DNA of 64,000 nt from an uncultured Geomonas sp. Its GTDB lineage: Bacteria; Desulfobacterota; Desulfuromonadia; Geobacterales; Geobacteraceae. Positions 1 through 64,000 of the stretch are shown piece by piece. The notes beneath the pieces were generated by a model, which had not been told where the DNA came from, ran no database searches, and worked only from the letters and a program-made list of their open reading frames with translations. Both the position numbers and the translations under genes were made by a program. The stretch is from assembly GCA_964519915.1 (NCBI GenBank), contig CAZFMI010000017.1, positions 1,415 through 65,414 on the forward strand, written 5' to 3'. Positions within the stretch are counted from its first letter, which is position 1, and each line of letters starts with the position of its first letter.

Positions 1-480
1 CACGTTCAGATAGGTGTCGCGGGGGAGCCCGTTGTCGAAGACGGTGCGTGCCAGCCTCGCGGCACAGGCGGCAGCGGCGTCGTAGTTCTCCCCTGCCCCG
101 CGGGTCACCAGGGACACCGCGATGGCAGGAATGCCCATCAGGGTGGCCTCCAGCGCCGCCGCGACCGTTCCCGAGTAGGTAACGTCGTCGGCGATGTTGG
201 CGCCGCGGTTCACTCCCGAGATGACCAGGTCGGGCCGGAACGACAGGAGGCTATGGATGCCGAGATTGACGCAGTCGGTAGGCGTCCCCTCAACGGAGAA
301 GACGTTTTCGCTGATGCGGGCTGCCCTCAGTGGGTGGTGCAGTGTAAGCGCGTGGGAGACGGCGCTTTGTTCCCTATCCGGGGCCACCACTACCACCTCG
401 GCAACCTCTGAGACTCTTCCGATAAGGGCGGCTAAGCCAGGAGCATGCACGCCGTCATCGTTGGTAAGCAGGATCTTCAC
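1..480 (-). CDS. surE: 5'/3'-nucleotidase SurE, N-terminal part (gene runs off the left window edge)
   Basis: Not in the ORF track (GTG start, open to the edge). Reverse translation from GTG at 480-478 reads VKILLTNDDGVHAPGLAALIGRVSEVAEVVVVAPDREQSAVSHALTLHHPLRA...GTPTDCVNLG...SGVNRGANIADDVTYSGTVAAALEA, the canonical SurE N-terminus. Confidence 0.85.
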   Translation of the reverse strand, partial: MKILLTNDDGVHAPGLAALIGRVSEVAEVVVVAPDREQSAVSHALTLHHPLRAARISENVFSVEGTPTDCVNLGIHSLLSFRPDLVISGVNRGANIADDVTYSGTVAAALEATLMGIPAIAVSLVTRGAGENYDAAAACAARLARTVFDNGLPRDTYLNV

Positions 481-648
481 TGTCAAACCCCTCGCTGAGA
501 CAATAGCAACAGAACATAACCCAAAGGAGAAGCAGTCACCCCACCACGCTATGTTTCGGCGCAGCGGAAAAATACTTTAACATATTTTCATTCGACGCAA
601 TTAATTTTAATCGGAACAGTGGTGCAGATAAAGCGATGAGTCCGCCGC

Positions 649-936
649 TCATTGCGGCTGGGCGCAGTCCAGCCCGCTCTTGTCGTAGCGCAGCTTCATG
701 CCGATCAGCGCGCCGTAACAGAGTATGGAGAACGTGTTGGCGAGAATCAAGGGGAGGTCGTTCAGGGAGATGCCGTAGACGAGCCAGAGCAGCATGCCCA
801 GGGTCAAAAGCACCAGCTGCCACATGGAGAGATCGCGGGCCTGCTTGGTGCGGTAGGTCCTGAAGACCTGCGGAATCGCCGCGCCGCTGGTGAATAAACC
901 GGCAAAGAAACCGACGTAGTGAATCAGGTTGTTCAT
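649..936 (-). CDS. SemiSWEET / PQ-loop small membrane transporter (95 aa)
   Basis: Internal ATG of ORF 649..1284: MNNLIHYVGFFAGLFTSGAAIPQVFRTYRTKQARDLS... It has three hydrophobic segments and a PQ motif. The ATG overlaps the trmJ stop as ATGA. Confidence 0.7.
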   Translation of the reverse strand: MNNLIHYVGFFAGLFTSGAAIPQVFRTYRTKQARDLSMWQLVLLTLGMLLWLVYGISLNDLPLILANTFSILCYGALIGMKLRYDKSGLDCAQPQ

Positions 937-1670
937 CCCCCTTTTTTCCCCTTGAATTCGGCGCAGGCCCAGTCGATCTGGGAGAGCAGGCCGCGCAGCG
1001 AAGAAACCTCGCGCTCGTCGAGCTCGGCGCGGGAGAAGATGCGCCTCAAGGTGCGCATCATGTGATCGGGGTTTTGCGGGTTGAGGTAGCCGATCTTCAG
1101 AAAACTCTGCTCCATGTGCGAGTAGAAGGGCTCCAGCGAAGCCGAACCGGCCAGTTCCCGCGCAGCCTTGACCGGGGCCGGCGCGGCCCCCTTCAGGAAC
1201 TCGTAGCAGAAGATAAGCACAGCCTGGGAGAGGTTCAGCGACCCGAACTCGTCCGCCGTCTCTATGGTGGATTGCCACCTGCAAAGCGCCACCTCGTCGG
1301 TGGTGAGCCCGCTGTCTTCGCGGCCGAAGACCAGGGCCATGCGGCTTTTTGGGGCGCAGTTGGAGAATCGCTGCACGATTTCGGCGGGGGTGCTGATTTC
1401 GTTACGGTACTTGCCGTGGCGCCTGGTGGTGGCAACGGAGAACTCGGAATCGGCGATGGCCTCCTCCAGGGAGCTGAAAATCGTGGCGCGCTCAAGGAGG
1501 TCGCGAGCGGAGACGGCGAATTTGATCGCGTCCAGGTGATCGACCTGGCAGGGGTTCACCAGCCTCAGGTCGGAGAGCCCCATGTTCTTCATCGCCCTGC
1601 AGACCATGCCTATGTTACCGGGGCTCTGGGTCCCGACCAGTACAACGGAAACTCTCTCTTTCAGATCCAT
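933..1670 (-). CDS. trmJ: SpoU-family tRNA (cytidine/uridine-2'-O)-methyltransferase TrmJ-like
   Basis: VVLVGTQSPGNIGMVCRAMKNMGL..., ALVFGREDSGLT and SLNLSQAVLIFCYE match SPOUT/TrmJ motifs along the whole length. Confidence 0.8.
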   Translation of the reverse strand: MDLKERVSVVLVGTQSPGNIGMVCRAMKNMGLSDLRLVNPCQVDHLDAIKFAVSARDLLERATIFSSLEEAIADSEFSVATTRRHGKYRNEISTPAEIVQRFSNCAPKSRMALVFGREDSGLTTDEVALCRWQSTIETADEFGSLNLSQAVLIFCYEFLKGAAPAPVKAARELAGSASLEPFYSHMEQSFLKIGYLNPQNPDHMMRTLRRIFSRAELDEREVSSLRGLLSQIDWACAEFKGKKGG

Positions 1671-1908
1671 GCGCGGAAAACCTTTGCTTCTGTGGCAGCG
1701 TGTTTATTTGGAATGGCAACCGCGGCATTAGAGCACAAGCGGACGGCCTTTTCAACTGCATAAAACCTCTGGCCGCGAAGACAATCCAAGGGCTTCTGAG
1801 GTGGAAGCTTTCCAGGGGGTGACAGGAGCGGACCTTCCAAGCCGCGGGCCGGCATGCACCCGGGAAACGCTCCGGATTTTCGCGGATCTCCTCAGATCTT
1901 CTCTGTGG

Positions 1909-2616
1909 CTAACGGCTCCGGGTTCTCCCGCTGTCCTCGTTTTTTCTCCACTCAACCATCCGCTTGAGTCTCGCTCTGGCGTGCCTTTTGCGCCACCAGT
2001 GCGCGACGAAGTGGCTCACCCAGACGCAGCAGACTATTGCCGCGAGGCCCAGCAGCAGATACGGCTCGTAGCGGGCGACGTCCTCAAGAAACAGCGCTGC
2101 AGTCTTGCCGAAGAGGTAACCGGCCATGGCGAAGATGACCGACCAGGTGAGTGCCGAGAGCAGGTTCAAATACAGAAAGCGCCGCGAGGGGAAGCGTGTC
2201 ATGCCGAGGATGATGGGGAGCAGGATGCGAAAGCCGTAGGTGTAGCGGGAGATGAAGGCGACGAAAGAACCATAGCGTTCTATGAGGCGCAGCGCCTTTC
2301 GGAACTTTCTGGCGAAGGAGGTGAAAACCCGTAGCAGAAAAGGACCCTTGGCGCGGCCGACATGGAAGTAGAACTGGTCGCCGAGGAAGGAGCCGGCCAG
2401 GGCGGAGAGGATGACGAGATAGATATCGAGGTACCCCTGGAAGGCGAGGAAGCCGGCGAAGATGAGGATCGCCTCCCCTTCCAGGAAGGTGCCGGCGAAG
2501 AGCACCCAGTAGCCGTGCACCTGCAGGTATTCCTTGAAAAATTCCTGCACTGCCACTCCGGTTGAGACGGGTTGAGGTGGTACTGCCGCTTCAGGCTCAG
2601 CTGGAGAGTATAGCAA
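1909..2616 (-). CDS. DedA-family (VTT domain) membrane protein
   Basis: HGYWVLFAGTFLEGEAILIFAGFLAFQGYL...GDQFYFHVGR is typical of DedA. The start is uncertain: there is no ATG, and the track start is TTG. Confidence 0.8.
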   Translation of the reverse strand: MLYSPAEPEAAVPPQPVSTGVAVQEFFKEYLQVHGYWVLFAGTFLEGEAILIFAGFLAFQGYLDIYLVILSALAGSFLGDQFYFHVGRAKGPFLLRVFTSFARKFRKALRLIERYGSFVAFISRYTYGFRILLPIILGMTRFPSRRFLYLNLLSALTWSVIFAMAGYLFGKTAALFLEDVARYEPYLLLGLAAIVCCVWVSHFVAHWWRKRHARARLKRMVEWRKNEDSGRTRSR

Positions 2617-2657
2617 ACCTTTAGCGAGCCTTGACGCGAACCTCCCCTTCTTTTATC

Positions 2658-3494
2658 TCATTTCCGGTAGAGAGGGTTGCCCCCCCTCACCTCGACGACG
2701 GGTCCCCCCTCCAGCAGTTCCAGCGTACCGGAGTCCCCCTCGTACTCGTTCTCGCCCACGGCCCAGGCGTAGAATTTCTGGGAGTCGGTCAGCACAGGCC
2801 TGTCAGGGATACCGTAGACCCTGTTCTGCATCCCCTCGTCGTACAGCCCGACGCAGCCGTGGGAGGCGGGCTTACCCGGGAGGTCCCTGGCGTGGATCCA
2901 GTAGGCGATGTTGTCGGAACCGATGTGGAAGCGCATGGCGTTGTCCATCGGGTACTGCGCCGAGCCGTCCTCGGTCTGGTAGAGCGAGGAGGTGTGGTTG
3001 CGGTCCCTGGCGTCGATGCGGTACACGCCGACCGGGGTCTCGTGCCCCTTGGAGCCCGTTGCGGCAGGAGCGGAAAAACGGAGCTTGCCGAACTCGTAGG
3101 CGCCCATCCACTGCTCCGTCACGTCGATGAGGATGTACTTCTCGTGTCTTTTGGCGGCTTCGTACTCGGCCGGAAGCGGCGTGTACAGCTTGGCGGCCGC
3201 CAAGTCTAGCGGGACCTTGATGGTCATCCCGGGATAGACGTGACGGCGGTCGATCCTGTTGAAGCGGGCGACCACGGGCCACTCCTTGCCGAACAGGGAC
3301 TCGAGGGTCTGCTCCGGCTTTATGAAGTGGGCGCGCCAGGGGACGTTGGCAAGGCTTGGATACTCGACGCGGGAAAGATCTTCCTTGGCCGGGTCGTTGG
3401 GATTCGCGGCGGGTTCCGAGGTAGCGGTCGGGTTATAGACAACGATGGAGAAAAGGACGGCCAGAACCATGAAAAACAACAACTTACGAACCAT
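2658..3494 (-). CDS. L,D-transpeptidase (YkuD domain) with N-terminal signal anchor
   Basis: Catalytic motif HIGSDNIAYWIHARDLPGKPASHGCVGL. Start moved to MVRKLLFFMVLAV (ATG 3494), which has GGGAG upstream. Confidence 0.85.
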   Translation of the reverse strand: MVRKLLFFMVLAVLFSIVVYNPTATSEPAANPNDPAKEDLSRVEYPSLANVPWRAHFIKPEQTLESLFGKEWPVVARFNRIDRRHVYPGMTIKVPLDLAAAKLYTPLPAEYEAAKRHEKYILIDVTEQWMGAYEFGKLRFSAPAATGSKGHETPVGVYRIDARDRNHTSSLYQTEDGSAQYPMDNAMRFHIGSDNIAYWIHARDLPGKPASHGCVGLYDEGMQNRVYGIPDRPVLTDSQKFYAWAVGENEYEGDSGTLELLEGGPVVEVRGGNPLYRK

Positions 3495-3575
3495 TGTACC
3501 AACTCCCAACCAAGAAACGACGAATGGGGCCAATGCCCCATTTCACGCTCTAATTAACATCTTTACGTTCCAGGG

Positions 3576-4520
3576 TCAAGAAAAAGCGCGTGCAGCCATC
3601 ACCTCTTCCACCGCCGAGTAGGGATCGGTGCTCCTGGTGCGCATCCCGTCGAGGATCTGCTGATACTTGCCGTTCTCCTTGATGCTTCCGAAAACGGTCT
3701 CGAACAGCTCCTCGCGCAGGGTGTCGGCGAAGATCTTCGCGTTTCTCTCCTCGATCAGGCGCTGCAGGGCCCCGGACTCCCGGAGGTAGGTGCGGTGCGC
3801 ATCGAACTCCTCCACCACGTCGTCTATCCCGACTCCCCTGCTCCCTTCCGTCTTCAAGACATGCGGCTGCCATCCTCCCGGTTCCGGGTGCTTCATCTCG
3901 AGCATGGCGCCCAGTTCCCGCGCCGTCCGATCCGCCCCTTCCCGGTCAGCCTTGTTCACCACGAACACATCGCCGATCTCCAGGATGCCCGCCTTGATCG
4001 CCTGGATGTCGTCGCCAAGGCCGGGGACCATGACCACCACCGTGGTATGCGCCGTGCTGACGATATCCACCTCGTCCTGGCCGACCCCCACCGTCTCTAT
4101 CACGATCACATCCATCCCCATGGCGTCCATCACGTTCACCACATCCATGGTCGAACGTGACAACCCCCCCAGGCAGCCGCGAGTGGCGAGGCTTCGGATG
4201 AACACGCCTGAGTCGTCCGCATGGCGGTTCATCCGGATGCGGTCCCCGAGGATCGCCCCGCCGGAAAACGGGCTGGTCGGATCGATCGCCACCACCCCCA
4301 CCAGGAGGTCCTTCTTGCGGTAAGCCGCCACGATCTGGTCCACCAGCGTCGACTTGCCCGCGCCGGGAGGGCCGGTGATGCCGATGATGTAAGCGTTACC
4401 CGTGTGCGGGTAGAGCGTCTTGAGTTCCTCGATCGCGCTTTTGAAGCGATCATCGATATCGCGCATCAGTCGCGCAGCGGCGCGCACGTCACCATCAAGC
4501 ACACGTTCGGCAAGGCTCAT
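3576..4520 (-). CDS. meaB: Methylmalonyl-CoA mutase-associated GTPase MeaB/ArgK
   Basis: P-loop ITGPPGAGKSTLVD, VIETVGVGQ and VVNKADREGA give the G3E GTPase pattern of MeaB. Confidence 0.9.
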   Translation of the reverse strand: MSLAERVLDGDVRAAARLMRDIDDRFKSAIEELKTLYPHTGNAYIIGITGPPGAGKSTLVDQIVAAYRKKDLLVGVVAIDPTSPFSGGAILGDRIRMNRHADDSGVFIRSLATRGCLGGLSRSTMDVVNVMDAMGMDVIVIETVGVGQDEVDIVSTAHTTVVVMVPGLGDDIQAIKAGILEIGDVFVVNKADREGADRTARELGAMLEMKHPEPGGWQPHVLKTEGSRGVGIDDVVEEFDAHRTYLRESGALQRLIEERNAKIFADTLREELFETVFGSIKENGKYQQILDGMRTRSTDPYSAVEEVMAARAFS

Positions 4521-4571
4521 CTCTTAACTCCAAAAAGCGAATACTGAAAATCTGTTATGTTCCCTAAAATC

Positions 4572-4641
4572 TGTTCTATGTTCTATGTTCTATGTTCTAT
4601 GTTCTATGTTCTATGTTCTATGTTCTATGTTTTATGTTCTT
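4572..4641. repeat. Heptanucleotide microsatellite (TGTTCTA): 8 perfect copies plus 2 variant copies
   Basis: Direct reading gives tgttcta x8 (4572-4627), then tgtttta and tgttctt. It lies in the 282 bp spacer between the B12-binding-domain gene and meaB. A related inverted dimer cgtagaacgtagaa sits at 4764-4777. Confidence 0.95.
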
Positions 4642-4802
4642 TTGCGCAACGTTCTTTCCAGGACGGTGCTTTTACTTTTCACTTCTGTTTATCAAGCGGC
4701 GCGCCGCGAGCTGCTACTAAGGCAGGACGCGGCGCAAAAAACTTCTTTAGTTGTTGGTGTTAACGTAGAACGTAGAACGGTTCCATCCAGGTTTAAAGGG
4801 TT

Positions 4803-5207
4803 CTAGGCGTGGGGAGTGACGTTGCTGCGTACCCAGCCGACGATGGTTTCAGTCGAGGTTCCGGGGGTGAAGACCTCGGCGATGCCGGCGGCCTTCAGGC
4901 CGGGGATGTCGTCTTCGGGAATCACGCCGCCGGCCATAAGAACGATGTCGCCGGCGCCTTTCTCGTTGAGGATCTCTTTGACAGCGGGGAGCAGGGTGTT
5001 GTGGGCGCCAGAGAGGATGGAGAGAGCAATGCAGTCGACGTCCTCCTGGATGGAAGCAGACACGATCTGCTCCGGGGTCTGGTGCAGTCCGGTGTATATG
5101 ACCTCGAAACCAGCATCGCGGAAGGCACGGGCAATGATCTTGGCCCCCCTGTCATGGCCGTCCAGACCCGGCTTCCCCACCAATACACGAATTCTTCTTT
5201 CAGCCAT
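4803..5207 (-). CDS. Cobalamin-binding domain protein (methylmalonyl/isobutyryl-CoA mutase small subunit-like)
   Basis: [34 protein letters not shown] contains the DxHxxG B12-binding signature. The protein is 134 aa. Confidence 0.9.
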
Positions 5208-5288
5208 GGCAAAACCTCCAAAGAAAATATATTCAAGCGAATCATAGCCTAGTTGCAGTCACTCAAGCCCGGTCCCAAGCCCGTGGTT

Positions 5289-5819
5289 TTACTTCTCAAT
5301 ACCGACACGTGCCGGGACACCTGCCTTGTAATAGTGCTTGATGTCGCGCATCTCGGTGACGAGGTCAGCGGCCTCCACCACACTCTGGTGGGCGTTTCGC
5401 CCGGTAAGGACGAGCTCGACGTGGTGCGGCTTGTCGCGCATCAGTTCCAGCAGAGGCTCGACAGGGACGAGGCCCATGGACACAGCCCCGTTTATCTCGT
5501 CCAGGATGACCATGTCGTACTCACCGCCGTTAACAGCCTGAGACGCCAGCTCCAGTGCCTCGGCGGCAAGTGACTTGTCGGTCTGGTGGGGGTTTTCCTT
5601 GTTGACCCAGCCGGGGCGTCCGGTCTGGATGATGGTGAGAAAAGGCGCCAGACGCTCGGCAGCCATCTGCTCCCCGTAAGGTCCCCCACCCTTCATGAAC
5701 TGGATCATGCAGACCTTCAGTTCGCGGCCCACGGCGCGCAGGGCAAGACCAAGAGAAGCAGTCGTCTTCCCCTTTCCGTTGCCGGTATACACCTGAATAA
5801 GACCCTGTTCCAGTTTCAC
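5289..5819 (-). CDS. cobO: Cob(I)yrinic acid a,c-diamide / cob(I)alamin adenosyltransferase (CobO/BtuR type)
   Basis: GLIQVYTGNGKGKTTASLGLALRAVG...MIQFMKGG...YGE. Start set to GTG 5819 (VKLEQGLIQVY); the N-terminal extension in the track ORF looks non-coding. Confidence 0.85.
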   Translation of the reverse strand: MKLEQGLIQVYTGNGKGKTTASLGLALRAVGRELKVCMIQFMKGGGPYGEQMAAERLAPFLTIIQTGRPGWVNKENPHQTDKSLAAEALELASQAVNGGEYDMVILDEINGAVSMGLVPVEPLLELMRDKPHHVELVLTGRNAHQSVVEAADLVTEMRDIKHYYKAGVPARVGIEK

Positions 5820-5932
5820 GAATGCACCTATATCAGCGAGATAAACTATTCTATCGACGGAGTTCTGAACCAGTTTACGGGAACGGCACACGTGCCGCGA
5901 ACCTGGACATGCGGCGGAGTCGGAACTGCCGC

Positions 5933-5962
5933 AATATAACAACAGCAAAAGGAGCGTGTCAA
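5933..5962 (-). promoter_or_regulatory. Candidate sigma70 promoter for the cobO operon
   Basis: The minus strand reads TTGACA, a 17-18 nt spacer, then TTATAT/TATATT, about 115 nt upstream of the GTG start. Confidence 0.35.
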
Positions 5963-6210
5963 GGCGAAAGAGTCACATCTAAAACGATGTTTAGAGAAAG
6001 CAACACTGGAGCGCGGGGCTGAGACTGAACATGCGGGTGCAGTGATCAAGCACGCCGCTTACAGGTAAAAGAGGCCCGGAAAAAAACCACCGATCATTCT
6101 AGAAGACGACGTTTCAGAAAGAGGCTGTTAAACAGTGCCTTGCGCATCATAGAGATGTGTTCAAGGTCGAGTCATGCCGTCACAGCGCAAGTCCAGCCTG
6201 CAAAGAGGGC

Positions 6211-6239
6211 TTGACATAGGGAAGTCCATCTGATATTTA
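6211..6239 (+). promoter_or_regulatory. Candidate sigma70 promoter of tRNA-Val
   Basis: TTGACA (6211-6216), a 17 nt spacer, then TATTTA (6234-6239). The tRNA starts 12 nt downstream. Confidence 0.5.
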
Positions 6240-6251
6240 TCCGGGACACAT

Positions 6252-6326
6252 GGGCGATTAGCTCAGCGGGAGAGCACTGCCTTCACACGGCAGGGGTCAC
6301 TGGTTCGAACCCAGTATCGCCCACCA
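6252..6326 (+). tRNA. tRNA-Val (anticodon CAC), copy 1, at the left island junction
   Basis: Cloverleaf read by hand. Acceptor GGGCGAT/ATCGCCC. D arm GCTC-AGCGGGA-GAGC. Anticodon arm CTGCC-TTCACAC-GGCAG. Variable loop GGGTC. T arm ACTGG-TTCGAAC-CCAGT. Discriminator A, and CCA is encoded. Confidence 0.95.
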
Positions 6327-6384
6327 TGCAAATCTTAAGCTGCAATTTCAGATAGTTAGCTAGTCTTAGTGCTTTTGCTCCTTC

Positions 6385-6399
6385 TTTTGCCACACAAAA
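6385..6399. repeat. TTTTGCCACACAAAA motif (left-end copy)
   Basis: This 15 bp imperfect palindrome lies just upstream of the integrase RBS. It recurs at 14587-14599 (partial) and 14600-14614 (exact). Confidence 0.8.
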
Positions 6400-6411
6400 G
6401 GAGGCTACAAG

Positions 6412-7697
6412 ATGGCTAACTTTCTTCGTTTTAGGAGGCGGTATTACCACATCCGCCTAAGAATCCCCACCGATCTCCGCCCCACGTTCCCCGAACCTGA
6501 AATCCTTAAATCTCTTCACACAAAGGACCGAAAGACGGCCTCTATTTCGGCCTCTCGTCTTCATTCCAACATACTCGAAGTCTTCGCCCTGACACGCACA
6601 GGTTTTATTTCACCGGAGCAAGCAAGAAGCAAACTGGACTCTCTTCTCGGCCGAAAGGTGTCCGAGACACCTCCGCAACCAATGACTCTTCCGCCTCCAA
6701 AAGTTGAACCTCTCCCGGCACCGTCCCTAGCCGCGGTCATCACAGAGTACACCAAAGACCGCAAATCGGCGTGGACATCTAAAACCCTCCTTGAATATGG
6801 CAGTTATTTCCGGCTGATTCAGGACGTTGTCGGCAAAAAGACCGCCGCTGACATATCCCGCGATGATGTTAGACAGCTACGGGATACCCTAAGCAAACTT
6901 CCTGCAAACCTTTACAAGAAATACCCTGGCAAGACCATTGCCGACGTTCTCAACGTTGAAAACTTGATCCCCATGAGCACGACCACTGTTAACAAACTCC
7001 TTACCATCTTCGGAAGTCTAATGAGGCACTGCATCAAGGAAGGGTACCGGAAGGATAACCCTACCGAAGGACTAAGGGTCAAGCAACTGAGGAGAGCAGA
7101 GGAAGAAAGGCTTACAGTAGGTCGGACTTGAGCAGGTTGATCGCTGCCCTCCCGTCTCCAGCTACAAAGCCCGAAAGGTACTGGGTGCCGCTAATTGGCC
7201 TATATTCAGGGATGAGATTGGGAGAGATTTGCGGCCTTCATGTAGCGGATATCAAACAGGTCGATGGCATTTGGTGTTTTGATGTCAATGAAGACGGAGA
7301 AAAGCGCCTGAAGACTCTCGCCAGCACTCGGATTGTGCCACTACATCCTGAATTGATTCACAGAGGTTTGATAGAGGTGGTTGAATCAGCAAAATCCCTG
7401 GGAAACGAGAGGCTTTGGCCGAATCTTATCCGAAGAGAAATCGATGGTTATTGTCATGCCTTGGGGAACTGGTACGGACGTTTTAACCGGCTACACATAA
7501 CCCAAGACCCTCTTAAGAGCTTCCACAGCTTAAGGCATACCTTTGCCGATGGCCTAAAACAACTAGGCGAACAAGAGGTGATGATTGCCGAGCTTATGGG
7601 GCACTCAAACGCCTCAATCACAACAGGCCGCTACGGGAAACGTTATAAGCCTGAGGTTCTGTTAGAGGCATTAAGGAAGCTGTCGTTTGATCTGTAG
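6412..7697 (+). pseudogene. int: Tyrosine recombinase / phage-type integrase, split by a frameshift near 7105-7112
   Basis: ORF 6412..7131 is the N-terminal/SAM-like part. ORF 7128..7697 is the catalytic domain (GMRLGEICGL, HSLRHTFA, LMGHS...TTGRYGKRY). The second frame is already open from 7077 and reads ...KAYSRSDLSRLIAALP. A 1 nt indel in gaagaaagg would join the two parts. Confidence 0.85.
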
Positions 7698-7743
7698 GGT
7701 GTAAATCAGGCCTTTAAATCGCCCCTACAGCGGACAAAAAGCA

Positions 7744-7772
7744 AAAGGGGCATACTGAATATGCCCCTTTTC
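7744..7772. terminator. Bidirectional rho-independent terminator between the integrase gene and a convergent small gene
   Basis: Stem GGGGCATA / TATGCCCC with loop ctgaa. It is followed by TTTTCG on the + strand and by TTTTGCTTTTT on the - strand. Confidence 0.6.
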
Positions 7773-7794
7773 GCTACGGCTATGTTTTATGGAT

Positions 7795-7959
7795 TTAAGC
7801 AGCTTGTCTCCATACTTTCCTAGTTATTCCGCGCATCAACTCTAACTTGATTGGATCGCACCTCAGCGGGGTACAATCGATGCATTCAACTTGTTCCTCC
7901 CAAACAGGGGAAAAGATGCCTTTACACACCTTGCAATGCTTAATCTTTGGAAAAATCAT
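7795..7959 (-). CDS. 54 aa zinc-ribbon-like protein (below the ORF-track cutoff)
   Basis: Hand translation gives MIFPKIKHCKVCKGIFSPVWEEQVECIDCTPLRCDPIKLELMRGITRKVWRQAA, with CxxC...CxxC. A GGAGG overlaps the stop of the upstream gene, 8 nt before this ATG, and the terminator follows. Confidence 0.4.
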   Translation of the reverse strand: MIFPKIKHCKVCKGIFSPVWEEQVECIDCTPLRCDPIKLELMRGITRKVWRQAA

Positions 7960-7962
7960 ATC

Positions 7963-8298
7963 TTAGACCTCCAAAGCGACGAGGTCATTAAGATTGCCAT
8001 CTATCCCAAGCAGCTGATATGCCTCACTGAGGCGGATAATTCCCCTCTTTTCAAGCATCTCCTGGTTCTCTGCGAGCGTCATATAGCGAATTATGCTCTT
8101 TTCATCTTTATCTAACGTAGCACGAACCCAACGCTTAAACGACGCCATGCATCCATTAAATCTTTCATTCAATATTTGCAGTAGTTTGTGCCCAATCTCA
8201 CACTTTCGAGCTACATCGTTAAGGTCTTTGTTGATCTCGCGGGCTGCTAAATCCCAAGTACATTTAGTGGAGGTGTAAAACTGCTTCTGTTTTTTCAT
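7963..8298 (-). CDS. Hypothetical island protein (111 aa), DUF3102-like pattern
   Basis: Start at MKKQKQ with AGGAG upstream. IGHKLLQILNERF...FKRWVRATLDKDEKSIIRYMTLAENQEML...SEAYQLLG resembles my recollection of phage/plasmid DUF3102 proteins. This has not been aligned. Confidence 0.6.
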   Translation of the reverse strand: MKKQKQFYTSTKCTWDLAAREINKDLNDVARKCEIGHKLLQILNERFNGCMASFKRWVRATLDKDEKSIIRYMTLAENQEMLEKRGIIRLSEAYQLLGIDGNLNDLVALEV

Positions 8299-8544
8299 AC
8301 TCGAACTCCTATATAATAAGATTGAGAGCAATTTATTTTTGCTTTCACATTATTATATACAGAGGAGCCGAATATTTTATTACTCTATTTCAGAATTTTT
8401 TTCAGAAATATTCACATAATCAATAAAATCCTTAACCATCTTAGTTATGGAAGAACCCGAGGGGTCCCCCCTCGCACTGATTTTTATATTTACTATACCT
8501 ATACCTGATAACGTCAAAAGAAAGATTACAATACCACTAAGTCT

Positions 8545-10008
8545 TTATAGGTCCATATTCTTACTTAGTTGTAACCATTCCGTATACCTTTTATGGTATT
8601 CACCAGATTCATGTATCCACTCTTCTTCATACTCCTCCTCAGATTGGGGAACATCTTCAGAGTTAATCTCACTCCTCAGAGTCTGAATATCAAGCTCATA
8701 AGCAGTTAGATCTGCTTTACAGCCTATTGTTGTACCAATTTGGGTATTTACCTCCGAAGCCATAACCTCTAGCAAATCTTTCTTGTACTTACGTTGCACA
8801 ATAAAACTGTCATGTATCCCAAGTGCTACTATACCTCGTCGGCCCAAGGAAAGCATGATTCCTTCGGCTATTTTTGAATCAATATACTGAAGCTTAATAC
8901 CGAATCCTGATAAAATATATTTATTGATAGCACAATGTTTATTTTTGAAAGCTAATATTACCGATTCAACAGAAACATTAGCGAATAAGTCTTTGTAACC
9001 TTTTTCCATAATCATACTATTGGCAGCTTTAACAGCTGAATTCATATCTTTAGTATTTAACAAGATGTTGAAAATCCGCTTTAGAGGCTTTCTGGCGTTA
9101 TCTGGTAAGTCACACACACTGTAAACGTCATCCACAGGAACGGGTAAACCTTCAAGTATATACAGAATATTTGCGTGATATCCCGTAAAATCTATTTCAA
9201 TTGTGGTTTCGTTGTCGATGGTTATGTAGGGCCTGTACCTACTAGGGACAGATTGCCACCAGCCGTTGTAAAATCTCCCTCCATCAGCGAATGACGAGTT
9301 ATTGAAAATTCGCTTCATCTTTATCCTGCTATAGTCAATAACCTCAGGGTGGTTCTCGTGGTCTAGTCGCTGTTTTATTCTTGCCCTTTCATTGAATTCT
9401 TTGATTTCTTTATCTGAGATGCGTAACCCAAGGAAATGCTGTTGATATAGAAAGTTTATAAATTTTAGATTTTGGCGCATTTCAGTTGTCGTAGCAGTTT
9501 CAGCGTAGTCTATCAATTTCTTTTCAGCATCCTTTAGGATTATTACCTCTTCATCCTCTGCCCTTTCGATAAAAATAGGAGAGAATTCAAAACGTTCTTC
9601 TAAAAGCGTAATTAGTTTATTGGTTGCTCTGAGTCTAGCATCTCTAAAATGTTTCTGTTTTTTAAAACTGAACCCTTTCACACCTTCAACATAGGCTAGC
9701 TTTTTAAGTGCATCTATAATTTTTATAGTTGAATCGAACTTAATATCGACAGCGTTATACCTTTTTATCAGATTATAACGATTACGATTCCTTGAATAGG
9801 AAGTGTATAGAAGTGGGTTGACACGGAAATTTCTATATATATTAACGATGATTAGCAGCAAGTGCTCGTTATGACGTTCATGCCACCTCTGAAATTCACA
9901 GCTGTCTTTTATCTCTCTGGCTATGTACGCTATGGCATCGTAAAAACGTGCGGTGCAAGCTGAAACATTTGTATCAAGCGGGATAGAATAGTCATAATTT
10001 CGGGGCAT
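8545..10008 (-). CDS. 487 aa island protein with family-A polymerase / T7-RNAP-like palm motifs
   Basis: ADGGRFYNGWWQSVPSR (243-257) compares with TGRLSSxxPNLQNIPxR. EIDFTGYHANILY (D273) compares with DYSQIELRIMA. RKPLKRIFNILLN (R306, K310) compares with RRSAKAINFGLIY. GIHDSFIV (H399, D400) compares with VHDE / IHDSFG. The gene is AT-rich. Confidence 0.75.
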   Translation of the reverse strand: MPRNYDYSIPLDTNVSACTARFYDAIAYIAREIKDSCEFQRWHERHNEHLLLIIVNIYRNFRVNPLLYTSYSRNRNRYNLIKRYNAVDIKFDSTIKIIDALKKLAYVEGVKGFSFKKQKHFRDARLRATNKLITLLEERFEFSPIFIERAEDEEVIILKDAEKKLIDYAETATTTEMRQNLKFINFLYQQHFLGLRISDKEIKEFNERARIKQRLDHENHPEVIDYSRIKMKRIFNNSSFADGGRFYNGWWQSVPSRYRPYITIDNETTIEIDFTGYHANILYILEGLPVPVDDVYSVCDLPDNARKPLKRIFNILLNTKDMNSAVKAANSMIMEKGYKDLFANVSVESVILAFKNKHCAINKYILSGFGIKLQYIDSKIAEGIMLSLGRRGIVALGIHDSFIVQRKYKKDLLEVMASEVNTQIGTTIGCKADLTAYELDIQTLRSEINSEDVPQSEEEYEEEWIHESGEYHKRYTEWLQLSKNMDL

Positions 10009-10159
10009 GTGCGTGTCCTTGTGAAAGCGGAAAATTTACAGGAACATTTTCAGAAGAAGTGAATGTGGGAGAGCTTGAGGTGGGGCTGCTGCGGCGTGTG
10101 GCCGCCCTTTATTAGATGGGCGCCGCCACCTCCTGTAACGGATATACAACTAACTTCTC

Positions 10160-10177
10160 ACTTCCGATATCGGAAGT
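10160..10177. promoter_or_regulatory. 18 bp perfect palindrome ACTTCCGATATCGGAAGT (candidate protein-binding site)
   Basis: Read directly, about 150 bp upstream of the 487 aa gene. Related TTCC..GGAA inverted repeats occur at 10333-10345 and 10349-10368. Confidence 0.4.
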
Positions 10178-10456
10178 TGCGCCCATACGGAATTACCCTT
10201 GACGCTGGCCCAGCATGCGTAATATTGCAGCACCTCTTAGGAGGTATGCTTTTTCGGACAAGTCGGAATGATTAGCAACACCTAGACGATCTTGTATTTA
10301 CTTTGGACATGCCCGTAAAAAATCTGCAAGGCATTCCATCGGAATTTGTTCCGAGGGGTGTCTCGGAAGGTTCAAAAATTGAAAAACAGCCTATATCTGG
10401 CCTAAGCAGGGCAAAATACTAGCAATAATTTTGTTCTTAACATGACACCTCCCCCT

Positions 10457-11029
10457 CTAAGCCGTCCTTAGATACTGGTAAAGGGTTTCCCTGCTTATCC
10501 CCATATCGCGTGCTATGCTGGCCTTTTTCTCGCCTGCGGCGACTCTTGCCTTGATCGTCGCAACATGGTCTTCGGTGACGCTACGTTTCCTACCCTCGTA
10601 CTTCCCCTTGGCCTTAGCTATAGCAATCCCTTCCTTCTGGCGCTCTCTAAGCAATGCCCTTTCGAATTCGGCGAAGCTACCCATGATACTCAAAAGGAGA
10701 TTTGCCATTGGGCTGTCATCACCTGTAAAGGTGAGTCCTTCCTTTAAAAATTGAATTTTTATGCCTCTGCCAGTCAAGTCCTTTACGATTCGGCGGAGAT
10801 CGTCAAGGTTACGCGCTAACCGATCCATGGAATGGACGACGGTAGTATCACCTTGCCTCACGAATTTCAGCATGGCCTCTAGTTGAGGGCGTTTAGCATC
10901 CTTCCCGCTGCACTTGTCTGCAAATACCTTGTCTAGCTCAAGCCCCTCTAACTGCCTATCCGTTTTCTGATCTATTGAGCTAACGCGAACATAGCCAACG
11001 AGTTGCCCCTTCATGCTACCCTCCTCCAA
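10457..11029 (-). CDS. Serine recombinase (resolvase/invertase family)
   Basis: LVGYVRVSSIDQKTDRQ (catalytic Ser), VVHSMDRLARN, LRERQKEGIAIAKAKGKYEGRKR and the C-terminal HTH ASIARDMGISRETLYQYL. Confidence 0.9.
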   Translation of the reverse strand: MEEGSMKGQLVGYVRVSSIDQKTDRQLEGLELDKVFADKCSGKDAKRPQLEAMLKFVRQGDTTVVHSMDRLARNLDDLRRIVKDLTGRGIKIQFLKEGLTFTGDDSPMANLLLSIMGSFAEFERALLRERQKEGIAIAKAKGKYEGRKRSVTEDHVATIKARVAAGEKKASIARDMGISRETLYQYLRTA

Positions 11030-11277
11030 ACAGAAATAGTGTCAGCTTAGGTTCTATAACATATCGTTGGTGTTGTCAACTAACAACTGAATCAACCCTA
11101 TTCTGACACAGTCGGGTAAACTAGCTGACGTCAGGCTGGGGTATACCCTACCCCGACAAAAAAAAACAAGGCAAATAAAAGGGTTGCAGAGTTAGGAAAA
11201 ATATTTTAAAAACACTCAAGCTTCCTGTCGCCACACACTATCAAATCAGCAGCAGATGTAATTCTCTTGAGGGAACC

Positions 11278-12087
11278 ATGGCGATTACAGATGTTGAGTT
11301 TATGAAAACAAAGGACGGAAAGGTGGCTCTGTGTATAATCCATGACCTTTCCGACGAACTAAAACTGTTGATTCGAAAGGATTTGTCAACGGTTTGCCAC
11401 GGGGCCGCGAAAGTGGCTTCAGGCAACAAAATATATTCCTACAAATCGACCTTAAAAGCCTTCTTATCGCGCTACGAAACAAAAACCGAAAAAACTAAAA
11501 CGGGTATGATTGGTGAGCTTTTGTGTCACATCACTCTATATCATTTTTACACAAATCTTAAGCCTGCCTCTCCTTTTTTCAATATGGAGGAAGGAAGTAT
11601 AAAGAAAGGTTTTGACCTCATTGCTATAGAAAAAGGTGGCAAAGGCTTTTACTTTACTGAAGTAAAATCTGGTAAAGTTGGTAAGCTTGACAAAGATAAA
11701 AAAATTCATGCTCTCATAGATTTAGCCAAGACGGATCTTGAAGACAGAATTCCGAACAGTGATTCGACATTATGGTACTCAGCGATTAACAATGTCGAGT
11801 TATCCCTTGAGTCAGGTAAACCTGAAAAAACTATCCTCATAAACTGTCTCAGCGAATTTTTTGAAGCTGCGGAATCTGGAACGGATAAAACGGGTGATGC
11901 TCGTGTAATACTGGTTCCTGTTTTGTTTGAATCTACCACCAACACTCTCGACCTTAGCACTCTGATTTCAAAGAGCAGTAACATACAGAGTAATAAGACC
12001 TTTTGTGATTGCATCGTCTTTGCAATTCAGAAATCTACCTTAGAAAAAGTTGAAGAGTTTTTAAAGATAGAGTCCACACTGCCATGA
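11278..12087 (+). CDS. hamA: PD-(D/E)xK-like nuclease-fold protein, HamA (DUF1837)-type candidate
   Basis: 269 aa. E80 (GMIGELL), D113 (GFDLIAIE) and E128-x-K130 (YFTEVKSGK) each follow a hydrophobic strand. The stop overlaps the ATG of the downstream helicase (ATGA). Confidence 0.7.
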   Translation: MAITDVEFMKTKDGKVALCIIHDLSDELKLLIRKDLSTVCHGAAKVASGNKIYSYKSTLKAFLSRYETKTEKTKTGMIGELLCHITLYHFYTNLKPASPFFNMEEGSIKKGFDLIAIEKGGKGFYFTEVKSGKVGKLDKDKKIHALIDLAKTDLEDRIPNSDSTLWYSAINNVELSLESGKPEKTILINCLSEFFEAAESGTDKTGDARVILVPVLFESTTNTLDLSTLISKSSNIQSNKTFCDCIVFAIQKSTLEKVEEFLKIESTLP

Positions 12088-14528
12088 AAACACCACTTAC
12101 ATTAAAAACAATTAGAGCGACTAACATTGATGCGATTATTCAACATCTGAATCTTAAAGATTTGAATAGCGGGCAATGTATAGCTATATTGAAGATATGC
12201 TTGTTATTCTTAAACAGCAACAACGATGAAATAAAGGAATTTGGCTATCGTATTTTACTAAAGCTTTGCAATAAAACCCGCAATTACATACCTCTTTATG
12301 ATGTTGCAACAAACCTAGGTTACATTCCTATAGCCAACATGTTGAAACGAGGGCAGTACATAGCCGTAACTGATTCTTTTATACACACTTTAATGGATGG
12401 TTACCGAGAAAGATTTAGACAGGATGACAATTATCAAACTGAAAATCAAAAAGAACTTTTCGACTCATTTTCAGATTTATCTGAGCAAACAGTTGCGGTG
12501 GTAGCCCCTACATCTTATGGCAAATCACAATTAATAGAATTCACCGTTCAAAGCCATCCTAGTAGCAATATAGGTATCGTAGTTCCATCTAAAGCACTGA
12601 TTTCTCAAACAAGAAGAAGGGTTTTAGAGGGATTGCCGCTTGAAAAGAGACGACAGGTTATTGTTCACCATGATATGAACTTTAGCCAAGACAAGCCTAT
12701 TGTCGCGATAGTAACCCAAGAACGTCTTTTGAGGATGTTTCAAAAATATCCTTCCTTACAATTTGATATATTATTTATAGATGAGGCTCACAACCTTTTA
12801 AGTGGTGACAAGCGCTCTAGGCTTTTGGCAAGTGCGATAATTATTGCTAAATCTAGATGCAAAAGTATTGCGATCAAATATCTTACTCCCTTTTTAGTTA
12901 CTTCAGATAGCCTAAATATAATCGCAGACACGCCCAATATCAAAGAAATCAAAATAAACGAAAAGCTAAAAACCGAAGATTACTACATTTGCGATTTCTC
13001 TTCTGGTTGCCAACTGCGATTCTATGATCAATTTTTGAATAAATTCTTCGACATTCCCGAAGCCGTGTATAGCGACGATACACAGCTTTTATTCGACAAG
13101 AAAAAGCAAAAGAATGTTGTTTATCTTAACAAACCCAAGGACATAGAGGAATTTGCACAGGTTCTCTGTGAAAAGCTCCCTACCCGAAACTCCAAAAAAA
13201 TCGAGAAACTTTGCGAGGAAATCGCTGATTATGTGCACCCGAGCTACAGAATACTTGATTGTTTGAGAAAAGGGCTCGCATATCATCATGGATCAATTCC
13301 AGATAGCGTTAGAACCTATATTGAAAATGCTTTTAGACATAATCCTTCGATATCGTGGATAGTTACTAGCTCCACATTGCTCGAAGGCGTTAATATACCT
13401 GCCGATGTCTTATTTATTCTAGACCCTCGGCGTGGCCCAAGAAATTTAAAACCCTCTGAGTTCAGAAACTTAGTTGGCAGAATAAATAGGTTCAGCGAGA
13501 TATTCGATCCAGAAAATGGTGTTCCACAACTTTTAATACCCGATATCTATCTTATTTCTTCAAATTACACTAGATCAAAAGCTAACATTGAAAAATTTAT
13601 CCAACATGTTGCAAAAATTGATTTGACGATTGAAGATGAGATAGAAAACCCCCTTTTAGCAGGTTCAGGGGATTCTGAAGACACATTATCTGAACGTGAT
13701 GAGGATTTAACCTTCATAGAAAATATAGAGCCTAACGCGAGCTGGCGCGAAGAGGCAAAGCTTGCAAACAGCGAGGTAGGAAGGCTATGTTTTATTCATA
13801 ATATTTATGAGCTAGACATTTTGAGGTATGAACGTCTATTAGCTATCCAAGTTGACGAATTAATTGAAGAAAATAGAATTGTAAAATCTTCAACAGACCT
13901 AATGGATATTATAAATGAGTTATTTATCTCAAAAATAGATGATGACAGGAAAAATGAAAATCTTCTCCGCCTTCGCAACAGCTCGGCTCGTGGCTTTTAT
14001 TCAATGTTTTTCGATTGGAGAATTAACCAAGTCAATTATCAACGGATGATTGGGAGTTTTGTTCGTTACTGGAAGGCCATTCTAAAAAATGAAGATGATG
14101 CCCTAGTTTATGCGGGAAGGTGGGGGAATGTTGCAAGAAGTGGTCACATAGCTAATTATATTGATCTAAAAGCTTTATCAGAATATGAGATGATAAACTT
14201 GGCAATAGTTAGAATAAAAGAGGAACAAGATTTTGTGGACAATAACCTTGTTAAGTTCGTTGAAGTAGTCAATGACTTGAATCTTTTAGATCATGATATC
14301 TACAATAAGGTTAAATATGGCACTACCGACAAATTACAAATTGGATTAATAAGAAGTGGTCTATCACACATAGCAGCCAATGTACTTGCGTCAAAATATA
14401 TTAAATATGTTACGCTGGATTCTAACGGCTCCATTCTTATTTCAAATGATATCAAACAGGCCTTCAGGCTGAAAAACGAAAAGGAGCTTATCAGCAGTGA
14501 GGTTCTATGGTCAGGTTTACTCGGATAA
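12084..14528 (+). CDS. hamB: DEAH-box SF2 helicase, HamB-type candidate
   Basis: 814 aa. Walker A VVAPTSYGKSQ, DEAH in LFIDEAHNL, GLAYHHGSIP, TSSTLLEGVNIPA and VGRINR (Ski2/Hel308-like motifs). The C-terminal region is long and uncharacterised. Confidence 0.8.
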   Translation: MKTPLTLKTIRATNIDAIIQHLNLKDLNSGQCIAILKICLLFLNSNNDEIKEFGYRILLKLCNKTRNYIPLYDVATNLGYIPIANMLKRGQYIAVTDSFIHTLMDGYRERFRQDDNYQTENQKELFDSFSDLSEQTVAVVAPTSYGKSQLIEFTVQSHPSSNIGIVVPSKALISQTRRRVLEGLPLEKRRQVIVHHDMNFSQDKPIVAIVTQERLLRMFQKYPSLQFDILFIDEAHNLLSGDKRSRLLASAIIIAKSRCKSIAIKYLTPFLVTSDSLNIIADTPNIKEIKINEKLKTEDYYICDFSSGCQLRFYDQFLNKFFDIPEAVYSDDTQLLFDKKKQKNVVYLNKPKDIEEFAQVLCEKLPTRNSKKIEKLCEEIADYVHPSYRILDCLRKGLAYHHGSIPDSVRTYIENAFRHNPSISWIVTSSTLLEGVNIPADVLFILDPRRGPRNLKPSEFRNLVGRINRFSEIFDPENGVPQLLIPDIYLISSNYTRSKANIEKFIQHVAKIDLTIEDEIENPLLAGSGDSEDTLSERDEDLTFIENIEPNASWREEAKLANSEVGRLCFIHNIYELDILRYERLLAIQVDELIEENRIVKSSTDLMDIINELFISKIDDDRKNENLLRLRNSSARGFYSMFFDWRINQVNYQRMIGSFVRYWKAILKNEDDALVYAGRWGNVARSGHIANYIDLKALSEYEMINLAIVRIKEEQDFVDNNLVKFVEVVNDLNLLDHDIYNKVKYGTTDKLQIGLIRSGLSHIAANVLASKYIKYVTLDSNGSILISNDIKQAFRLKNEKELISSEVLWSGLLG

Positions 14529-14586
14529 GGAAGCGGGTTTCTCAATTTGACAGCCCTTATCTTTCCTGTTGAGGTTGCCTGACGGA

Positions 14587-14614
14587 TTTTTGCCACACAT
14601 TTTGCCACACAAAA
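14587..14614. repeat. Tandem TTTTGCCACACA(AAA) motifs at the right island end
   Basis: tttttgccacaca followed by ttttgccacacaaaa. The second is identical to the motif at 6385-6399. Confidence 0.8.
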
Positions 14615-14672
14615 CTTAGGCAGAAGTTCGGAGCACAATCAAGCCTTCCAAGATTAAACTACTGATTTTGCT

Positions 14673-14747
14673 GGGCGATTAGCTCAGCGGGAGAGCACTG
14701 CCTTCACACGGCAGGGGTCACTGGTTCGAACCCAGTATCGCCCACCA
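14673..14747 (+). tRNA. tRNA-Val (anticodon CAC), copy 2, at the right island junction
   Basis: 75/75 nt identical to 6252-6326. It has no recognisable native promoter upstream, but the native-looking terminator follows it. Confidence 0.95.
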
Positions 14748-14757
14748 TGCAAACAGC

Positions 14758-14790
14758 AAAGGCCGAGTCGAAAGACTCGGCCTTTTTCGT
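14758..14790 (+). terminator. Rho-independent terminator downstream of tRNA-Val copy 2
   Basis: Stem AAAGGCCGAGTC / GACTCGGCCTTT with loop GAAA, followed by a T-run. Confidence 0.75.
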
Positions 14791-14871
14791 TGCTGCCATT
14801 TTATGCAGGCCTATCTGGCGGAAGACCCTCGCTGAGCAGCTGAGCGAACCTTACTCCGGGAACCGCTGCTA

Positions 14872-15102
14872 TTAGTCTTTCTGCCCCGTCCCCTCGGTCC
14901 TTTTCACCATGGCGAGGTTATCGATGCAGGCTGCCAGGTTGTTGCGCACGAACTGCAGCGTGTCGAAGTGGTTGTCGACCGTGACCAGACGCACCTGGTC
15001 GGGGATTTCGCAAGGCGCGCTCTTGTTCGTCAGGGACACCTCCAATATGCAGTAATCAAATGGGTCCGTCTTCTTGCCGTTAGACCGGTCTCTGTACGCC
15101 AT
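14872..15102 (-). CDS. Hypothetical protein (76 aa)
   Basis: Internal ATG of ORF 14872..15177, with GGAGG 6 nt upstream: MAYRDRSNGKKTDPFDYCILEVSL... No family recognised. Confidence 0.5.
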   Translation of the reverse strand: MAYRDRSNGKKTDPFDYCILEVSLTNKSAPCEIPDQVRLVTVDNHFDTLQFVRNNLAACIDNLAMVKRTEGTGQKD

Positions 15103-15348
15103 GTGCGACCTCCATTGCCACTTTGATGGTTGAGATACTACATTCGCATGGGGGTCCGTCGGTTTTTCACTGCCCACGCTACGGGCAATGACAAGATAAG
15201 TCTGTGATTCGAATCACAGGAGCAACAGAAGGCTGCACGCCATCCGCACAACAGCAAAGGCCAAGTCAAACGACTTGGCCTTTGCCATATCGGCTTCAGA
15301 AAATTCTCCCTGAAGCACAACCCTCCTGGACAGAAATTCCACAAGCAA

Positions 15349-15471
15349 TCACTTCTTGCCCGTGCCCTTGCACATGTTGCAAGGGACAACTTCAACATCG
15401 TACCCTGACTGGCGCGAAGCTGTTGATATTTTGCCTTTACCTTTGCATTTAGGACAAGTGGAGGTAAACAT
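15349..15471 (-). CDS. 40 aa protein with two DnaJ-type CxxCxGxG zinc-finger motifs (below the ORF-track cutoff)
   Basis: Hand translation gives MFTSTCPKCKGKGKISTASRQSGYDVEVVPCNMCKGTGKK. GGAGG lies upstream of the ATG. Confidence 0.45.
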   Translation of the reverse strand: MFTSTCPKCKGKGKISTASRQSGYDVEVVPCNMCKGTGKK

Positions 15472-15658
15472 GAGGTCCTCCTTTGACAGTGTCTGTGTGC
15501 TGCTATGAGTACGATTTTAGCAAAAACGGGCGAAACATCATAGCAGGTAGTGAAAGAGAACCTCGGAGTCTGTCCCGCAAGGCAGGCGTGAATCGAGGAA
15601 ACGCCCCCCCGACCAGGTACGACTGCCGGAGCCTGGGGGGGCGACCGCTTCCACGCGC

Positions 15659-15708
15659 AGAAAAAAGGCCAGGCGGCCCGACGTCTTAGTCGCGGCTCAC
15701 CTGGCCTT
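15659..15708 (-). terminator. Terminator-like hairpin downstream of the OMP gene
   Basis: On the minus strand, AAGGCCAGG...CCTGGCCTT is followed by TTTTTTC. The loop region is long. Confidence 0.5.
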
Positions 15709-15741
15709 GGGTCTGCTGCTAGTTGTTCCCCGAGAAGGGGA

Positions 15742-16368
15742 TCAGAACTTCAGCCTGAGCCCCACCGTCGCGTTGTGGCTCTCAAACTCCATCTCGGTGT
15801 CGGCAAAAGTGGCTTCGGAGGTTCGGAAGTAGCGATATCCGAGATCCAGCGACACCTGCCGGTTCAATGCGACCTCGAGTCCGGCTCCGGCCTGATAGGC
15901 GAACACCATTTCGTCGTCGGCGACATAGAAGGTCCCGAAATCGTCGTAGATCTCGCTCTGGTGCAGTGCGGCAAAACCTACCCCCCCGCCGAAGTAGGGG
16001 GTGATGGGACCTGGGCTGTGCAGGTCCACGAAGAGGTTGACCATGAACGCGGTTGCCTCCAGCCCGCCTTCTATCCCCCGAAACGTCTGCCCGGTGCCCC
16101 TGTCGGTTATGGTGTCCACGTCCGCCTCTTTGTACGAGATCTCGCCTTCGACGCGCACTGCACCGAAATCCATGCCCGCGGTGCCGCCGACGTTGAGGCC
16201 CGGATCGAACTCGATCTCCTCGTTGAAGAAGCCTGCATCAGCATCTGCAGGTATGGTCATCCCGATGAATCCTGATACATACGGCCCGACACGCGGCGGC
16301 GCCGCAGAAGAAATGGCGGGGACCGCCATAACTACGAGTACGAATATTGCCAGAATCAGCTTTTTCAT
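15742..16368 (-). CDS. Outer-membrane beta-barrel protein (OmpA-like/porin family)
   Basis: Signal peptide MKKLILAIFVLVVMAVPAISSA, alternating beta-strand pattern, and C-terminal ...VGLRLKF. Confidence 0.85.
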   Translation of the reverse strand: MKKLILAIFVLVVMAVPAISSAAPPRVGPYVSGFIGMTIPADADAGFFNEEIEFDPGLNVGGTAGMDFGAVRVEGEISYKEADVDTITDRGTGQTFRGIEGGLEATAFMVNLFVDLHSPGPITPYFGGGVGFAALHQSEIYDDFGTFYVADDEMVFAYQAGAGLEVALNRQVSLDLGYRYFRTSEATFADTEMEFESHNATVGLRLKF

Positions 16369-16450
16369 AGCCCACTCCTCCTTCTGTTTCCAAGGTTTTG
16401 TTGTCCTGTTAACAGGTCCAGCGACGACCTGTCAAGGGGTGCCGAGCCTA

Positions 16451-16597
16451 CTACTCCAACATCTCGGCAAGTATCTGATCGAGGCTCTTCCCATCATAGA
16501 GACTCTCAAGAAGCTTATGCAAGGTGGTCTGCACTCCCTTGTACTGGCAATTTGCCACCAGCTGGTTCTCCAAGATCTGAAGCTGATCTCTCGTCAT
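16451..16597 (-). CDS. Possible small ORF (48 aa; 56 aa if started at 16621)
   Basis: Hand translation gives MTRDQLQILENQLVANCQYKGVQTTLHKLLESLYDGKSLDQILAEMLE, with GGAGGG just upstream. No family recognised. Confidence 0.25.
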   Translation of the reverse strand: MTRDQLQILENQLVANCQYKGVQTTLHKLLESLYDGKSLDQILAEMLE

Positions 16598-16677
16598 GTG
16601 CCCTCCGCAATAGTTCAGCATGTCCGTATGACACCAATTCTGCCAAACGGCGGCTCACTGTCAATGCTGTTCCGTTT

Positions 16678-17118
16678 TTAACGCACCTTGCGCCGAAACC
16701 AAGCCACTACGGCATCCGCCGTTTGAGCGCCTGGAACCTGATCGACCGTCCTTCCCTTCAAAAGCAGATGCAGTACCGGTATCCCCCTTATGCCAAACCT
16801 TGAGGAGAGGGCCGGGTTTTCATCCGTGTTGACCTGTACGACCGCGGCACTTCCCGCCAGCAGTTCCGCCACCTTTCGCACCGCCGGTGCGAATGACACG
16901 CAGTGAGGTCACCAGGGGGCCCAGAACTCGGCAAGGACGGGGCCTTCATATCCGGCGATGAAGGGGTCGAAGCTCGCGTCAGTCAACGGCAGGGGGTGGA
17001 CGTAGAGCGCGGGGAGCCCGGCATGGCAGCTTCCGCACTGACCGGGGACCCCTTCCTTTTCTGCCGGCACGCGGTTGAAGGTGCCGCAGGTACTGCACTT
17101 GACCAGGTAAGACGGCAT
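16678..17118 (-). CDS. Thioredoxin-2-type (TrxC-like) protein with in-frame TGA at the first active-site Cys; probable selenoprotein
   Basis: ORFs 16909..17118 and 16678..16899 are in the same frame, separated only by TGA (16911-16909). Joined, they read ...CSTCG...CGSCH...LAEFWAPW-U-PHCVSFAPAVRKV...RFGIRGIPVL..., which is the WCGPC position of thioredoxin. Confidence 0.7.
16875..16893 (-). promoter_or_regulatory. Candidate bacterial SECIS hairpin
   Basis: The RNA UUCGCACC-GGC-GGUGCGAA forms a 7-8 bp stem starting 15 nt after the UGA. The G-rich apical loop lies about 24-25 nt downstream of the UGA. Confidence 0.5.
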
Positions 17119-17304
17119 GACGACGCTCCTTTTACGAGGGTGGCGGCTTTAACGGGAGAATTGTACCACCCCGAACACCACCCTTTGCTGCAATTAGGCC
17201 TACACCGATTCGGCGTTTAACATTTTTCCCGTTTCTGCTATTGTATGTGACTGTTTCGCCCCCCTTCCCAGGAAGGAAAAAAAATACCGGAGGTTTTACC
17301 ACAG

Positions 17305-18126
17305 ATGAAGTCCCGCATCATGCTACTGCTGCTTGCTGCCGTCCTCGTTTCCACCCAAGGCGCACAGGCGGCCGCCCCCGTCATAAAGGCCAACCCGCCG
17401 GCCATAACCCAGGGACTGAACGTCCCCATACTGCTCTACCACCGCTTCGGTCCCACAGTAGCCGATGGCATGACCATCAAGACCAGCGTATTCGAGGAGC
17501 ACCTGAAGTACCTGAAGAGCAACGGCTACACGGTCATTCCGCTTCGCAAGCTGATCGACTACTACCAAAGGAAAGGGCCGGCACCGGCTCCCAAATCGGT
17601 TGTGATCGTTGAAGATGACGCGCACAAGTCGGTTTTCACCGACATGCTCCCGCTCGCCAAGAAATACAACGTCCCGGTCACGGTATTCGTCTACCCCTCC
17701 GCCATATCCAACGCGAAATACGCCATGACCTGGGAGCAGCTGAAGATCCTCAAGAAGAACGGGTTCGATATCCAGTCCCACACCTTCTGGCACCCGAACT
17801 TCAAGCGCGACAAGAAGAAGATGACGCCGGCGGAATTCGAGAAATCGGTCCACATACAGCTGAAGAAATCCAAGGATCGACTGGAGGCTCAGCTGGGAGA
17901 GAAGGTCGACATGCTGGCGTGGCCCTTCGGCATCTACGACGATTACCTGCTCAAAAAGGCGGCGGAGGCTGGCTACGTCGCCACCTTCACCATAGAGGCG
18001 CATCACGCAGGGACCCGGGACCAGTTGATGAAACTGCCGCGCTACCTGTTGATAAATTCGGATCAGGGGAAGTCGTTCGCCCGCATCGTGGAAGGGACTG
18101 CGCCCAAAAGGAACGTGGTCTACTAA
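17305..18126 (+). CDS. Secreted polysaccharide deacetylase (NodB-homology family)
   Basis: Signal peptide MKSRIMLLLLAAVLVSTQGAQA, then PILLYHRF, IVEDDAHKS and QSHTFWHPNF. Confidence 0.85.
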   Translation: MKSRIMLLLLAAVLVSTQGAQAAAPVIKANPPAITQGLNVPILLYHRFGPTVADGMTIKTSVFEEHLKYLKSNGYTVIPLRKLIDYYQRKGPAPAPKSVVIVEDDAHKSVFTDMLPLAKKYNVPVTVFVYPSAISNAKYAMTWEQLKILKKNGFDIQSHTFWHPNFKRDKKKMTPAEFEKSVHIQLKKSKDRLEAQLGEKVDMLAWPFGIYDDYLLKKAAEAGYVATFTIEAHHAGTRDQLMKLPRYLLINSDQGKSFARIVEGTAPKRNVVY

Positions 18127-18139
18127 GGCGGAAAAGGCG

Positions 18140-18322
18140 ATGGAAGAGCGTCGGGAAAGCTGCAAGAAACACCCCTGCGCGGATTGCAGGTTCTGCCAGT
18201 GGTGCTCGGACGACCGCTGCAGCATGTGCCGGTCGCACAAAGGGTGCGGCAAAAAGCTCTCCGTCGCGGAGCAGATCGCCCTCTACGAATCCATCAACGA
18301 AAAGGGGAGGAGCACCGACTAG
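18140..18322 (+). CDS. Cys-rich small protein (60 aa)
   Basis: CKKHPCADCRFCQWCSDDRCSMCRSHKGC has 9 Cys. A strong terminator follows the gene. Confidence 0.55.
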   Translation: MEERRESCKKHPCADCRFCQWCSDDRCSMCRSHKGCGKKLSVAEQIALYESINEKGRSTD

Positions 18323-18347
18323 GCTCCTCCCCCTCACAGCACACCTG

Positions 18348-18381
18348 ATGAGCCCCTTGAAAGAGGGGCTCATTTTCGTTT
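18348..18381 (+). terminator. Rho-independent terminator
   Basis: Stem ATGAGCCCCT / AGGGGCTCAT with loop tgaaag, then TTTTCGTTT. Confidence 0.7.
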
Positions 18382-18465
18382 CCCTCTCAGGCTTGGCAGC
18401 TGCCGCAGCAAACGCCCCCTCGTAATTCCCTCAAGTCCGCCGGCGGGCAACCGAATAGTGTAGGG

Positions 18466-19062
18466 TCAGATCTCGGTCCCCTCGCGCACCTGGACGCTCC
18501 TCACCCCTGCACGGGGCTTGGCCCCGGTCAGCTCGCGGTACAGCGACGAGAGATACCTGACGGTAACCACCTTGTGGAAGTAGGACTGGGTCAAACCGTA
18601 GAAGAGCTTGCGGATTGCCGAGGGGGTACTGCTCCCCAAAAGGAGCGGGCAGTAGTCCGAGAGCTGCACGGTGACGCGGATCGCCTCTCCCCGGACTTCG
18701 CTGATCAGGGAGAACATCCCCCTGTCGCATTCCCCGGGCTGCACCAGGAAACCGCCGCTGATGTAAAGGTGCACCGCCTCCCCTGCCTCTTGCGGCTCGT
18801 TGCATGGGGGTGCAAAACTCAGCAGGGCAAACCTGCTGGACATAAGGCGGAACCGGACCCCCTCCGCGATCGCCGTAGGCCTTATCAGGCCCAGGGTGCA
18901 CCGGGTTACCACCTTGAAGTAATGCTGCAGCAGGAAGTGCGCGTTGACGCGGGAGGCGACGGAGACGGGGAGATCGACCCACTGCACCGAATAAACGGAC
19001 GCATCGGGAAGCAGGATCTGCTGACAGGCGATTTCCAGCTCATGCTGTTTCGGATCGGACAT
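18466..19062 (-). CDS. Conserved hypothetical protein
   Basis: Start moved to MSDPKQHELE (ATG 19062, GGAG upstream). No family recognised. Confidence 0.7.
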   Translation of the reverse strand: MSDPKQHELEIACQQILLPDASVYSVQWVDLPVSVASRVNAHFLLQHYFKVVTRCTLGLIRPTAIAEGVRFRLMSSRFALLSFAPPCNEPQEAGEAVHLYISGGFLVQPGECDRGMFSLISEVRGEAIRVTVQLSDYCPLLLGSSTPSAIRKLFYGLTQSYFHKVVTVRYLSSLYRELTGAKPRAGVRSVQVREGTEI

Positions 19063-19190
19063 CACGTACTCCGGAAGCAATGCAGTGCGGGCATATTGAC
19101 AACGATATCAGGATAGCATGCACGGCTGGCTGCTGACCATGCCTATGACAATGAAGGGGCAGGAGCGAGCCGAGGGAAAGGGGAGAAGTC

Positions 19191-19598
19191 ATGGAAATGG
19201 TCGAGTGGTCCGAAAATCTGAGCGTAGGAATCGCCATGATAGACGAGCAGCATGGCAAACTCATACAGTTGATGGGTGAACTCCATGACGCCATCAAGAG
19301 AAACGAGGCGGCGGACATGATCGAGGATATCCTCACCAACCTCTTCAACTATGCCCAGGTACATTTCGCCGCCGAGGAGGAGCTCTTCAGAAAGCACAAG
19401 TACCCCGAGATGGCCCTGCATGAACTCGAACACCAGAGGTTCATAGCCAAGGCGTTTGCCTTCAAGGAGAGGCTGAACGCCAAAAAGCCGGGGCTCTCGC
19501 TGGAGCTGCTGACCTTCCTCTCCAGTTGGGTGCTGAACCATATCGAGCTGACGGACAAGCGCTACTCAAGGCACCTGCACGACTGCGGGGAGCGCTGA
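19191..19598 (+). CDS. Bacteriohemerythrin
   Basis: VEWSENLSVGIAMIDEQHGKLI..., HFAAEEELF, HELEHQRF and WVLNHIELTDKRY carry the hemerythrin His/Glu/Asp ligand pattern. Confidence 0.9.
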   Translation: MEMVEWSENLSVGIAMIDEQHGKLIQLMGELHDAIKRNEAADMIEDILTNLFNYAQVHFAAEEELFRKHKYPEMALHELEHQRFIAKAFAFKERLNAKKPGLSLELLTFLSSWVLNHIELTDKRYSRHLHDCGER

Positions 19599-19599
19599 T

Positions 19600-19630
19600 C
19601 CGCACCTCCGCACCTCCGCACCTCCGCACC
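19600..19630. repeat. Octanucleotide tandem repeat (CCGCACCT x3 plus a partial copy)
   Basis: Read directly, immediately after the hemerythrin stop codon. Confidence 0.9.
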
Positions 19631-19696
19631 CGCCTCCCCTGCCGCCCGGCAGGTCCCGCCGGCCAAGCCCCTGGGCCTGCCGGGGCGCTTGCGCCC

Positions 19697-20896
19697 TTAC
19701 CCCTTCACGCAGATCGCGTACTTGAGATAGCGCCCCTCCGGGAAGGTGACCGGGTAGGGAAAATCCTCAGGCTGCCCGCTCATGGAGATGACCTGCAGCT
19801 GGCTCCCGGCCTGCAGCGCGCCGCGGCGCAACTCCTTCAGATAGTCGGCCAGGTCCACCTTCTGGTGGTTCGAGGAGGCGATGAGCACCCCCCCCGTCTT
19901 GAGGAGCCTCAGCGCGGCGGCCACCAGGTCAGCCGTCCCCCCGCGTGTCGTAAAGCGGCTCTTGGCCGTGGTCGAGAAGGAAGGGGGATCCATCAGGATC
20001 ACGTCGTAGCACTTCGATTGCCGCCCCATCTCGTCCAGCACGGCGAGACAGTCCCCTACCAGGAATTCGTGACGCTTCGGGTTGAGCCGGTTCAGGCTGA
20101 AGTTGCCGCGGGCCTGCTCCATGTATCCTGGGGAGGCGTCCACGCTGGTCACCAGGCTCGCTCCAGCCGCCGCGGCCGCGACGGAGAAGGCGCCGGTGTA
20201 GGAGAACAGGTTCAAAAACCGCTTCCCCTTTACCCGCGCCATCAGGTCGCGCCGGTTCTTGCGCTGATCCAGAAAGAGCCCCGTGTTCAGCCCCCGCTCC
20301 AGGCTCACCTGGAAGGAGAGCCCGTTCTCCAGCACCTGGAGCGGCTCGGGAGCGGGCTTTCCGGACAGGAGGTTGCCGTACTTCTTGTTATCCCCCTCCG
20401 ACTCCAGCTCCCGCGTGTTTTGCGGGCGGCTCTTCTCGTAGATCCCGGCCGGCGCCAGCAGCTCGTCCAGCGCCTGGATCAAGAGCTTCATGTGCCTGCG
20501 CCACCCGGCGCAGTAAAGCTGCACCATGAGGTAATCGCCGTAGCGATCCACGGTAAGTCCGGGGAGCCCGTCCCCCTCCCCGTTCACCAAGCGGTAGGCG
20601 TCGGTGTCGCCAAGCTCGGCATGGTTCTTACGCAGGGCGATCGCCCTTTCCAGGCGCTGCTTAAACCAGCCTCGGTCCAGTCGCATCCGCTCACGCGACA
20701 GCACCCGGGCCACGATCCGGTCTTTCGGGTCCAGAAGCGCCAAAGCGAGGAAACGCCCGGAGGGGTCCACCAGCTCGACGAGATCCCCCGCCTCTGCCGA
20801 GGGCCATTTCCTGGTGTAGGAGTCGGCGATGATCCAGGGGTGTCCCAGCTCGATCATCCTGACGGATTCGGGTCCTACCATGCACGCTTTCGACAT
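19697..20896 (-). CDS. rlmI: SAM-dependent 23S rRNA (cytosine-C5) methyltransferase, RlmI-like (PUA + MTase)
   Basis: GHPWIIADS, YRLVNGEGDGLPGLTVDRYGDYLMVQ, FLNLFSYTGAFSV and DVILMDPPSF. The start is uncertain (20896 or 20881). Confidence 0.85.
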   Translation of the reverse strand: MSKACMVGPESVRMIELGHPWIIADSYTRKWPSAEAGDLVELVDPSGRFLALALLDPKDRIVARVLSRERMRLDRGWFKQRLERAIALRKNHAELGDTDAYRLVNGEGDGLPGLTVDRYGDYLMVQLYCAGWRRHMKLLIQALDELLAPAGIYEKSRPQNTRELESEGDNKKYGNLLSGKPAPEPLQVLENGLSFQVSLERGLNTGLFLDQRKNRRDLMARVKGKRFLNLFSYTGAFSVAAAAAGASLVTSVDASPGYMEQARGNFSLNRLNPKRHEFLVGDCLAVLDEMGRQSKCYDVILMDPPSFSTTAKSRFTTRGGTADLVAAALRLLKTGGVLIASSNHQKVDLADYLKELRRGALQAGSQLQVISMSGQPEDFPYPVTFPEGRYLKYAICVKG

Positions 20897-21013
20897 CAAA
20901 TTCCCCTGCAAAAAACAGAGGGGCGGAGATCCCGGCCGGGGTGCTCCGCCCCTTGGTTAAGGGTGGTACTCTTCTTGTCGCTGCCTGGCCGCCGGCTGCC
21001 CGGCTTGCGGCTT

Positions 21014-21388
21014 TTAGTGAACCTGCTTGCCCTGCTCGGCGGCCATGGCGGCCCTTGCCTGCTCCAGCGCCTCCATCTCCTTAAGCTTCTCACCCAGCCA
21101 GTAATGCAGTTCGCGGGCGGTCTGGTAGTTGACCACGACGCCGTTGATCACCTGGCGCACCAGGCTGCGGCTCAGATCGGACGGCTCCACATCGGTCTCG
21201 GGACCGATGGTGCCTGCAGCGGTGATCTCGTGGGCGATGGAGTTCGGCAGCGGCTGGCGCTCGAGGTAGAAGTTCATCACCAGCTCGCCGCGCGGGGAGA
21301 TGCCGCCGTGGGCCCCGTTGACGTAGACGGGGTTGTAGTCGTATTGGAAGATGTATTTAAAGGTCATCTCGTTTTTCTTGTTGGACAT
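21014..21388 (-). CDS. Hypothetical protein (possibly DUF3467-like)
   Basis: Clean 124 aa ORF with ATG start. The family guess is from recollection only. Confidence 0.65.
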   Translation of the reverse strand: MSNKKNEMTFKYIFQYDYNPVYVNGAHGGISPRGELVMNFYLERQPLPNSIAHEITAAGTIGPETDVEPSDLSRSLVRQVINGVVVNYQTARELHYWLGEKLKEMEALEQARAAMAAEQGKQVH

Positions 21389-21537
21389 GTCTGCTCTCCT
21401 TTGATCGATGGCATTGTAGAACTGCTTGCGCTTTATAGCACGGAGCGGAGGCTCAAAGCAAACAAGAATGAAGCCCGCGCTAATCTTTCCTGGCTGCAGA
21501 CGCTTGCTTCAACAGGCAAGCCGGCGGCCCCGCGGCC

Positions 21538-23160
21538 TCAGGCGTGGTGGGTCTTCGAGAGGTAGTAGTCGTAGTTCCCCTCGTAAAGGCGCATCTCGCC
21601 GTGGTCCACCTCGATGACCCGGTCCACCAGCAGGCGCAGGAAGTGCCGGTCGTGGCTCACCAGGATGACGGTCCCCGCGAAGTTGTCCAGCGCGTTCAAA
21701 AGGATCTCGCGCGAGCGGATATCCAGGTGGTTGGTCGGCTCGTCAAGGACCAGGAAGTTCACCGGCCGCGCCAGGAGCGTCGCCAGCACCACCCTGCTCT
21801 TCTCGCCGCCGGAGAGGTTTTCTATCCTCTTGTCCACGTCGTCCCCCTGGAACAGGAAGGAGCCCAGCAGGTTGCGGATCACGCCGATGGTGGCAAGCGG
21901 TATCACGTCCTGCACCGTCTCGAAGATGGTCTTCTTGGGATCGAGGACCTCCATGGCGTGCTGGCTGAAGTAGCCGAGCTCGACGTTCGCCCCGAGTGCC
22001 ACGCTCCCCTCGCTCGGCTCGGTCTCCCCGGCAATGACCTTCAGGAAGGTCGATTTGCCCGCGCCGTTCACACCGACCACGGCGATCTTGCTGAGTCTTT
22101 TCACCACCCCGGTCACGCCGGAGAAGATCGGCTGCATCCCGCCGTCGGGCTGCTGCCAGCTCTTTCCGAGGTTGTTCATGGCCACCACGTCGTCGCCGCT
22201 TCTGGGGGGGGCGGCGAATTCGAAGCGGACCACCCTCTCCTCGGGGGGGATCTCGATCCGGTCGATCTTCTCGATCTTCTTCACCCTGGACTGCACCTGC
22301 GCCGCGTGCGAGGCGCGGGCGGCGAAACGGGAGATGAATTCCTCCTCCTTGGCGAGCATCTCCTGCTGGCGCTTGTGGCTTGCGAGCAGCTGCTCGCGGC
22401 GGATGTCGCGCTCCCTCTCGTAGAAGTCGTAGTTGCCGCCGTAGGTGGTCACCGTCTTGTTGGCCACCTCGATGATCCTGCTCACCACCCGGTTCATGAA
22501 ATCACGGTCGTGGCTGGTCATCAGGAGCGCACCCTTGTACTCGTTGGCAAGCCACTCCTCGAGCCAGATGATCGATTCGACGTCCAGGTGGTTGGTCGGC
22601 TCGTCAAGAAGGAGCACGTCCGGCTGCAGGGTGAGTATGCCGGCAAGCGCCACGCGCATGCGCCATCCGCCGGAGAAGGACTCCACCGGATTGTGGAAGC
22701 GGTCGGGGCCGACCCCGAGACCGGTCAGCACCTCCTGGGCACGGGAGTCGAGATCGTACCCTCCCCTGTGCTCGAATTCCTCCATGGCTGCCCCGTAGCG
22801 TGCCAGGAGCGCCTCCATGTCGCCGTCCGACATGGGGAGCCCCATCTGCTCCTCCATCTGCTTCAGTTCACCGGAGAGCCGCACCGTTTCCGCCGAGACC
22901 GCCATCACCTCGTCCAGCGCGGACCGCCCGCACATGTCCCCGATGTCCTGCGAGAAGTAGCCGATGGTGGTCTTCTTGGCGACGGTCATCTCGCCGGCAT
23001 CGACCTCTTCCTCACCGGTGATGATCCTGAAGAGCGAGGTCTTGCCGGCGCCGTTGGGGCCGACCAGGCCGGTCCTGGTACCGGAGAGTATCTGGAAGCT
23101 CGCGTCGCGGAACAGCACCTGCGAGCCGTGCTGCTTGGTGATATTGGACAGATGGATCAT
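21538..23160 (-). CDS. ABC-F family ATPase (two ABC domains, no transmembrane domain)
   Basis: Two Walker A sites (GPNGAGKTS, GVNGAGKST), two LSGG signatures (FSGGWRMR, LSGGEKSR) and an inter-domain linker. Confidence 0.9.
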   Translation of the reverse strand: MIHLSNITKQHGSQVLFRDASFQILSGTRTGLVGPNGAGKTSLFRIITGEEEVDAGEMTVAKKTTIGYFSQDIGDMCGRSALDEVMAVSAETVRLSGELKQMEEQMGLPMSDGDMEALLARYGAAMEEFEHRGGYDLDSRAQEVLTGLGVGPDRFHNPVESFSGGWRMRVALAGILTLQPDVLLLDEPTNHLDVESIIWLEEWLANEYKGALLMTSHDRDFMNRVVSRIIEVANKTVTTYGGNYDFYERERDIRREQLLASHKRQQEMLAKEEEFISRFAARASHAAQVQSRVKKIEKIDRIEIPPEERVVRFEFAAPPRSGDDVVAMNNLGKSWQQPDGGMQPIFSGVTGVVKRLSKIAVVGVNGAGKSTFLKVIAGETEPSEGSVALGANVELGYFSQHAMEVLDPKKTIFETVQDVIPLATIGVIRNLLGSFLFQGDDVDKRIENLSGGEKSRVVLATLLARPVNFLVLDEPTNHLDIRSREILLNALDNFAGTVILVSHDRHFLRLLVDRVIEVDHGEMRLYEGNYDYYLSKTHHA

Positions 23161-23517
23161 GCATTCTCCCTGGGCTGAATTCGCAACTGTCCAGCGTTAG
23201 CATGAAGAGGCTCTAGTGACAACTTAAATTTTCCAAAGGATGCCGGGATTTGACTGGCGCGAGCCTAGGAGAAGCTAATTAGGCGAGACTACTGCGCTAT
23301 AACGCGTACTTGACCGCGCCAAAAGTGTCCAAATGGCGCACCGGGAGTCCCCCCCCTCCACCGAGGGTGACCGCTGCGAAACGATCCCGTCTGCCGGGTA
23401 AGGTGCCGTAATCACTTCGATCCATCGGTTAATTAGAGATAATGTGGTCAGGCTGGCATTTGGGCCCCCTTTGTGCTAATCACAGGGTATCCAGCGGCAA
23501 GGAAAAAGGAGGGAACG

Positions 23518-23895
23518 ATGAACATTTTCACCGCGCTGATGATAACCGTCACCTTGACCATGACTGCAGTCATGGTCCCCAGGATCTACCTTTCCTGGCT
23601 CATGGCGGAGGAGCATCGCCTTGAGGGAGAGGTCGAGGCATTGCAGAACCTTCTTGCCGAGCAGAACCGGTGGGTAGGGCGACAGTTTTTTTGCGGGAGT
23701 GCTGCCTTCGCCCTGGTCTGGATGGTGAAGACGTCCCGGCACGACCTGGACATACCCGCCTCGATGGCGGCGGCCCTGGCGGCCTACGCGGTCATATCCA
23801 TGTTCTTCGCGGTCCTGGAGGGGCTGGTGGCACAGAAGGTCTCGTCGTCACTGGACAGTGTGCCGGTTGTGGTGAAGGTGAGGGAAGAAAACTGA
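23518..23895 (+). CDS. Hypothetical membrane protein
   Basis: Start at MNIFTALMITV with GGAGGG upstream. Several hydrophobic segments. Confidence 0.6.
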   Translation: MNIFTALMITVTLTMTAVMVPRIYLSWLMAEEHRLEGEVEALQNLLAEQNRWVGRQFFCGSAAFALVWMVKTSRHDLDIPASMAAALAAYAVISMFFAVLEGLVAQKVSSSLDSVPVVVKVREEN

Positions 23896-23915
23896 GGTTG
23901 GTCTCGCGGCCTCCG

Positions 23916-24149
23916 CTAGCGCCGCTTCTGGAAGAATTCCACTACGCGCCGCAGCAGGTTGGCGGCATAAATCGAAACGAACATGATGAGGGCGATGTTG
24001 ACGAAACGGGCCCAGATGGGGTCCGGCACCGGGGCCTGCCTTCCTGCATTGCTGTAGAGGTACCAACCGCAAAGCAGTGCGCCCATGATGCCCCCCCCGA
24101 TAACGAAGGGGCGCCTGAGCTTCGAGATCTCTTTTCGCTGTGGTTGCAA
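23916..24149 (-). CDS. Small two-TM membrane protein downstream of yggS
   Basis: Proposed TTG start at 24149 with AGGAG 6 nt upstream. TM segments PFVIGGGIMGALLCGWYLY and FVNIALIMFVSIYAANLL. The track ORF extends to 24269. Confidence 0.4.
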   Translation of the reverse strand: MQPQRKEISKLRRPFVIGGGIMGALLCGWYLYSNAGRQAPVPDPIWARFVNIALIMFVSIYAANLLRRVVEFFQKRR

Positions 24150-24158
24150 GTGACGCTC

Positions 24159-24190
24159 CTGGTGGAACTGGTGGAACTGGTGGAACTGGT
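24159..24190. repeat. 9 bp tandem repeat (CTGGTGGAA x3 plus a partial copy)
   Basis: Read directly. It lies immediately 5' of the proposed start of the small membrane gene, or would encode QFHQFHQFHQ if the long ORF is real. Confidence 0.9.
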
Positions 24191-24292
24191 AGACAATGGT
24201 TCGGTGGACGTGGTGGGCCCGAATGGGACCCGATGGACCTGCCACTTCGGCTGGCCCTCCTCCTGACAAGGGAAAGGGGATGCTTTCCTCTG

Positions 24293-24985
24293 TTATCGGT
24301 ACTCCCTCTCCCCGAACAGGGCTGAACCCACCCGCACCAGGGTGGCTCCTTCCTCTATGGCGGCCTCGAAATCGCCCGACATCCCCATGGACAACTCGCG
24401 CATCTCCACTCCGGGTACGGCGGCTGCCTCGAGCTCTTTTGCCAACTCCCTGAGGGCCCTGAAATACGGCCGCGCCCCCTCGGGATCGTCAAAAAACGGG
24501 GGCATGGTCATCAACCCGCATACCCTCAGGTTCGGCATCCTGGCGACTTCCTGCACCAGGGCAAGCAGCTCTTCGCTGGTCGCTCCCCCCTTGGTGGCCT
24601 CGCGGGAGATGTTCACCTGGATCAGCACGTCGCAGACCTTGCCGATCGCTCCCCACTGACGATCGATCTCCGTGGCCAGGGAAAGCCTGTCCACGGAGTG
24701 GATCAGGTCGACCAGCCCGGCTATCTGACGCACCTTGTTGCTTTGCAGGTTCCCAATGAAATGCCAGCTTATCTCGCCCGGCAGCTCGGCATGCTTCCCC
24801 ACCAGCTCCTGCACGTAGTTCTCGCCAAAGATCCGCTGCCCGCAACTAAAGGCCTCGGCGACGGCCGCCGCAGGCTTGGTCTTGGAAACGGCCACCAGCC
24901 GCACCGAGCCCGGCTCACGCCCCGACCTGAGGACCGCCTGCGCGATCCGCTCCTCGATCTTGCTGATATGCTCCGCTATCGACAT
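24293..24985 (-). CDS. yggS: YggS-family pyridoxal-phosphate homeostasis protein
   Basis: Start at MSIAEHISKIEERI. LVAVSKTKP (PLP Lys), FGENYVQE, WHFIGNLQSNK and MGMSGDF. Confidence 0.9.
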   Translation of the reverse strand: MSIAEHISKIEERIAQAVLRSGREPGSVRLVAVSKTKPAAAVAEAFSCGQRIFGENYVQELVGKHAELPGEISWHFIGNLQSNKVRQIAGLVDLIHSVDRLSLATEIDRQWGAIGKVCDVLIQVNISREATKGGATSEELLALVQEVARMPNLRVCGLMTMPPFFDDPEGARPYFRALRELAKELEAAAVPGVEMRELSMGMSGDFEAAIEEGATLVRVGSALFGEREYR

Positions 24986-24996
24986 CCTAAACCCCT

Positions 24997-25578
24997 CTAA
25001 ACGGTGAGCGCGCCCATCACCCTGAGCGCGTCCACTACCTCGCAAAGCGGCAGCCCTACCACGTTGGTGTAGGAACCCTCGATCTTTTTCACCATGTGCG
25101 CGGCGCCCCCCTGTATGGCATACCCCCCCGCCTTGTCGAAAGGACAGCCGGTGGCGATGTAACCCAGTATCTCCTCGTTGCGCAGCTGCTTGAAATACAC
25201 CTTGGTGCGCACCGCCTCGCACACGGCGCCGTCACGCTCCCGGTCGTAGATCGCGAACCCTGTCACGACCTCGTGCGGCACGCCGGAGAGCTTCTTCAGC
25301 ATTCGCTCGGCGTCGGCCTGATCCTTGGGCTTCCCCATGATCTCGCCGTCACAAAGTACGATGGTGTCGGCACCCAGGAAAAAACGCCCCTCCGCGCGCG
25401 CGGCAGCGGCCTTGGCCTTGCCATCTGCCAGCCGCAGGACGTGGTCGACCGGGTCCTCGTCCGGTAGCTGGTCCTCGCAGATGTCGGCAGGTACAACCCG
25501 GAAGCTGATCCCGGCGGATTCCAGAAGCTCGCTCCGCCTGGGTGAGGCGGACGCGAGCACTATGCTGTTGCTTTTCAT
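24997..25578 (-). CDS. maf: Maf-like nucleoside triphosphate pyrophosphatase
   Basis: Start at MKSNSIVLASASPRRSELL. GADTIV, GKPKD and AGGYAIQG. Confidence 0.9.
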   Translation of the reverse strand: MKSNSIVLASASPRRSELLESAGISFRVVPADICEDQLPDEDPVDHVLRLADGKAKAAAARAEGRFFLGADTIVLCDGEIMGKPKDQADAERMLKKLSGVPHEVVTGFAIYDRERDGAVCEAVRTKVYFKQLRNEEILGYIATGCPFDKAGGYAIQGGAAHMVKKIEGSYTNVVGLPLCEVVDALRVMGALTV

Positions 25579-25628
25579 CGCGAATCTCCTTCTTTTATCT
25601 CGGTGGGAGCGGCACCTCTGCCGCGTCC

Positions 25629-25802
25629 CTAGTGGTTTTTCTTTAGGGGCGACCGCCGCCATTTGAAGACGAAAAGAGCGGCTGCTGCCAGGATCGCTGC
25701 GCCGATCATGACGTGCCAAAGGCTCGGGACCAGCACGCCGTAAAACAGCGACACCACCCCCATCAGGAAAACCAGCGCCTCCAGCGAAAGCAGGCGCCCC
25801 AT
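25629..25802 (-). CDS. Possible small membrane protein (57 aa)
   Basis: MGRLLSLEALVFLMGVVSLFYGVLVPSLWHVMIGAAILAAAALFVFKW has two hydrophobic helices. AGGAG lies upstream. Confidence 0.35.
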   Translation of the reverse strand: MGRLLSLEALVFLMGVVSLFYGVLVPSLWHVMIGAAILAAAALFVFKWRRSPLKKNH

Positions 25803-25878
25803 GACGCATATCTCCTGGTGCTCCCTGTCTCCCTGCATGGCATCCTCCCGCCCCCGGGGGGCTCGCTGCATAAAAGCG

Positions 25879-27186
25879 TCAGGAGAGCTCCGGCAGCCAC
25901 TTCTCCAACGCTTCCAAGCCGCGCTGGGCCAAAAGCCCGCGCTTTTCCTTCTTCTTGATGCGCCCGGGAAGAGACGGGAAAAGCCCGTAGTTCACGTTCA
26001 TCGGCTGGAAATGCGCCGCCTCGGCGTTGGTGATGTGTCGCGCCAGCGCCCCGATGGCGGTCTCGGCGGGGGGAACCACAGGTTCCTCTCCCCTCACCAG
26101 GCGCGCGGCGTTCACACCGGCTATGAATCCGCTGGAGGCGGACTCCACATACCCCTCGACACCGGTGATCTGCCCGGCGAACAGGATGCGCGGATCGCTC
26201 TTCAGCCTGCAAGTGGCCTGAAGCAGTTGGGGGGCGTTGATGAAGGTGTTCCTGTGCATGGAGCCAAGCCTCAGGAACTGTGCCTGCTCCAGCCCCGGAA
26301 TGGTGCGGAAGATCCGCTTCTGCTCGGGCCAGGTGAGCTTGGTCTGGAAACCGACCAGGTTGTACATGGTCGCCTCCCGGTTCTCCTGGCGCAACTGGAT
26401 CACCGCGTGCGCCTCCGCCCCCACCCTCGGGTCGACCAGTCCCACCGGCTTCATGGGGCCGAAGCGAAGCGTCTCCACGCCGCGGCTCGCCATCTCCTCG
26501 ATGGGCATGCACCCCTCGAAGTGGACCACCTTCTCGAAACTTTTGGGCTCCACCTTCTCCGCCTTCAGGATCTCGTTCACAAACCTGAGGTACTGCTCCT
26601 CGTCCATCGGGCAGTTGAGGTAATCGTCGCCATCCCCCTTGCCGTAGCGGGAGGCGCGGAAGGCCTTGGCATAGTCGATGGAATCGGCTGAGACGATCGG
26701 CGCGATGGCGTCGTAGAAGTACAGGTAGGTCCCGGCCAGGCGCCCGATCTCTTCCGCCAGCGCGCCGGCGGTAAGCGGCCCGGAGGCTACCACCACGACC
26801 CCCTCGCCCGGGATGCGCGTCACCTCTTCCCGGACCACCTCGATGAGCGGGTGGCTCTCGATCCGCCCGGTTATGTACTGCGAGAAGAGCTCCCGGTCGA
26901 CTGCAAGCGCGCCCCCGGCGGGGACGCGGGTGGCCTCCGCCCCCTCCATGAACAGGGCGTCGAGCCTCCTCAGCTCCTCCTTCAAGAGCCCCACTGCGTT
27001 CTCCAGAGAATCGCCCCGAAGCGAGTTGGAGCAGACCAGCTCGCTCAAGCCCGGGAGGTGATGCGCCTGGCTGAAAACCGCCGGCTTCATCTCGAAAAGC
27101 CGGACCTTCACGCCGCGCTTCGCTATCTGCCAGGCAGCCTCGCAACCGGCGAGCCCGCCGCCTATTACCGTAACCACTTCAGTCAT
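25879..27186 (-). CDS. trmFO: Methylenetetrahydrofolate--tRNA-(uracil54-C5)-methyltransferase TrmFO
   Basis: [25 protein letters not shown]... with full-length TrmFO/Gid similarity. AGGAGA RBS. Confidence 0.92.
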
Positions 27187-27341
27187 CGTTTCTCCTAAAA
27201 ACCCGCTCGCGCAAAGCCGCAAAGCGAAACTCTACTTCCCGGCGCCGTTGCGCCTTTTGCGCGACCCTGCCTCTAAACGAAAGCGGGGTCCGAAGACCCC
27301 GCCCGACATAATACCATGATCCTGCCGCCAAGCCCGGAGCG

Positions 27342-29681
<2,340 letters not shown>

Positions 29682-29732
29682 GTGACCACCTGGTTACGGT
29701 ATTTTCCGCTTTTTGCGTTCCTCACGCCGCGA

Positions 29733-30812
29733 TCACGCGACGACGAAACGTTTGCCGGGGAGCTGCGTTACGGCTCCCTTCAACTCCAAGCGCAGTAAGG
29801 TAGCGGAAACCTCGCCGGCTGTCAACGCGCTGTGAACGATGATGTCGTCTATCTGCAACGCCCCCTGGCAGAGCAGGGCGTATATCTCCGCCTCCCGGGG
29901 GGTGAGCTCGAATGACGGCGGCCTGGGCTGCGGCTGCGTGGCCAGAGGCTCTATGGAGAGCTCCTCCAGGATATCCTCCACCCGCTCCACCAGCTTCGCC
30001 CCCTCCTTTATCAGGCCGTTCGCCCCCCGGCTGCCGCTCATGGTGACGTTGCCCGGGACCGCGAACACCTCTCGCCCCTGCTCCAGCGCATAGCGCGCCG
30101 TGATGAGCGAACCGCTCGCCTCTCCAGCCTCCACGACCAGCACCCCCCTGGAGAGGGCGCTGATGATGCGGTTTCGCCTGGGGAAGTTCTCCGACAGGGG
30201 GGGAGTCCCCATGGGGAACTCGCTGATGAGCGCGCCGTTTTCCGCCAGCGCCCGGTAGAGCGCCCCGTTTTCCGGCGGGTAGAGCAGGTCGATGCCGCAG
30301 CCGAGGATGGCTATGCTGCGCCCGCCGGCCTTGAGCGCACCCCAGTGGGCGGCGGTATCGATGCCGCGCGCCATCCCCGAGACGACTGTCACCCCCTGCA
30401 GCGCCAGGTCGCGCGCCAGACGTGAGGCCGTGCCGAGGCCGTATTGCGAGGCGCGCCTGGAGCCCACGATGGCGACGGCGGTCTCGCTCCCCGCCAGTTC
30501 CCCCTTCAGGTAGAAGTAGGGAGGAGGATCCGGGATCTCCATCAAAAGGCGCGGATAGCGTCCGGAAAGGACGTCGATCACCTGGGCGCCGCTTGCCGCG
30601 ACCTTCTCGCACTCGGCCCGGGCGGGCTCCCGGTAGTCGTGGCTCGCGATCGCCTCAGCGACGGCGCTGCTCACCCCCTTCACCAGGGAGAGTTCCTGCG
30701 GCGAGGCGTCAAGCGCCCGCTGCGGCGTCCCGAAGCGGGACAGAAGGCGCAGGAAGGTGACGTTTCCCACCAGCGGCACCGACTTCAGGGCAAACCAGTA
30801 GTAGTGATCCAT
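29733..30812 (-). CDS. dprA: DNA-processing protein DprA (Smf)
   Basis: VAIVGSRRAS, VVSGMARGIDTAAH and LVVEAGEASGSLITA. Confidence 0.9.
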   Translation of the reverse strand: MDHYYWFALKSVPLVGNVTFLRLLSRFGTPQRALDASPQELSLVKGVSSAVAEAIASHDYREPARAECEKVAASGAQVIDVLSGRYPRLLMEIPDPPPYFYLKGELAGSETAVAIVGSRRASQYGLGTASRLARDLALQGVTVVSGMARGIDTAAHWGALKAGGRSIAILGCGIDLLYPPENGALYRALAENGALISEFPMGTPPLSENFPRRNRIISALSRGVLVVEAGEASGSLITARYALEQGREVFAVPGNVTMSGSRGANGLIKEGAKLVERVEDILEELSIEPLATQPQPRPPSFELTPREAEIYALLCQGALQIDDIIVHSALTAGEVSATLLRLELKGAVTQLPGKRFVVA

Positions 30813-30833
30813 GGGGTTACCCCCTTTGGCCTG

Positions 30834-31883
30834 CTACCTGCTCTTCTTGAGTTCCACCCGGTCGCCGCGGTAGACCGTGTCGACGCTCTTCACGATGACG
30901 GCGGTGGAGCTGTTCTGGGCGGTGGAAACGACCACCAGCGCCCCGACCACCTCGACCGGAAGCTTCTCGACCTTGGCCAGGGAGTAGCGCTGGTCCGGCG
31001 TCACGTCCCGCACGATGTAGAGCATGTTGCCGGGCTGGACCCCCTGGGCCTTGCCGAGGTCGAGGAACACCACGTCGTTGACGGCAAGGACCTTGTTGCC
31101 GGTCTGGGTCTGCACGATGTACCCGATCAGGTCCCGGTCAGCCGCCTTGAGCGCTACGGTCAGCTTCCTTTCACGGAAGGGAAGCAGGAAGGAGCCGGCG
31201 CTGATCTCCTGGAAGGAGTTGGTGATGATCGCCTTGGAGACCTTTTCCTCTACCTCGGAGAGCTGGAGCTCCCCAAGCGGCATCACCTGCTGACCCAGGA
31301 TCATGTTGGTGAGCGGGTGGCTCACCGCCCCTATCCTCTTGTAGACGGAGAAGCGGTCCCCGGCGTTCGCGCCGTGCAGCGTGCCGATGTCCGTGTAGAC
31401 GATGTCGTCGGTCCCGGCCATCTCGCGGTTTTGGTGCAGGGAGAGGATCACCCCGGAAGGGCGCATCCCGTCCTCCACCAGGAATCCCTCGCTGCCGTTG
31501 ACGGTGAACACCGCGGCCTGGGGGGCATCTTCGGCCACCGGCTCGGCCGCCGGGGGGACCGCCGGCTTTGCGGCCTGGGGAGCGGGGACCGGCGCCTGGG
31601 CCGGAGCCTGCCCCGGCGCCGGTTCGATCTCGATCCTGTCGCTGTAGACCCGAAGCCGCTGCCCCGGGTAGATGAAGTGGGGATTGCCTATGGCCTGGTT
31701 GGCCGCCCAGAGGTTGGGCCAGTAATACGGGTCTTTCAGGAAACGCTGGGATAGCCCCCAAAGGGTGTCCCCAGGCACTATGGTGTAGACGGTGGGTTGT
31801 TCCTGCCCCTGCTCGGCTGCGGCAAGCGGGGCGGTGGCTGCGACAGCCAGGAAGAGCAATGCCAAAATGAGGTGTTTTTTCAT
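30834..31883 (-). CDS. LysM-domain peptidoglycan-binding protein
   Basis: Signal peptide, then YTIVPGDTLWGLSQRFLKDPYYWPNLW...IYPGQRL (LysM). Confidence 0.85.
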   Translation of the reverse strand: MKKHLILALLFLAVAATAPLAAAEQGQEQPTVYTIVPGDTLWGLSQRFLKDPYYWPNLWAANQAIGNPHFIYPGQRLRVYSDRIEIEPAPGQAPAQAPVPAPQAAKPAVPPAAEPVAEDAPQAAVFTVNGSEGFLVEDGMRPSGVILSLHQNREMAGTDDIVYTDIGTLHGANAGDRFSVYKRIGAVSHPLTNMILGQQVMPLGELQLSEVEEKVSKAIITNSFQEISAGSFLLPFRERKLTVALKAADRDLIGYIVQTQTGNKVLAVNDVVFLDLGKAQGVQPGNMLYIVRDVTPDQRYSLAKVEKLPVEVVGALVVVSTAQNSSTAVIVKSVDTVYRGDRVELKKSR

Positions 31884-32287
31884 ACGCTCCTTGAGGGGCT
31901 TGCCGGCGCCCCACCCTCCTCCTCGCCTTGGCGCCTGCCGGGCGGGGGTGTTGATTCATGACCACAGAAGATGACCTGCGTGATGCCATTCATTAGATCT
32001 GCGTCCGTCCCGGAAGGGAAAACGCGGTGAGGACGGCTCGCGAAACCGCATGGAACGGGGGCTCGGAAAAGGGTGCGGAGCGCCCCCGCTTATCCTTACC
32101 CGAAAAAAATTTAACATAATTAAAGCCTTTTGCCCATCGTTGTCAAGGAGAAAGCGCCTTTTGGGGGGTTCATTATCTGCGCGGTATGTGCTAGTTTGTC
32201 CCGTCGAGGCGGCAAGCCGGACCGGCAAAACGGACCGGTCCGACCTGAAGGGAGGCGGGAGTTTTTGGGAAAAGGGGAGGAGCAGGG

Positions 32288-33574
32288 TTGACAGGTATCG
32301 GACGGGCAACTGGAACAGGGAAAGATGCACAGGCGGCTTCGCGCGCCAAACCGGAGCTCTTGGCGCCGGCGGGGAACATGGAGAAGCTCAAGGTGGCCAT
32401 CCGCTACGGCGCGGACGCGGTCTACCTCGGGGGGAAGGCGTTCGGCCTCAGGAACCTCGCGGGCAACTTCACCGGGGAGGAGCTCTCCCACGCGGTGGAT
32501 TACGCGCACCGGCGCGGGGTGAAGGTATACCTCACGGTGAACGCCTTTCCCGACAACTCGGACCTCGTGCGGCTCGAGCGCTATCTGGACGAGATCGCGG
32601 AGATCCCTTTCGACGCCTTCATCGCCGCGGACCCCGGGGTGATAGACCTGATGGCCGGGCGCTACCCTGAGCGCGAGATCCACCTTTCCACCCAGGCCAA
32701 CACGACCAACTGGCGTTCGGCCCGCTTCTGGCAGTCCCAGGGAGTGAAAAGGGTGAACCTGGCGCGCGAGATGTCCCTGGAGCATATCGGCGAAACGGCT
32801 GAAAATTGCGACCTGGAGCTGGAGGTGTTCGTGCACGGCGCCATGTGCATATCCTATTCGGGGCGCTGCCTGCTCTCCAGTGCCATGACCGGCAGGGACG
32901 CGAACAAGGGGGAGTGCACCCAGCCCTGCCGCTGGAACTACGCCATCGTCGAGGAGAGCCGCCCGGGGGAGTACTTCCCGATCCATGAGGACGACAGCGG
33001 CACCTTCATATTCAACTCCAAGGACCTCTGCCTCATCGAGCATCTGCCGGCGCTGGTGGAAAGCGGCGTGCATTCGCTGAAGATCGAGGGGCGCATGAAG
33101 GGGATCTACTACGCGGCGAGCGTGATCAGGATCTACCGGGAGGCGCTGGACAGCTACTGGGACGACCCCGGGAGGTACCGGCTCAAGCCCGAATGGCTGG
33201 AGGAGCTGAGCAAGGTGAGCCACAGAGGCTACACCACCGGCTTCCTGCTCGGCAGGCCGCGCGACGTCGATCATGAGTACCTCTCAAGCTACGTCCGCAA
33301 CTTCGAGTTCGTGGCCATGGTCGAGGGGGAGGCCCCCTGCGGCGGAGCCCTGGTCGGCGTCAGGAACCGGCTGCAGGTCGGGGACGTGCTGGAGCTGATC
33401 GGGGAGGGGTCGAGTTTCACCCGTTTCACGCTGGAGGGGATGCAGGACGAAGACGGCCTGCCGCTCCAGGTGGCGCACCCGAACCAGAGGGTGGTCCTCC
33501 CCGGCCTGGCGTCAGCCTGCGAGTTCGACCTGATCAGGCGTGAGAAGCCGGCAGCGGCGGGCTCCAACCCCTGA
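32288..33574 (+). CDS. Peptidase U32 family protein
   Basis: PELLAPAGN and the U32 signature LEVFVHGAMCISYSGRCLLSS. The start codon is uncertain (TTG in the track). Confidence 0.85.
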   Translation: MTGIGRATGTGKDAQAASRAKPELLAPAGNMEKLKVAIRYGADAVYLGGKAFGLRNLAGNFTGEELSHAVDYAHRRGVKVYLTVNAFPDNSDLVRLERYLDEIAEIPFDAFIAADPGVIDLMAGRYPEREIHLSTQANTTNWRSARFWQSQGVKRVNLAREMSLEHIGETAENCDLELEVFVHGAMCISYSGRCLLSSAMTGRDANKGECTQPCRWNYAIVEESRPGEYFPIHEDDSGTFIFNSKDLCLIEHLPALVESGVHSLKIEGRMKGIYYAASVIRIYREALDSYWDDPGRYRLKPEWLEELSKVSHRGYTTGFLLGRPRDVDHEYLSSYVRNFEFVAMVEGEAPCGGALVGVRNRLQVGDVLELIGEGSSFTRFTLEGMQDEDGLPLQVAHPNQRVVLPGLASACEFDLIRREKPAAAGSNP

Positions 33575-33679
33575 ACCATCGGCCACCGAGAGTATCTGAG
33601 GAAATCCGGGGAGGACGGGAGCCTTAAAGGGTTTGCGCCTCTCTCAGAAGTTCTCGGACTTTCTCCGTGGCCAACGGTT

Positions 33680-34627
33680 TTACTGTCCTCCGATCACGAC
33701 ATTCTTGCCGCTGTTCTTCGCCCTGTAAAGGAGCTTGTCGGCGCAATCGAGGAGGGCCGCTGCCTCGGCGCCGTCCCCCGGGAAGGCCGCCACCCCGATA
33801 CTGACGGTGACGCGCCGCAGGGGCTGGGTCTCTCTCCCCGCGAAAGGATAGCCAGCCACCCTCTCCCTCAACCCCTCCGCGATCATGAGCGCCGCGTCCC
33901 TGGAGGTCTCCGGCAGCAACAGGACGAACTCCTCGCCGCCGTAGCGCGCAGCGATGTCGCACGCTCTCAGGTGCGACATCATGATCTGGGCCAGCGTCTT
34001 CAAAAGCGCGTCCCCCTGCGGGTGACCGTGGGTGTCGTTGTAGGTCTTGAAGTTGTCCACATCGATGAAGACGAGGCAGCACGGTTTCTCGTAGCGCCTG
34101 GACCTCGCCACCTCCAGCGCCAGCGCCTCCTGGAAATAGCGGTGGTTGTAAAGGGAGGTGAGGCCGTCCCGGACCGCCATCTCCTTCAGGGCGCTGTTCG
34201 CCTCCTGCAACTCCTCGTTGGCCCGGGTGAGCTGCTCCAGGAGCTCCCGGTTCTGGGCCACCAGCCGCGCCTTTTCGGCAGCCCTCCCCGCGACGGCGGA
34301 GATCAGGTCGAGACTCTCGAACGGCTTCACCAGATAGTCATAGGCGCCCGCCCTGAGCGCGGTGATCGCGCTGTCCAGCGAGGCGTGGCTGGTCATGATC
34401 ACCACCTGGGTGTCGGGGCTGCGCTTTTTGATCTCGCTGAGCAGCTCGATGCCGCTCATCCCCCCCATCCTGATGTCGGTGATCACCAGCTGGTGCGCTT
34501 GAACCCGGAACGCCTCCAGCGCCTCCTCGCCGCTGGCGGCCTCGGCAACGGTGAACCCGTCCGCGCACAACACCTGCGACACCACGCTTCTCAAGGTTTC
34601 TTCGTCGTCAACGACAAGCAGATGCAT
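33680..34627 (-). CDS. Response regulator with GGDEF diguanylate cyclase output domain
   Basis: REC domain (MHLLVVDDEE, ITDIRMGGMSG). GGDEF domain with RYGGEEFVLLL and an RxxD-like I-site context. Confidence 0.9.
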   Translation of the reverse strand: MHLLVVDDEETLRSVVSQVLCADGFTVAEAASGEEALEAFRVQAHQLVITDIRMGGMSGIELLSEIKKRSPDTQVVIMTSHASLDSAITALRAGAYDYLVKPFESLDLISAVAGRAAEKARLVAQNRELLEQLTRANEELQEANSALKEMAVRDGLTSLYNHRYFQEALALEVARSRRYEKPCCLVFIDVDNFKTYNDTHGHPQGDALLKTLAQIMMSHLRACDIAARYGGEEFVLLLPETSRDAALMIAEGLRERVAGYPFAGRETQPLRRVTVSIGVAAFPGDGAEAAALLDCADKLLYRAKNSGKNVVIGGQ

Positions 34628-34639
34628 GCGTCTCCTCCT

Positions 34640-36424
34640 TTATGCTGCGGCGGCCGCCGTCGAGGGAGGGAGGGTTATGATGAAGGTGGTCCCCTCCCCC
34701 TCCTCGCTCTCCAGGCGGATCTCGCCGCCGTGATCCTTCACGATGCCGTAGCTGACCGAAAGGCCGAGTCCCGTCCCCTGCCCCGCCGGCTTGGTGGTGA
34801 AGAAGGGATCGAAGATCTTCCCCTGGATCTCCCTCCTTATGCCCGGTCCCGTGTCGCTCACCCGCAATTCCACACCGCCGCGTTCCAGCCTTCTCGCCGC
34901 GAGCTTCACCGTACCGGGCCTCCCCGTCATCGCCTGCTGCGCGTTTATCATCAGGTTCATGAGCACCTGCTGCAGCTGGTTCGCGTTCCCCCGGCAGGCC
35001 GGCATCCCCGGCTCCAGCTCCTTTTCCACCTTGATGCTGTTGATGCCCAGCTGGTGGTCGACTATGGCCAGCGCGTCGGCCACCACCTGGGCTATGTCGA
35101 CCTCGTCGAATTCGACCTGCTCCTGGCGGGCGAACTTCAGCAGGTTCTCGATGATGGTCTTGCAGCGCTTGGTCTCCTTCTCGATGATGCGCAGGTTCTT
35201 CTCCAGGGGGTTGCCTTCCTCGACCCCCCTCAGCGAGAGCTGGGCGATCCCGAGGATCCCCGCCAGCGGGTTCTTCACCTCGTGGGCGATCCCCGCGCCA
35301 AGCGACCCGAAGGCCGCCATCTTCTCCGACTGGACCAGTTGCCCGTAGAGCTCTTTCAACGCTTTCTCCCGCACTTTCAGCTCCTGCGCCATCTTGTTGA
35401 AGGAGTCGGCAAGCGCGCCGATCTCGTCCTTGGAATGGGCCTTCACCTCGATCTCGAAACGCCCCTGACCCACCATCCGGGTCGCCTCGGAGAGCTTCTC
35501 GATGGGACGCGTCAGGCGCCGCGACCAGAACTGGCTCAAAAGCGCCGCTCCCGCCAGGAGGACCAGGGAGAGGAGCAGGAGATCCCCAAGGAGCTCCCTG
35601 GAGGTAAGGTAAGCGGCGCTTTTGGGTATCTGCACGCCCACGACGCCCCCCCCGAGCGGGATGCCGGAGAACCCTCCCACCATCTCCTTCCCCAGGTTCT
35701 CGTATTCCAGGGTCATCCCTTGGGCGCGCGCGTCTTTCACCCTGCTCCACCACTCGGGCCCGGGGGCCGTCCCCACCTTCGAGGGGTCGGCATGCGCCAG
35801 GTAGCGCCCGGACGCGTCCACCAGGAAGGTGTCGAAGACACGGGAACGCCGGGCCAGCTCCTGCACCCTTTCCAGCCGGATTACGGCGGAGGTGGTCACC
35901 GCAGCTTCCCCCTTGGCAGCAGGCTCGGCGATGGTGAGGGTGAGGGTCGGGAACCCGGGGGACACGGTGGAATTTTCCAGGTACGGCTGGTCGGCGGGGA
36001 GCCCCGCCGGCAGGGGGTGGGCCGCCCGGAAGGCGAGGAGCTCCTCCTTCTTCACGCCGCCGGCGGACAGCGCCGCCGCGTCATAGACGGTCTCGGAGCC
36101 CGCGGCGCCCCTTCTGGTCACCATGACGAACTCCCCGAACTCCTCGAAGAGCGCCTGCAGCAGCTGGTCGCGCCCCGCCGTCTCCTGGTCGGCCATCACC
36201 CGCGCGAAGAGCTTCAGCTTCTCGCGGTACCCGGCCAGGAGCGTGTTCGCCTCCTCCGCGGTGTGCAGCACCACCGTCGAGGTGAGGTCGTGGATGTAGG
36301 CGGTCTTGTCCGCCTGGAACAGGTTCGCCATGGTGAAGGAGATCAGGCTCAGCACTACCGACACCACCAGCAGTTGGGAGAGCAGCATCTTGAACCTGAG
36401 CGGGAATTTCAGTCTGTTTTGCAT
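34640..36424 (-). CDS. Sensor histidine kinase (periplasmic sensor domain, HAMP, HisKA, HATPase)
   Basis: H-box GIAHEVKNPL, N box LMNLMINAQQAM and G boxes DTGPGI / GTGLGLS. Start moved to MQNRLKF (GGAGGAGG RBS). Confidence 0.9.
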   Translation of the reverse strand: MQNRLKFPLRFKMLLSQLLVVSVVLSLISFTMANLFQADKTAYIHDLTSTVVLHTAEEANTLLAGYREKLKLFARVMADQETAGRDQLLQALFEEFGEFVMVTRRGAAGSETVYDAAALSAGGVKKEELLAFRAAHPLPAGLPADQPYLENSTVSPGFPTLTLTIAEPAAKGEAAVTTSAVIRLERVQELARRSRVFDTFLVDASGRYLAHADPSKVGTAPGPEWWSRVKDARAQGMTLEYENLGKEMVGGFSGIPLGGGVVGVQIPKSAAYLTSRELLGDLLLLSLVLLAGAALLSQFWSRRLTRPIEKLSEATRMVGQGRFEIEVKAHSKDEIGALADSFNKMAQELKVREKALKELYGQLVQSEKMAAFGSLGAGIAHEVKNPLAGILGIAQLSLRGVEEGNPLEKNLRIIEKETKRCKTIIENLLKFARQEQVEFDEVDIAQVVADALAIVDHQLGINSIKVEKELEPGMPACRGNANQLQQVLMNLMINAQQAMTGRPGTVKLAARRLERGGVELRVSDTGPGIRREIQGKIFDPFFTTKPAGQGTGLGLSVSYGIVKDHGGEIRLESEEGEGTTFIITLPPSTAAAAA

Positions 36425-36462
36425 CCGGTCCTCCTCCGCGATGGGCACCTACGTCCTCCTCG

Positions 36463-37680
36463 TTACTTGCTGCCGTAGACCACCCGGGAGGCGTAGCTCG
36501 CGTTCCCCGCGGGATCGACCGCCTCCACCCTGATCAGGTTGACCCCCGGGCTTAGCTGCAGCTCGTGGGAGAAACGCCCCCCCTCCCCGGCAGCCACCTC
36601 CACTCCGTTGACATACACCCGCGAGCCGGGCTCGGCGCTCCCGGTGATGCGGAAGCCCCCTGCCTCCCCGCCCGGCGGGAACTCCACCTTCAGCTCGGGA
36701 GGCTTCAGGAGCTGCAGAAGTTCGCAGCGTCCGGCAGGGCTGAAGGCCCCTTCCCTTCCCTCCTCGATCCGGCTCACCCGCCAGAAGTAGCTTCCGGCGT
36801 CCAGGTTCCCCGCTACCAGTTCCGGGGAGGTCAGCTTGCGGTCCAGTAGCGGCTTTTCAAAGCGCGGCTCCTTCGCCAGCTGGAAATGGTAAATCCCCGC
36901 AGCGCCGCTCCAGGTGAAACGCACCTTGGGCGGGAGCAGGCGGTACTTGTAAAGGAGCTTCTCGTCCTTTAGTCGGGGCGCCTCGGGAAGCGGGACCGCC
37001 GGCCCCGCCGGGACCCCCCTTCTCAGCGTGATGCCGTAATAGGCCGGCACCCGCACGGCACCGTCCCTTCCCAGTATCCGCAGCTCCCCGGCGTAGACCG
37101 CCAGGCTCGCGCAGCCGTCGCCGTTCGGGGTGAACCTGAAACGCGCCGCACCCGGGACGACCCTGGCCAGGTGCCCCGCCGCTGCCAGCTCCATCCTCAC
37201 CGTCTTCGCACCGGAAACGGCGCCGCCCATCTCCCCCTCGATGTGGACCCGGTAGGAGCGCGCCCCCCCCTGCACCTTTTCGTTCAGACGGGTCACCACC
37301 ACCATGGAGTTGCTGCCGACCGTCAGGTTATCCTTGGGGGCGAAGGAGATGGTGGCACCGGAGCGGTCGAAGGTCTGCACCGCGTCGTGGTTGTAAAGGA
37401 GCATCCCTTCCCTCGCGCTCCCCCATGCCACGGAATTGCCGCGCCGGCAGCGCACGTCGCGCACCAGCGACTCCAGGGCCGCCTCTGGCCTCCGCCCGGC
37501 GGCGTCCTTGGCCGGGAGCTCGGAGCGGCCGGTCATCAGCTCCTTGAGCGGCGTGCCGGAGGGGAAGAGGGCGTAAAGGAACATGATGAAGAGCCAAAAG
37601 AGCGCCAGCACCAGGAGCAGCGAGGCTACCGTCTCCGCGGCAAGGAGCGCGAGCGCCCTGACCCGTTTCCCGGCGCTCAC
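36463..37680 (-). CDS. Membrane-anchored FecR-domain protein with C-terminal Ig-like region
   Basis: An N-terminal TM, then ...VAWGSAREGMLLYNHDAVQTFDRSGATISFAPKDNLTVGSNSMVVV (FecR-like). The GTG start overlaps the upstream stop (GTGA). Confidence 0.7.
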   Translation of the reverse strand: MSAGKRVRALALLAAETVASLLLVLALFWLFIMFLYALFPSGTPLKELMTGRSELPAKDAAGRRPEAALESLVRDVRCRRGNSVAWGSAREGMLLYNHDAVQTFDRSGATISFAPKDNLTVGSNSMVVVTRLNEKVQGGARSYRVHIEGEMGGAVSGAKTVRMELAAAGHLARVVPGAARFRFTPNGDGCASLAVYAGELRILGRDGAVRVPAYYGITLRRGVPAGPAVPLPEAPRLKDEKLLYKYRLLPPKVRFTWSGAAGIYHFQLAKEPRFEKPLLDRKLTSPELVAGNLDAGSYFWRVSRIEEGREGAFSPAGRCELLQLLKPPELKVEFPPGGEAGGFRITGSAEPGSRVYVNGVEVAAGEGGRFSHELQLSPGVNLIRVEAVDPAGNASYASRVVYGSK

Positions 37681-40600
37681 GGCTCGCCCCCCGCGGGCGC
37701 TGCCGGTTCGCGCTGCGAGCGAAGCCGCAGGTTCATGAGCTTGGAGCAGCCGGCAGCGTTTCTAAGCACCATGCCGAAGAGCCTCTCCCCCGCCGGGAGG
37801 GGGAGTTCCAGCGCGAAGCGCCCCTCCTGGTCCAGCGGCACCTTGTTTCCCGCCAGCTCGAGCGAACTCCCCGTATCGACCGCCCCGGACAGCATGCAAT
37901 GGACAACCCCCGCGGCGTCCACCCTGATGCCAGAGGCGGCGCTCCCGTAGGGGACCAGGGTCTCCGGCGCCGGTTGCACGACCAGCAGCTCAGGCAGGGG
38001 GAGCGTCGTGGCAAGGAACCTTCCCAGCGCGTCCCCCATCTCGACGTCGAGGTTCCTGGTCTCTCCCGGGAACACGGCGTCGAAGCGCCCCAGGCGGTCG
38101 ACCGGGACGTTGCGGCCGTTGATGATCACGTAGGGGAGCGTCCGGTACCTGTCGTCGGGGGAGACCGGCAGGAGGTCCTGGAAATCCCCCTTCAGCTCCA
38201 CCCTCCTGTTCAGCCTCCTCCCCGGTGTGGTCACGTTGTCCGAGACGGGGCGCGACTTGCCGTACCAGCGCCTGAGGAGCCTCGACGAGGAGATCCCCTC
38301 CTCGCGAACCAGGTAATCCGCCGCCGCGTCGCACCTTCTCCTGGAGAGTCCCATGTTGTACTCCATGCCCCCGATGCCGTCGGTGTGCCCCTCGATGATC
38401 ACCTTCTCCTGGGGATGCGCCTTGAGCACCAGGGCCGCCCCCTTCAGCAGGCGCTTCGCCTCCGGCGTCAGATGGGCCTTGTCGAACGCGAAGGCCCCTC
38501 CGGCAAGGGTGAGCAGCACCGCCTCGTGCCGGTTCACCCCGAAGAGCTCCCTTGCCGTGCTGAAAACGGAGCCGTCCAGGTAGTTCACCTGGAGCTGGTA
38601 CTGGTAGATCTCGCCCTGCTCCACCTTCATGCGGTCGGTATCCCCCCCCCAGGCGATGCGCCTATCCGGCGCCCCACTCCCCTTCAGGCTGCGCACCAAA
38701 TCCCCCTCGCGGTTCATCACCTTGAGGACCCACGAGGCCACCTCTTCGGGCTGCTCCACCGAGGTTATGAAGTGAAGGGGAGCGGCGAACCTGCCACCCT
38801 TGAGATCGAGCGACCCCAGCCGCTCGCGGGTCAGGGTGACGGCGGTGGAAGGAAGCCGCGCCCGCTCCCCGTTCACCAGCAGCGTGAAGAGCTCGGCGCT
38901 TCCGGAGAGGAGCAGCGGCTGGTCCACCCTCTCGGCGGTCACGAGCAGCGCCGGGACGGGACGGGGAGGCGCTGCGGGCTGCTCGAAGAGCACCGGGGCG
39001 GGCGCTGCGGGCGGCGGAAGCGGTACCGGCTGTGCCGTCTCGAACATGTCCTCGTCGAACTTCACCTTGATCCCGACGAAGGGCCCCTCCCCCTGGAAGG
39101 TCTCCCCGGCGAGGTCGTTGTCGTCGATCCTCGCGAAGTTGTAGCCGGCGGAGAGGACCACGTTCCGGTAAACCCGGTAACCCGCGCTCCCCACGGCGCC
39201 AAGCGAGTGCATGCGGGCATCGTACTGGTTCAAAAGCTTCAGGTACGCCGACAGTTCCCAGCGCTGCGACAGGTCATAGGAGAGGCCGGCCAGCACCAGG
39301 TCGGTGTAGGTCTGCCACCCCACTCCCGCGCCGTCGGACCAGCTGAGTTTCCCTGCGTATTTCCCCTGTGCGCTCCAGCGGCTGACCAGCCGGTAGGTCG
39401 GCTCCGCCGAGAGGATCAGGCTGCGGCTGTCCGGAAGCCCCGGGACGGAGCCGCGCCGGTCGATCTTGTAGCGAGCGAGGGTGAGAAGCTGCAGCGGGTT
39501 TCCCGACAGCGGCCTGAAGGCGGTCCCGAGGTACCCGTCGAAGATCATGTCGCGGCCGGCGTCCGCGTCGCGGTCCCAAAGCGACGCCTTGCCAAGGAGC
39601 GTGAGCGAGGGGCTCAACCTGTAGGCGGCGCCGGCGCCGTAGAGCGAGGCGGTCTCTTCGGGGCCGGACCTGATCTCGTAGCGGCCGGTGAGCTTCATGT
39701 CCCTCACCCGCAGGTACTCCCCCCCCGCGGTGAAGGCGGTGCGGGTCCCGCTGTTTCCCTCGACCGTCTGCACGCGCTCCAGGGAGGAGTTGAGGAAGAG
39801 CCCCTGGGCCACGCGGTAGCGGCTGTTCAGCCCGAGGATCGCCTGCCCCCTTTGCCGGGAGAGCGCGTGCTCGATCTGGTAGCCGCTGCGCGAATCGAGG
39901 CTGAACCCGTCCCGCTCCATGAGCCGGGTGTGGAGATCGACGTTGCTTTGCTGGGAGTAGCCGGTGACCCCGCTCGACATCTGGTAGCCGGTGGTGATGC
40001 GCATCCGGTCGGAGAGCCTGCTCTCCATTCCGAGGAGGGTCGCGTGCCGGGTGAGGGGTGACCCTTCCTGGTACTCCTCGGTGAGGAAGGCCTTGGTGCG
40101 GTCCGTCAGGCGGTAATCGAGCTTCAGGAAGCTCTTGCTCTGGTACTCGGAGATCCCCGAGGCGGAGAGAAGCTGCTCCCGCCTGAGCGTCGCGTCGAGC
40201 TTCCGCCCCAGGGGGGCCGTCACCCCCGCGTAGGCGAGGTCGGCGTGGGCCGTCTCCCCCCCCTCCTCCTCCTGCAGCAGTTTCACCCCCCCCTCCGCCT
40301 GCAAGAGGGAGAATTTCTTGGTCACCCCGGCCTGGTTCCCCGCCAGCCTGCGCCCCGAAAGCTGGTAGCTCTGCACGAAGCTCTCTGCGGAGAGGAGGGT
40401 ATCGGCGGGGGCCCGGTAGTCCACCCGCCCGCCGTATTTCTCGGTGCCGATTTCGCTTCCGGTCATGGAGCTGTTGAAGAAGTCCGCCTCCACCTTCCTG
40501 TAGTAGAGAGCGAGGCCGAGCGGGTCGAGCGGGCGGGCCGCGAGTTCCGTCTTCCAGGCGCTCCCCCGCCCCCTCTCCAGGCTTTCGCTGACCGCCCCCT

Positions 40601-43600
40601 CCCCCCTGAGGCTCACCCTGTCGCCTATCAGCCAACCGGCGTCGAGACCGAAGAGGGTGTTGTCCTTCATCGCCTGCTCCTCCACCACCGCCGTCCCCCC
40701 CAGGGAGAGCCCCTTCGCCGGGCGGAGCTCCGCGCGGCCGCCGTAGACGTAGCGCTTCTCGCCCGGGCCTCCCCCCTGGTAGGTCACCACGATGGTGACC
40801 GGGTTCAGGTTCTGGTCCAGCGAGGGGACCGGCTCCTTGAAAAGGATGGTCCCCGCCTGGTAATCGATGGAGTAGTCGGCGTAGCGGACCCTCTCGGAGA
40901 CGGAGACGACCCGCTCCGTGTGGTAGCGGTCCCGCACCTCGATGCGCACCCGCTCGCTGTTCTCGAAGACCGGCCTTCTGGACAGGAAGTAATGCCCGGA
41001 GCTGCCGTTGCCGGGGATGTCGTCCCGGGTCACCGCCTCCTCCGTCCTGCTTTCGAACCCCTTGAGGGTCGCCTTTTCACGGTTCAGCTCGAATTTGGCG
41101 CCGTGCAGGGCCCGGTCGTAGCGGGAGAACTCGTTTTCGGAGAGATCGGTGCGGAAGTCACCGGCCATGAGGTAGGAGCGCCCCGTTTCCAGCTTGAGGT
41201 ACAGCTTCCCCCGGGATTCCGCCTGGTATCCGATGTCGGAGGCGTCGCCGTAGACCGGGTAGTACTTCTCGGGGTCTATCGCCTGGAACACGCCGTCTCG
41301 GCGCTCCTTGTCGGAGTCGTAGGCGGCAGTCAGGAGGTACTTGCCGAGGATGCTGCCGCGGGTGAAGAAAGCGAGCCGCTCCTCTTGGAAGATACCCTCA
41401 TCGAAGCGGTCATCCCCGTCGATCCTCTCCAGGTTGCCGCTTACCGCCTTGGCCCCGAGGGTCACGGAGCCGAGACCGACCAGGATCCAGTCGCGCAGCT
41501 CGGGGCTGAAGTAGAGGTCGGCCATGCCGCCGCTGCCGTTTTCGTCGCTGACCAGGATGCGGTCCGGGCCGGTGCTGCGGGTCGAGCGGAGCTGGAAGAC
41601 GGCGAGGCCGTCGGTGACGCGGAGCTGGTGCCCGGGGAGTTCCGGGTCCTGGTCGGGTTCCACCAGGGCCCCCTTGCCGGTGGTGACGGTGACGTTTCGG
41701 GAACCGGGGACCCTATGGCCGGCAGCATCCAGCAACTCGACCTTGAAGGGGACCACGCTCTTGCCGTCCGCCGGCAGGTCGACCCGCTCGGGGGAGACCC
41801 GAAGCCGCGGCACGGCGGCAGGGGTTGCCAGGACCGCGTCAGGCGGCAGCGGCACCACCAGCAGCTCAAGCGGCGCCAACGGTGGAAAGGCAGTCCGACC
41901 TGTCTGACCTGTCTGACCTGTCTGACCTGTCTGACCTGTCTGACCTGTCTGACCTGTCTGACCTGTCTGACCTGTCTGACTTGTCTGACCTGGCAGACCA
42001 ACCGGGACTGGCGGTATGCCCGGGCTTGTCGCTCTTGCCTCGGGCTTTAGCGCCAGGGCGAAATCGCCGCGGGCGGGGCCGCCGAAGGGGACGGTGATGA
42101 ACTGCGACCACCCCACCCCGGCAAAGGCGGTGTTGTACGGCACTGCAACAAAACGCGCATCCAGCGTGGAACGGTCTATCTTCACTACGTGGTCTCCGGC
42201 GGAAAGACCGGTGAAGCTGTAGTTCCCCTGCGCGTCTGTAAACGCGAACGAGCCGTCCTCCAGGTAAATCCTCACCCCGGGCTCACCGGACTCGCCCGGG
42301 TCGGGGACGCCGTTGCCGTTTTTATCCTCAAAGATCCTGCCGAGGATGATCGCCTTGTCTCCCAAAATGGAAGGCCGCACCTTGACGGCTGCGGTCGCCG
42401 GCGAGGAGAGTGTGCTGTTCCCCGCCAGGGTCAGCCCCGACGCCTGCGCCCAGTTGATGCTGGTGCCGACCGGCACCTCGCCGGATAGCACCGCACGGTA
42501 GCTCAGCTGCCTCACGGCTCCCGGCTCCATGCTCCCCAATGTCCAGCTCAACTGCTGCGACCCACCGGCCGGGTCGGGGACGGAACTCCCATCGATACGA
42601 CTCGACCCCTTCAGGTAGCGAAACCCGCGGGGCAGACGGTCGGCCAGCGTCACCTGATTCAGGACAGTGGCTGCGAGGTTCTCCACACGCACGCTGTACG
42701 ACACTACGTCACCCGCCTCGGCTACGCTGCTCCCCGCCACCTTGGTCACCTGCAACTCCCGGGCAAGGACCGTGTTGAGCGTGCTGTTGGTCAGCGTGGG
42801 CGTCGCGCTCTGTGCGCTGGAGACACCGGCGGTGTTGATGATCGAGCCGTTGCCGGGGGCATCGTCACGGACCCTGGCCCGGAAGGTGACCTCCCCGCTG
42901 AAGCCGGGGGGAAGGGTCGCTATGTCGACCATCAGGGTGCGGGTCGCGGCATCGAACCGCACGCTCCCATCGACCCCGGCCGGGAGCGCTGCGCTTCCCT
43001 GCTGGTATTCGAGCAGGGGATCCAGAGGATCGATCAGCCGCACCCCGGCCACCGGGGAGGCTCCGCTGTTGGAGAGCTCGATGCTGTAGGAAACAACGGC
43101 ACCCGGGAGGAGGGCGCCTTCCGGCGAGACCGCCTTGATCGCCGCGAGCCCACCGGGCGCCGGCACCACGAGCTGGTTGCTGATGCCTGTGCTTCTGGCC
43201 GGAATGAGCTGCGAGGTGGCGGTCACGTTGATGAGGACGACCCGCCCCTCGCTCCCGGGAGGCGGGGTGGCCCGGAGCACGAGGTCGATGGAAGCGCCTG
43301 GCGCTACGGGACCGAGCACCTGCACTCCATCTGCATCGGCCGGCAGCGGTGCCTCCCCATCGGCCGTGTAAAAACGAAACAGCGGTGCCGGCCCGGTATC
43401 GGGGAGTGCAGCCTCGGCAAGGGCCGCCCTCAGCCGGAAGCTGTCCGCAAAGTTTCCCCTGTTGGTCAAGGTGTGGTGGAAATCGACCGGGACGCCGGCC
43501 TGGGTGGTGGCGTTTCGCGGGGGGACAAGGTCCGGGTCTGCCACGTCCCTGATGCTCACCCGGGTCTCGTTGGACCGGGCTTCGCGGAAGACGGGGGTGG

Positions 43601-43745
43601 CGTAGCGCACCGTGAAATCATGCGTTATCACGCTCCCCGACAGGGCGAGGGGGGAGGCGGTCCCGGGACAGGCAAGCAGAAACAGCAGCGCCAGAAAACG
43701 CGCCCCCCCTCCCCCCCCCGTCTTCTTCCATACAGGGACCTTCAT
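37677..43745 (-). CDS. Giant (2022 aa) surface protein: DUF11/Cna-B-type repeats, (GQT)n linker, large beta-barrel-like region, C-terminal OmpA-like peptidoglycan-binding domain
   Basis: Signal peptide. Repeat-domain N-terminus. SdrD-B-like FEDKNGNGVPDPGE...GNYSFTGL. A long alternating-strand region. The C-terminal IEGHTDGIGGMEYNMGLSRRRCDAAADYLV is an OmpA/MotB motif. Confidence 0.85.
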   Translation of the reverse strand: MKVPVWKKTGGGGGARFLALLFLLACPGTASPLALSGSVITHDFTVRYATPVFREARSNETRVSIRDVADPDLVPPRNATTQAGVPVDFHHTLTNRGNFADSFRLRAALAEAALPDTGPAPLFRFYTADGEAPLPADADGVQVLGPVAPGASIDLVLRATPPPGSEGRVVLINVTATSQLIPARSTGISNQLVVPAPGGLAAIKAVSPEGALLPGAVVSYSIELSNSGASPVAGVRLIDPLDPLLEYQQGSAALPAGVDGSVRFDAATRTLMVDIATLPPGFSGEVTFRARVRDDAPGNGSIINTAGVSSAQSATPTLTNSTLNTVLARELQVTKVAGSSVAEAGDVVSYSVRVENLAATVLNQVTLADRLPRGFRYLKGSSRIDGSSVPDPAGGSQQLSWTLGSMEPGAVRQLSYRAVLSGEVPVGTSINWAQASGLTLAGNSTLSSPATAAVKVRPSILGDKAIILGRIFEDKNGNGVPDPGESGEPGVRIYLEDGSFAFTDAQGNYSFTGLSAGDHVVKIDRSTLDARFVAVPYNTAFAGVGWSQFITVPFGGPARGDFALALKPEARATSPGIPPVPVGLPGQTSQTGQTGQTGQTGQTGQTGQTGQTGQTGRTAFPPLAPLELLVVPLPPDAVLATPAAVPRLRVSPERVDLPADGKSVVPFKVELLDAAGHRVPGSRNVTVTTGKGALVEPDQDPELPGHQLRVTDGLAVFQLRSTRSTGPDRILVSDENGSGGMADLYFSPELRDWILVGLGSVTLGAKAVSGNLERIDGDDRFDEGIFQEERLAFFTRGSILGKYLLTAAYDSDKERRDGVFQAIDPEKYYPVYGDASDIGYQAESRGKLYLKLETGRSYLMAGDFRTDLSENEFSRYDRALHGAKFELNREKATLKGFESRTEEAVTRDDIPGNGSSGHYFLSRRPVFENSERVRIEVRDRYHTERVVSVSERVRYADYSIDYQAGTILFKEPVPSLDQNLNPVTIVVTYQGGGPGEKRYVYGGRAELRPAKGLSLGGTAVVEEQAMKDNTLFGLDAGWLIGDRVSLRGEGAVSESLERGRGSAWKTELAARPLDPLGLALYYRKVEADFFNSSMTGSEIGTEKYGGRVDYRAPADTLLSAESFVQSYQLSGRRLAGNQAGVTKKFSLLQAEGGVKLLQEEEGGETAHADLAYAGVTAPLGRKLDATLRREQLLSASGISEYQSKSFLKLDYRLTDRTKAFLTEEYQEGSPLTRHATLLGMESRLSDRMRITTGYQMSSGVTGYSQQSNVDLHTRLMERDGFSLDSRSGYQIEHALSRQRGQAILGLNSRYRVAQGLFLNSSLERVQTVEGNSGTRTAFTAGGEYLRVRDMKLTGRYEIRSGPEETASLYGAGAAYRLSPSLTLLGKASLWDRDADAGRDMIFDGYLGTAFRPLSGNPLQLLTLARYKIDRRGSVPGLPDSRSLILSAEPTYRLVSRWSAQGKYAGKLSWSDGAGVGWQTYTDLVLAGLSYDLSQRWELSAYLKLLNQYDARMHSLGAVGSAGYRVYRNVVLSAGYNFARIDDNDLAGETFQGEGPFVGIKVKFDEDMFETAQPVPLPPPAAPAPVLFEQPAAPPRPVPALLVTAERVDQPLLLSGSAELFTLLVNGERARLPSTAVTLTRERLGSLDLKGGRFAAPLHFITSVEQPEEVASWVLKVMNREGDLVRSLKGSGAPDRRIAWGGDTDRMKVEQGEIYQYQLQVNYLDGSVFSTARELFGVNRHEAVLLTLAGGAFAFDKAHLTPEAKRLLKGAALVLKAHPQEKVIIEGHTDGIGGMEYNMGLSRRRCDAAADYLVREEGISSSRLLRRWYGKSRPVSDNVTTPGRRLNRRVELKGDFQDLLPVSPDDRYRTLPYVIINGRNVPVDRLGRFDAVFPGETRNLDVEMGDALGRFLATTLPLPELLVVQPAPETLVPYGSAASGIRVDAAGVVHCMLSGAVDTGSSLELAGNKVPLDQEGRFALELPLPAGERLFGMVLRNAAGCSKLMNLRLRSQREPAAPAGGEP
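41891..41998. repeat. 9 bp coding microsatellite (CTGTCTGAC x9 perfect plus 3 variant units) encoding (GQT)n
   Basis: Read directly. Perfect units span 41900-41980, with variant units at 41891-41899 and 41981-41998. It translates as GQTSQTGQT...GQTGRT on the minus strand. Confidence 0.95.
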
Positions 43746-43765
43746 CCATCTCCCCGATCACCGCA

Positions 43766-45070
43766 TTATTGAACCTGCGCTTTGAAAAAGAGATAAACCG
43801 TCCTCCCTGGCAAAAGGGCGCCACCGGCAGCGTCACTGGCCCCCTCCCCCAGGTGCGCGACGATGCTGCCTGTAGAGGCACGGGCCCAGCCGCACTGGGA
43901 CGCGGCGCAGCCGGCCTCTCCTTCCGGGGCCAGGGCGACCAGCAGGGAATCGGCAACCAGCTGCAAGCCGGCGGGTATCGGGGTGTCTATGCTGACGGAG
44001 GTGGCGGGTGCGGAACCGCTGTTGGTTACCGCCATCCGGTACTGGAGCAGGTCCCCGGAAACGGCGCCGGCCGTTGCCGAGAACGCTCCCCCCTGGGTGA
44101 GGTTGCGCACCCCCTCACTGAGGGAAAGACGGGCAGCGATGGCGGTCGTGCTGGTCCGGTCCGTTGCGCTGGCCCCCTCCCCGGCTGCCGAGAGAACCGC
44201 GTCTCCCCTGGCGCCGTCGCTTCCCGACTCCGGGATGGTGACCGCCGCGAAGAAACGGTAGGAACCTCCAGGGGGGAGGGTCCCGGTCGAGGAGCAGATG
44301 TTGTTCTCCCCCCCTTGCCGCACCCCGTCCCCGGCGCGCCCTCCCCCGGCACCGTCGTCGGCGACGAGTTCTCCACGCCAACCGCTGCCGGGCTCCACGG
44401 CAAGGGCGAAGCTGTTCTCCGCGTTCCCTGCATTGGTGACGGCATAGGGGTAGTTGACCACCGTCCCGGGAGCGCCGGCCCCGTCGGGGGGGGCGGAGAG
44501 CGTCACCGCAGCGGTCGCGCCGCAGGCGACCGTCTCCGTTTTCACCTGGTCCAGGGCCGCCGGGTCGTTGGCAGAGGCCGCGGAGACGGCGACCCGGTAG
44601 CTCGCCCCAAGGGTGAACCGGGTCAGGGTGACCTGCAGCAGGAGAAAGGTGGTTTCCCCGGGGGCGAGGCTTTTGGTGCGGTACCCCCCCCCTGCGAGCG
44701 CGGCTCCCCGGTCGACTCCCTCCGGGTCGAGGTAGCTCGCCGTGAAGCCGCTGCCGCTGGCGGGACCTGTAAGGATGAAGCTGTCGGGCCGGTCGCCAGC
44801 GTTCTTCAAGAGGATGCGGAACTGCGCCGGACTCCCGGAGAACGCCGCCTGCGACATAGACTGGGAAACGGCGCTCGCCTCGTAGACCCCCTCGCCCAGA
44901 TAAGAGGCGTCCCCCTCGGCGGCGACACGGACCATGAGGTCGGCCTGGTACCAGGCAAGGGCCTCCTCTCCCATGAAGAGCAGGAAAAACAAAACGCAGC
45001 AAAGCTGCGCAAGCAGGAACAACGGGCCTTTGCCCCCCTCCCTGTATTTATTAAAATGGACCAATTTCAT
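43766..45070 (-). CDS. Secreted repeat-domain protein (DUF11-like), first gene of the giant-protein operon
   Basis: Start at MKLVHFNKY... with an N-terminal hydrophobic anchor. Thr/Ala/Gly-rich Ig-like repeats resemble the N-terminus of the giant protein. Confidence 0.7.
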   Translation of the reverse strand: MKLVHFNKYREGGKGPLFLLAQLCCVLFFLLFMGEEALAWYQADLMVRVAAEGDASYLGEGVYEASAVSQSMSQAAFSGSPAQFRILLKNAGDRPDSFILTGPASGSGFTASYLDPEGVDRGAALAGGGYRTKSLAPGETTFLLLQVTLTRFTLGASYRVAVSAASANDPAALDQVKTETVACGATAAVTLSAPPDGAGAPGTVVNYPYAVTNAGNAENSFALAVEPGSGWRGELVADDGAGGGRAGDGVRQGGENNICSSTGTLPPGGSYRFFAAVTIPESGSDGARGDAVLSAAGEGASATDRTSTTAIAARLSLSEGVRNLTQGGAFSATAGAVSGDLLQYRMAVTNSGSAPATSVSIDTPIPAGLQLVADSLLVALAPEGEAGCAASQCGWARASTGSIVAHLGEGASDAAGGALLPGRTVYLFFKAQVQ

Positions 45071-45193
45071 ATCTGAGAAAAATAGCAGAGGATCGATGAG
45101 AGGCAAGGCGGCGCAAAGAAAATTTGTCTTTTGCACGTCCAAGTGATATGTACGGTTCAGTCGGAAGCGATGCGCTGCCGCAGGGAGGGATCA

Positions 45194-45433
45194 ATGGAAA
45201 CCGGGAACCGCTACTACCAGCTGGCCAATCGCGACATCGTCTACCTGAAGTATATCCAGGAGGCGCACGAGGGGCTGTCCACCATGAGCACGGTCGACGG
45301 CAAGAGGGGGATCGTCCGGATCAACTACCCCGTCTGCTTCGCCAAGGAGGTGGATGAGATGATGGAGGCGCTCGCCGGGGAGATAGCGATCACCGAGGTG
45401 ACCGAAGGGGGCGAGCCGTGCTGGAAACCGTAG
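45194..45433 (+). CDS. Small protein preceding tldD (DUF4911-like)
   Basis: Start at METGNRYYQLANRDIVYLKYIQEAHEGL with a GGGAGGGA RBS. The family guess is from recollection. Confidence 0.55.
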   Translation: METGNRYYQLANRDIVYLKYIQEAHEGLSTMSTVDGKRGIVRINYPVCFAKEVDEMMEALAGEIAITEVTEGGEPCWKP

Positions 45434-46800
45434 ACACCAAGGGGATACTGCGCCGCGCCCTCTCGGCGGGCGGAGAGTTCGCGGACATCTATTACGAAGA
45501 CGGCGCCTACACCTCCGTGGTCTGCGAGGACGGCAAGGTGGAGCGGATACTCTCCGCCGCCGACCGCGGCATCGGCATCAGGGTGATCTCCGGTTTCTCC
45601 ACCGCCTACGCCTACACCAACCAGTTGAGCGAAGAGTCCCTGCTGCAGTTGGCGGAGACGGTGAGCCGCGGGGTGCGGGGAGGGACGCCGCACCCCGATT
45701 TCAACCTCTGCGACCCCGCCATCGCGCCGGGATTCCCCATCCGCATCCACCCCGGCCGGATAGAGCTTGCCGAAAAGGTCGCGCTGGTGAACCGGGCCGA
45801 CCGAGCCGCGCGCGCCCTCGACAAGAGGATCCGCCAGGTGATGGCGATGTACCGCGACGCCCAGGTGACGGCACAGACGGTCAACTCGCTGGGTGAGTTC
45901 CGCGAGGAAAAATCGGTCGCGACACTGTTCCTCGTGCAGGTGGTGGCGCAGGATGGGAAGGTCACCCAGACCGGCTACGAGCCTATGGGAGCGGCACGCG
46001 GCTTCGAGCTCTTCGACGAGGCATCCCCCGAGGAGCTGGCTGAGAGGGCGGCCGCCCGGGGCCTGATGATGCTTTCGGCACGCAAGTCCCCTTCGGGGCA
46101 GCTCCCCGTGGTGCTTTCCAGCGAGGCGGGGGGGACCATGGTGCACGAGGCGATCGGGCACGGCCTGGAGGCGGACCTGGTACAGGCCGGGACCTCCGTC
46201 TACCGCGGGAGGATCGGCGAGAAGGTCGCCTCCGAGCTCATCACCGTCATAGACGACGCCACCATACCGAACGCCCGCGGCTCCTTCTGCTTCGACAGCG
46301 AAGGGACACCCGCCCAAAGGACCGTGCTGGTCCAGGACGGCATCCTCAAGGGATACATGTACGACAGGCTCTGCGCCATGAAGCAGGGGTGCGCCTCAAC
46401 CGGCAACGGCCGGCGCGAGTCCTACCGCGCGCGCCCCATCGTCAGGATGACCAACACGCTGATCGCACCTGGAGAGAGCGATCCCGCCCAGATCGTCAGG
46501 AGCGTGCCGAACGGGCTGTTCGTGAAGCGGATGGGGGGGGGACAGGTGAACACGGTGAACGGGGATTTCGTCTTCGAGGTCTCGGAGGGGTACCTGATAG
46601 AGAACGGGGCGGTGGGAGAACCTGTGCGCGGGGCGACCCTCACGGGCAACGGCCCGGAGGTGTTGAAGAGGATCACCATGGTGGGGAACGATCTAGGCTT
46701 CGGGATCGGCACCTGCGGCAAGGACGGCCAGGGGGTCCCGGTCGCCGATGCCCAGCCGACCCTCCTCATCTCGGGCATCACGGTGGGGGGCACGGGGTGA
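45418..46800 (+). CDS. tldD: TldD-family metalloprotease
   Basis: FADIYYED..., HEAIGHGLEAD (HExxxH) and a C-terminal GxC...GKDGQ pattern. Confidence 0.9.
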   Translation: MLETVDTKGILRRALSAGGEFADIYYEDGAYTSVVCEDGKVERILSAADRGIGIRVISGFSTAYAYTNQLSEESLLQLAETVSRGVRGGTPHPDFNLCDPAIAPGFPIRIHPGRIELAEKVALVNRADRAARALDKRIRQVMAMYRDAQVTAQTVNSLGEFREEKSVATLFLVQVVAQDGKVTQTGYEPMGAARGFELFDEASPEELAERAAARGLMMLSARKSPSGQLPVVLSSEAGGTMVHEAIGHGLEADLVQAGTSVYRGRIGEKVASELITVIDDATIPNARGSFCFDSEGTPAQRTVLVQDGILKGYMYDRLCAMKQGCASTGNGRRESYRARPIVRMTNTLIAPGESDPAQIVRSVPNGLFVKRMGGGQVNTVNGDFVFEVSEGYLIENGAVGEPVRGATLTGNGPEVLKRITMVGNDLGFGIGTCGKDGQGVPVADAQPTLLISGITVGGTG

Positions 46801-46820
46801 AAGAGGACCCCTGACTGATT

Positions 46821-48329
46821 TTAACGCTGCAGCTCCCTTTCCAGCTTTTCCAGCCTGGGCCGGATGCCCTTCCCCGCCCAGATCTGCGGGTTGGAAGGCG
46901 TCTCGCCCCGCTCCTTCTCCCACACTCCGATGGTCTCGCGCGCCTTTTCGAAGGCGGCCGTGAAGGAAAAACTCTCCGTCAGGGCCTCCCCCACGAAGGC
47001 GTGCCCGAACCAGGTGAACTCCTCCCCGAAACCGCAGCCAAACGATTCGCGCCTCGCGTCCGCCGCGGTGATGATCAGGCTCCCGTCGTCTTGCAGCGGC
47101 GTCACGAACCCCCCCGAAAAGCAGGCAGAGACGACCACCACCTTCCACCTGATCCCTGATCCGTCCAAAAGCCGCCGCAACCGTTGCGGCGTCAGGGGCC
47201 TGAGCTCCAGCGGAGGGTTATTCACCTCCAGCTCGTGCTCCTTGGATCCGTGCGAACTCAGGTAAAGAAAAACCAGGTCCTCGTCCCGGTTCATCACCTG
47301 CCCCACCCGCGCCAGCGCGCGCCCGAGGTTCTCGGCAGTGGCAAAGGGAAGGGTCGCCCCGCTCTTCGGGTTGTTCGCCAGCAGCAAGGAGCGGCCCGAA
47401 CTCCCGAAGCGCTCGTCGAAGAGCTTCCGGGCGAAGCTCAGCTCCTTTAGGAACACGTCCTGCGAGGCGTCCCCGGCAAACCCCACGAAATAGAGGTCGA
47501 TCTCCCCGGGGCGCCCGGGTCGAAGCGCCGCCAGGTCCCGGTCCAGCAGCCTGTCCTGCGCCGAGAGCACGTCCTCGGTCAGGCGGAGCTCACCGCTCTC
47601 GCCCGCGACGGCCGGGCTCACCCAGAGGTCCCCCCTGGGGTAGTACCATAGCGGCGGGAGGACCAGCAGGGCGAAGACGAGCGGGAGCCTCGCGCGACGC
47701 CAGCCGGTCGCGGGATCCAGGCGCAGCAGGAAAAGAAGCGCCGCGGCCGACCACCACCAGAAGAAACGGTAGTAATGCGGGGCTGTAAGGTAACCCTCCA
47801 GCCAGTCGAAGCTGCGCAACTGCGCCGCCCCCTCAAGGAGCGCATGAAAAAGCTCTATGGGGATGCTGAGGGCGACGAGCGCCGCAGCGATGCCGGGAAG
47901 CAGTGAGGGGCGGGAGAGGAGCCGGCCGGCGCAAAGGCCGAAGCATAGGAAGAGCGGCAGATGAAAAAAGAAGGAGGTGACGGCGGCCCAGGAGAAACGC
48001 CCCCCCGCGCCCACCAGCAGGAAGGAGACCGCCAGGTTCAGCGCCAGGTCGGCAAAGACGAGCAGCGCGACCCCCGAGGGGGTGGAACCGCTGCGTTCCA
48101 GGTCGGACCCGAGGAAGAAAGAGATGCGCACCCCGCTGCGGAAATCCTGCAGCAGCCGGCGCCAAAGCCCCCTTTCCTCCAGCTCGCCGCAGCACGCCGT
48201 CGCGGCAGCCGCAGCCAAACCGCGTGTTTCCCCACCGCCGCGAAAGGGGGACGGCGAGCCTGCATTAAGGCTTCCCGGGTCTGTCATCTGTCGCTCCTGT
48301 TCCGGTTCCATGAAGGAGGATAATACCAC
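46821..48329 (-). CDS. Polytopic membrane protein with C-terminal peptidase C13 (legumain-like) domain
   Basis: LVFLYLSSHGS (catalytic His context) and VVVVSACFSGGF (catalytic Cys context), after about 250 aa of TM helices. Confidence 0.8.
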   Translation of the reverse strand: MVLSSFMEPEQERQMTDPGSLNAGSPSPFRGGGETRGLAAAAATACCGELEERGLWRRLLQDFRSGVRISFFLGSDLERSGSTPSGVALLVFADLALNLAVSFLLVGAGGRFSWAAVTSFFFHLPLFLCFGLCAGRLLSRPSLLPGIAAALVALSIPIELFHALLEGAAQLRSFDWLEGYLTAPHYYRFFWWWSAAALLFLLRLDPATGWRRARLPLVFALLVLPPLWYYPRGDLWVSPAVAGESGELRLTEDVLSAQDRLLDRDLAALRPGRPGEIDLYFVGFAGDASQDVFLKELSFARKLFDERFGSSGRSLLLANNPKSGATLPFATAENLGRALARVGQVMNRDEDLVFLYLSSHGSKEHELEVNNPPLELRPLTPQRLRRLLDGSGIRWKVVVVSACFSGGFVTPLQDDGSLIITAADARRESFGCGFGEEFTWFGHAFVGEALTESFSFTAAFEKARETIGVWEKERGETPSNPQIWAGKGIRPRLEKLERELQR

Positions 48330-48492
48330 GAGCTCGTGGCCTGCGAGACCGTTTAGCGGCGCTTTACTTGATTTTATTAACTTTTTTGTTTTTCAATCGG
48401 GCTAATCCTGCTACCATTGCAACGCGCTGCACCGGAGGGCCGAGGCCGGCCTCCGGGGACTCGCGAACAAAAGGTATCAGAGAGGTTTCATC

Positions 48493-49839
48493 ATGCCTAC
48501 CGCAAAATGGACCAAGACGAGCTGGCGCTCGTTTCCCGCAATGCAGCAACCCGTGTGGCCCAAGGGCCCGGCCCTGGACGAATCGCTGAAGACGCTCTCG
48601 CAGCTGCCGCCGCTGGTCTTTGCCGGGGAGTGCCAGACGCTCAAGGGGCAGCTGGCCGAAGCGGTGGAAGGGAAGGCGTTCGTGCTGCAGTGCGGCGATT
48701 GCGCCGAGGACTTCTCGCGCTGCACCGGCCCGGACATCCGCGAGCTTTTGAAGGTGATCCTGCAGATGTCGGTGGTACTTGCCTATGCCGGCGAAAAGCG
48801 GGTCATCAAGATCGGCAGGATAGCGGGGCAGTACGCGAAGCCCCGCTCCTGCGACACCGAGATCGTGCAGGGGGTGGAGCTCCCGAGCTACCGCGGCGAC
48901 ATGGTGAACAGCCCCGAGCCGACGCTGGAGGCAAGGACCCCGGACCCGCGCCGGATGCTGGAGGGATACTACCGCGCAGCCGCTACCTTGAACCTGGTCC
49001 GTTCCTTCACCCTTGGCGGCTACGCGTCACTGGAGCGGGTTCAGGCCTGGCACCGCGCCTCGCTCGATGCGCTGCCGGCGGGACAGAAGTACGAGGAACT
49101 GGTCCGCCAGATCTGGAAGACCATCAACTTCATGACCGCCATCGGCCTCGACCCGCAGCACACCCCCCAACTGAACCAGGTGACGCTCTACACCTCGCAC
49201 GAGGCGCTCCTGCTGGACTACGAGGAAACCCTTACCCGGATGGACTCCACCAGCGGAGGCTGGTACGACTGCTCCGCCCACATGCTCTGGATCGGCGACC
49301 GCACCCGGCAGTTGGACGGGGCGCACGTGGAGTTCCTGCGCGGCGTCAGGAACCCGCTCGGCATGAAGGTCGGCCCCAACCACGGGATCGACGACATCAA
49401 GGCGCTCGTGGAGCGGCTGAACCCTGACAACGAGGCGGGACGGCTCACCCTGATCACCCGCTTCGGCGCGGACAAGATCTCCTCCCATCTCCCCAAGCTG
49501 CTCAGGGAGATCAGGAGCGAGGGATACAAGGTGCTCTGGAGCTGCGACCCGATGCACGGCAACACCTACCAAAACGATTACGGTCAGAAGTCGAGGAGAT
49601 TCGAGGACATCCTGCGGGAGATCAAGACCTCCTACCAGATCCACCAGGCGGAAGGGACCGTGGCGGGAGGCGTTCACCTGGAGCTGACCGGCGACCACGT
49701 GACCGAATGCACCGGCGGCAGCAGGCAGCTTCTGGACAAGCACCTGCACCTCAATTACCAGACCAACTGCGACCCGCGCCTGAACGCCGAGCAGAGCGTG
49801 GAACTGGCCTTCGAGCTGGCCGACATGCTGCACCCTTGA
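48493..49839 (+). CDS. Class II 3-deoxy-7-phosphoheptulonate (DAHP) synthase
   Basis: WRSFPAMQQPVWP, VLQCGDCAE, GRIAGQYAKPRS and WSCDPMHGNT are class II (plant/actinobacterial type) hallmarks. Confidence 0.9.
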   Translation: MPTAKWTKTSWRSFPAMQQPVWPKGPALDESLKTLSQLPPLVFAGECQTLKGQLAEAVEGKAFVLQCGDCAEDFSRCTGPDIRELLKVILQMSVVLAYAGEKRVIKIGRIAGQYAKPRSCDTEIVQGVELPSYRGDMVNSPEPTLEARTPDPRRMLEGYYRAAATLNLVRSFTLGGYASLERVQAWHRASLDALPAGQKYEELVRQIWKTINFMTAIGLDPQHTPQLNQVTLYTSHEALLLDYEETLTRMDSTSGGWYDCSAHMLWIGDRTRQLDGAHVEFLRGVRNPLGMKVGPNHGIDDIKALVERLNPDNEAGRLTLITRFGADKISSHLPKLLREIRSEGYKVLWSCDPMHGNTYQNDYGQKSRRFEDILREIKTSYQIHQAEGTVAGGVHLELTGDHVTECTGGSRQLLDKHLHLNYQTNCDPRLNAEQSVELAFELADMLHP

Positions 49840-49869
49840 GTGCGGGCCGGACCTGGCGGGCAGAGCATG

Positions 49870-49907
49870 AAAAAACCTCCCTCAGCCGACGCTGAGGGAG
49901 GTTTTTT
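49870..49907. terminator. Bidirectional rho-independent terminator
   Basis: AAAAAA-CCTCCCTCAGC-cgac-GCTGAGGGAGG-TTTTTT, between convergent genes. Confidence 0.8.
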
Positions 49908-49927
49908 GGTCTTTGCAGCGGACCCTC

Positions 49928-51736
49928 TTAATACCTGGTGCGGGCGCTCTTTTTCGCTGCCGGGGCCGGAGCGCCCCCCTGGATCGGCGACTGAGACGAC
50001 CATGAAGGGACGAAGTTCGCCAGGACGGCATCGAACGCGATCTTGTTGAAGTTGAACCCGCTTTCCATCTTCGGCACGTTGGCGTACTCCACGCTCCCCT
50101 GCCTGATGGAGCCGTCAACCACGGCGAAGATCACCCCCTTGGAAGGGGTATCGCTCATGTATTGGGACTTGTAGGAAAACGGCACATCGAGGACGAACAC
50201 AGGGTAGCCGGGCTTGGGCTCAACGATCTTCCAGCTGCCGGCAAGGGTCAGCAACTCGCCGTTGCTGTAGAACTGCGCCGCGCCGCTGGTGCCGGTACCG
50301 GTGAATTTCACGGCCAGGTTGTTGCCGATATAGAGCCCGTAACCCATGTTGCTGCTCCCCACTGCGAAGGTGGCGGGGATCTGCGCCACGCTGGTGATGC
50401 CCATCAGCGAACTGTTGTAGTTTTGCCCGCCCCATACCGAGTAGTAGTCGACGTTACGCACGAACGTCATCTTGTACGCCTCGGAGCCTGCGGGGAATAC
50501 CGCCTCGGCTTTGATGGGAGAATTTTCCTTGGCGATGAAAGACGCTATCGGCTTGTCGGCCACATTGATCATGCTGACGGTGATCACCTCGCTCACGCCG
50601 GTGGCTTTCATGGTCCAGGTGGCGGTGCCGTCGGCATTGAAAACCAGCGTCCCTGCCGCTGCGTTGTCGTCCTCCAGGACCCACCCTTCCTTGGAGAGCA
50701 CGTAATTGCTGTAGCTCTCCTGGCCGGCTACCCAGGTCGGGTTGCTTGCGGTGTAGGTGAAGAAGACATCGCTAAGCGCATAACCGTCGGCGCCCAGCGC
50801 ACCCAGTTTCACCACTCCGTACTCGTAGGAATAGCTTCCATAATCGTAATGCCGGTCCAGGTAGAAGAAGCCGTCGCTCCCCAGGGCCTTCTGAAAGGAG
50901 CCCACCGCGGTTGCGACCCCCGCCTGGGTGAGGTTTTGCGACAGGGTCTCTGGGTTGGCTGTGGCGATGTTGACCGTAGCCGTCGCCATGGTAGCCGCGT
51001 TGAACTCCGCTCCCGATGCCTTTGACTCTTCGACCAGATTGGTGATGCTGGACAGCTGGGTGACGACCTCGGAGACGATCAGCTTGATGACGTCGTTCAG
51101 ATTGGCGTTGGGTGCCGCCGCCTGGATTGCCGTCATGTTGTTCCCCATTGCCGTCGCCACCACCTGGGCGATCATGCTCACCTTGTCGTACTCGTCGCTG
51201 GCCCCTTTCTTCTGCACGAAATCCTCGAAGAGGCTGGTGCCTGCGGCAAGCCCGAGGTTGGATTTCACCACCGCTTCAGCCGCGGTTACGTCCAGCACCG
51301 GGTTCGATTCGATCTGGTTGTGGATGAGCGTGGTAAGCGGGGTGATGACCACCCGGCCATCCGGGTTTTTGGGCGCATCCGGGGGGGTGGAAAGCACATA
51401 GCTGTCCGTCACCGTAGTGGCGCTGCTCCCCTCGTGGTTGATGGCGACGTTTTTTTCCGCAAAGACCACGATCGCGTGATTTTTCAGGGCGGCAGGGTCA
51501 ACATCGCTGATGGTGTAGCTCCCGTCGACTCCGGTGACGGCAGACGGCTCACCTGTGGTGAACTCCTTGTCGTTGTTCAGATCCAGGAACACCTGGGCCT
51601 TTTCCAGATAGCCGTCGGCGACCACGCCGGTGACGCTGGTGCTCCCGGTGCCGGTGCCGCCGCCACAACCTGCAATGACAAAAGTACCCAGTGTCACTGC
51701 CGTGCAAAACATCTTACTCATTGCGCAACGATTCAT
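49928..51736 (-). CDS. Large lipoprotein, function unknown
   Basis: Lipobox ...GTFVIAGCGGG and an AAGGAG RBS. No catalytic motifs recognised. Confidence 0.75.
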   Translation of the reverse strand: MNRCAMSKMFCTAVTLGTFVIAGCGGGTGTGSTSVTGVVADGYLEKAQVFLDLNNDKEFTTGEPSAVTGVDGSYTISDVDPAALKNHAIVVFAEKNVAINHEGSSATTVTDSYVLSTPPDAPKNPDGRVVITPLTTLIHNQIESNPVLDVTAAEAVVKSNLGLAAGTSLFEDFVQKKGASDEYDKVSMIAQVVATAMGNNMTAIQAAAPNANLNDVIKLIVSEVVTQLSSITNLVEESKASGAEFNAATMATATVNIATANPETLSQNLTQAGVATAVGSFQKALGSDGFFYLDRHYDYGSYSYEYGVVKLGALGADGYALSDVFFTYTASNPTWVAGQESYSNYVLSKEGWVLEDDNAAAGTLVFNADGTATWTMKATGVSEVITVSMINVADKPIASFIAKENSPIKAEAVFPAGSEAYKMTFVRNVDYYSVWGGQNYNSSLMGITSVAQIPATFAVGSSNMGYGLYIGNNLAVKFTGTGTSGAAQFYSNGELLTLAGSWKIVEPKPGYPVFVLDVPFSYKSQYMSDTPSKGVIFAVVDGSIRQGSVEYANVPKMESGFNFNKIAFDAVLANFVPSWSSQSPIQGGAPAPAAKKSARTRY

Positions 51737-51930
51737 AGAATCTCCTTTTCACGCTTGCTCAGGGCGTCGCCTTGAATACCTTCCAGCGTGAATGTGCCGC
51801 CTGAATTTGCAAATCTGGAGACCGTATCGGCAGGAATTGACAGCACTTGAGGTTTTTCATTGGCAGATTCAGTTAAAACCGCAATTTCATCATCCAGTGG
51901 AGCAGCAGCTAACTTCAGGACGGCGGCCAT
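51733..51930 (-). CDS. Possible 65 aa ORF coupled (ATGA) to the lipoprotein gene
   Basis: ATG start but no SD sequence. It fills the gap between the TPR gene and the lipoprotein gene. Support is weak. Confidence 0.3.
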   Translation of the reverse strand: MAAVLKLAAAPLDDEIAVLTESANEKPQVLSIPADTVSRFANSGGTFTLEGIQGDALSKREKEIL

Positions 51931-51984
51931 CGTCTGCCAATGCAGGCCGGTGCTGCAGGCAGTCCCGGCATCGCTTCAGGCGGG

Positions 51985-53961
51985 CTATTGCCCGGATTGC
52001 CTCAGGGTCAGCGCGTGGGCGAGGTTCTCGCGGGACGCACCATCTTCCGGTTTGAGCCTGACCGCTTCCCGGAACTGGGTGACCGCCAGGTCCAGCTCCC
52101 CCTTCTCCCGGTACGCCTCCCCCAGGTTGTTGTAAGCCTTCGCGTAGTTGCGGTTCCCCTTTATCGCGGCCTGGTAATGCCGGATCGCCTCGTCGAGCTT
52201 GCCTTTTTCCTTCAGCGCAAAACCCAGGTTGTTGTGCGCCTCGGCGAACCCCGGCCTCATTTCCAGCAGTATGTTGTAGCGCTTGATTGCCTGGTCGTGC
52301 TCCCCCTTGATCAGGTAATCCACCGCCAGGTTGTTGTGGGCGACCGCCAGAGCGGGGTCCATGTCGACGGCCGATCGGTAGCATGCTATGGCCGAATCGA
52401 TGTCACCCGTCTCGTCGAACTGCCTCCCCAGGTTGTACAGCGCGTGCGCATTGCCGGGGTCTATCCTCAGGGCAGCCTTCAGAAATGCCATCGCTTCGGC
52501 GGTCCGCCCCACGGTGGACAGCGCTGCTCCGTAATGATCGTTGGCCCGCGACTTCCCCGGCGACTTGGCCACCACATCCCCCCATAGGGTGACCTGGCTT
52601 TCCCAGACCCGGTTTCTCTGCCAGGTGGCAACGGCAAGGACGACCGTGACCACGGCTGCGCCCGCGGCTAAAGCCTTCGGGGGGCGCCCCTTGCCAAGCA
52701 GCAGCAGCGCGGCGACCAGCGCTATGAACGCCCCGAACGAGGGGAGATAGAGGCGGTGTTCGAAGATGAGGTCCGCAATGGGGATGATGCTCGACTCAAC
52801 CGAAAGGGTGATGAAGAACCAGAAGATGCCGAAGGCGATCAGCCTCCAGTAGTGGGCGTTTCGCTCCGGGTCCGCGGAGGTGGCCCCGGAGCCCCCGAAC
52901 CCCAGGGCGGAGGCCCGGCAGTGGAGCCAGGCCGCCCCCCCCGCCAGGGCCAAAAGCAGCAGCAACGAGAAGAAGACGGGCGGCGCAAAGAGCGAGTGGT
53001 AGACCGGGTAGTCGTAGTCGAGGTTCTGGTTCACCGGCAAGAGAAGGAGCCTTAGGTAGGTGGCGATCACGCTGAACTGGGTAAGGAGGTAGGCGCCGCG
53101 GGATATGAAGCGGGTTTCCCGGCTCAGCTCGTTGACACCGGACAGGAGCTCTCCCAGGGGCTTGCCGGCGCTAAGGACCGCTGCCACGGCGAGCAGGGCG
53201 AAGAGCAGCAGCGCGGCAAGGAGGAGGATGTTCCTCTTCCTGCTCGCCTTGAAAAAGGAGAACTCGTAGAGGAGCACGGCAAGCGGCAGGGTCGCCGCGA
53301 TCTCCTTGGTTTGCGCGGCGAGAACCGCGCAGAGGAGTGCCCCCGTAAAGTACAGCGCAGGGCGCAGCAACCCGGACGCGGCGCCCCCCTGCCCCTCTGC
53401 GCCAAGGGAGAGCCTCCCCTTCGCGTAAAACAGCAGGGAGAGGAGATAGAAAAGGGTCACCAGCGCAGCGAGCCTCTGCACGATGTAGGTGACCGCCTGG
53501 GTCTGCACCGGGTGGGCGATGAAGAGGAGCGCTACGAACAAGGGAAGCAGCACCAGTTTCCCCCTGCGCCCCTCCCCGGCGAAAAAAGGGGTCGCCAGGG
53601 TGATCCCCGCCAGGAAGTAGACCGCCCATCCCGAAAGGATATGGATCCCCAGGTTGACGACGTGATAGCCGAAGGTGTCGAGTCCCCCGACGCTGTAGTT
53701 CAGGGCGAAAGTGAAATACCCCACCACGCGGCGCGGGTTGTAGGCACGCCCCTGCGAGAAGAAGCGCGACAGCTCCTTGATCACGTCGTTCTCGACAATC
53801 GAGGAGATGTCGTCGAGGACGAAGGGGGTGTGAAAGGAGTTGCTGTAGGCGGCGATTGCCAAGAAGGACAGAAGCAGCAGGTGCAGCAGGCTGCGGGCAG
53901 GCTCGGAGAGGCCGGGGGCGGCAAGGGTGCCGGTTGCGGACTTGGCAGTAGCGTTATCCAT
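51985..53961 (-). CDS. Polytopic membrane protein with C-terminal TPR repeats (TMTC/PMT-like architecture)
   Basis: About 10 TM helices, then at least 6 TPR units (A..YNLG..., AIACYRSAV, AHNNLA...). Confidence 0.85.
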   Translation of the reverse strand: MDNATAKSATGTLAAPGLSEPARSLLHLLLLSFLAIAAYSNSFHTPFVLDDISSIVENDVIKELSRFFSQGRAYNPRRVVGYFTFALNYSVGGLDTFGYHVVNLGIHILSGWAVYFLAGITLATPFFAGEGRRGKLVLLPLFVALLFIAHPVQTQAVTYIVQRLAALVTLFYLLSLLFYAKGRLSLGAEGQGGAASGLLRPALYFTGALLCAVLAAQTKEIAATLPLAVLLYEFSFFKASRKRNILLLAALLLFALLAVAAVLSAGKPLGELLSGVNELSRETRFISRGAYLLTQFSVIATYLRLLLLPVNQNLDYDYPVYHSLFAPPVFFSLLLLLALAGGAAWLHCRASALGFGGSGATSADPERNAHYWRLIAFGIFWFFITLSVESSIIPIADLIFEHRLYLPSFGAFIALVAALLLLGKGRPPKALAAGAAVVTVVLAVATWQRNRVWESQVTLWGDVVAKSPGKSRANDHYGAALSTVGRTAEAMAFLKAALRIDPGNAHALYNLGRQFDETGDIDSAIACYRSAVDMDPALAVAHNNLAVDYLIKGEHDQAIKRYNILLEMRPGFAEAHNNLGFALKEKGKLDEAIRHYQAAIKGNRNYAKAYNNLGEAYREKGELDLAVTQFREAVRLKPEDGASRENLAHALTLRQSGQ

Positions 53962-54245
53962 AGAGACCTCTACATATACGCATTGTCGGTTCAGGCTGGC
54001 GGAGTTTAACCTTTTCCAACGAAACTTGCAAGATAATGCCTGGAGAATCGGTGCTCACACCACGTCAAGGGGGGCGTTTCTCCGGGGTGAGCCGGGCAGG
54101 TGCCAAGGGCGTTGAATTGACAGCAGAATTTTCATGCCGGGAGCCTCTGCGCTGTTGTACAAACAGCGGCAGCGACGCTATAATGCCGCCTGAGCTATTG
54201 CTGGTCACCCCATCCGGGAAATATTCAATTTAAGAGGTAAAGCAC

Positions 54246-55730
54246 ATGAAGATCGACATCTCCGGCAGCACCCCGCTTGAACACGCCACCCCTGCCCTGG
54301 TCATCGGTTGCTTCGAGGACGAAAGGGACGAGCTGTTCCAGGGGTGCGACGCCGCGCTCCAGGGGTGCCTGGGGCGCCTCGCCGACAGCCGCGAGTTTAC
54401 CGGCAGGCCCTCCACCTCCCGACTCCTGCATACCCTGGGCAAGCTCCCCGCCGAGCGGCTCCTGCTGGTGGGTCTCGGCAAGAGGGGGGATCTCGGCTAC
54501 GAGCGGCTGCGTCAGGCGGCGGGCAACGCTTCGCAGGCGCTGAGGTCGGCGCGCGTTTCCTCCTTCAGCAGCGCGCTGCACCTCTCTTGCACCCTCCCCA
54601 AGTCCCTGGAGGCGGTTGCTGTCGGGGCGCTTATGGGAAGCTACAGCTTCGACCTTTACAAGACCAAGGAGAAGGAACTCCGCTTCGCCTTCCAGGCGAT
54701 GACCCTGCTCGTTGCGTCGGAAGCGGACATCGAGAAGGAGCGCGCGCGCGCCGAGCGCTGCCGGCGCCTCTGGGAGGGGATCCGGCTGGCCCGCGACCTG
54801 GTCTCGCATCCGGGGAACGTGGTCACCCCCGGTTACCTGGCCCAGGCGGCGCGGGAGCTGGCCGGGCGCAACGGGCTCGAGTGCCGGGTGTACGAGAGCG
54901 ATGAGCTGGAGCAGCTGGGGATGAACGCGCTTTTGGGGGTGGGCAGAGGGGCGGAGGAGCCGCCGCGCCTGATCGTGCTCCAGTACCATGGCGGCGCCGC
55001 CAAGGGGCGGCCGGTGGTCCTGGTCGGCAAGGGGATCACCTTCGACTCCGGCGGGATCTCCATCAAGCCCGGTCCCGGCATGGAGGAGATGAAGACGGAC
55101 ATGGCAGGAAGCGCCGCGGTGCTGGGGACCATGGAGGCGGCGGCGCTCCTGCAACTGCCGCTCAACCTGATCGGGATCATCCCCACCGCCGAGAACATGC
55201 CGGACGGCAAGGCCTTCAAGCCGGGGGACGTCCTCACCTCGCTCTCCGGTACCACCATTGAGATCACCAACACCGATGCGGAGGGGCGCCTCATCCTATG
55301 CGACGCCCTGCACTTCGCCCAAAGGTACAAGCCGGCGGCGCTGATCGACCTGGCCACCCTGACCGGCGCCTGCGTCATCGCACTGGGGCACGAGGCGAGC
55401 GGGCTGTTGGGGAACGACCAGCGCCTGGTCGACGCACTGAAACGGGCCGGCGAGGAGTCCGGCGAGCGGGTCTGGCAGTTGCCGCTTTGGGAAGAGTATG
55501 GCGAGGGAATGAAGAGCGACATCGCCGACCTGAAGAACGCGGGTAGCAGGGACGGCGGTAGCATCAAGGCGGCCTGGTTCCTGAAGCAGTTCGTAGGGGA
55601 TTCGCGCTGGGCCCACCTGGACATCGCCGGCACAGCCTGGAGCGACAAGGCCCGCCCTTACTCCCCGAAGGGAGCGACCGGCGTGGGCGTGAGGTTGCTT
55701 ATCGAGTACCTGGAGCAGAGGCAACAGTAA
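54246..55730 (+). CDS. pepA: Leucyl aminopeptidase (M17)
   Basis: VGKGITFDSGGISIKP and the NTDAEGRLILCDAL signature. Confidence 0.92.
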   Translation: MKIDISGSTPLEHATPALVIGCFEDERDELFQGCDAALQGCLGRLADSREFTGRPSTSRLLHTLGKLPAERLLLVGLGKRGDLGYERLRQAAGNASQALRSARVSSFSSALHLSCTLPKSLEAVAVGALMGSYSFDLYKTKEKELRFAFQAMTLLVASEADIEKERARAERCRRLWEGIRLARDLVSHPGNVVTPGYLAQAARELAGRNGLECRVYESDELEQLGMNALLGVGRGAEEPPRLIVLQYHGGAAKGRPVVLVGKGITFDSGGISIKPGPGMEEMKTDMAGSAAVLGTMEAAALLQLPLNLIGIIPTAENMPDGKAFKPGDVLTSLSGTTIEITNTDAEGRLILCDALHFAQRYKPAALIDLATLTGACVIALGHEASGLLGNDQRLVDALKRAGEESGERVWQLPLWEEYGEGMKSDIADLKNAGSRDGGSIKAAWFLKQFVGDSRWAHLDIAGTAWSDKARPYSPKGATGVGVRLLIEYLEQRQQ

Positions 55731-55925
55731 AAACAGGTCAAGGTTAAAAAACAGGTCAAGGTTAAAAAACAGGTTGAGGTTGAGGTTGAGGTTGAGAAAA
55801 ACAGATTAAGGTCGAGATTGAGAAAAACAGGCCAAGGTTGAGGTTGAGGTCGAGAAATCAGGTCGAGACTGGGGTCGAGAAACGCCTCTCCTTAACCTTA
55901 ACCTTAACCTCAACCTGTTTTTTAT
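55731..55925. repeat. Composite repeat block: AAAAACAGG-headed units with GGTYRA hexamer runs, closed by an inverted arm
   Basis: The block reads aaaaacaggtcaaggtt x2, then aaaaaacaggttgaggttgaggttgaggttgag, then further degenerate units. The terminal ccttaaccttaaccttaacctcaacctgtttttt is complementary to the forward units. Confidence 0.9.
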
Positions 55926-56614
55926 TTCCCTGTTTTTTTCCTTATGGTCGGCCAATGGTGCAGGATCACGGGTGTGAGGGCGAATACCGCCAGAAGCCCC
56001 ATGGCAAGCATGACCTTACCGGAGAGAAGATCCGACGCGGCTTCGAGGTGACGCAGCTGCTCCCCGATGAACGCGTAGATGAGGGCGCCGGGGAGCATGC
56101 CGGCCGAGGTGGTCCAGACAAAAGTCTTCAAGGGGATCTTGGTCATGGCGGCGCAGTAGTTGATGACGAAAAACGGCGCGACGGGGACGATGCGCAGGAC
56201 CAGCAGGTAGTTGGGGCCGTGGTTCGCCATCTCCCTGTTGAACCTCGCCAGCTCCCCCTTGAACCGCTCCTGAACGAAATGCCCGAGCAGAGACCTGGCC
56301 GCGATGAAGGCGATCGACGCTCCGATGGTCGCCCCGACGTTGGCGTAGATGGCCGCGGGAACGGCCCCGAACATGAGCCCTCCAGCCACGGTCAGAGCCA
56401 GGGCTCCCGGAAGGAACAAGGCCGTGGCGCCATAGAGGGCGACGAACGATAGCACCGCAGGGAGGTAATGGTTCCCGACGAACAGCAGCAGGTGCGCCCT
56501 GTTCTCTCTGACGTTCTCCACGCTGAGTACCTGGTCGTTGAGCAGCAGGGCCGCGACGCCCCCCGCACCGGCGATGAGCAGCAGTAGCCCTATCCTGATC
56601 GAAATTCGACTCAT
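55922..56614 (-). CDS. TVP38/TMEM64 (DedA-related, VTT domain) membrane protein
   Basis: Start at MSRISIRIGLLLL. ...GALALTVAGGLMFG...IGASIAFIAARSL...NYLLVLRIVPVAPFFVINY. Confidence 0.8.
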   Translation of the reverse strand: MSRISIRIGLLLLIAGAGGVAALLLNDQVLSVENVRENRAHLLLFVGNHYLPAVLSFVALYGATALFLPGALALTVAGGLMFGAVPAAIYANVGATIGASIAFIAARSLLGHFVQERFKGELARFNREMANHGPNYLLVLRIVPVAPFFVINYCAAMTKIPLKTFVWTTSAGMLPGALIYAFIGEQLRHLEAASDLLSGKVMLAMGLLAVFALTPVILHHWPTIRKKTGK

Positions 56615-56814
56615 GAGAGCCCCCACCCCCTTCCCGACACGGCTCCCCCCTCCGCCAGCCCGCCCAAGCCGCGATTGACATCCCCTGCCTGCTAGGTACT
56701 CTTTTCCGGTGAAAGTTTTCCAATAATTCAAAAGCTGCTTCCTGCACATGAACGGGGAGGGGCCAAGGGACGGCTGCCTGTTAGACGCCATCAACCATAA
56801 TATAAGCCCCAGTC

Positions 56815-57555
56815 ATGTCAAAAACCTTTTCCGTGATGACCTACAACGTCCACAGCTGCATCGGCACCGACCGCCAGCTCTCTCCCCTGAGGATTGCGGA
56901 GGTGATCGACCGGTGCAACCCGGACATAGTCGCGCTGCAGGAGCTGGACGCGGGCCTGGAGCGGACCGAGCTGATAGACCAGGCCCATCTCATAGCCATG
57001 ACCCTGGAGATGTCGTTCCATTTCCATTCTTCGATCCACCTGAAGGAAGGCGGGTACGGAAACGCCATCCTGAGCCGCTGCCCGGTGCAGTTGATCAAGG
57101 CTGGGGCTATCCCCACCGACCCGCTGCACCCCTCCTTCGAGCGCCGGGGCGCCGTGTGGGCGGAAGTGGAAATCGCCGGCATCAAGCTCCAGGTGCTGGC
57201 GACGCATTTCGGGCTGAACCGGGGGGAGCGCTCCTGCCAGGCAAAGGCGATCACCGGCCCGGAATGGCTGGGGCATCCCGAATGCCTCCCCCCCGCCATC
57301 CTTTGCGGCGACTTCAACGCACTGGCCGGTTCCTCCGTATACCGGACCCTGACCCGTAACCTGCACGACGTGCAAAGGGGGGGCAAGGGGAGGTTCCCCA
57401 GGGGGACCTGGCCTGCGCAGCTCCCGATCATGCGCATCGACCACCTGTTTGTAACGCACAACCTGAAGGTGCGCCACGTCTCGGTACCGAGGACGCCGCT
57501 CACGAGGCTCGCCTCCGATCACCTGCCGCTGGTCGTCACGCTGGAGCTTGCATGA
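56815..57555 (+). CDS. Endonuclease/exonuclease/phosphatase (EEP) family protein
   Basis: VMTYNVHSC, DIVALQELD, LCGDFN and the C-terminal SDHLPLV. Confidence 0.85.
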   Translation: MSKTFSVMTYNVHSCIGTDRQLSPLRIAEVIDRCNPDIVALQELDAGLERTELIDQAHLIAMTLEMSFHFHSSIHLKEGGYGNAILSRCPVQLIKAGAIPTDPLHPSFERRGAVWAEVEIAGIKLQVLATHFGLNRGERSCQAKAITGPEWLGHPECLPPAILCGDFNALAGSSVYRTLTRNLHDVQRGGKGRFPRGTWPAQLPIMRIDHLFVTHNLKVRHVSVPRTPLTRLASDHLPLVVTLELA

Positions 57556-59084
57556 GCATCCTGAAGCCCGGTTTGAACTGCATGGGTATCTACGACACCG
57601 AAGAGACCGGGGTGCTGGTGGACGCCTGCGATTACTACCGCTCCTTCTACCACACGGCCCTCGGGGCCAGGAGCTACCTGCTCCTGGCAGGGTGGCAATT
57701 CGATTCCGACGTGCGCCTTTTACGGGGTGATGACGAAATAGAGGCCGGCGGGGAGGTGCGGTTCCTGAAGTTCCTCGAGCGGCTCTGCGAGGCCGCCCCC
57801 GAGCTCAAGATCTACATCCTCGCCTGGGACTTCAGCGCGGTCTTTTCCCTGGAACGGGAATGGTTCCAGAGCATCATCTTCAACTGGTCCACCAACGAGC
57901 GGATCCACTTCCGCTTCGACAACGTTCATGCCGCAGGCGCCACCCACCACCAGAAATTCGTCGTGGCAGACGGGGTGATCGCCTACGCGGGGGGCATGGA
58001 CATCTGCTCTTCGCGCTGGGACGACCGGCGCCACCTCAAGGAAAACCCGCAGCGCGTCGACCTCGACGGCACCCGTTACGGTTCCTACCACGACATACAG
58101 AGCTATCACACCGGGGAGGTCGTGAAGGTGCTGCTGGACTTGTTCAACCAGCGCTGGATCGATTCGGGAGGAGCCCCCCTGAGGCTCCCCAGGAGCGGGA
58201 AGCCGACTCCCCAGGTACCGGCCCAGGCGTTCCGGCTCCCTGCCCGCAAGGTGGCGGTAAGTCTCACCCAGGCGCCCGCCCCGCAGACGACCCAGGTGAA
58301 GATCCAGGAGATCCGTCACCTGTTCGTCGACGCCATCATGTCGGCGGAGAGCCTGATCTACCTGGAGAACCAGTATTTCAGCTCCCAGGCGATCTATTGG
58401 TCGCTGGTGGCGCGGATGACCCTACCGGACCGGCCGCGCCTCCAGATCATCATGATGCTCCCGGACCGGCTCCCACTGACCGAGGAGCTGTTCCTGGGGC
58501 TCCCCCAGATGAAGATGCTCCGCTCCCTGCAACAGGTCGCAGAAAAGACCGGCCACACCCTGAACGTCTATTCCTCAGTGGCGGTGGATCACGGCAACCG
58601 CAGGATGACCTTCATTCACAGCAAACTCCTCGTGATCGACGACAGGTTTCTCACCGTCGGGTCCGCCAACGCCACCAACCGGAGCATGGGGCTCGACACC
58701 GAGCTGAACGTGAGCTGGGAGGCTTCAGGAGGCGGCGGCGACGATGAGCTGGTGGCCGCCATCAGGAGGTTGCGCGCCTCGCTTCTGGCGGAGCACTGCG
58801 GGCTATACGGATCGGAGGAGGAGCAGAAATTTGAAGATGTGCAGCACCTGACCCGCCACCTGGATTGCCTTGTCGATGACCGTGAGGCACGGCTTTGCAG
58901 GTACCAGCCGGACCCCACCCTCGAGAAAAGCGACTGGCCTGACGCTCTCGAGCCTATTGCCATGGTGGTCGATCCGGAGAAGCCGGTGGACAACGAGCTG
59001 ATCTTCGAAAGCCTTTCCAAATCGGAACTCGGCTCCTTCGCAAAGGGGATTTTCAAACTGAGCCAGATGATCATCGGGCTGTGA
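57552..59084 (+). CDS. Phospholipase D superfamily protein (two HKD motifs)
   Basis: HHQKFVVADG and FIHSKLLVIDD...GSANATNRS. The start overlaps the EEP stop (ATGA). Confidence 0.9.
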   Translation: MSILKPGLNCMGIYDTEETGVLVDACDYYRSFYHTALGARSYLLLAGWQFDSDVRLLRGDDEIEAGGEVRFLKFLERLCEAAPELKIYILAWDFSAVFSLEREWFQSIIFNWSTNERIHFRFDNVHAAGATHHQKFVVADGVIAYAGGMDICSSRWDDRRHLKENPQRVDLDGTRYGSYHDIQSYHTGEVVKVLLDLFNQRWIDSGGAPLRLPRSGKPTPQVPAQAFRLPARKVAVSLTQAPAPQTTQVKIQEIRHLFVDAIMSAESLIYLENQYFSSQAIYWSLVARMTLPDRPRLQIIMMLPDRLPLTEELFLGLPQMKMLRSLQQVAEKTGHTLNVYSSVAVDHGNRRMTFIHSKLLVIDDRFLTVGSANATNRSMGLDTELNVSWEASGGGGDDELVAAIRRLRASLLAEHCGLYGSEEEQKFEDVQHLTRHLDCLVDDREARLCRYQPDPTLEKSDWPDALEPIAMVVDPEKPVDNELIFESLSKSELGSFAKGIFKLSQMIIGL

Positions 59085-59120
59085 CCGGGCAGGGGCGCAA
59101 CAGGAAAAGGAGGAACACAA

Positions 59121-59330
59121 ATGGATGAGGATAGGGACAAGACTGCGGTGGAGACGGATCGGCACGACTGCGACATAAGGGTCTGGTGCCCGTCCTGCAA
59201 GCGGAGCGAGTACACGCAAAGCGGAGACAAGTACCTTTGCGCCGCCTGCGGAAAGATCATGGACCTGCAGCATGAGATGCACCACGAACACTTCCCCCAC
59301 CTCTCCGGGGACAAGGACAACATGAGCTGA
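59121..59330 (+). CDS. Small zinc-ribbon protein (69 aa)
   Basis: AAGGAGG RBS. CPSCKRSEYTQSGDKYLCAACG carries CxxC...CxxC. Confidence 0.55.
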   Translation: MDEDRDKTAVETDRHDCDIRVWCPSCKRSEYTQSGDKYLCAACGKIMDLQHEMHHEHFPHLSGDKDNMS

Positions 59331-59492
59331 GGCGCGACCGGGGTCGGTGCAGGTTCATGAGCAGGGCAGGAGAGGGGCGGCGAAAGCGCAATTGCGAGAG
59401 GGAACCCGATCCCGAGGTTGCCCCCTGAAAGGAGAAGGCCCGCCCGGAACACCGGCGGGCCTACTCTTTTGCCTCTTTATCCCTCCTCCGTA

Positions 59493-60767
59493 TTACTGGG
59501 GGAGGCCGGGGCCGTTCCCGGGGCCGACCGACTCGATGCGCGGCACCACGTTCGCGAAGAGGGTCCGGGCCATCTCGCGGACCTCCTCGGCGGTAACGGC
59601 TGCGACGGCTTCCAGGGAGAGTCCGACCGGCTCCGGAGCCCCCAGAAGGGAGGTGGTGTTCGAGATCCTGCGCACCTGGGTCTCGCAATCGTCAAGGGCC
59701 ATGAGGCGGGCGCAGCGGATCTGTTCCTTGGCCGCGGCCAGCATGTCGTCGGACACCTTCTCCTCGCAAAACCTCATCACCTCGGCGTGGCAGACGTTCA
59801 CCGCTTCCTGGGCACGCTCCGCGCTCGTCCCCGCGTATATCATGAGACCTGCGGAGTCGGTGTAGGACGACATCATGGAATAGACGGTGTAGGCAAGGCT
59901 CCTCCGCTCGCGGACCTCGCGGAACAGCCGCGAGTTCATGCCGCTTCCCAGTATCTGGTTGAACACGGAGAGCTTGTGGCGGTGTTCGTTTCCTGCCGGC
60001 GGGAGGGGGTAACCCATGTAGAAGAGGGTCTGCTCCATGGGGCGCGTATAGTGGGCGTTCTCGGCTATGGAAAGCTTCCATCCCGGCTCCGGCTTCTTGG
60101 GGGAAAGCGTCCCGGTGGGAAGGTCGCGCAGCACCCGCTCGGCCTGGTCCGCCACCCGGTCATGCTCCACGTCCCCTGCTACCGAGACGATGGCGGCGTT
60201 CCCCAGGTAGTTGGATAATTTGTACTCCATGAGGCGGTCGCGCGGGATCGCTCCGATGGTCTCGGCCGTGCCGAGTATGGGGGAGCCCAGCGGATGCCTT
60301 TTCCAGAATCCCTGGTGGAACTGGTTGTAGATGAAGCGGCTAGGCGTGTCCTGGTTCATCAGGATTTCCTGCAGCACCACGGCCCTCTCCTTTTCAACCT
60401 CCTTGTCGGGAAGGACGGAGTTGACGAACATGTCGGCGAGGATATCGAAGGTGGCCGGTATGACCGAGGCGAGAGAGACCGCGTAGTAAAAGACCTCTTC
60501 CTGGCTGGTATAGGCGTTGGCCCTGGCCCCTATGCTGTTGAACTCGTCGGTGATCCGGTCCGCGCTGCGGGTCGGGGTCCCCTTGAAAAGGAGGTGCTCT
60601 ATGAAATGCGAAGCGCCGCCGTACTCCTCCGGCTCGTTTCTCGTGCTGCTGTCGATCCGGATCCCGATGGCGGCACTCTGCATGCCGGGGATCTGCTGGG
60701 TCACCACCCGAACGCCGTTGGAAATGGTGGTCATGCGCACCTGGGGGGTCTTGTCTATGGTCAACAT
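59493..60767 (-). CDS. M16-family zinc peptidase (pitrilysin-like)
   Basis: Inverted zinc motif HFIEHLLFKG, with a downstream E in a typical M16 layout. Confidence 0.9.
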   Translation of the reverse strand: MLTIDKTPQVRMTTISNGVRVVTQQIPGMQSAAIGIRIDSSTRNEPEEYGGASHFIEHLLFKGTPTRSADRITDEFNSIGARANAYTSQEEVFYYAVSLASVIPATFDILADMFVNSVLPDKEVEKERAVVLQEILMNQDTPSRFIYNQFHQGFWKRHPLGSPILGTAETIGAIPRDRLMEYKLSNYLGNAAIVSVAGDVEHDRVADQAERVLRDLPTGTLSPKKPEPGWKLSIAENAHYTRPMEQTLFYMGYPLPPAGNEHRHKLSVFNQILGSGMNSRLFREVRERRSLAYTVYSMMSSYTDSAGLMIYAGTSAERAQEAVNVCHAEVMRFCEEKVSDDMLAAAKEQIRCARLMALDDCETQVRRISNTTSLLGAPEPVGLSLEAVAAVTAEEVREMARTLFANVVPRIESVGPGNGPGLPQ

Positions 60768-60846
60768 GTGAACTCCTTAAGCCTTGGATATCGTTTGGTT
60801 TTGCATGGCACCTCATCAGGTCCCGACGGCGCTGCCGGGAGTTCGA

Positions 60847-61317
60847 TCATTGAAAATCGGCGTATCTGGAGATCACGTAATCCCTCTCCTTGGCGTCCTT
60901 TTCATGGCAGCCGAAGCAGTCCCTTTTGCCGTCGAGCCCGGAGGGTTTGCCGTCAGCGGTGAAGCCGGCGAAGATCCACCCCCCCGTCGCCTGCTGCTTC
61001 CTGTCCTTTTGCATGAGAACTATCATGTTCTTCTTGCCCGGCACCTTCTTGCCGCTTTCTTCCCTGATGTTGTAGTTAACCGCCACGAAGCGGCTCCCGT
61101 CGGGGTAGGGGGCGCCGGACCTGTAGCTCTTCATCCCCTTCTTGTCCACGTAGATGTAATGGATGCCATAGAAAAGCGATTTCTTGTCCGTGTCGATCCT
61201 CGCCTTGCTCCTCTCCCACTTCTCATAACCCTTGGGGAGCGGGACCTCGGCAGCCGATGCGGCGCAGGCCCCTCCGAGGATGGACAGCATGGCTATGGTG
61301 GCAATCGTTTTCTTCAT
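60847..61317 (-). CDS. Cytochrome P460-family periplasmic haem protein
   Basis: Signal peptide, GGWIFAGF, and C-terminal CFGCH followed by ...ERDYVISRY. Confidence 0.7.
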   Translation of the reverse strand: MKKTIATIAMLSILGGACAASAAEVPLPKGYEKWERSKARIDTDKKSLFYGIHYIYVDKKGMKSYRSGAPYPDGSRFVAVNYNIREESGKKVPGKKNMIVLMQKDRKQQATGGWIFAGFTADGKPSGLDGKRDCFGCHEKDAKERDYVISRYADFQ

Positions 61318-61436
61318 CTGGACCTCCGCGGTTTTGTTTGGTAGCTGCGACGGCTGGAAAAAAATACCACAACGGGACCCGCAATCATAGCGGGCCCCCT
61401 ATTAATTTCGCTTTGCCGTGCTCGGGAAAGGTGATC

Positions 61437-62324
61437 TCAGGATCTGACGGGTGTGGTCCGCGTTGTCGCTGAGGTGGTCGCGCGGGACCAAGGGAAATCG
61501 GCCAGGTGCTCCGCGAGTTCCTGCTTGTGATACCGGTCCACCTTCTGGCGAAAGAGCACCACCCCCATGGCGGCAGGGAGGATGACGATGAAGAGGCCGG
61601 TGATGGCCATCAGGTTCTCGCCGATATAAACGGTCACCGACAGGTTGAAGATGAGGACGCAGAGGTAGAGAAAAGGGGCGTAGAGACAGCGATAAGGGGT
61701 GGCACCCACTCCGGCGGGCTTGTCTTCTCCCTTCCCGAAGCGGTCGATCAGCTGCAGGGCCGCAATCAACAGGGCGCTCACCAGCCACCAACCCAGGTAG
61801 TTGGAGAGGGGCACGCCGAAATGCACGCCGACTTCCTGGTACCCGTAGATCCTCCCCAGAAACCACCTGCTTCCCTGCAGGGCCACGGGGTCTATGATGA
61901 TGTCCAGGAAAACCTGGAACAGCGACCCCAGGAAAAGGACCGCGAAGGAGCGCCTCAAGCGTCCGGTCTCGAGGAGGACCAGGTCCCCCTTGATGCGCTT
62001 CACCGGCGAAAGCACGAGGAGCGCCAGCGAGTAGCTGCAATAGGTGAGAAAGACGTAGGAGAGGGAGTCGAAAAAGGGGACCCCGGCCACCCACAGTTCC
62101 AGGTGGCGGGTGGTCTCGACGTAGTAGTACCAGCCGTAGGGAAAACCTGTGTTGATGGAGGCGTACTCGGAAGCGAAGGCGATCAGGTACCCGGCGATAG
62201 TGAACCGGATGGTCTTTTTCCACCCGAGGTGGAGGACAGAGGCCACCAGGTAGGAGGCGAAGAAGGCAAACACGTAGGGACGCATGGTAAAGGTCCCGAC
62301 GGCGATATGGAGGACGTCGGTCAT
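61437..62324 (-). CDS. Integral membrane protein (DUF422 / carotenoid-biosynthesis-like family guess)
   Basis: A clean 295 aa ORF with about 8 hydrophobic helices. The family is from recollection only. Confidence 0.65.
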   Translation of the reverse strand: MTDVLHIAVGTFTMRPYVFAFFASYLVASVLHLGWKKTIRFTIAGYLIAFASEYASINTGFPYGWYYYVETTRHLELWVAGVPFFDSLSYVFLTYCSYSLALLVLSPVKRIKGDLVLLETGRLRRSFAVLFLGSLFQVFLDIIIDPVALQGSRWFLGRIYGYQEVGVHFGVPLSNYLGWWLVSALLIAALQLIDRFGKGEDKPAGVGATPYRCLYAPFLYLCVLIFNLSVTVYIGENLMAITGLFIVILPAAMGVVLFRQKVDRYHKQELAEHLADFPWSRATTSATTRTTPVRS

Positions 62325-62412
62325 GCCGGGAGGTCTCCGCTGAAATCACTTCATATGACGTACCCCCTCGCCTTGCGGGAGGGGGTACGGGGGTTGTGGA
62401 TCGGGCTGAAGG

Positions 62413-63483
62413 CTAGAAGAGCGTCCCGACGATGGAACCGAGCACCGAGATCGGGCCGGTATCCCCCAGCCCCTCCATGGCGCGTTCGGCCTTCTTGAGC
62501 GTTGCCGTGGTATCGCGGTAGAGCTGGTCCTCGTTGACCAGCTTGCCGATGGTCCCTTGGCCGGAGTTGATCTTCTGGGTGATCTCCTTGATGTTCTTGG
62601 AGGCGTCGCGCAGGTCGGTGTAGAGGACCTCGTCGTTGATGAGCTTCCCGAGGGTCCCCTCGCCGCGGTTCAGCTTGGCGGTGATCTCCTTGACGTCCTT
62701 CATCCCGGAGTTCAGGTCCTTGACACCCACCCTGAGATCCGCGATCAGCGCCGACGCATCGTTGTAGACGGCGTCGTCGTTCACCAGCTTGCCCAGGGTC
62801 CCCTCGCCGCGCTCTATCTTGCCCGCCACCACCTTCAGGCTGTCCACGGCGCTGCTGGCGTCGTCGAAGAGTTTCCTTTCGTTGAGAAGCAGCGCAAGGG
62901 AGCCCTCGCCGCGGTCCATCTTCCCCGTGATGCTGTTGATGTTGGCGATGGAATCCCGCAGGTTGCCGCGGTTCTCGTCGAGGATGGCGGAGACCTTTTT
63001 CAGCACCTCGTCCTGGTTCTTGTTCAGGTTGTTGACGAATTGCTTGGCGTCCTGCACCACGTCGCTCAGGTTGTCGACTATGATGTCGATGTTCGCCACG
63101 TCCTTTCCCTGCACCACTCCGCCCGCCTCCAAAAGGGGCGCCGTCGGGGAGCCGAAGGAGAGCCCCAGGAACTGCCCGCCCAAAAGGTTGGTGAGCCTCA
63201 GCCCCGCCACGGTGTCCGTCTTGACCCGGGTGCCCGGTTTCACCTCGAAGTTGATCTCGATCTTGTCGTTCAGGATGTTGATCCCGGTGATGCGCCCCAC
63301 GTCGACGCCGGCCAGGCGGACCGGGTCCCCCACCTTCAGTCCGGTGATGCTGGTGAGATAGGTCTTGTAGGGGACGTTCTTCTCGAACGGGTTCCACTTC
63401 TCCCCTACCTCCAGGAGCACGCCCAGGATTATGAGACCGAACACGAAGAACATGCCGACCTTTTTTTCAACAGACAGAGCCAT
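62413..63483 (-). CDS. mlaD: MlaD/MCE-domain protein with four C-terminal approx. 35 aa repeats
   Basis: An N-terminal TM, then the MCE core GLKVGDPVRLAGVDVGRITGI. The repeated GEGTLGKLVNDD/GQGTIGKLVNED motif occurs four times. Confidence 0.85.
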   Translation of the reverse strand: MALSVEKKVGMFFVFGLIILGVLLEVGEKWNPFEKNVPYKTYLTSITGLKVGDPVRLAGVDVGRITGINILNDKIEINFEVKPGTRVKTDTVAGLRLTNLLGGQFLGLSFGSPTAPLLEAGGVVQGKDVANIDIIVDNLSDVVQDAKQFVNNLNKNQDEVLKKVSAILDENRGNLRDSIANINSITGKMDRGEGSLALLLNERKLFDDASSAVDSLKVVAGKIERGEGTLGKLVNDDAVYNDASALIADLRVGVKDLNSGMKDVKEITAKLNRGEGTLGKLINDEVLYTDLRDASKNIKEITQKINSGQGTIGKLVNEDQLYRDTTATLKKAERAMEGLGDTGPISVLGSIVGTLF

Positions 63484-63562
63484 AAATTTCCTCCAAAAAG
63501 ACAGCCAGCCCGGCGAAAGCGGGGCCTTGGCCGGGATGATCCCGGGACGCCGCCGGCTGTAG

Positions 63563-64000
63563 CTACAAAAGCAATCGGGTCAAGATGTAGTCGGCCACCA
63601 GGATCAGCATGAACGAGAGCACCACGGAGCGGGTGGTGGACTCCCCGATCCCCCTGGCGCCGCCTCGGGTGGCGAAACCGACGTAGCAGGAGACCAGCGC
63701 GATGATCGACCCGAAGGCGACCGCCTTGGTGAGGCCGGTACCTATCTCCTTCACGGTGAGCGCGTCGGTCAAGCTGTCGTAGTAGGTGGTGTAGGAGACG
63801 AATATCTGCGGGTGCAGGTTGCTGATCAAGGCGCCGCCGATGATCCCGATCAGGTCGGCGTAGATGACCAGGGCGGGGACGCAGATGATGCAGGCGATGA
63901 AGCGCGGCATGGCGAGGTAGCGCACCGGGTCGATGTCCAGGGTCTTCAGCGCGTCGATCTCCTCGTACACGGTCATGACCCCGAGTTCCGCCGCCATGGC
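63563..64000 (-). CDS. mlaE: MlaE-type ABC transporter permease, C-terminal part (gene runs off the right window edge)
   Basis: ...YEEIDALKTLDIDPVRYLAMPRFIA... is the conserved MlaE/YrbE segment. The ORF is open to the window end. Confidence 0.85.
   Translation of the reverse strand, partial: AMAAELGVMTVYEEIDALKTLDIDPVRYLAMPRFIACIICVPALVIYADLIGIIGGALISNLHPQIFVSYTTYYDSLTDALTVKEIGTGLTKAVAFGSIIALVSCYVGFATRGGARGIGESTTRSVVLSFMLILVADYILTRLLL

Follow-up and report, generated by a model that had tools for sequence, protein, structure and literature searches.

A predicted TV-Pol-family minimal family-A polymerase on a tRNA-Val-inserted genomic island of an uncultured Geomonas sp.

The window, i.e., the whole stretch of 64,000 nucleotides that was analysed from a contig of an uncultured Geomonas sp., contains a low-GC island of 8,421 bp inserted at a tRNA-Val gene (Table 1). 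The analysis confirmed the island and fixed its exact ends. The two copies of the 82-nt direct repeat at its ends are 100% identical and spaced 8421 nt apart, and the left copy holds the whole tRNA-Val(CAC) gene (6252-6326) plus flanking bases. Citrifermentans bemidjiense Bem has a single tRNA-Val gene, and the site is empty there. A search of E. coli genomes gave no match to the island, and a scan of the island for an iteron-like origin found none. The tyrosine integrase gene adjacent to attL is broken into two ORFs (6412-7131 and 7128-7697), and the intact integrase of G. terrae aligns to two different frames; with this frameshifted integrase, the present copy of the island may have lost the ability to excise. 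The serine recombinase, the polymerase and a small ORF form a three-gene unit on the minus strand, predicted to be an operon, in which the recombinase gene comes first and the small ORF lies directly downstream of the polymerase gene. A terminator-like hairpin is placed between the small ORF and the convergent integrase gene, and conserved palindromes lie at 11125-11148. The small ORF shares 87% identity with the ORF that follows the homologous gene in G. terrae, and it has no Pfam match and a marginal PHROG match only. The only helicase of the island is HamB of the Hachiman defence system.

Table 1. Features of the tRNA-Val island and of the polymerase gene (positions in the window)
Feature	Position	Strand	Basis or remark
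attL, left copy of 82-nt perfect direct repeat	6251..6332	plus	ARAGORN; repeat match
Tyrosine (lambda-type) integrase, DUF6538 N-terminus, frameshifted	6412..7697	plus	Pfam DUF6538, Phage_int_M/SAM_5, Phage_integrase
Terminator-like hairpin, 13-bp stem and T-run, end of minus-strand operon	7743..7771	minus	
Small ORF, 111 aa from Met12 of the 122-aa ORF 7963-8331	7963..8298	minus	
TV-Pol-family minimal family-A polymerase (predicted), 487 aa	8545..10008	minus	Stop codon 8545-8547
Polymerase: catalytic core, aa 230-435	8704..9321	minus	Conservation (n=185); hhalign of core vs Pol I profile
Polymerase: thumb, two long antiparallel helices, aa 172-190 and 199-216	9361..9495	minus	DSSP on AF2 model
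Polymerase: N-terminal domain, aa 1-170, alpha/beta	9499..10008	minus	AF2 sub-model, pLDDT 86
Serine recombinase (resolvase/invertase and HTH_7)	10457..11029	minus	Pfam Resolvase 2e-36, HTH_7; PHROG 'DNA invertase' 1e-60
Sigma-70-like promoter match upstream of resolvase gene	11203..11231	minus	Consensus match only
Hachiman defence cargo	11278..14528	plus	HamA 11278-12087 (Pfam HamA); HamB helicase 12084-14528 (PADLOC 2e-78)
attR, right copy of 82-nt direct repeat	14672..14753	plus	tRNA-Val(CAC) 14673-14747

The polymerase ORF is read from 10008 down to 8545; the initial annotation had given the interval with no strand. From motif matching by eye, that annotation proposed a divergent family-A polymerase or T7-RNAP-like palm. 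The four motif strings are all present at the residue numbers it assigned: SFADGGRFYNGWWQSVPSRYR (residues 239-259), the motif A string IEIDFTGYHANILY (270-283, including D273), the motif B string ARKPLKRIFNILLN (305-318, including R306 and K310) and the motif C string LGIHDSFIV (396-404, including H399-D400). The strings of Pol I and T7 RNAP quoted for comparison were also checked against the actual sequences. Within the core, a beta-hairpin carrying R245 is followed by motif A with D273 (codon 9190-9192), the fingers residues D294, R306, K310 and N318, Q374, and motif C with H399-D400 (D400 codon 8809-8811). An AlphaFold (AF2) model of the 487-aa protein has a pLDDT of 92.9 and a pTM of 0.91. 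In the model, strands 232-235 and 243-247 form the hairpin with R245, and R306 and K310 of the RxxxK motif lie within the helix 303-318. The two long helices directly before the hairpin and palm are modelled as a thumb. An N-terminal region of 230 aa had been called unrecognisable; this description applies to approximately 170 aa instead, since residues 172-216 belong to the two-helix thumb. The protein thus appears in the model as thumb, palm and fingers without an exonuclease domain, and Pfam and NCBIfam scans of the 487-aa protein found neither an exonuclease nor any other domain.

Structural comparison supports a right-hand polymerase fold of family A. A Foldseek search against the PDB gave 86 matches at E<=1e-3, with E=1.3e-5 to family-A polymerases; the best 50 of the 86 are all family-A DNA polymerases and include no T7-type RNAP, and the global TM-scores of the family-A matches are just 0.25-0.32. 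The isolated N-terminal domain had no significant Foldseek match in the PDB (best E=0.05). Its weak matches were winged-helix proteins (ArsR, MarR, PadR, TFE-alpha and eS10), which is only a faint hint that the modelled domain may be winged-helix-like.

At the sequence level, the single protein and a 41-sequence family profile were compared with Pfam, NCBIfam, PADLOC and PDB sequences and gave no informative match, and at the HMMER level no connection emerged between the family and Pol I, T7 RNAP or any of the Pfam models. None of the 41 family members matches PF00476 (DNA_pol_A) at E<=1, and none matches Pfam RNA_pol. Likewise, hhalign of the family profile against the single sequences of E. 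coli Pol I, T7 RNAP and T7 DNAP gave probabilities below 1% (0.2% for T7 RNAP). The relationship to Pol I became detectable by hhalign only once a 14-sequence family-A (Pol I) profile had been built. Against this profile, the family profile aligned with E=1e-5 and 82% probability, compared with E=0.72 for a reversed-profile control, and the core alone gave E=2.2e-6 and 89% probability. The alignment independently reproduced the motif assignments made by eye. D273 corresponds to D705 of Pol I in motif A; D294, R306 and K310 correspond to D732, R754 and K758 in the fingers; and H399-D400 corresponds to H881-D882 in motif C, where Ser takes the place of E883. It also bore out two substitutions noted previously, namely His at the steric-gate Glu (H278 = E710) and Asn at the motif B Tyr (N318 = Y766), and it placed a further Asn in helix O (N314 = F762). 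Taken together, the conserved catalytic residues, the Foldseek matches and the hhalign result relative to its control make the family-A resemblance more than chance.

Conservation was counted among 185 diverse homologues. Homologues are mostly 420-520 aa long, and the family occurs mostly in Pseudomonadota and Desulfobacterota. D273, D400, K310 and R259 are invariant (185/185), so the two aspartates proposed as catalytic passed the conservation check that had been suggested for them. R245, G244 and H399 occur in 184/185, R306 in 182/185 and D294 in 178/185, and N185 in the thumb is nearly invariant. The steric-gate position is His in 169/185 homologues and the Glu of Pol I in none of the 185, while position 318 is Asn in 174/185. 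The N-terminal domain of approximately 170 aa is kept family-wide.

Compared with Pol I (Klenow), Bst, Taq and T7 gp5, the protein shares the right-hand fold and the active-site geometry, and equivalents of D705, D882, R754, K758, D732, Q849 and H881 of Pol I are all kept. It differs in having about half the mass of the polymerase domain and neither a 3'-5' nor a 5'-3' exonuclease domain, in agreement with the small size and missing exonuclease region pointed out initially, and in the changes of E710 to His, of both F762 and Y766 to Asn, and of E883 to Ser. It is not a canonical DNA_pol_A protein. The likeness to T7-like RNAPs is local only, i.e., IHDSF of motif C and G-R-x-Y of the hairpin, whereas the N-terminal promoter-binding domain and the specificity loop are lacking and the equivalent of Y639 is Asn.

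A protein of this kind is already known. The Transposon-Virus polymerase (TV-Pol) family was defined computationally by Iyer, Abhiman and Aravind (Biol Direct 2008, 3:39; PMC2579912) as proteins of 400-600 aa without a nuclease domain and with a two-helix thumb, a hairpin with an invariant Arg, two palm Asp residues, and a fingers Asp with RxxxK. One subgroup, which includes a Geobacter bemidjiensis member, carries an N-terminal domain and is tied to gamma-delta resolvase, lambda integrase or a transposase (PMC2579912). The present protein shows every structural and contextual feature of the family that was tested: it is a stand-alone polypeptide of 487 aa with no nuclease domain; the modelled helices 172-190 and 199-216 make up the thumb; R245 and G244 mark the hairpin; D273 and D400 occupy the RRM-like palm at the positions of D705 and D882; D294, R306 and K310 lie in the fingers insert after the first palm strand; the homology to family A is detected by both hhalign and Foldseek; and the N-terminal domain occurs with a resolvase and an integrase in the same island. 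By conserved residues, model and context, the polymerase is assigned to the N-domain subgroup of TV-Pols, which are found beside gamma-delta resolvase and/or lambda-type integrase. The likeness extends to linkage to Bro-N proteins within mobile islands and to the bacterial clades in which the proteins occur, the Geobacter bemidjiensis group among them. One difference is that the N-domain (TV-PolN) was predicted to be all-helical (PMC2579912), whereas it is alpha/beta in the AF2 model. A candidate TV-Pol, gp030 of Ma-LMM01 (506 aa, beside transposases, in a different, singleton PHROG), had no HMMER match to the family and aligned weakly by hhalign (E=0.039), with GxRxY..D..H..K in register. A second protein search, run from an alignment of 150 sequences, recovered essentially the 40 proteins found before, with no named member from Brucella, Geobacter or Staphylococcus among them. 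The initial annotation had missed the TV-Pol family.

Mobile-element genes are frequent around homologous polymerases. Among 83 loci related to the polymerase locus, 63 have a tyrosine integrase and/or a serine resolvase nearby, with a resolvase in 23-24 of the 83, and a tRNA or tmRNA gene lies no more than 8 kb away in 41 of 60 loci. Clustering of the neighbours revealed no recurrent small partner, helicase, SSB or processivity factor.

The proposed role is based on this genomic context and on one characterised relative, CcPol with its partner MP from SCCmec, which is the sole TV-Pol characterised experimentally and is a distant one without an N-domain (Bebel et al., eLife 2020, PMC7581432; Rice, Front Mol Biosci 2023, PMC10061031). 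CcPol-MP acts as a primase-polymerase with dNTPs and depends on its two Asp residues, and biochemistry for N-domain TV-Pols is reported nowhere in this literature (PMC7581432, PMC10061031). Both systems have a truncated family-A polymerase, with two catalytic Asp residues and no proofreading, on a recombinase-bearing genomic island. They differ in that CcPol, from Bacillota, requires the separate OB-fold SSB subunit MP and adjoins a Cch2/D5-type helicase, whereas the present family, mostly from Pseudomonadota and Desulfobacterota, has no such partner recurring in its related loci and no helicase cluster among its neighbours. Furthermore, CcPol has the steric-gate Glu and an F762 equivalent in place of His278 and Asn314. 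The 111-aa ORF was considered as a general MP/SSB-like partner and ruled out, as it is common to just 1 of the 83 related loci.

On these grounds, the polymerase is probably an active minimal family-A nucleotidyl transferase that primes the excised element, and primase-polymerase would be its most likely role. Such a role for an excised island was anticipated by the initial annotation, as a minimal replicase, and agrees with the proposal in the literature for TV-Pols. In the proposed mechanism, excision or recombination would produce a circular or otherwise free copy of the element; the polymerase would bind template DNA and begin a strand de novo, of DNA or RNA given the His at the steric gate and the Asn residues in place of Phe and Tyr in helix O; the N-domain may hold the template in place of the separate MP/SSB subunit of CcPol; and the new strand would be extended briefly, as a primer or by limited synthesis. 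Since the host replisome would complete the copy, the element could do without encoding a helicase or a further primase. Primase activity is an extrapolation here, because the OB-fold partner and the helicase of CcPol do not recur. Further points that speak against this reading are the frameshifted integrase, the lack of iterons in the island, the weak gp030 alignment and the missing HMMER-level connection to Pol I and T7 RNAP.

Alternatively, the polymerase could be the complete replicase of the element, acting with the serine recombinase to copy a whole 3-8 kb element by replicative transposition, as originally proposed by Iyer et al. for resolvase-linked TV-Pols (PMC2579912). Primer extension by CcPol (PMC7581432, PMC10061031) is compatible with this role, as is the relationship to the G. 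terrae island. The resolvase-polymerase-small ORF block (7712-11148) is approximately 80% identical in DNA to that of G. terrae, where it is inverted, although the integrases of the two islands are only 27-43% identical and the cargo is different, which suggests that the three genes are mobilised together. However, no terminal repeats surround this 3.4-kb block in either genome, the neighbourhood has no processivity factor, helicase or SSB, the protein lacks an exonuclease domain, and CcPol-MP is a weak polymerase with short products (PMC7581432, PMC10061031). A complete replicase is thus considered unlikely.

Still less expected is a single-subunit RNA polymerase serving as an RNA primase or as a transcriptase for the element genes. 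IHDSF of motif C is the same as residues 810-814 of T7 RNAP, GGRFY of the hairpin resembles RGRVY of T7, the steric-gate Glu is replaced by His, E883 is Ser as it is in T7 RNAP, and an ancestral primase (RNA polymerase) activity was proposed by Iyer et al. (PMC2579912). On the other hand, the structural matches described above favour DNA polymerases, the rNTP-selecting Tyr of T7 RNAP (Y639 = Y766) is Asn here, no promoter-recognition elements are evident, and the sole characterised relative favours dNTPs (PMC7581432, PMC10061031). These observations make an RNA polymerase improbable.

The suggestion that the polymerase belongs to or assists the defence cargo, e.g., by making nucleic acid that serves Hachiman as a signal or decoy, is hardly credible: hamA is only 1.3 kb away on a defence-carrying island, but the polymerase is encoded on the other strand, as part of a different operon that includes the recombinase, has no match in a PADLOC scan, and has a closest relative, in G. 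terrae, with HATPase_c and HD-CE as cargo. The initial view of a defence-carrying island beside a recombinase stands for the island and the adjoining resolvase, whereas the tie to defence is incidental, because HamA and HamB are missing from all 83 related loci. Hachiman is a variable cargo, and the polymerase was ruled out as a Hachiman component.

The priming role preferred here concerns a neglected family. The family profile retrieved 12,708 clusters at 50% identity, Pfam and NCBIfam contain no model for the family, and the source names of homologues and phage matches are nearly all 'hypothetical' or 'uncharacterized', the exceptions being one UniRef name (family-A polymerase palm domain) and one viral match (DNA polymerase). 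Their genes recur, adjacent to the integrase gene, in the core of small islands that integrate at tRNA or tmRNA genes and carry variable defence cargo. In these enzymes the family-A polymerase core takes its smallest natural form, and the changes at their sugar-selectivity positions make them interesting for enzymology and biotechnology. Learning if they act in priming or in replication of the excised island would shed light on the persistence and spread of such islands. A more speculative and less likely possibility is that N-domain TV-Pols work as family-A primases on their own, each as a single polypeptide, in which the fused, possibly winged-helix N-domain would substitute for the separate SSB subunit needed by CcPol and the His and Asn sites would permit ribonucleotide starts. 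If so, they would add a third structural class of RNA primases to DnaG and AEP, and this class would serve thousands of tRNA-integrating islands.

The polymerase is encoded by a 487-codon open reading frame (ORF) identified by ORF listing and translation, and the plus-strand translation of the same interval contains many stop codons. The initial annotation had called the product a family-A polymerase by eye from four motif strings; every one of these is present in the translation, with the residue numbers as assigned. The strings used for comparison were verified in the actual sequences of E. coli Pol I (TATGRLSSTDPNLQNIPVR, SADYSQIELR, QRRSAKAINFGLIYG and QVHDE; NC_000913) and T7 RNA polymerase (RNAP) (DWRGRVY, FDGSCSGIQH, TRSVTKRSVMTLAYG and LIHDSFG; NC_001604). 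Curated libraries gave no Pfam, NCBIfam, PADLOC or PDB sequence match, and the single strong library match is the uncharacterised phage family phrog_4756 (E=1e-52). The sole sub-threshold Pfam match, winged-helix POLR3C_WHD (E=0.035), covers aa 310-351 within the fingers, which agrees with the claim made in 2008 that a helix-turn-helix domain gave rise to the core of the family-A fingers. A word-indexed search returned 41 homologues. A profile search run exhaustively over 1.84 billion representatives returned 12,708 matches at E<=1e-3, of which 6,205 reach E<=1e-30; almost all of the proteins are 420-520 aa long and align end to end. N185, G244, R245, I264, D273, Y283, D294, R306, K310, H399 and D400 are invariant in the 41-sequence alignment. 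Among diverse representatives, D273, D400, K310 and R259 are each retained in 185 of 185 sequences, R245 and H399 in 184 each, R306 in 182, D294 in 178, N318 in 174 and H278 in 169. Therefore, all residues named as catalytic in the initial annotation are among the most strongly constrained of the family. The family-A active site is intact, and purifying selection on it is strong. By tblastn, full-length homologues were also found in the genomes (110-145 kb) of 36 large phages of Vibrio, Aeromonas, Pseudoalteromonas and Shewanella (e.g., Aeromonas phage 2L372X and Vibrio phage 11895-B1, among phage records H1-H25). Several of these genomes match at two places, and the homologues are all annotated as hypothetical. 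A related BFVD entry from Rheinheimera phage Barba31A is annotated as "DNA polymerase".

Regarding the fold, an AlphaFold2 model based on the 41-sequence alignment has a mean pLDDT of 92.9 and a pTM of 0.91. Foldseek gave 86 PDB matches at E<=1e-3 (best E=1.3e-5, probability 1.0), and the best 50 of the 86 are family-A DNA polymerases without exception, including Bst, Taq/KlenTaq, Klenow, apicoplast Pol, M. smegmatis Pol1 and phage G20c Pol I. Global TM-scores against the PDB matches are low (0.25-0.32), as expected because the polymerase is much smaller and its N-terminus is different. Among predicted viral structures, the top matches are full-length uncharacterised Aeromonas/Vibrio phage proteins (E ~1e-23, TM up to 0.77), followed by annotated phage family-A polymerases. 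The family profile gave no signal when Pol I, T7 RNAP and T7 DNAP were used as individual sequences; therefore, a Pol A profile was built from T7 gp5, residues 470-928 of E. coli Pol I and 12 Pol A genes of diverse phages, and was compared with the 185-sequence family alignment using hhalign. The whole protein gave a probability of 82% (E=1e-5, 361 aligned columns) and the core (aa 225-435) 89% (E=2.2e-6), against E=0.72 and 0.5 for the reversed Pol A profile as control. In this hhalign mapping onto Pol I, D273 corresponds to D705 (motif A), H278 to the steric gate E710, D294 to D732, R306, K310, N314 and N318 to R754, K758, F762 and Y766 (helix O, motif B), Q374 to Q849, and H399-D400-S401 to H881-D882-E883 (motif C). 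Q252, P255, R257 and R259 correspond to Q677, P680, R682 and R690, and GGR245 is the probable counterpart of TGR668, offset by gap placement. The mapping confirms the earlier motif assignments, including the replacement of the steric-gate Glu by His and of the motif-B Tyr by Asn, and the by-eye call was accurate.

The Transposon-Virus polymerase (TV-Pol) family was defined by Iyer, Abhiman and Aravind in 2008 as 400-600-aa proteins with a minimal family-A core (PMC2579912). In this core the thumb is formed by two helices, a beta-hairpin carries an Arg that is absolutely conserved, the RRM palm has two conserved Asp, and the inserted fingers have one conserved Asp together with RxxxK. Each structural defining feature is present in the 487-aa polymerase according to the model and the 185-sequence conservation. 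The modelled thumb consists of helices 172-190 and 199-216, the hairpin of strands 232-235 and 243-247 contains R245, the palm Asp are D273 and D400, and the fingers contain D294 and, within helix 303-318, R306xxxK310. One TV-Pol subgroup bears an additional N-terminal domain (N-domain), and its genes adjoin a gamma-delta resolvase, lambda-type integrase or transposase in mobile-element hot spots, as exemplified by a three-gene Brucella element (TV-Pol, resolvase and Bro-N/KilA-C protein) and a Geobacter bemidjiensis member (PMC2579912). The genomic context of the present gene, an island with resolvase/integrase neighbours, also agrees. Because it has seven features of the family, the polymerase is assigned to TV-Pol; it adds a member to a family already known from computational definition and therefore does not represent a new kind of system. 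A candidate named member, gp030 of Microcystis phage Ma-LMM01, gave hhalign E=0.039 with the family profile and no HMMER match, and belongs to a separate PHROG; its in-register pattern, GxRxY...D...H...K, is without statistical support. This gp030 probably represents the TV-Pol that the 2008 paper assigned to Ma-LMM01, and it is very divergent from the N-domain subgroup.

The polymerase gene lies in a segment of 37-50% GC, in a genome of 60-68% GC. Flanking the segment are two identical tRNA-Val(CAC) genes, contained in the copies of a perfect 82-nt direct repeat that are spaced by 8,421 nt. The host is closely related to Citrifermentans (Geobacter) bemidjiense. In the Bem genome of the latter, a single tRNA-Val is present, synteny is unbroken to the left and right and the island is absent, which indicates a clean insertion. 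Between the bounding repeats attL and attR lie, from left to right, the tyrosine integrase, a minus-strand unit (serine recombinase, polymerase and 111-aa ORF) and HamA-HamB. The minus-strand unit has a promoter-like site upstream and a terminator with a 13-bp stem downstream, and the best PHROG match of the recombinase is "DNA invertase" (1e-60). The intact 420-aa integrase of the Geomonas terrae island, only 27-43% aa identical, matches two different frames of the present integrase, indicating a frameshift, due either to pseudogene formation or to an error in sequencing; a genuine frameshift may leave this copy of the island incapable of excision via the integrase. Two perfect palindromes, which mark the edge of the conserved block ~100 nt before the resolvase start and are both kept in G. 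terrae, could be an operator or recombinase site. Copies of a further motif just inside attL and attR are candidate arm-type recombinase binding sites.

Features of the island and of related loci
Feature	Position	Strand	Remark
Tyrosine integrase, DUF6538-type	6412-7697	(+)	Overlapping ORFs 6412-7131 and 7128-7697, TTGA overlap
Polymerase gene	8545-10008	(-)	487 codons
Resolvase-polymerase-small ORF block	7712-11148		G. terrae locus L001, 8964-12288
Hachiman system, complete, island cargo	11278-14528	(+)	HamA: weak DUF1837; HamB: PADLOC 2e-78
Palindrome CTGACGTCAG	11125-11134		Beside the next
Palindrome GGGTATACCC	11139-11148
16-mers related to the palindromes	6876-6891, 7630-7645
Motif TTTTGCCACACA, once	6384-6396		Just inside attL, upstream of integrase gene
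Motif TTTTGCCACACA, twice in tandem	14587-14611		Just inside attR
Ma-LMM01 gp030	22746-24266 of locus L086	(-)	506-aa hypothetical protein adjoining two transposase genes
Two Roseibium tRNA-Arg(CCG) genes	6143-6219, 15801-15874 of locus L070		9.6 kb apart

The G. terrae polymerase is 78% identical, and the block containing it is ~80% DNA-identical. The G. terrae cargo is an HATPase_c protein and an HD-CE/receiver-domain protein instead of Hachiman, and therefore the cargo slot is variable. The G. terrae block is inverted relative to the integrase, at a locus with no tRNA, and may move or invert as a unit. Among 83 genomic loci, a tyrosine integrase is found in 52-58, a serine resolvase in 23-24, and one or both in 63; Bro-N proteins recur in a few, and no helicase, SSB-like or other partner is recurrent. 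A tRNA or tmRNA gene lies <=8 kb away in 41 of 60 loci, often abutting the integrase. The polymerase gene of the Roseibium locus is bracketed by two tRNA genes, a duplicated-tRNA architecture as in the present island. Six Rhodobacterales loci (L032/L034/L043/L047/L054/L062, around 11040-11150) have in common a compact tRNA-Cys, integrase, polymerase order.

Biochemistry in the TV-Pol family comes from the SCCmec enzyme CcPol only (PMC7581432), and no later biochemical paper is among the titles returned by a full-text literature search. CcPol extends DNA and RNA primers using dNTPs and, with the small ssDNA-binding protein MP, performs de novo DNA synthesis that depends on two Asp (PMC7581432). 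The present gene belongs to an operon that an integrative element carries and that includes a recombinase gene, and we infer that its product would be a primase-polymerase acting on the element's own DNA. The interpretation given in the initial annotation is supported. In contrast to CcPol, members of the present subgroup have their N-domain fused, and neither an SSB nor a helicase recurs among their neighbours. In the simplest model, the N-domain would supply template binding and help with initiation, and after priming the host replisome would take over. Modelled alone (pLDDT 86), the N-domain has no significant structural match in PDB, and its sub-threshold matches are consistently winged-helix DNA-binding proteins, which fit the template-binding model but do not establish it.

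A plausible alternative is the original proposal of a full replicase, or of replicative transposition with the resolvase (PMC2579912), which accords with conservation of the three-gene block; however, no terminal repeats were found around this block, and processivity and helicase functions are absent. An RNA polymerase is improbable: despite a T7-like motif C and the loss of the steric gate, the closest structures are those of DNA polymerases, and no equivalent of Y639 is present. A role as an accessory of the defence cargo is contradicted by the lack of conserved linkage to Hachiman (HamA/HamB in 0 of 83 loci). For the putative primase-polymerase, the choice of sugar is not transferable from CcPol, since CcPol retains the rNTP-excluding Glu and Phe (PMC7581432), whereas His278 and Asn314 occupy these positions here; compared with Pol I, Asn318 and Ser401 stand at the Tyr766 and Glu883 positions. 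The polymerase draws attention to a very large TV-Pol-type family still without a model in domain databases, to the predicted activity of its N-domain subgroup, and to nucleotide-sugar determinants unlike those of Pol I, CcPol and T7 RNAP.

What the first reader, a model, noticed from the sequence alone, without database searches (positions are those of the whole stretch)
11278..14528. Coupled nuclease-fold protein plus large DEAH helicase on the island: Hachiman-type (HamA/HamB) defence candidate
Seen in sequence: two + strand ORFs of 269 aa and 814 aa overlap as ATGA (12084-12087), so they are very likely co-translated. ORF1 carries E80 (GMIGELL), D113 (KGFDLIAIE) and E128-V-K130 (YFTEVKSGK). 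Each follows a hydrophobic strand-like run, which is the spacing and context of a PD-(D/E)xK restriction-endonuclease-fold active site. ORF2 has a complete SF2 motif set: Walker A APTSYGKS (141-148), DEAH (233-236), GLAYHHGSIP, TSSTLLEGVNIPA and VGRINR (Ski2/Hel308-like). These are followed by about 340 aa with no motif I can name. Established knowledge: a DUF1837 nuclease-fold protein followed by a large SF2 helicase is the architecture of the Hachiman anti-phage system. Inference: this is a Hachiman-type, helicase-licensed nuclease cassette carried as cargo of the tRNA-Val island. The assignment of ORF1 to DUF1837 rests on size, position and motif pattern, not on an alignment. It is the best candidate in this window for a self-contained accessory biological system.
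Basis: partly seen in the sequence, partly recalled or inferred. Interest (0 to 1): 0.85.

Follow-up and report, generated by a model that had tools for sequence, protein, structure and literature searches.

The report
Ordinary two-gene Hachiman anti-phage system

Summary

ORF1 is HamA (DUF1837). It passes the Pfam HamA cut-off (26.1 against 25 bits) and has 211 homologues, nearly all flagged PF08878. E80, D113, E128 and K130 are invariant across 37 of them. Its AlphaFold model significantly matches only the solved E. coli HamA chains.

ORF2 is HamB: PADLOC HamB1 E=2e-78, and solved HamB is the best Foldseek match. The "unnamed" C-terminal 340 aa aligns with the C-terminal domains of Hel308 and PolQ helicases.

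In 72 of 75 genomes with a HamA relative, a full-length HamB follows directly. The other island genes never accompany the pair.

The carrier is an 8.4-kb, 36% GC island between perfect 82-nt tRNA-Val repeats. A related metagenome contig shows the empty site.

This is a type I (I-A) Hachiman system. It lacks the OB domain of the ECOR31 HamB, the Cap4 and trypsin fusions, and HamC. The mechanism, a helicase sensing DNA ends or damage and licensing non-specific DNA degradation, is inferred from published homologues and was not tested here.

Interest is low: a new member of a known kind.

The parts
11278..12087 (+). hamA: 269-aa stand-alone DUF1837 (PD-(D/E)xK-type) effector nuclease; predicted catalytic residues E80, D113, E128, K130
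   Evidence: ORF. Pfam PF08878 HamA 26.1 bits against GA 25. 211 homologues, nearly all PF08878. Invariant E80/D113/E128/K130 in A2. AF2 pLDDT 90.8 with alpha(71-90)-beta(94-96)-beta(114-118)-beta(124-132)-alpha topology. Foldseek significant hits only 8vxy_A and 8vx9_A HamA.
12084..14528 (+). hamB: 814-aa SF2 Ski2/Hel308-like DEAH helicase (sensor/ATPase). All-helical N-terminal domain about residues 1-110, RecA1 about 115-270, RecA2 about 340-495, mainly helical Hel308-like C-terminal region about 500-814
   Evidence: ORF. PADLOC HamB1 PDLC00190 E=2.2e-78, top 18 PADLOC hits all HamB. Pfam DEAD, ResIII, Helicase_C. PDB sequence hits 9wh1_B, 8zue_B, 8vx9_B. AF2 pLDDT 88.8. Foldseek top hit 8vxa_A HamB E=4.5e-20, then full-length PolQ-helicase and Hel308. 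Motif residues invariant in A3.
12084..12087 (+). ATGA stop/start overlap coupling hamA and hamB translation
   Evidence: Sequence. In 70 of 71 related loci a candidate hamB start lies -35 to +10 nt from the hamA stop, mostly overlapping.
11030..11277 (+). Intergenic region upstream of hamA, divergent from the resolvase gene. Presumed hamAB promoter region, with an imperfect palindrome at 11130-11157 and a GAGG Shine-Dalgarno core at 11269-11272
   Evidence: Sequence, palindrome I12. The promoter scan gave no more sites than shuffles, so the promoter is not mapped.
6251..6332 (+). Left 82-nt direct repeat (attL): complete tRNA-Val(CAC) gene plus 7 flanking nt
   Evidence: ARAGORN, Rfam, perfect 82-nt repeat D1.
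14672..14753 (+). Right 82-nt direct repeat (attR): second identical tRNA-Val(CAC) copy, 144 nt after the hamB stop, followed by a terminator-like hairpin at 14767-14781
   Evidence: Contig L082 shows left flank, one tRNA-Val and right flank contiguous.
6412..7697 (+). Island tyrosine integrase, split into two frames at 7128-7131 (DUF6538 + Phage_int_M | Phage_integrase catalytic domain)
   Evidence: The same split occurs in independent contigs L001-L003.
10457..11029 (-). Serine recombinase (Resolvase + HTH_7), divergent from hamA; part of the island backbone, not of the defence system
   Evidence: Pfam E=2e-36. It does not co-occur with HamAB in 75 other loci.

Best explanation
The two genes encode a type I (subtype I-A) Hachiman anti-phage system, HamA plus HamB, carried as cargo on an 8.4-kb low-GC island integrated at tRNA-Val.

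Shown here:
- Family membership of both proteins.
- Intact catalytic motifs in both.
- Conserved adjacency and stop/start coupling of the two genes.
- Correlated divergence of HamA and HamB.
- Carriage on an island, independent of the island's other genes.

Inferred from published homologues, not tested here:
- HamA and HamB form a heterodimer through the helical N-terminal domain of HamB, which keeps the HamA PD-(D/E)xK nuclease in check.
- When ssDNA, 3' ends or damaged DNA produced during infection enter the HamB helicase channel, ATP binding and hydrolysis and RecA-domain ratcheting activate or release HamA.
- HamA then degrades phage and host DNA non-specifically, an abortive-infection outcome.
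For: - HamA identity: Pfam HamA above its cut-off; 211 homologues, nearly all PF08878, several named 'Hachiman antiphage defense system protein HamA' by NCBI; E80, D113, E128 and K130 invariant in 37 sequences; high-confidence model whose only significant PDB matches are ECOR31 HamA.
- HamB identity: PADLOC HamB1 E=2e-78; PDB sequence hits to three solved HamB proteins; Foldseek top hit HamB-DNA 8vxa_A; all SF2 motifs invariant; an all-helical N-terminal domain of about 110 aa, like the HamA-binding NAH described in PMC12278908.
- Operon: 72 of 75 genome loci have full-length HamB directly downstream; start/stop overlap or a gap of at most 10 nt in 70 of 71; HamA and HamB identities correlate at r=0.80.
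- Cargo status: the integrase, resolvase and orf487 never accompany HamAB elsewhere; GC is 35-40% against about 60%; 82-nt perfect repeats flank the island; an empty site exists in L082.
- Mechanism from the literature: PMC12278908 (E138A/K140A and the helicase mutant abolish defence; activation by 3' ssDNA or DNA damage; host and phage DNA degraded), PMC11914072 (I-A DEC14B E150A/K152A; HamA active only in complex), PMC13064477 (D90, E93, D127, E147, K149 essential).
Against: - No experiment or complex prediction was possible, so heterodimer formation, the trigger and anti-phage activity are all inferred.
- Sequence similarity to the biochemically studied systems is low. HamA is 12-13% identical to ECOR31 HamA in the structural alignment (TM about 0.5), and a HamA family profile finds no PDB chain by sequence.
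- PADLOC HamA models match only weakly and partially (E about 5e-4). NCBIfam has no hit for HamA.
- This HamB (814 aa) lacks the OB/WH* module credited with ssDNA sensing in ECOR31 HamB (1174 aa). Published subtypes differ in their ATPase trigger (3' ssDNA or dsDNA), so the trigger here is uncertain.
- The island integrase is frameshifted, so the island may be decaying, although hamAB is intact.
Confidence: 0.9

Rival explanations
1. A Hachiman remnant that no longer functions: the island is degenerating (frameshifted integrase) and hamAB is carried passively without giving defence in this host.
For: The integrase is split into two frames in the window and in independent contigs. No promoter or terminator signal above background was found for hamAB.
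Against: Both ORFs are full length, with every catalytic and helicase motif intact. Identical HamA occurs on 13 contigs from several metagenomes. The ATGA coupling is intact.
Confidence: 0.06
2. A housekeeping or element-encoded DNA repair/recombination module: a Hel308/PolQ-like helicase with an accessory nuclease processing stalled forks or serving island replication, not immunity.
For: The HamB model aligns over its full length with Hel308, Hjm and the PolQ helicase domain. NCBIfam gives weak Hel308 hits. The island also carries a putative polymerase-like gene.
Against: The NCBIfam Hel308 equivalog score is 38 bits against a cut-off of 1200. The best structural and profile matches are HamB. 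The partner is a HamA-family protein. The pair occurs in 72 unrelated genomes without the island's integrase, resolvase or orf487. It lies on horizontally acquired low-GC DNA.
Confidence: 0.03
3. A Hachiman-like pair whose real effector lies elsewhere (as in trypsin-HamAB-MBL or AbpAB), with the DUF1837 domain acting only as a scaffold.
For: The closest solved structure by sequence to this HamB is 9wh1_B, the HamB of the trypsin-HamAB-MBL system (bioRxiv 10.1101/2025.09.03.673762).
Against: HamA is 269 aa with no extra domain. Its D/ExK residues are invariant, whereas scaffold-type DUF1837 domains lack them (PMC11914072). No MBL, trypsin or Cap4 gene is in the island. hamB ends 144 nt before the island boundary.
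Confidence: 0.02

Closest known systems
Type I-A Hachiman, e.g. E. coli DEC14B HamAB (PMC11914072); type I of PADLOC (HamA1/HamB1)
   Same: Two genes, hamA then hamB. HamA is a stand-alone DUF1837 domain with conserved D...ExK residues. HamB is an SF2 DEAH helicase. There is no HamC. It is found on mobile DNA.
   Different: Sequence is divergent: PADLOC HamA models match only at E about 5e-4 over about 65 residues, and Pfam HamA is just above its cut-off. No functional data exist for this clade member.
E. coli ECOR31 HamAB (PDB 8VX9/8VXA/8VXC/8VXY; PMC12278908; 'type III-A' in PMC13064477)
   Same: Best structural match for both proteins. Same ExK catalytic motif (E138/K140 there, E128/K130 here). 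HamB has a helical N-terminal domain followed by a Ski2/Hel308-like core.
   Different: ECOR31 HamB has 1174 aa, with extra WH* and C-terminal OB-like domains. The HamB here has 814 aa and a mainly helical C-terminus. HamA identity in the structural alignment is only 12-13%, with TM about 0.5.
HamB of the trypsin-HamAB-MBL system (PDB 9WH1; bioRxiv 10.1101/2025.09.03.673762)
   Same: Closest solved HamB by sequence (E=7e-26, aligned over residues 125-589 and again near the C-terminus). Similar size (853 aa).
   Different: That system has a trypsin-like protease fused to HamA and a separate MBL-fold DNase effector. Here HamA is DUF1837 only, with an intact nuclease motif, and there is no MBL gene.
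AbpAB / type I-B Hachiman of E. coli K-12 (PDB 8ZUE; PMC11914072, PMC10732053)
   Same: DUF1837 protein plus SF2 helicase heterodimer. HamB-like helicase (E=3e-15).
   Different: AbpA carries an N-terminal Cap4-type nuclease and a catalytically dead DUF1837 domain. Here there is no fusion, and the DUF1837 domain keeps its active-site residues.
Hel308 / Hjm / PolQ helicase-like domain (Ski2-like DNA helicases)
   Same: Fold match across RecA1, RecA2 and the C-terminal winged-helix, ratchet and helical domains (TM normalised to target 0.55-0.61).
   Different: Not a member: the NCBIfam Hel308 equivalog scores 38 bits against a cut-off of 1200. HamB also has an extra N-terminal helical domain and an obligate HamA partner.

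Membership tests
Hachiman type I (HamAB) | HamA contains a DUF1837 (Pfam PF08878) domain | tested here: met
   Pfam 26.1 bits against gathering score 25, E=9.4e-6. 211 homologues, nearly all pre-annotated PF08878. Foldseek: the only significant PDB matches are HamA chains 8vxy_A and 8vx9_A.
Hachiman type I (HamAB) | HamB is an SF2 (Ski2/Hel308-like) helicase with intact ATPase and helicase motifs | tested here: met
   PADLOC HamB1 E=2.2e-78. Pfam DEAD, ResIII, Helicase_C. Walker A K147, DEAH 233-236 and motif VI R466/R469 invariant. Foldseek top hit HamB 8vxa_A.
Hachiman type I (HamAB) | hamA immediately upstream of hamB on the same strand (operon), conserved across genomes | tested here: met
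   ATGA overlap. 72 of 75 loci have full-length HamB directly downstream. Stop-to-start distance is -35 to +10 nt in 70 of 71.
Hachiman type I (HamAB) | No third gene HamC (DUF3223), which defines type II | tested here: met
   hamB stops at 14528 and the island ends at 14672. No ORF with a Pfam hit lies between. No island ORF hit DUF3223.
Hachiman subtype I-A (PMC11914072) | HamA is DUF1837 only, with no N-terminal fusion, and keeps the PD-(D/E)xK catalytic residues | tested here: met
   269 aa, a single domain. E80, D113, E128 and K130 invariant in 37 homologues. D113 precedes strand 114-118 and E128/K130 lie in strand 124-132 of the model.
Hachiman (all) | HamA and HamB form a heterodimer through the HamB N-terminal helical domain | not testable with these tools
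   Only single-chain prediction is available. The model does show an all-helical N-terminal domain of about 110 aa in HamB, and HamA and HamB identities co-vary at r=0.80. Both fit the feature but are not a test of it.
Hachiman (all) | Confers anti-phage defence / abortive infection that depends on both catalytic sites | not testable with these tools
   Needs plaque assays and mutants. Known only for homologues (PMC12278908, PMC11914072, PMC13064477).
ECOR31-like Hachiman ('III-A', PMC13064477) | HamB carries a C-terminal OB-like barrel (and a WH* insertion), about 1170 aa | tested here: not met
   HamB is 814 aa. Residues 500-814 of the model are mainly helices with only short strands. Foldseek TM normalised to the 8vx9_B target is only 0.35, against 0.55-0.66 for the shorter Hel308, PolQ and 8zue_B.
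Trypsin-HamAB-MBL and AbpAB (I-B) variants | Extra effector domain fused to HamA (trypsin-like protease or Cap4 nuclease), inactive DUF1837 domain, MBL gene for the former | tested here: not met
   HamA has no extra domain. The active-site residues are conserved. No MBL, trypsin or Cap4 gene is in the island.
Hel308 repair helicase (NCBIfam NF040935) | Score above the equivalog cut-off | tested here: not met
   38.2 bits against a cut-off of 1200. There is fold similarity only.

The most novel reading that the evidence does not exclude
The compact clade to which this pair belongs has an HamB of about 814 aa without the OB/WH* ssDNA-sensing module. Its HamB is closest in sequence to the helicase of the trypsin-HamAB-MBL system, yet it is paired with a catalytically intact stand-alone HamA. 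This clade could sense a different DNA cue, or use a different licensing step (for example ATP-binding-dependent inhibition instead of HamA release), from the ECOR31 paradigm. Separately, its carrier could be a small self-replicating satellite-like island, whose 487-aa protein of an unannotated family may be a minimal family-A-type polymerase.
Probability: 0.15. Interest if true: 0.45.

Novelty: new member of a known kind. Interest (0 to 1): 0.2.

Why it matters
It adds one more Hachiman locus, apparently in an environmental host with about 60% GC. The host may be related to Geobacteraceae: an island protein is 78% identical to a Geomonas terrae protein. It also shows a defence cassette as the only evident cargo of a minimal 8.4-kb tRNA island.

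The practical value is modest. The clade is a compact Hachiman form (269 + 814 aa) that would be convenient for biochemistry. Its HamA is matched only weakly by PADLOC 2.0 HamA profiles, so this clade may be under-called by some defence finders. Nothing here changes the understanding of Hachiman.

Tried and rejected
1. Sequence searches of HamA against PDB, both as a single sequence and as a 37-sequence profile, found nothing meaningful (xylose isomerase at E=0.4, All3325 at E=0.1). The link to solved HamA came only from the structure comparison.
2. NCBIfam gave no hit for HamA and only sub-threshold Hel308 hits for HamB.
3. PHROGs gave no HamA hit and only generic helicase hits for HamB.
4. 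The promoter/terminator scan of 10900-14800 found no more sites than shuffled sequence, so no promoter is assigned.
5. Rfam found only the two tRNAs in the whole window.
6. The first empty-site search with longer flanks found nothing. A shorter pattern found L082.
7. I tested whether the resolvase, integrase or orf487 travel with HamAB. There were no hits in 75 loci, so a resolvase-HamAB module was rejected.
8. orf487: a single-sequence and a profile search against PDB and Pfam scans of 31 members gave nothing. The polymerase idea therefore rests only on an invariant-residue pattern and one UniRef name.
9. L035 is the one locus where HamA is not followed by a detectable HamB within 6 kb. It was not resolved.
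Full report
**1. Observation**

The window holds two + strand ORFs: 11278..12087 (269 aa) and 12084..14528 (814 aa). The sequence reads ...CTGCC**ATGA**AAACA... at 12084-12087, so the second ORF's ATG overlaps the first ORF's TGA.
- ORF1: E80, D113, E128-V-K130.
- ORF2: APTSYGKS 141-148, DEAH 233-236, GLAYHHGSIP, TSSTLLEGVNIPA and VGRINR.

A GAGG core lies 5 nt before the ORF1 ATG. ORF2 has no obvious ribosome-binding site of its own, which fits coupling through the overlap. The region has 35-40% GC inside a sequence of about 60% GC.

**2. ORF1 is HamA**

- Pfam gives a single hit, PF08878 HamA (formerly DUF1837): 26.1 bits against a gathering score of 25, E=9.4e-6, residues 27-192.
- PADLOC HamA profiles match only weakly (E about 5e-4, about 65 residues). 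NCBIfam has no hit.
- The large protein database removes the doubt. There are 211 homologues at E<=1e-3, nearly all of 263-290 aa and almost all pre-annotated PF08878. Several are named 'Hachiman antiphage defense system protein HamA' by NCBI.
- In an alignment of 37 of them, down to 36% identity, the invariant columns include G76, M77, G79, E80, H84, F101, N102, E104, E105, K110, D113, E128, K130 and G132.
- The AlphaFold2 model is confident (pLDDT 90.8, pTM 0.89). E80 lies in helix 71-90, D113 lies at the start of strand 114-118, and E128/K130 lie in strand 124-132. This is the alpha-beta-beta-beta arrangement of PD-(D/E)xK nucleases.
- Foldseek against PDB returns only two matches below E=0.01. 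Both are HamA of the E. coli ECOR31 Hachiman complex: 8vxy_A at E=1.1e-4 and 8vx9_A at E=4.6e-3, probability 0.99-1.00, TM about 0.5, 12-13% identity.
- Sequence searches against PDB find nothing, which shows how far this clade is from the solved HamA.

The equivalent residues are experimentally essential in three published systems:
- E138/K140 in ECOR31 (PMC12278908).
- E150/K152 in DEC14B (PMC11914072).
- D90, E93, D127, E147 and K149 in S. thermophilus (PMC13064477).

The correspondence to those residues is by motif pattern and order, not by a residue-level structural superposition, which I could not inspect.

**3. ORF2 is HamB**

- The 18 best PADLOC matches are all HamB models. The best is HamB1 PDLC00190 at E=2.2e-78.
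- Pfam finds DEAD, ResIII and Helicase_C.
- By sequence, the nearest solved chains are all HamB proteins: 9wh1_B (E=7e-26), which is the HamB of the trypsin-HamAB-MBL system according to bioRxiv 10.1101/2025.09.03.673762; 8zue_B (K-12 AbpB/HamB, 3e-15); and 8vx9_B (ECOR31 HamB, 3.5e-10).
- More than 2,300 homologues exist, typically 805-825 aa and aligned end to end. In a 31-sequence alignment all SF2 motif residues are invariant, and so are many C-terminal positions such as W645, W663, W680-G681, N705-I708, E714-Q715 and Y745-G746-T747. The C-terminal 340 aa is therefore a conserved part of the family.
- The AF2 model (pLDDT 88.8) has an all-helical N-terminal domain (about 1-110), two RecA domains and a mainly helical C-terminal region.
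- Foldseek's top hit is HamB-DNA 8vxa_A (E=4.5e-20). Full-length alignments to the PolQ helicase domain, Hel308 and Hjm follow, with TM normalised to target of 0.55-0.61.
- The 'unnamed' C-terminal region therefore aligns with the C-terminal winged-helix, ratchet and helical domains of Hel308/PolQ helicases.
- The helical N-terminal domain matches the description of the HamA-binding 'NAH' domain that is specific to HamB (PMC12278908).
- This HamB is not a Hel308 orthologue: the NCBIfam equivalog scores 38 bits against a cut-off of 1200.

**4. The pair is conserved**

- A genome-wide scan with HamA patterns gave 75 loci across Proteobacteria, Firmicutes, Bacteroidota, Planctomycetota and others.
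- tblastn with the window's HamB finds a full-length homologue immediately downstream on the same strand in 72 of them.
- Two of the three exceptions end at a contig edge. One, L035, is a real and unresolved exception.
- In 70 of 71 analysable loci a candidate hamB start lies -35 to +10 nt from the hamA stop. The commonest values are -8, +1, -4 and -11. I picked the start nearest the stop, so this figure is somewhat favourable.
- HamA and HamB identities to the window proteins correlate (Pearson 0.80, Spearman 0.59, p=6e-8), as expected for co-inherited partners.

**5. Context: a small tRNA-Val island**

- Two identical tRNA-Val(CAC) genes lie at 6252-6326 and 14673-14747. They sit inside perfect 82-nt direct repeats, 6251-6332 and 14672-14753, spaced 8,421 bp apart.
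- Between the repeats lie, in order:
  - a tyrosine integrase split into two frames at 7128-7131;
  - two small ORFs;
  - a 487-aa protein of unknown family;
  - a serine recombinase;
  - hamAB.
- The same arrangement, including the integrase split, recurs on independent sediment and groundwater metagenome contigs.
- Metagenome contig L082 carries the left flank (25 of 27 nt identical), a single tRNA-Val and the right flank with its terminator hairpin, all contiguous. That is an empty site in a relative. The left flank is short because the contig starts there.
- None of the island's backbone genes is found next to HamAB in the other 75 loci. hamAB is therefore cargo and is not functionally tied to them.

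**6. Mechanism**

Shown here are family membership, intact active sites, coupling and cargo status. The rest is inferred from homologues.
- HamA is inactive alone and is held by HamB.
- Entry of ssDNA or 3' ends (ECOR31, I-A), or of DNA more generally (K-12, I-B), triggers the HamB ATPase and ratcheting.
- HamA then degrades DNA non-specifically, clearing both phage and host DNA (abortive infection).
- Sources: PMC12278908, PMC11914072, PMC13064477.

Because this HamB lacks the OB/WH* module of ECOR31 HamB (PMC11914072 and PMC13064477 discuss that module), the exact DNA cue is the least certain step.

**7. Classification and novelty**

- It meets every testable defining feature of Hachiman type I, subtype I-A sensu PMC11914072, the clade that holds 86% of HamA sequences in that study.
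- It does not meet the features of the ECOR31-like OB-containing form, the Cap4-fused AbpAB form, the trypsin/MBL form or type II (HamC).
- It is a new member of a known kind.

I give 0.2.

**8. Side observations**

These are listed separately in the noticed-in-passing entries. The main one is the 487-aa island protein.
- It has no Pfam or PDB link.
- It matches phrog_4756 (unknown function, E=1e-52).
- Its homologues are annotated as hypothetical proteins in Vibrio and Aeromonas phages of 110-145 kb.
- D273, R306, K310, H399 and D400 are among the few invariant residues of its family. Their order and the R-x3-K spacing resemble motifs A, B and C of family-A/T7-type polymerases as I recall them.
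- One UniRef name for a homologue reads 'DNA-directed DNA polymerase family A pa...'.

This is a lead and has not been shown.

Noticed in passing
window 8545-10008 (-): A 487-aa island protein with no Pfam or PDB sequence match. It hits phrog_4756 (unknown function, E=1e-52) and has 'hypothetical' homologues in Vibrio and Aeromonas phages of 110-145 kb and in Geomonas terrae (78% identity). Among the few invariant residues of the family are D273, R306, K310, H399 and D400 (IDFTGYH, RKPLK, IHDSF), a pattern resembling motifs A, B and C of family-A/T7-like polymerases. One UniRef homologue name begins 'DNA-directed DNA polymerase family A pa...'. It could be a small replicase of the island.
   Followed up: partly
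window 6412-7697 (+), junction at 7128-7131: The island's tyrosine integrase is split into two overlapping frames: the DUF6538/Phage_int_M N-terminal part and the Phage_integrase catalytic part. The same split occurs in independent metagenome contigs (L001-L003), so it is not a read error. It is either a fixed pseudogene, meaning an immobilised island, or a frameshift that is read through.
   Followed up: partly
window 6385-6396, 14588-14599, 14600-14611 (+): Three exact copies of TTTTGCCACACA: one just inside the left island end, upstream of the integrase gene, and two in tandem just inside the right end. None of 100 shuffles reached 3 copies. They are candidate integrase arm-type or excision-factor binding sites.
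   Followed up: partly
window 6251-6332 and 14672-14753; locus L082 1-143: The att repeat is unusually long and covers the whole tRNA-Val gene (82 nt, perfect), so the island carries a complete second tRNA copy. Empty-site contig L082 shows two substitutions in the downstream terminator hairpin (GGCCGAG...CTCGGCC to GGCCAAG...CTTGGCC) that keep the stem paired.
   Followed up: yes
window 11130-11157: An imperfect palindrome, GTCAGGCTGGGGTATACCCTACCCCGAC, lies in the divergent intergenic region between the resolvase gene and hamA. It could be a resolvase (res) site or an operator. Not analysed.
   Followed up: no
window 10009-10456: About 450 nt with no convincing ORF lie between orf487 and the resolvase gene. 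GC is higher (about 45-49%) than in the rest of the island. It could hold an origin or a regulatory region. Rfam found nothing at gathering thresholds.
   Followed up: no
locus L035 (Pseudogemmobacter sp. W21_MBD1_M6), HamA at 3443-4195: This is the only genome locus of 75 where a HamA homologue is not followed by a detectable HamB within 6 kb. It could be a disrupted system or an orphan HamA.
   Followed up: no
window 4572-4640; 41893-41992; 55729-55848: Short-period tandem repeats lie outside the finding: TGTTCTA x 9.9 just downstream of the MeaB-like gene, GTCTGACCT x 11.1, and a composite array with periods of 6, 18 and 26 nt. Not examined.
   Followed up: no
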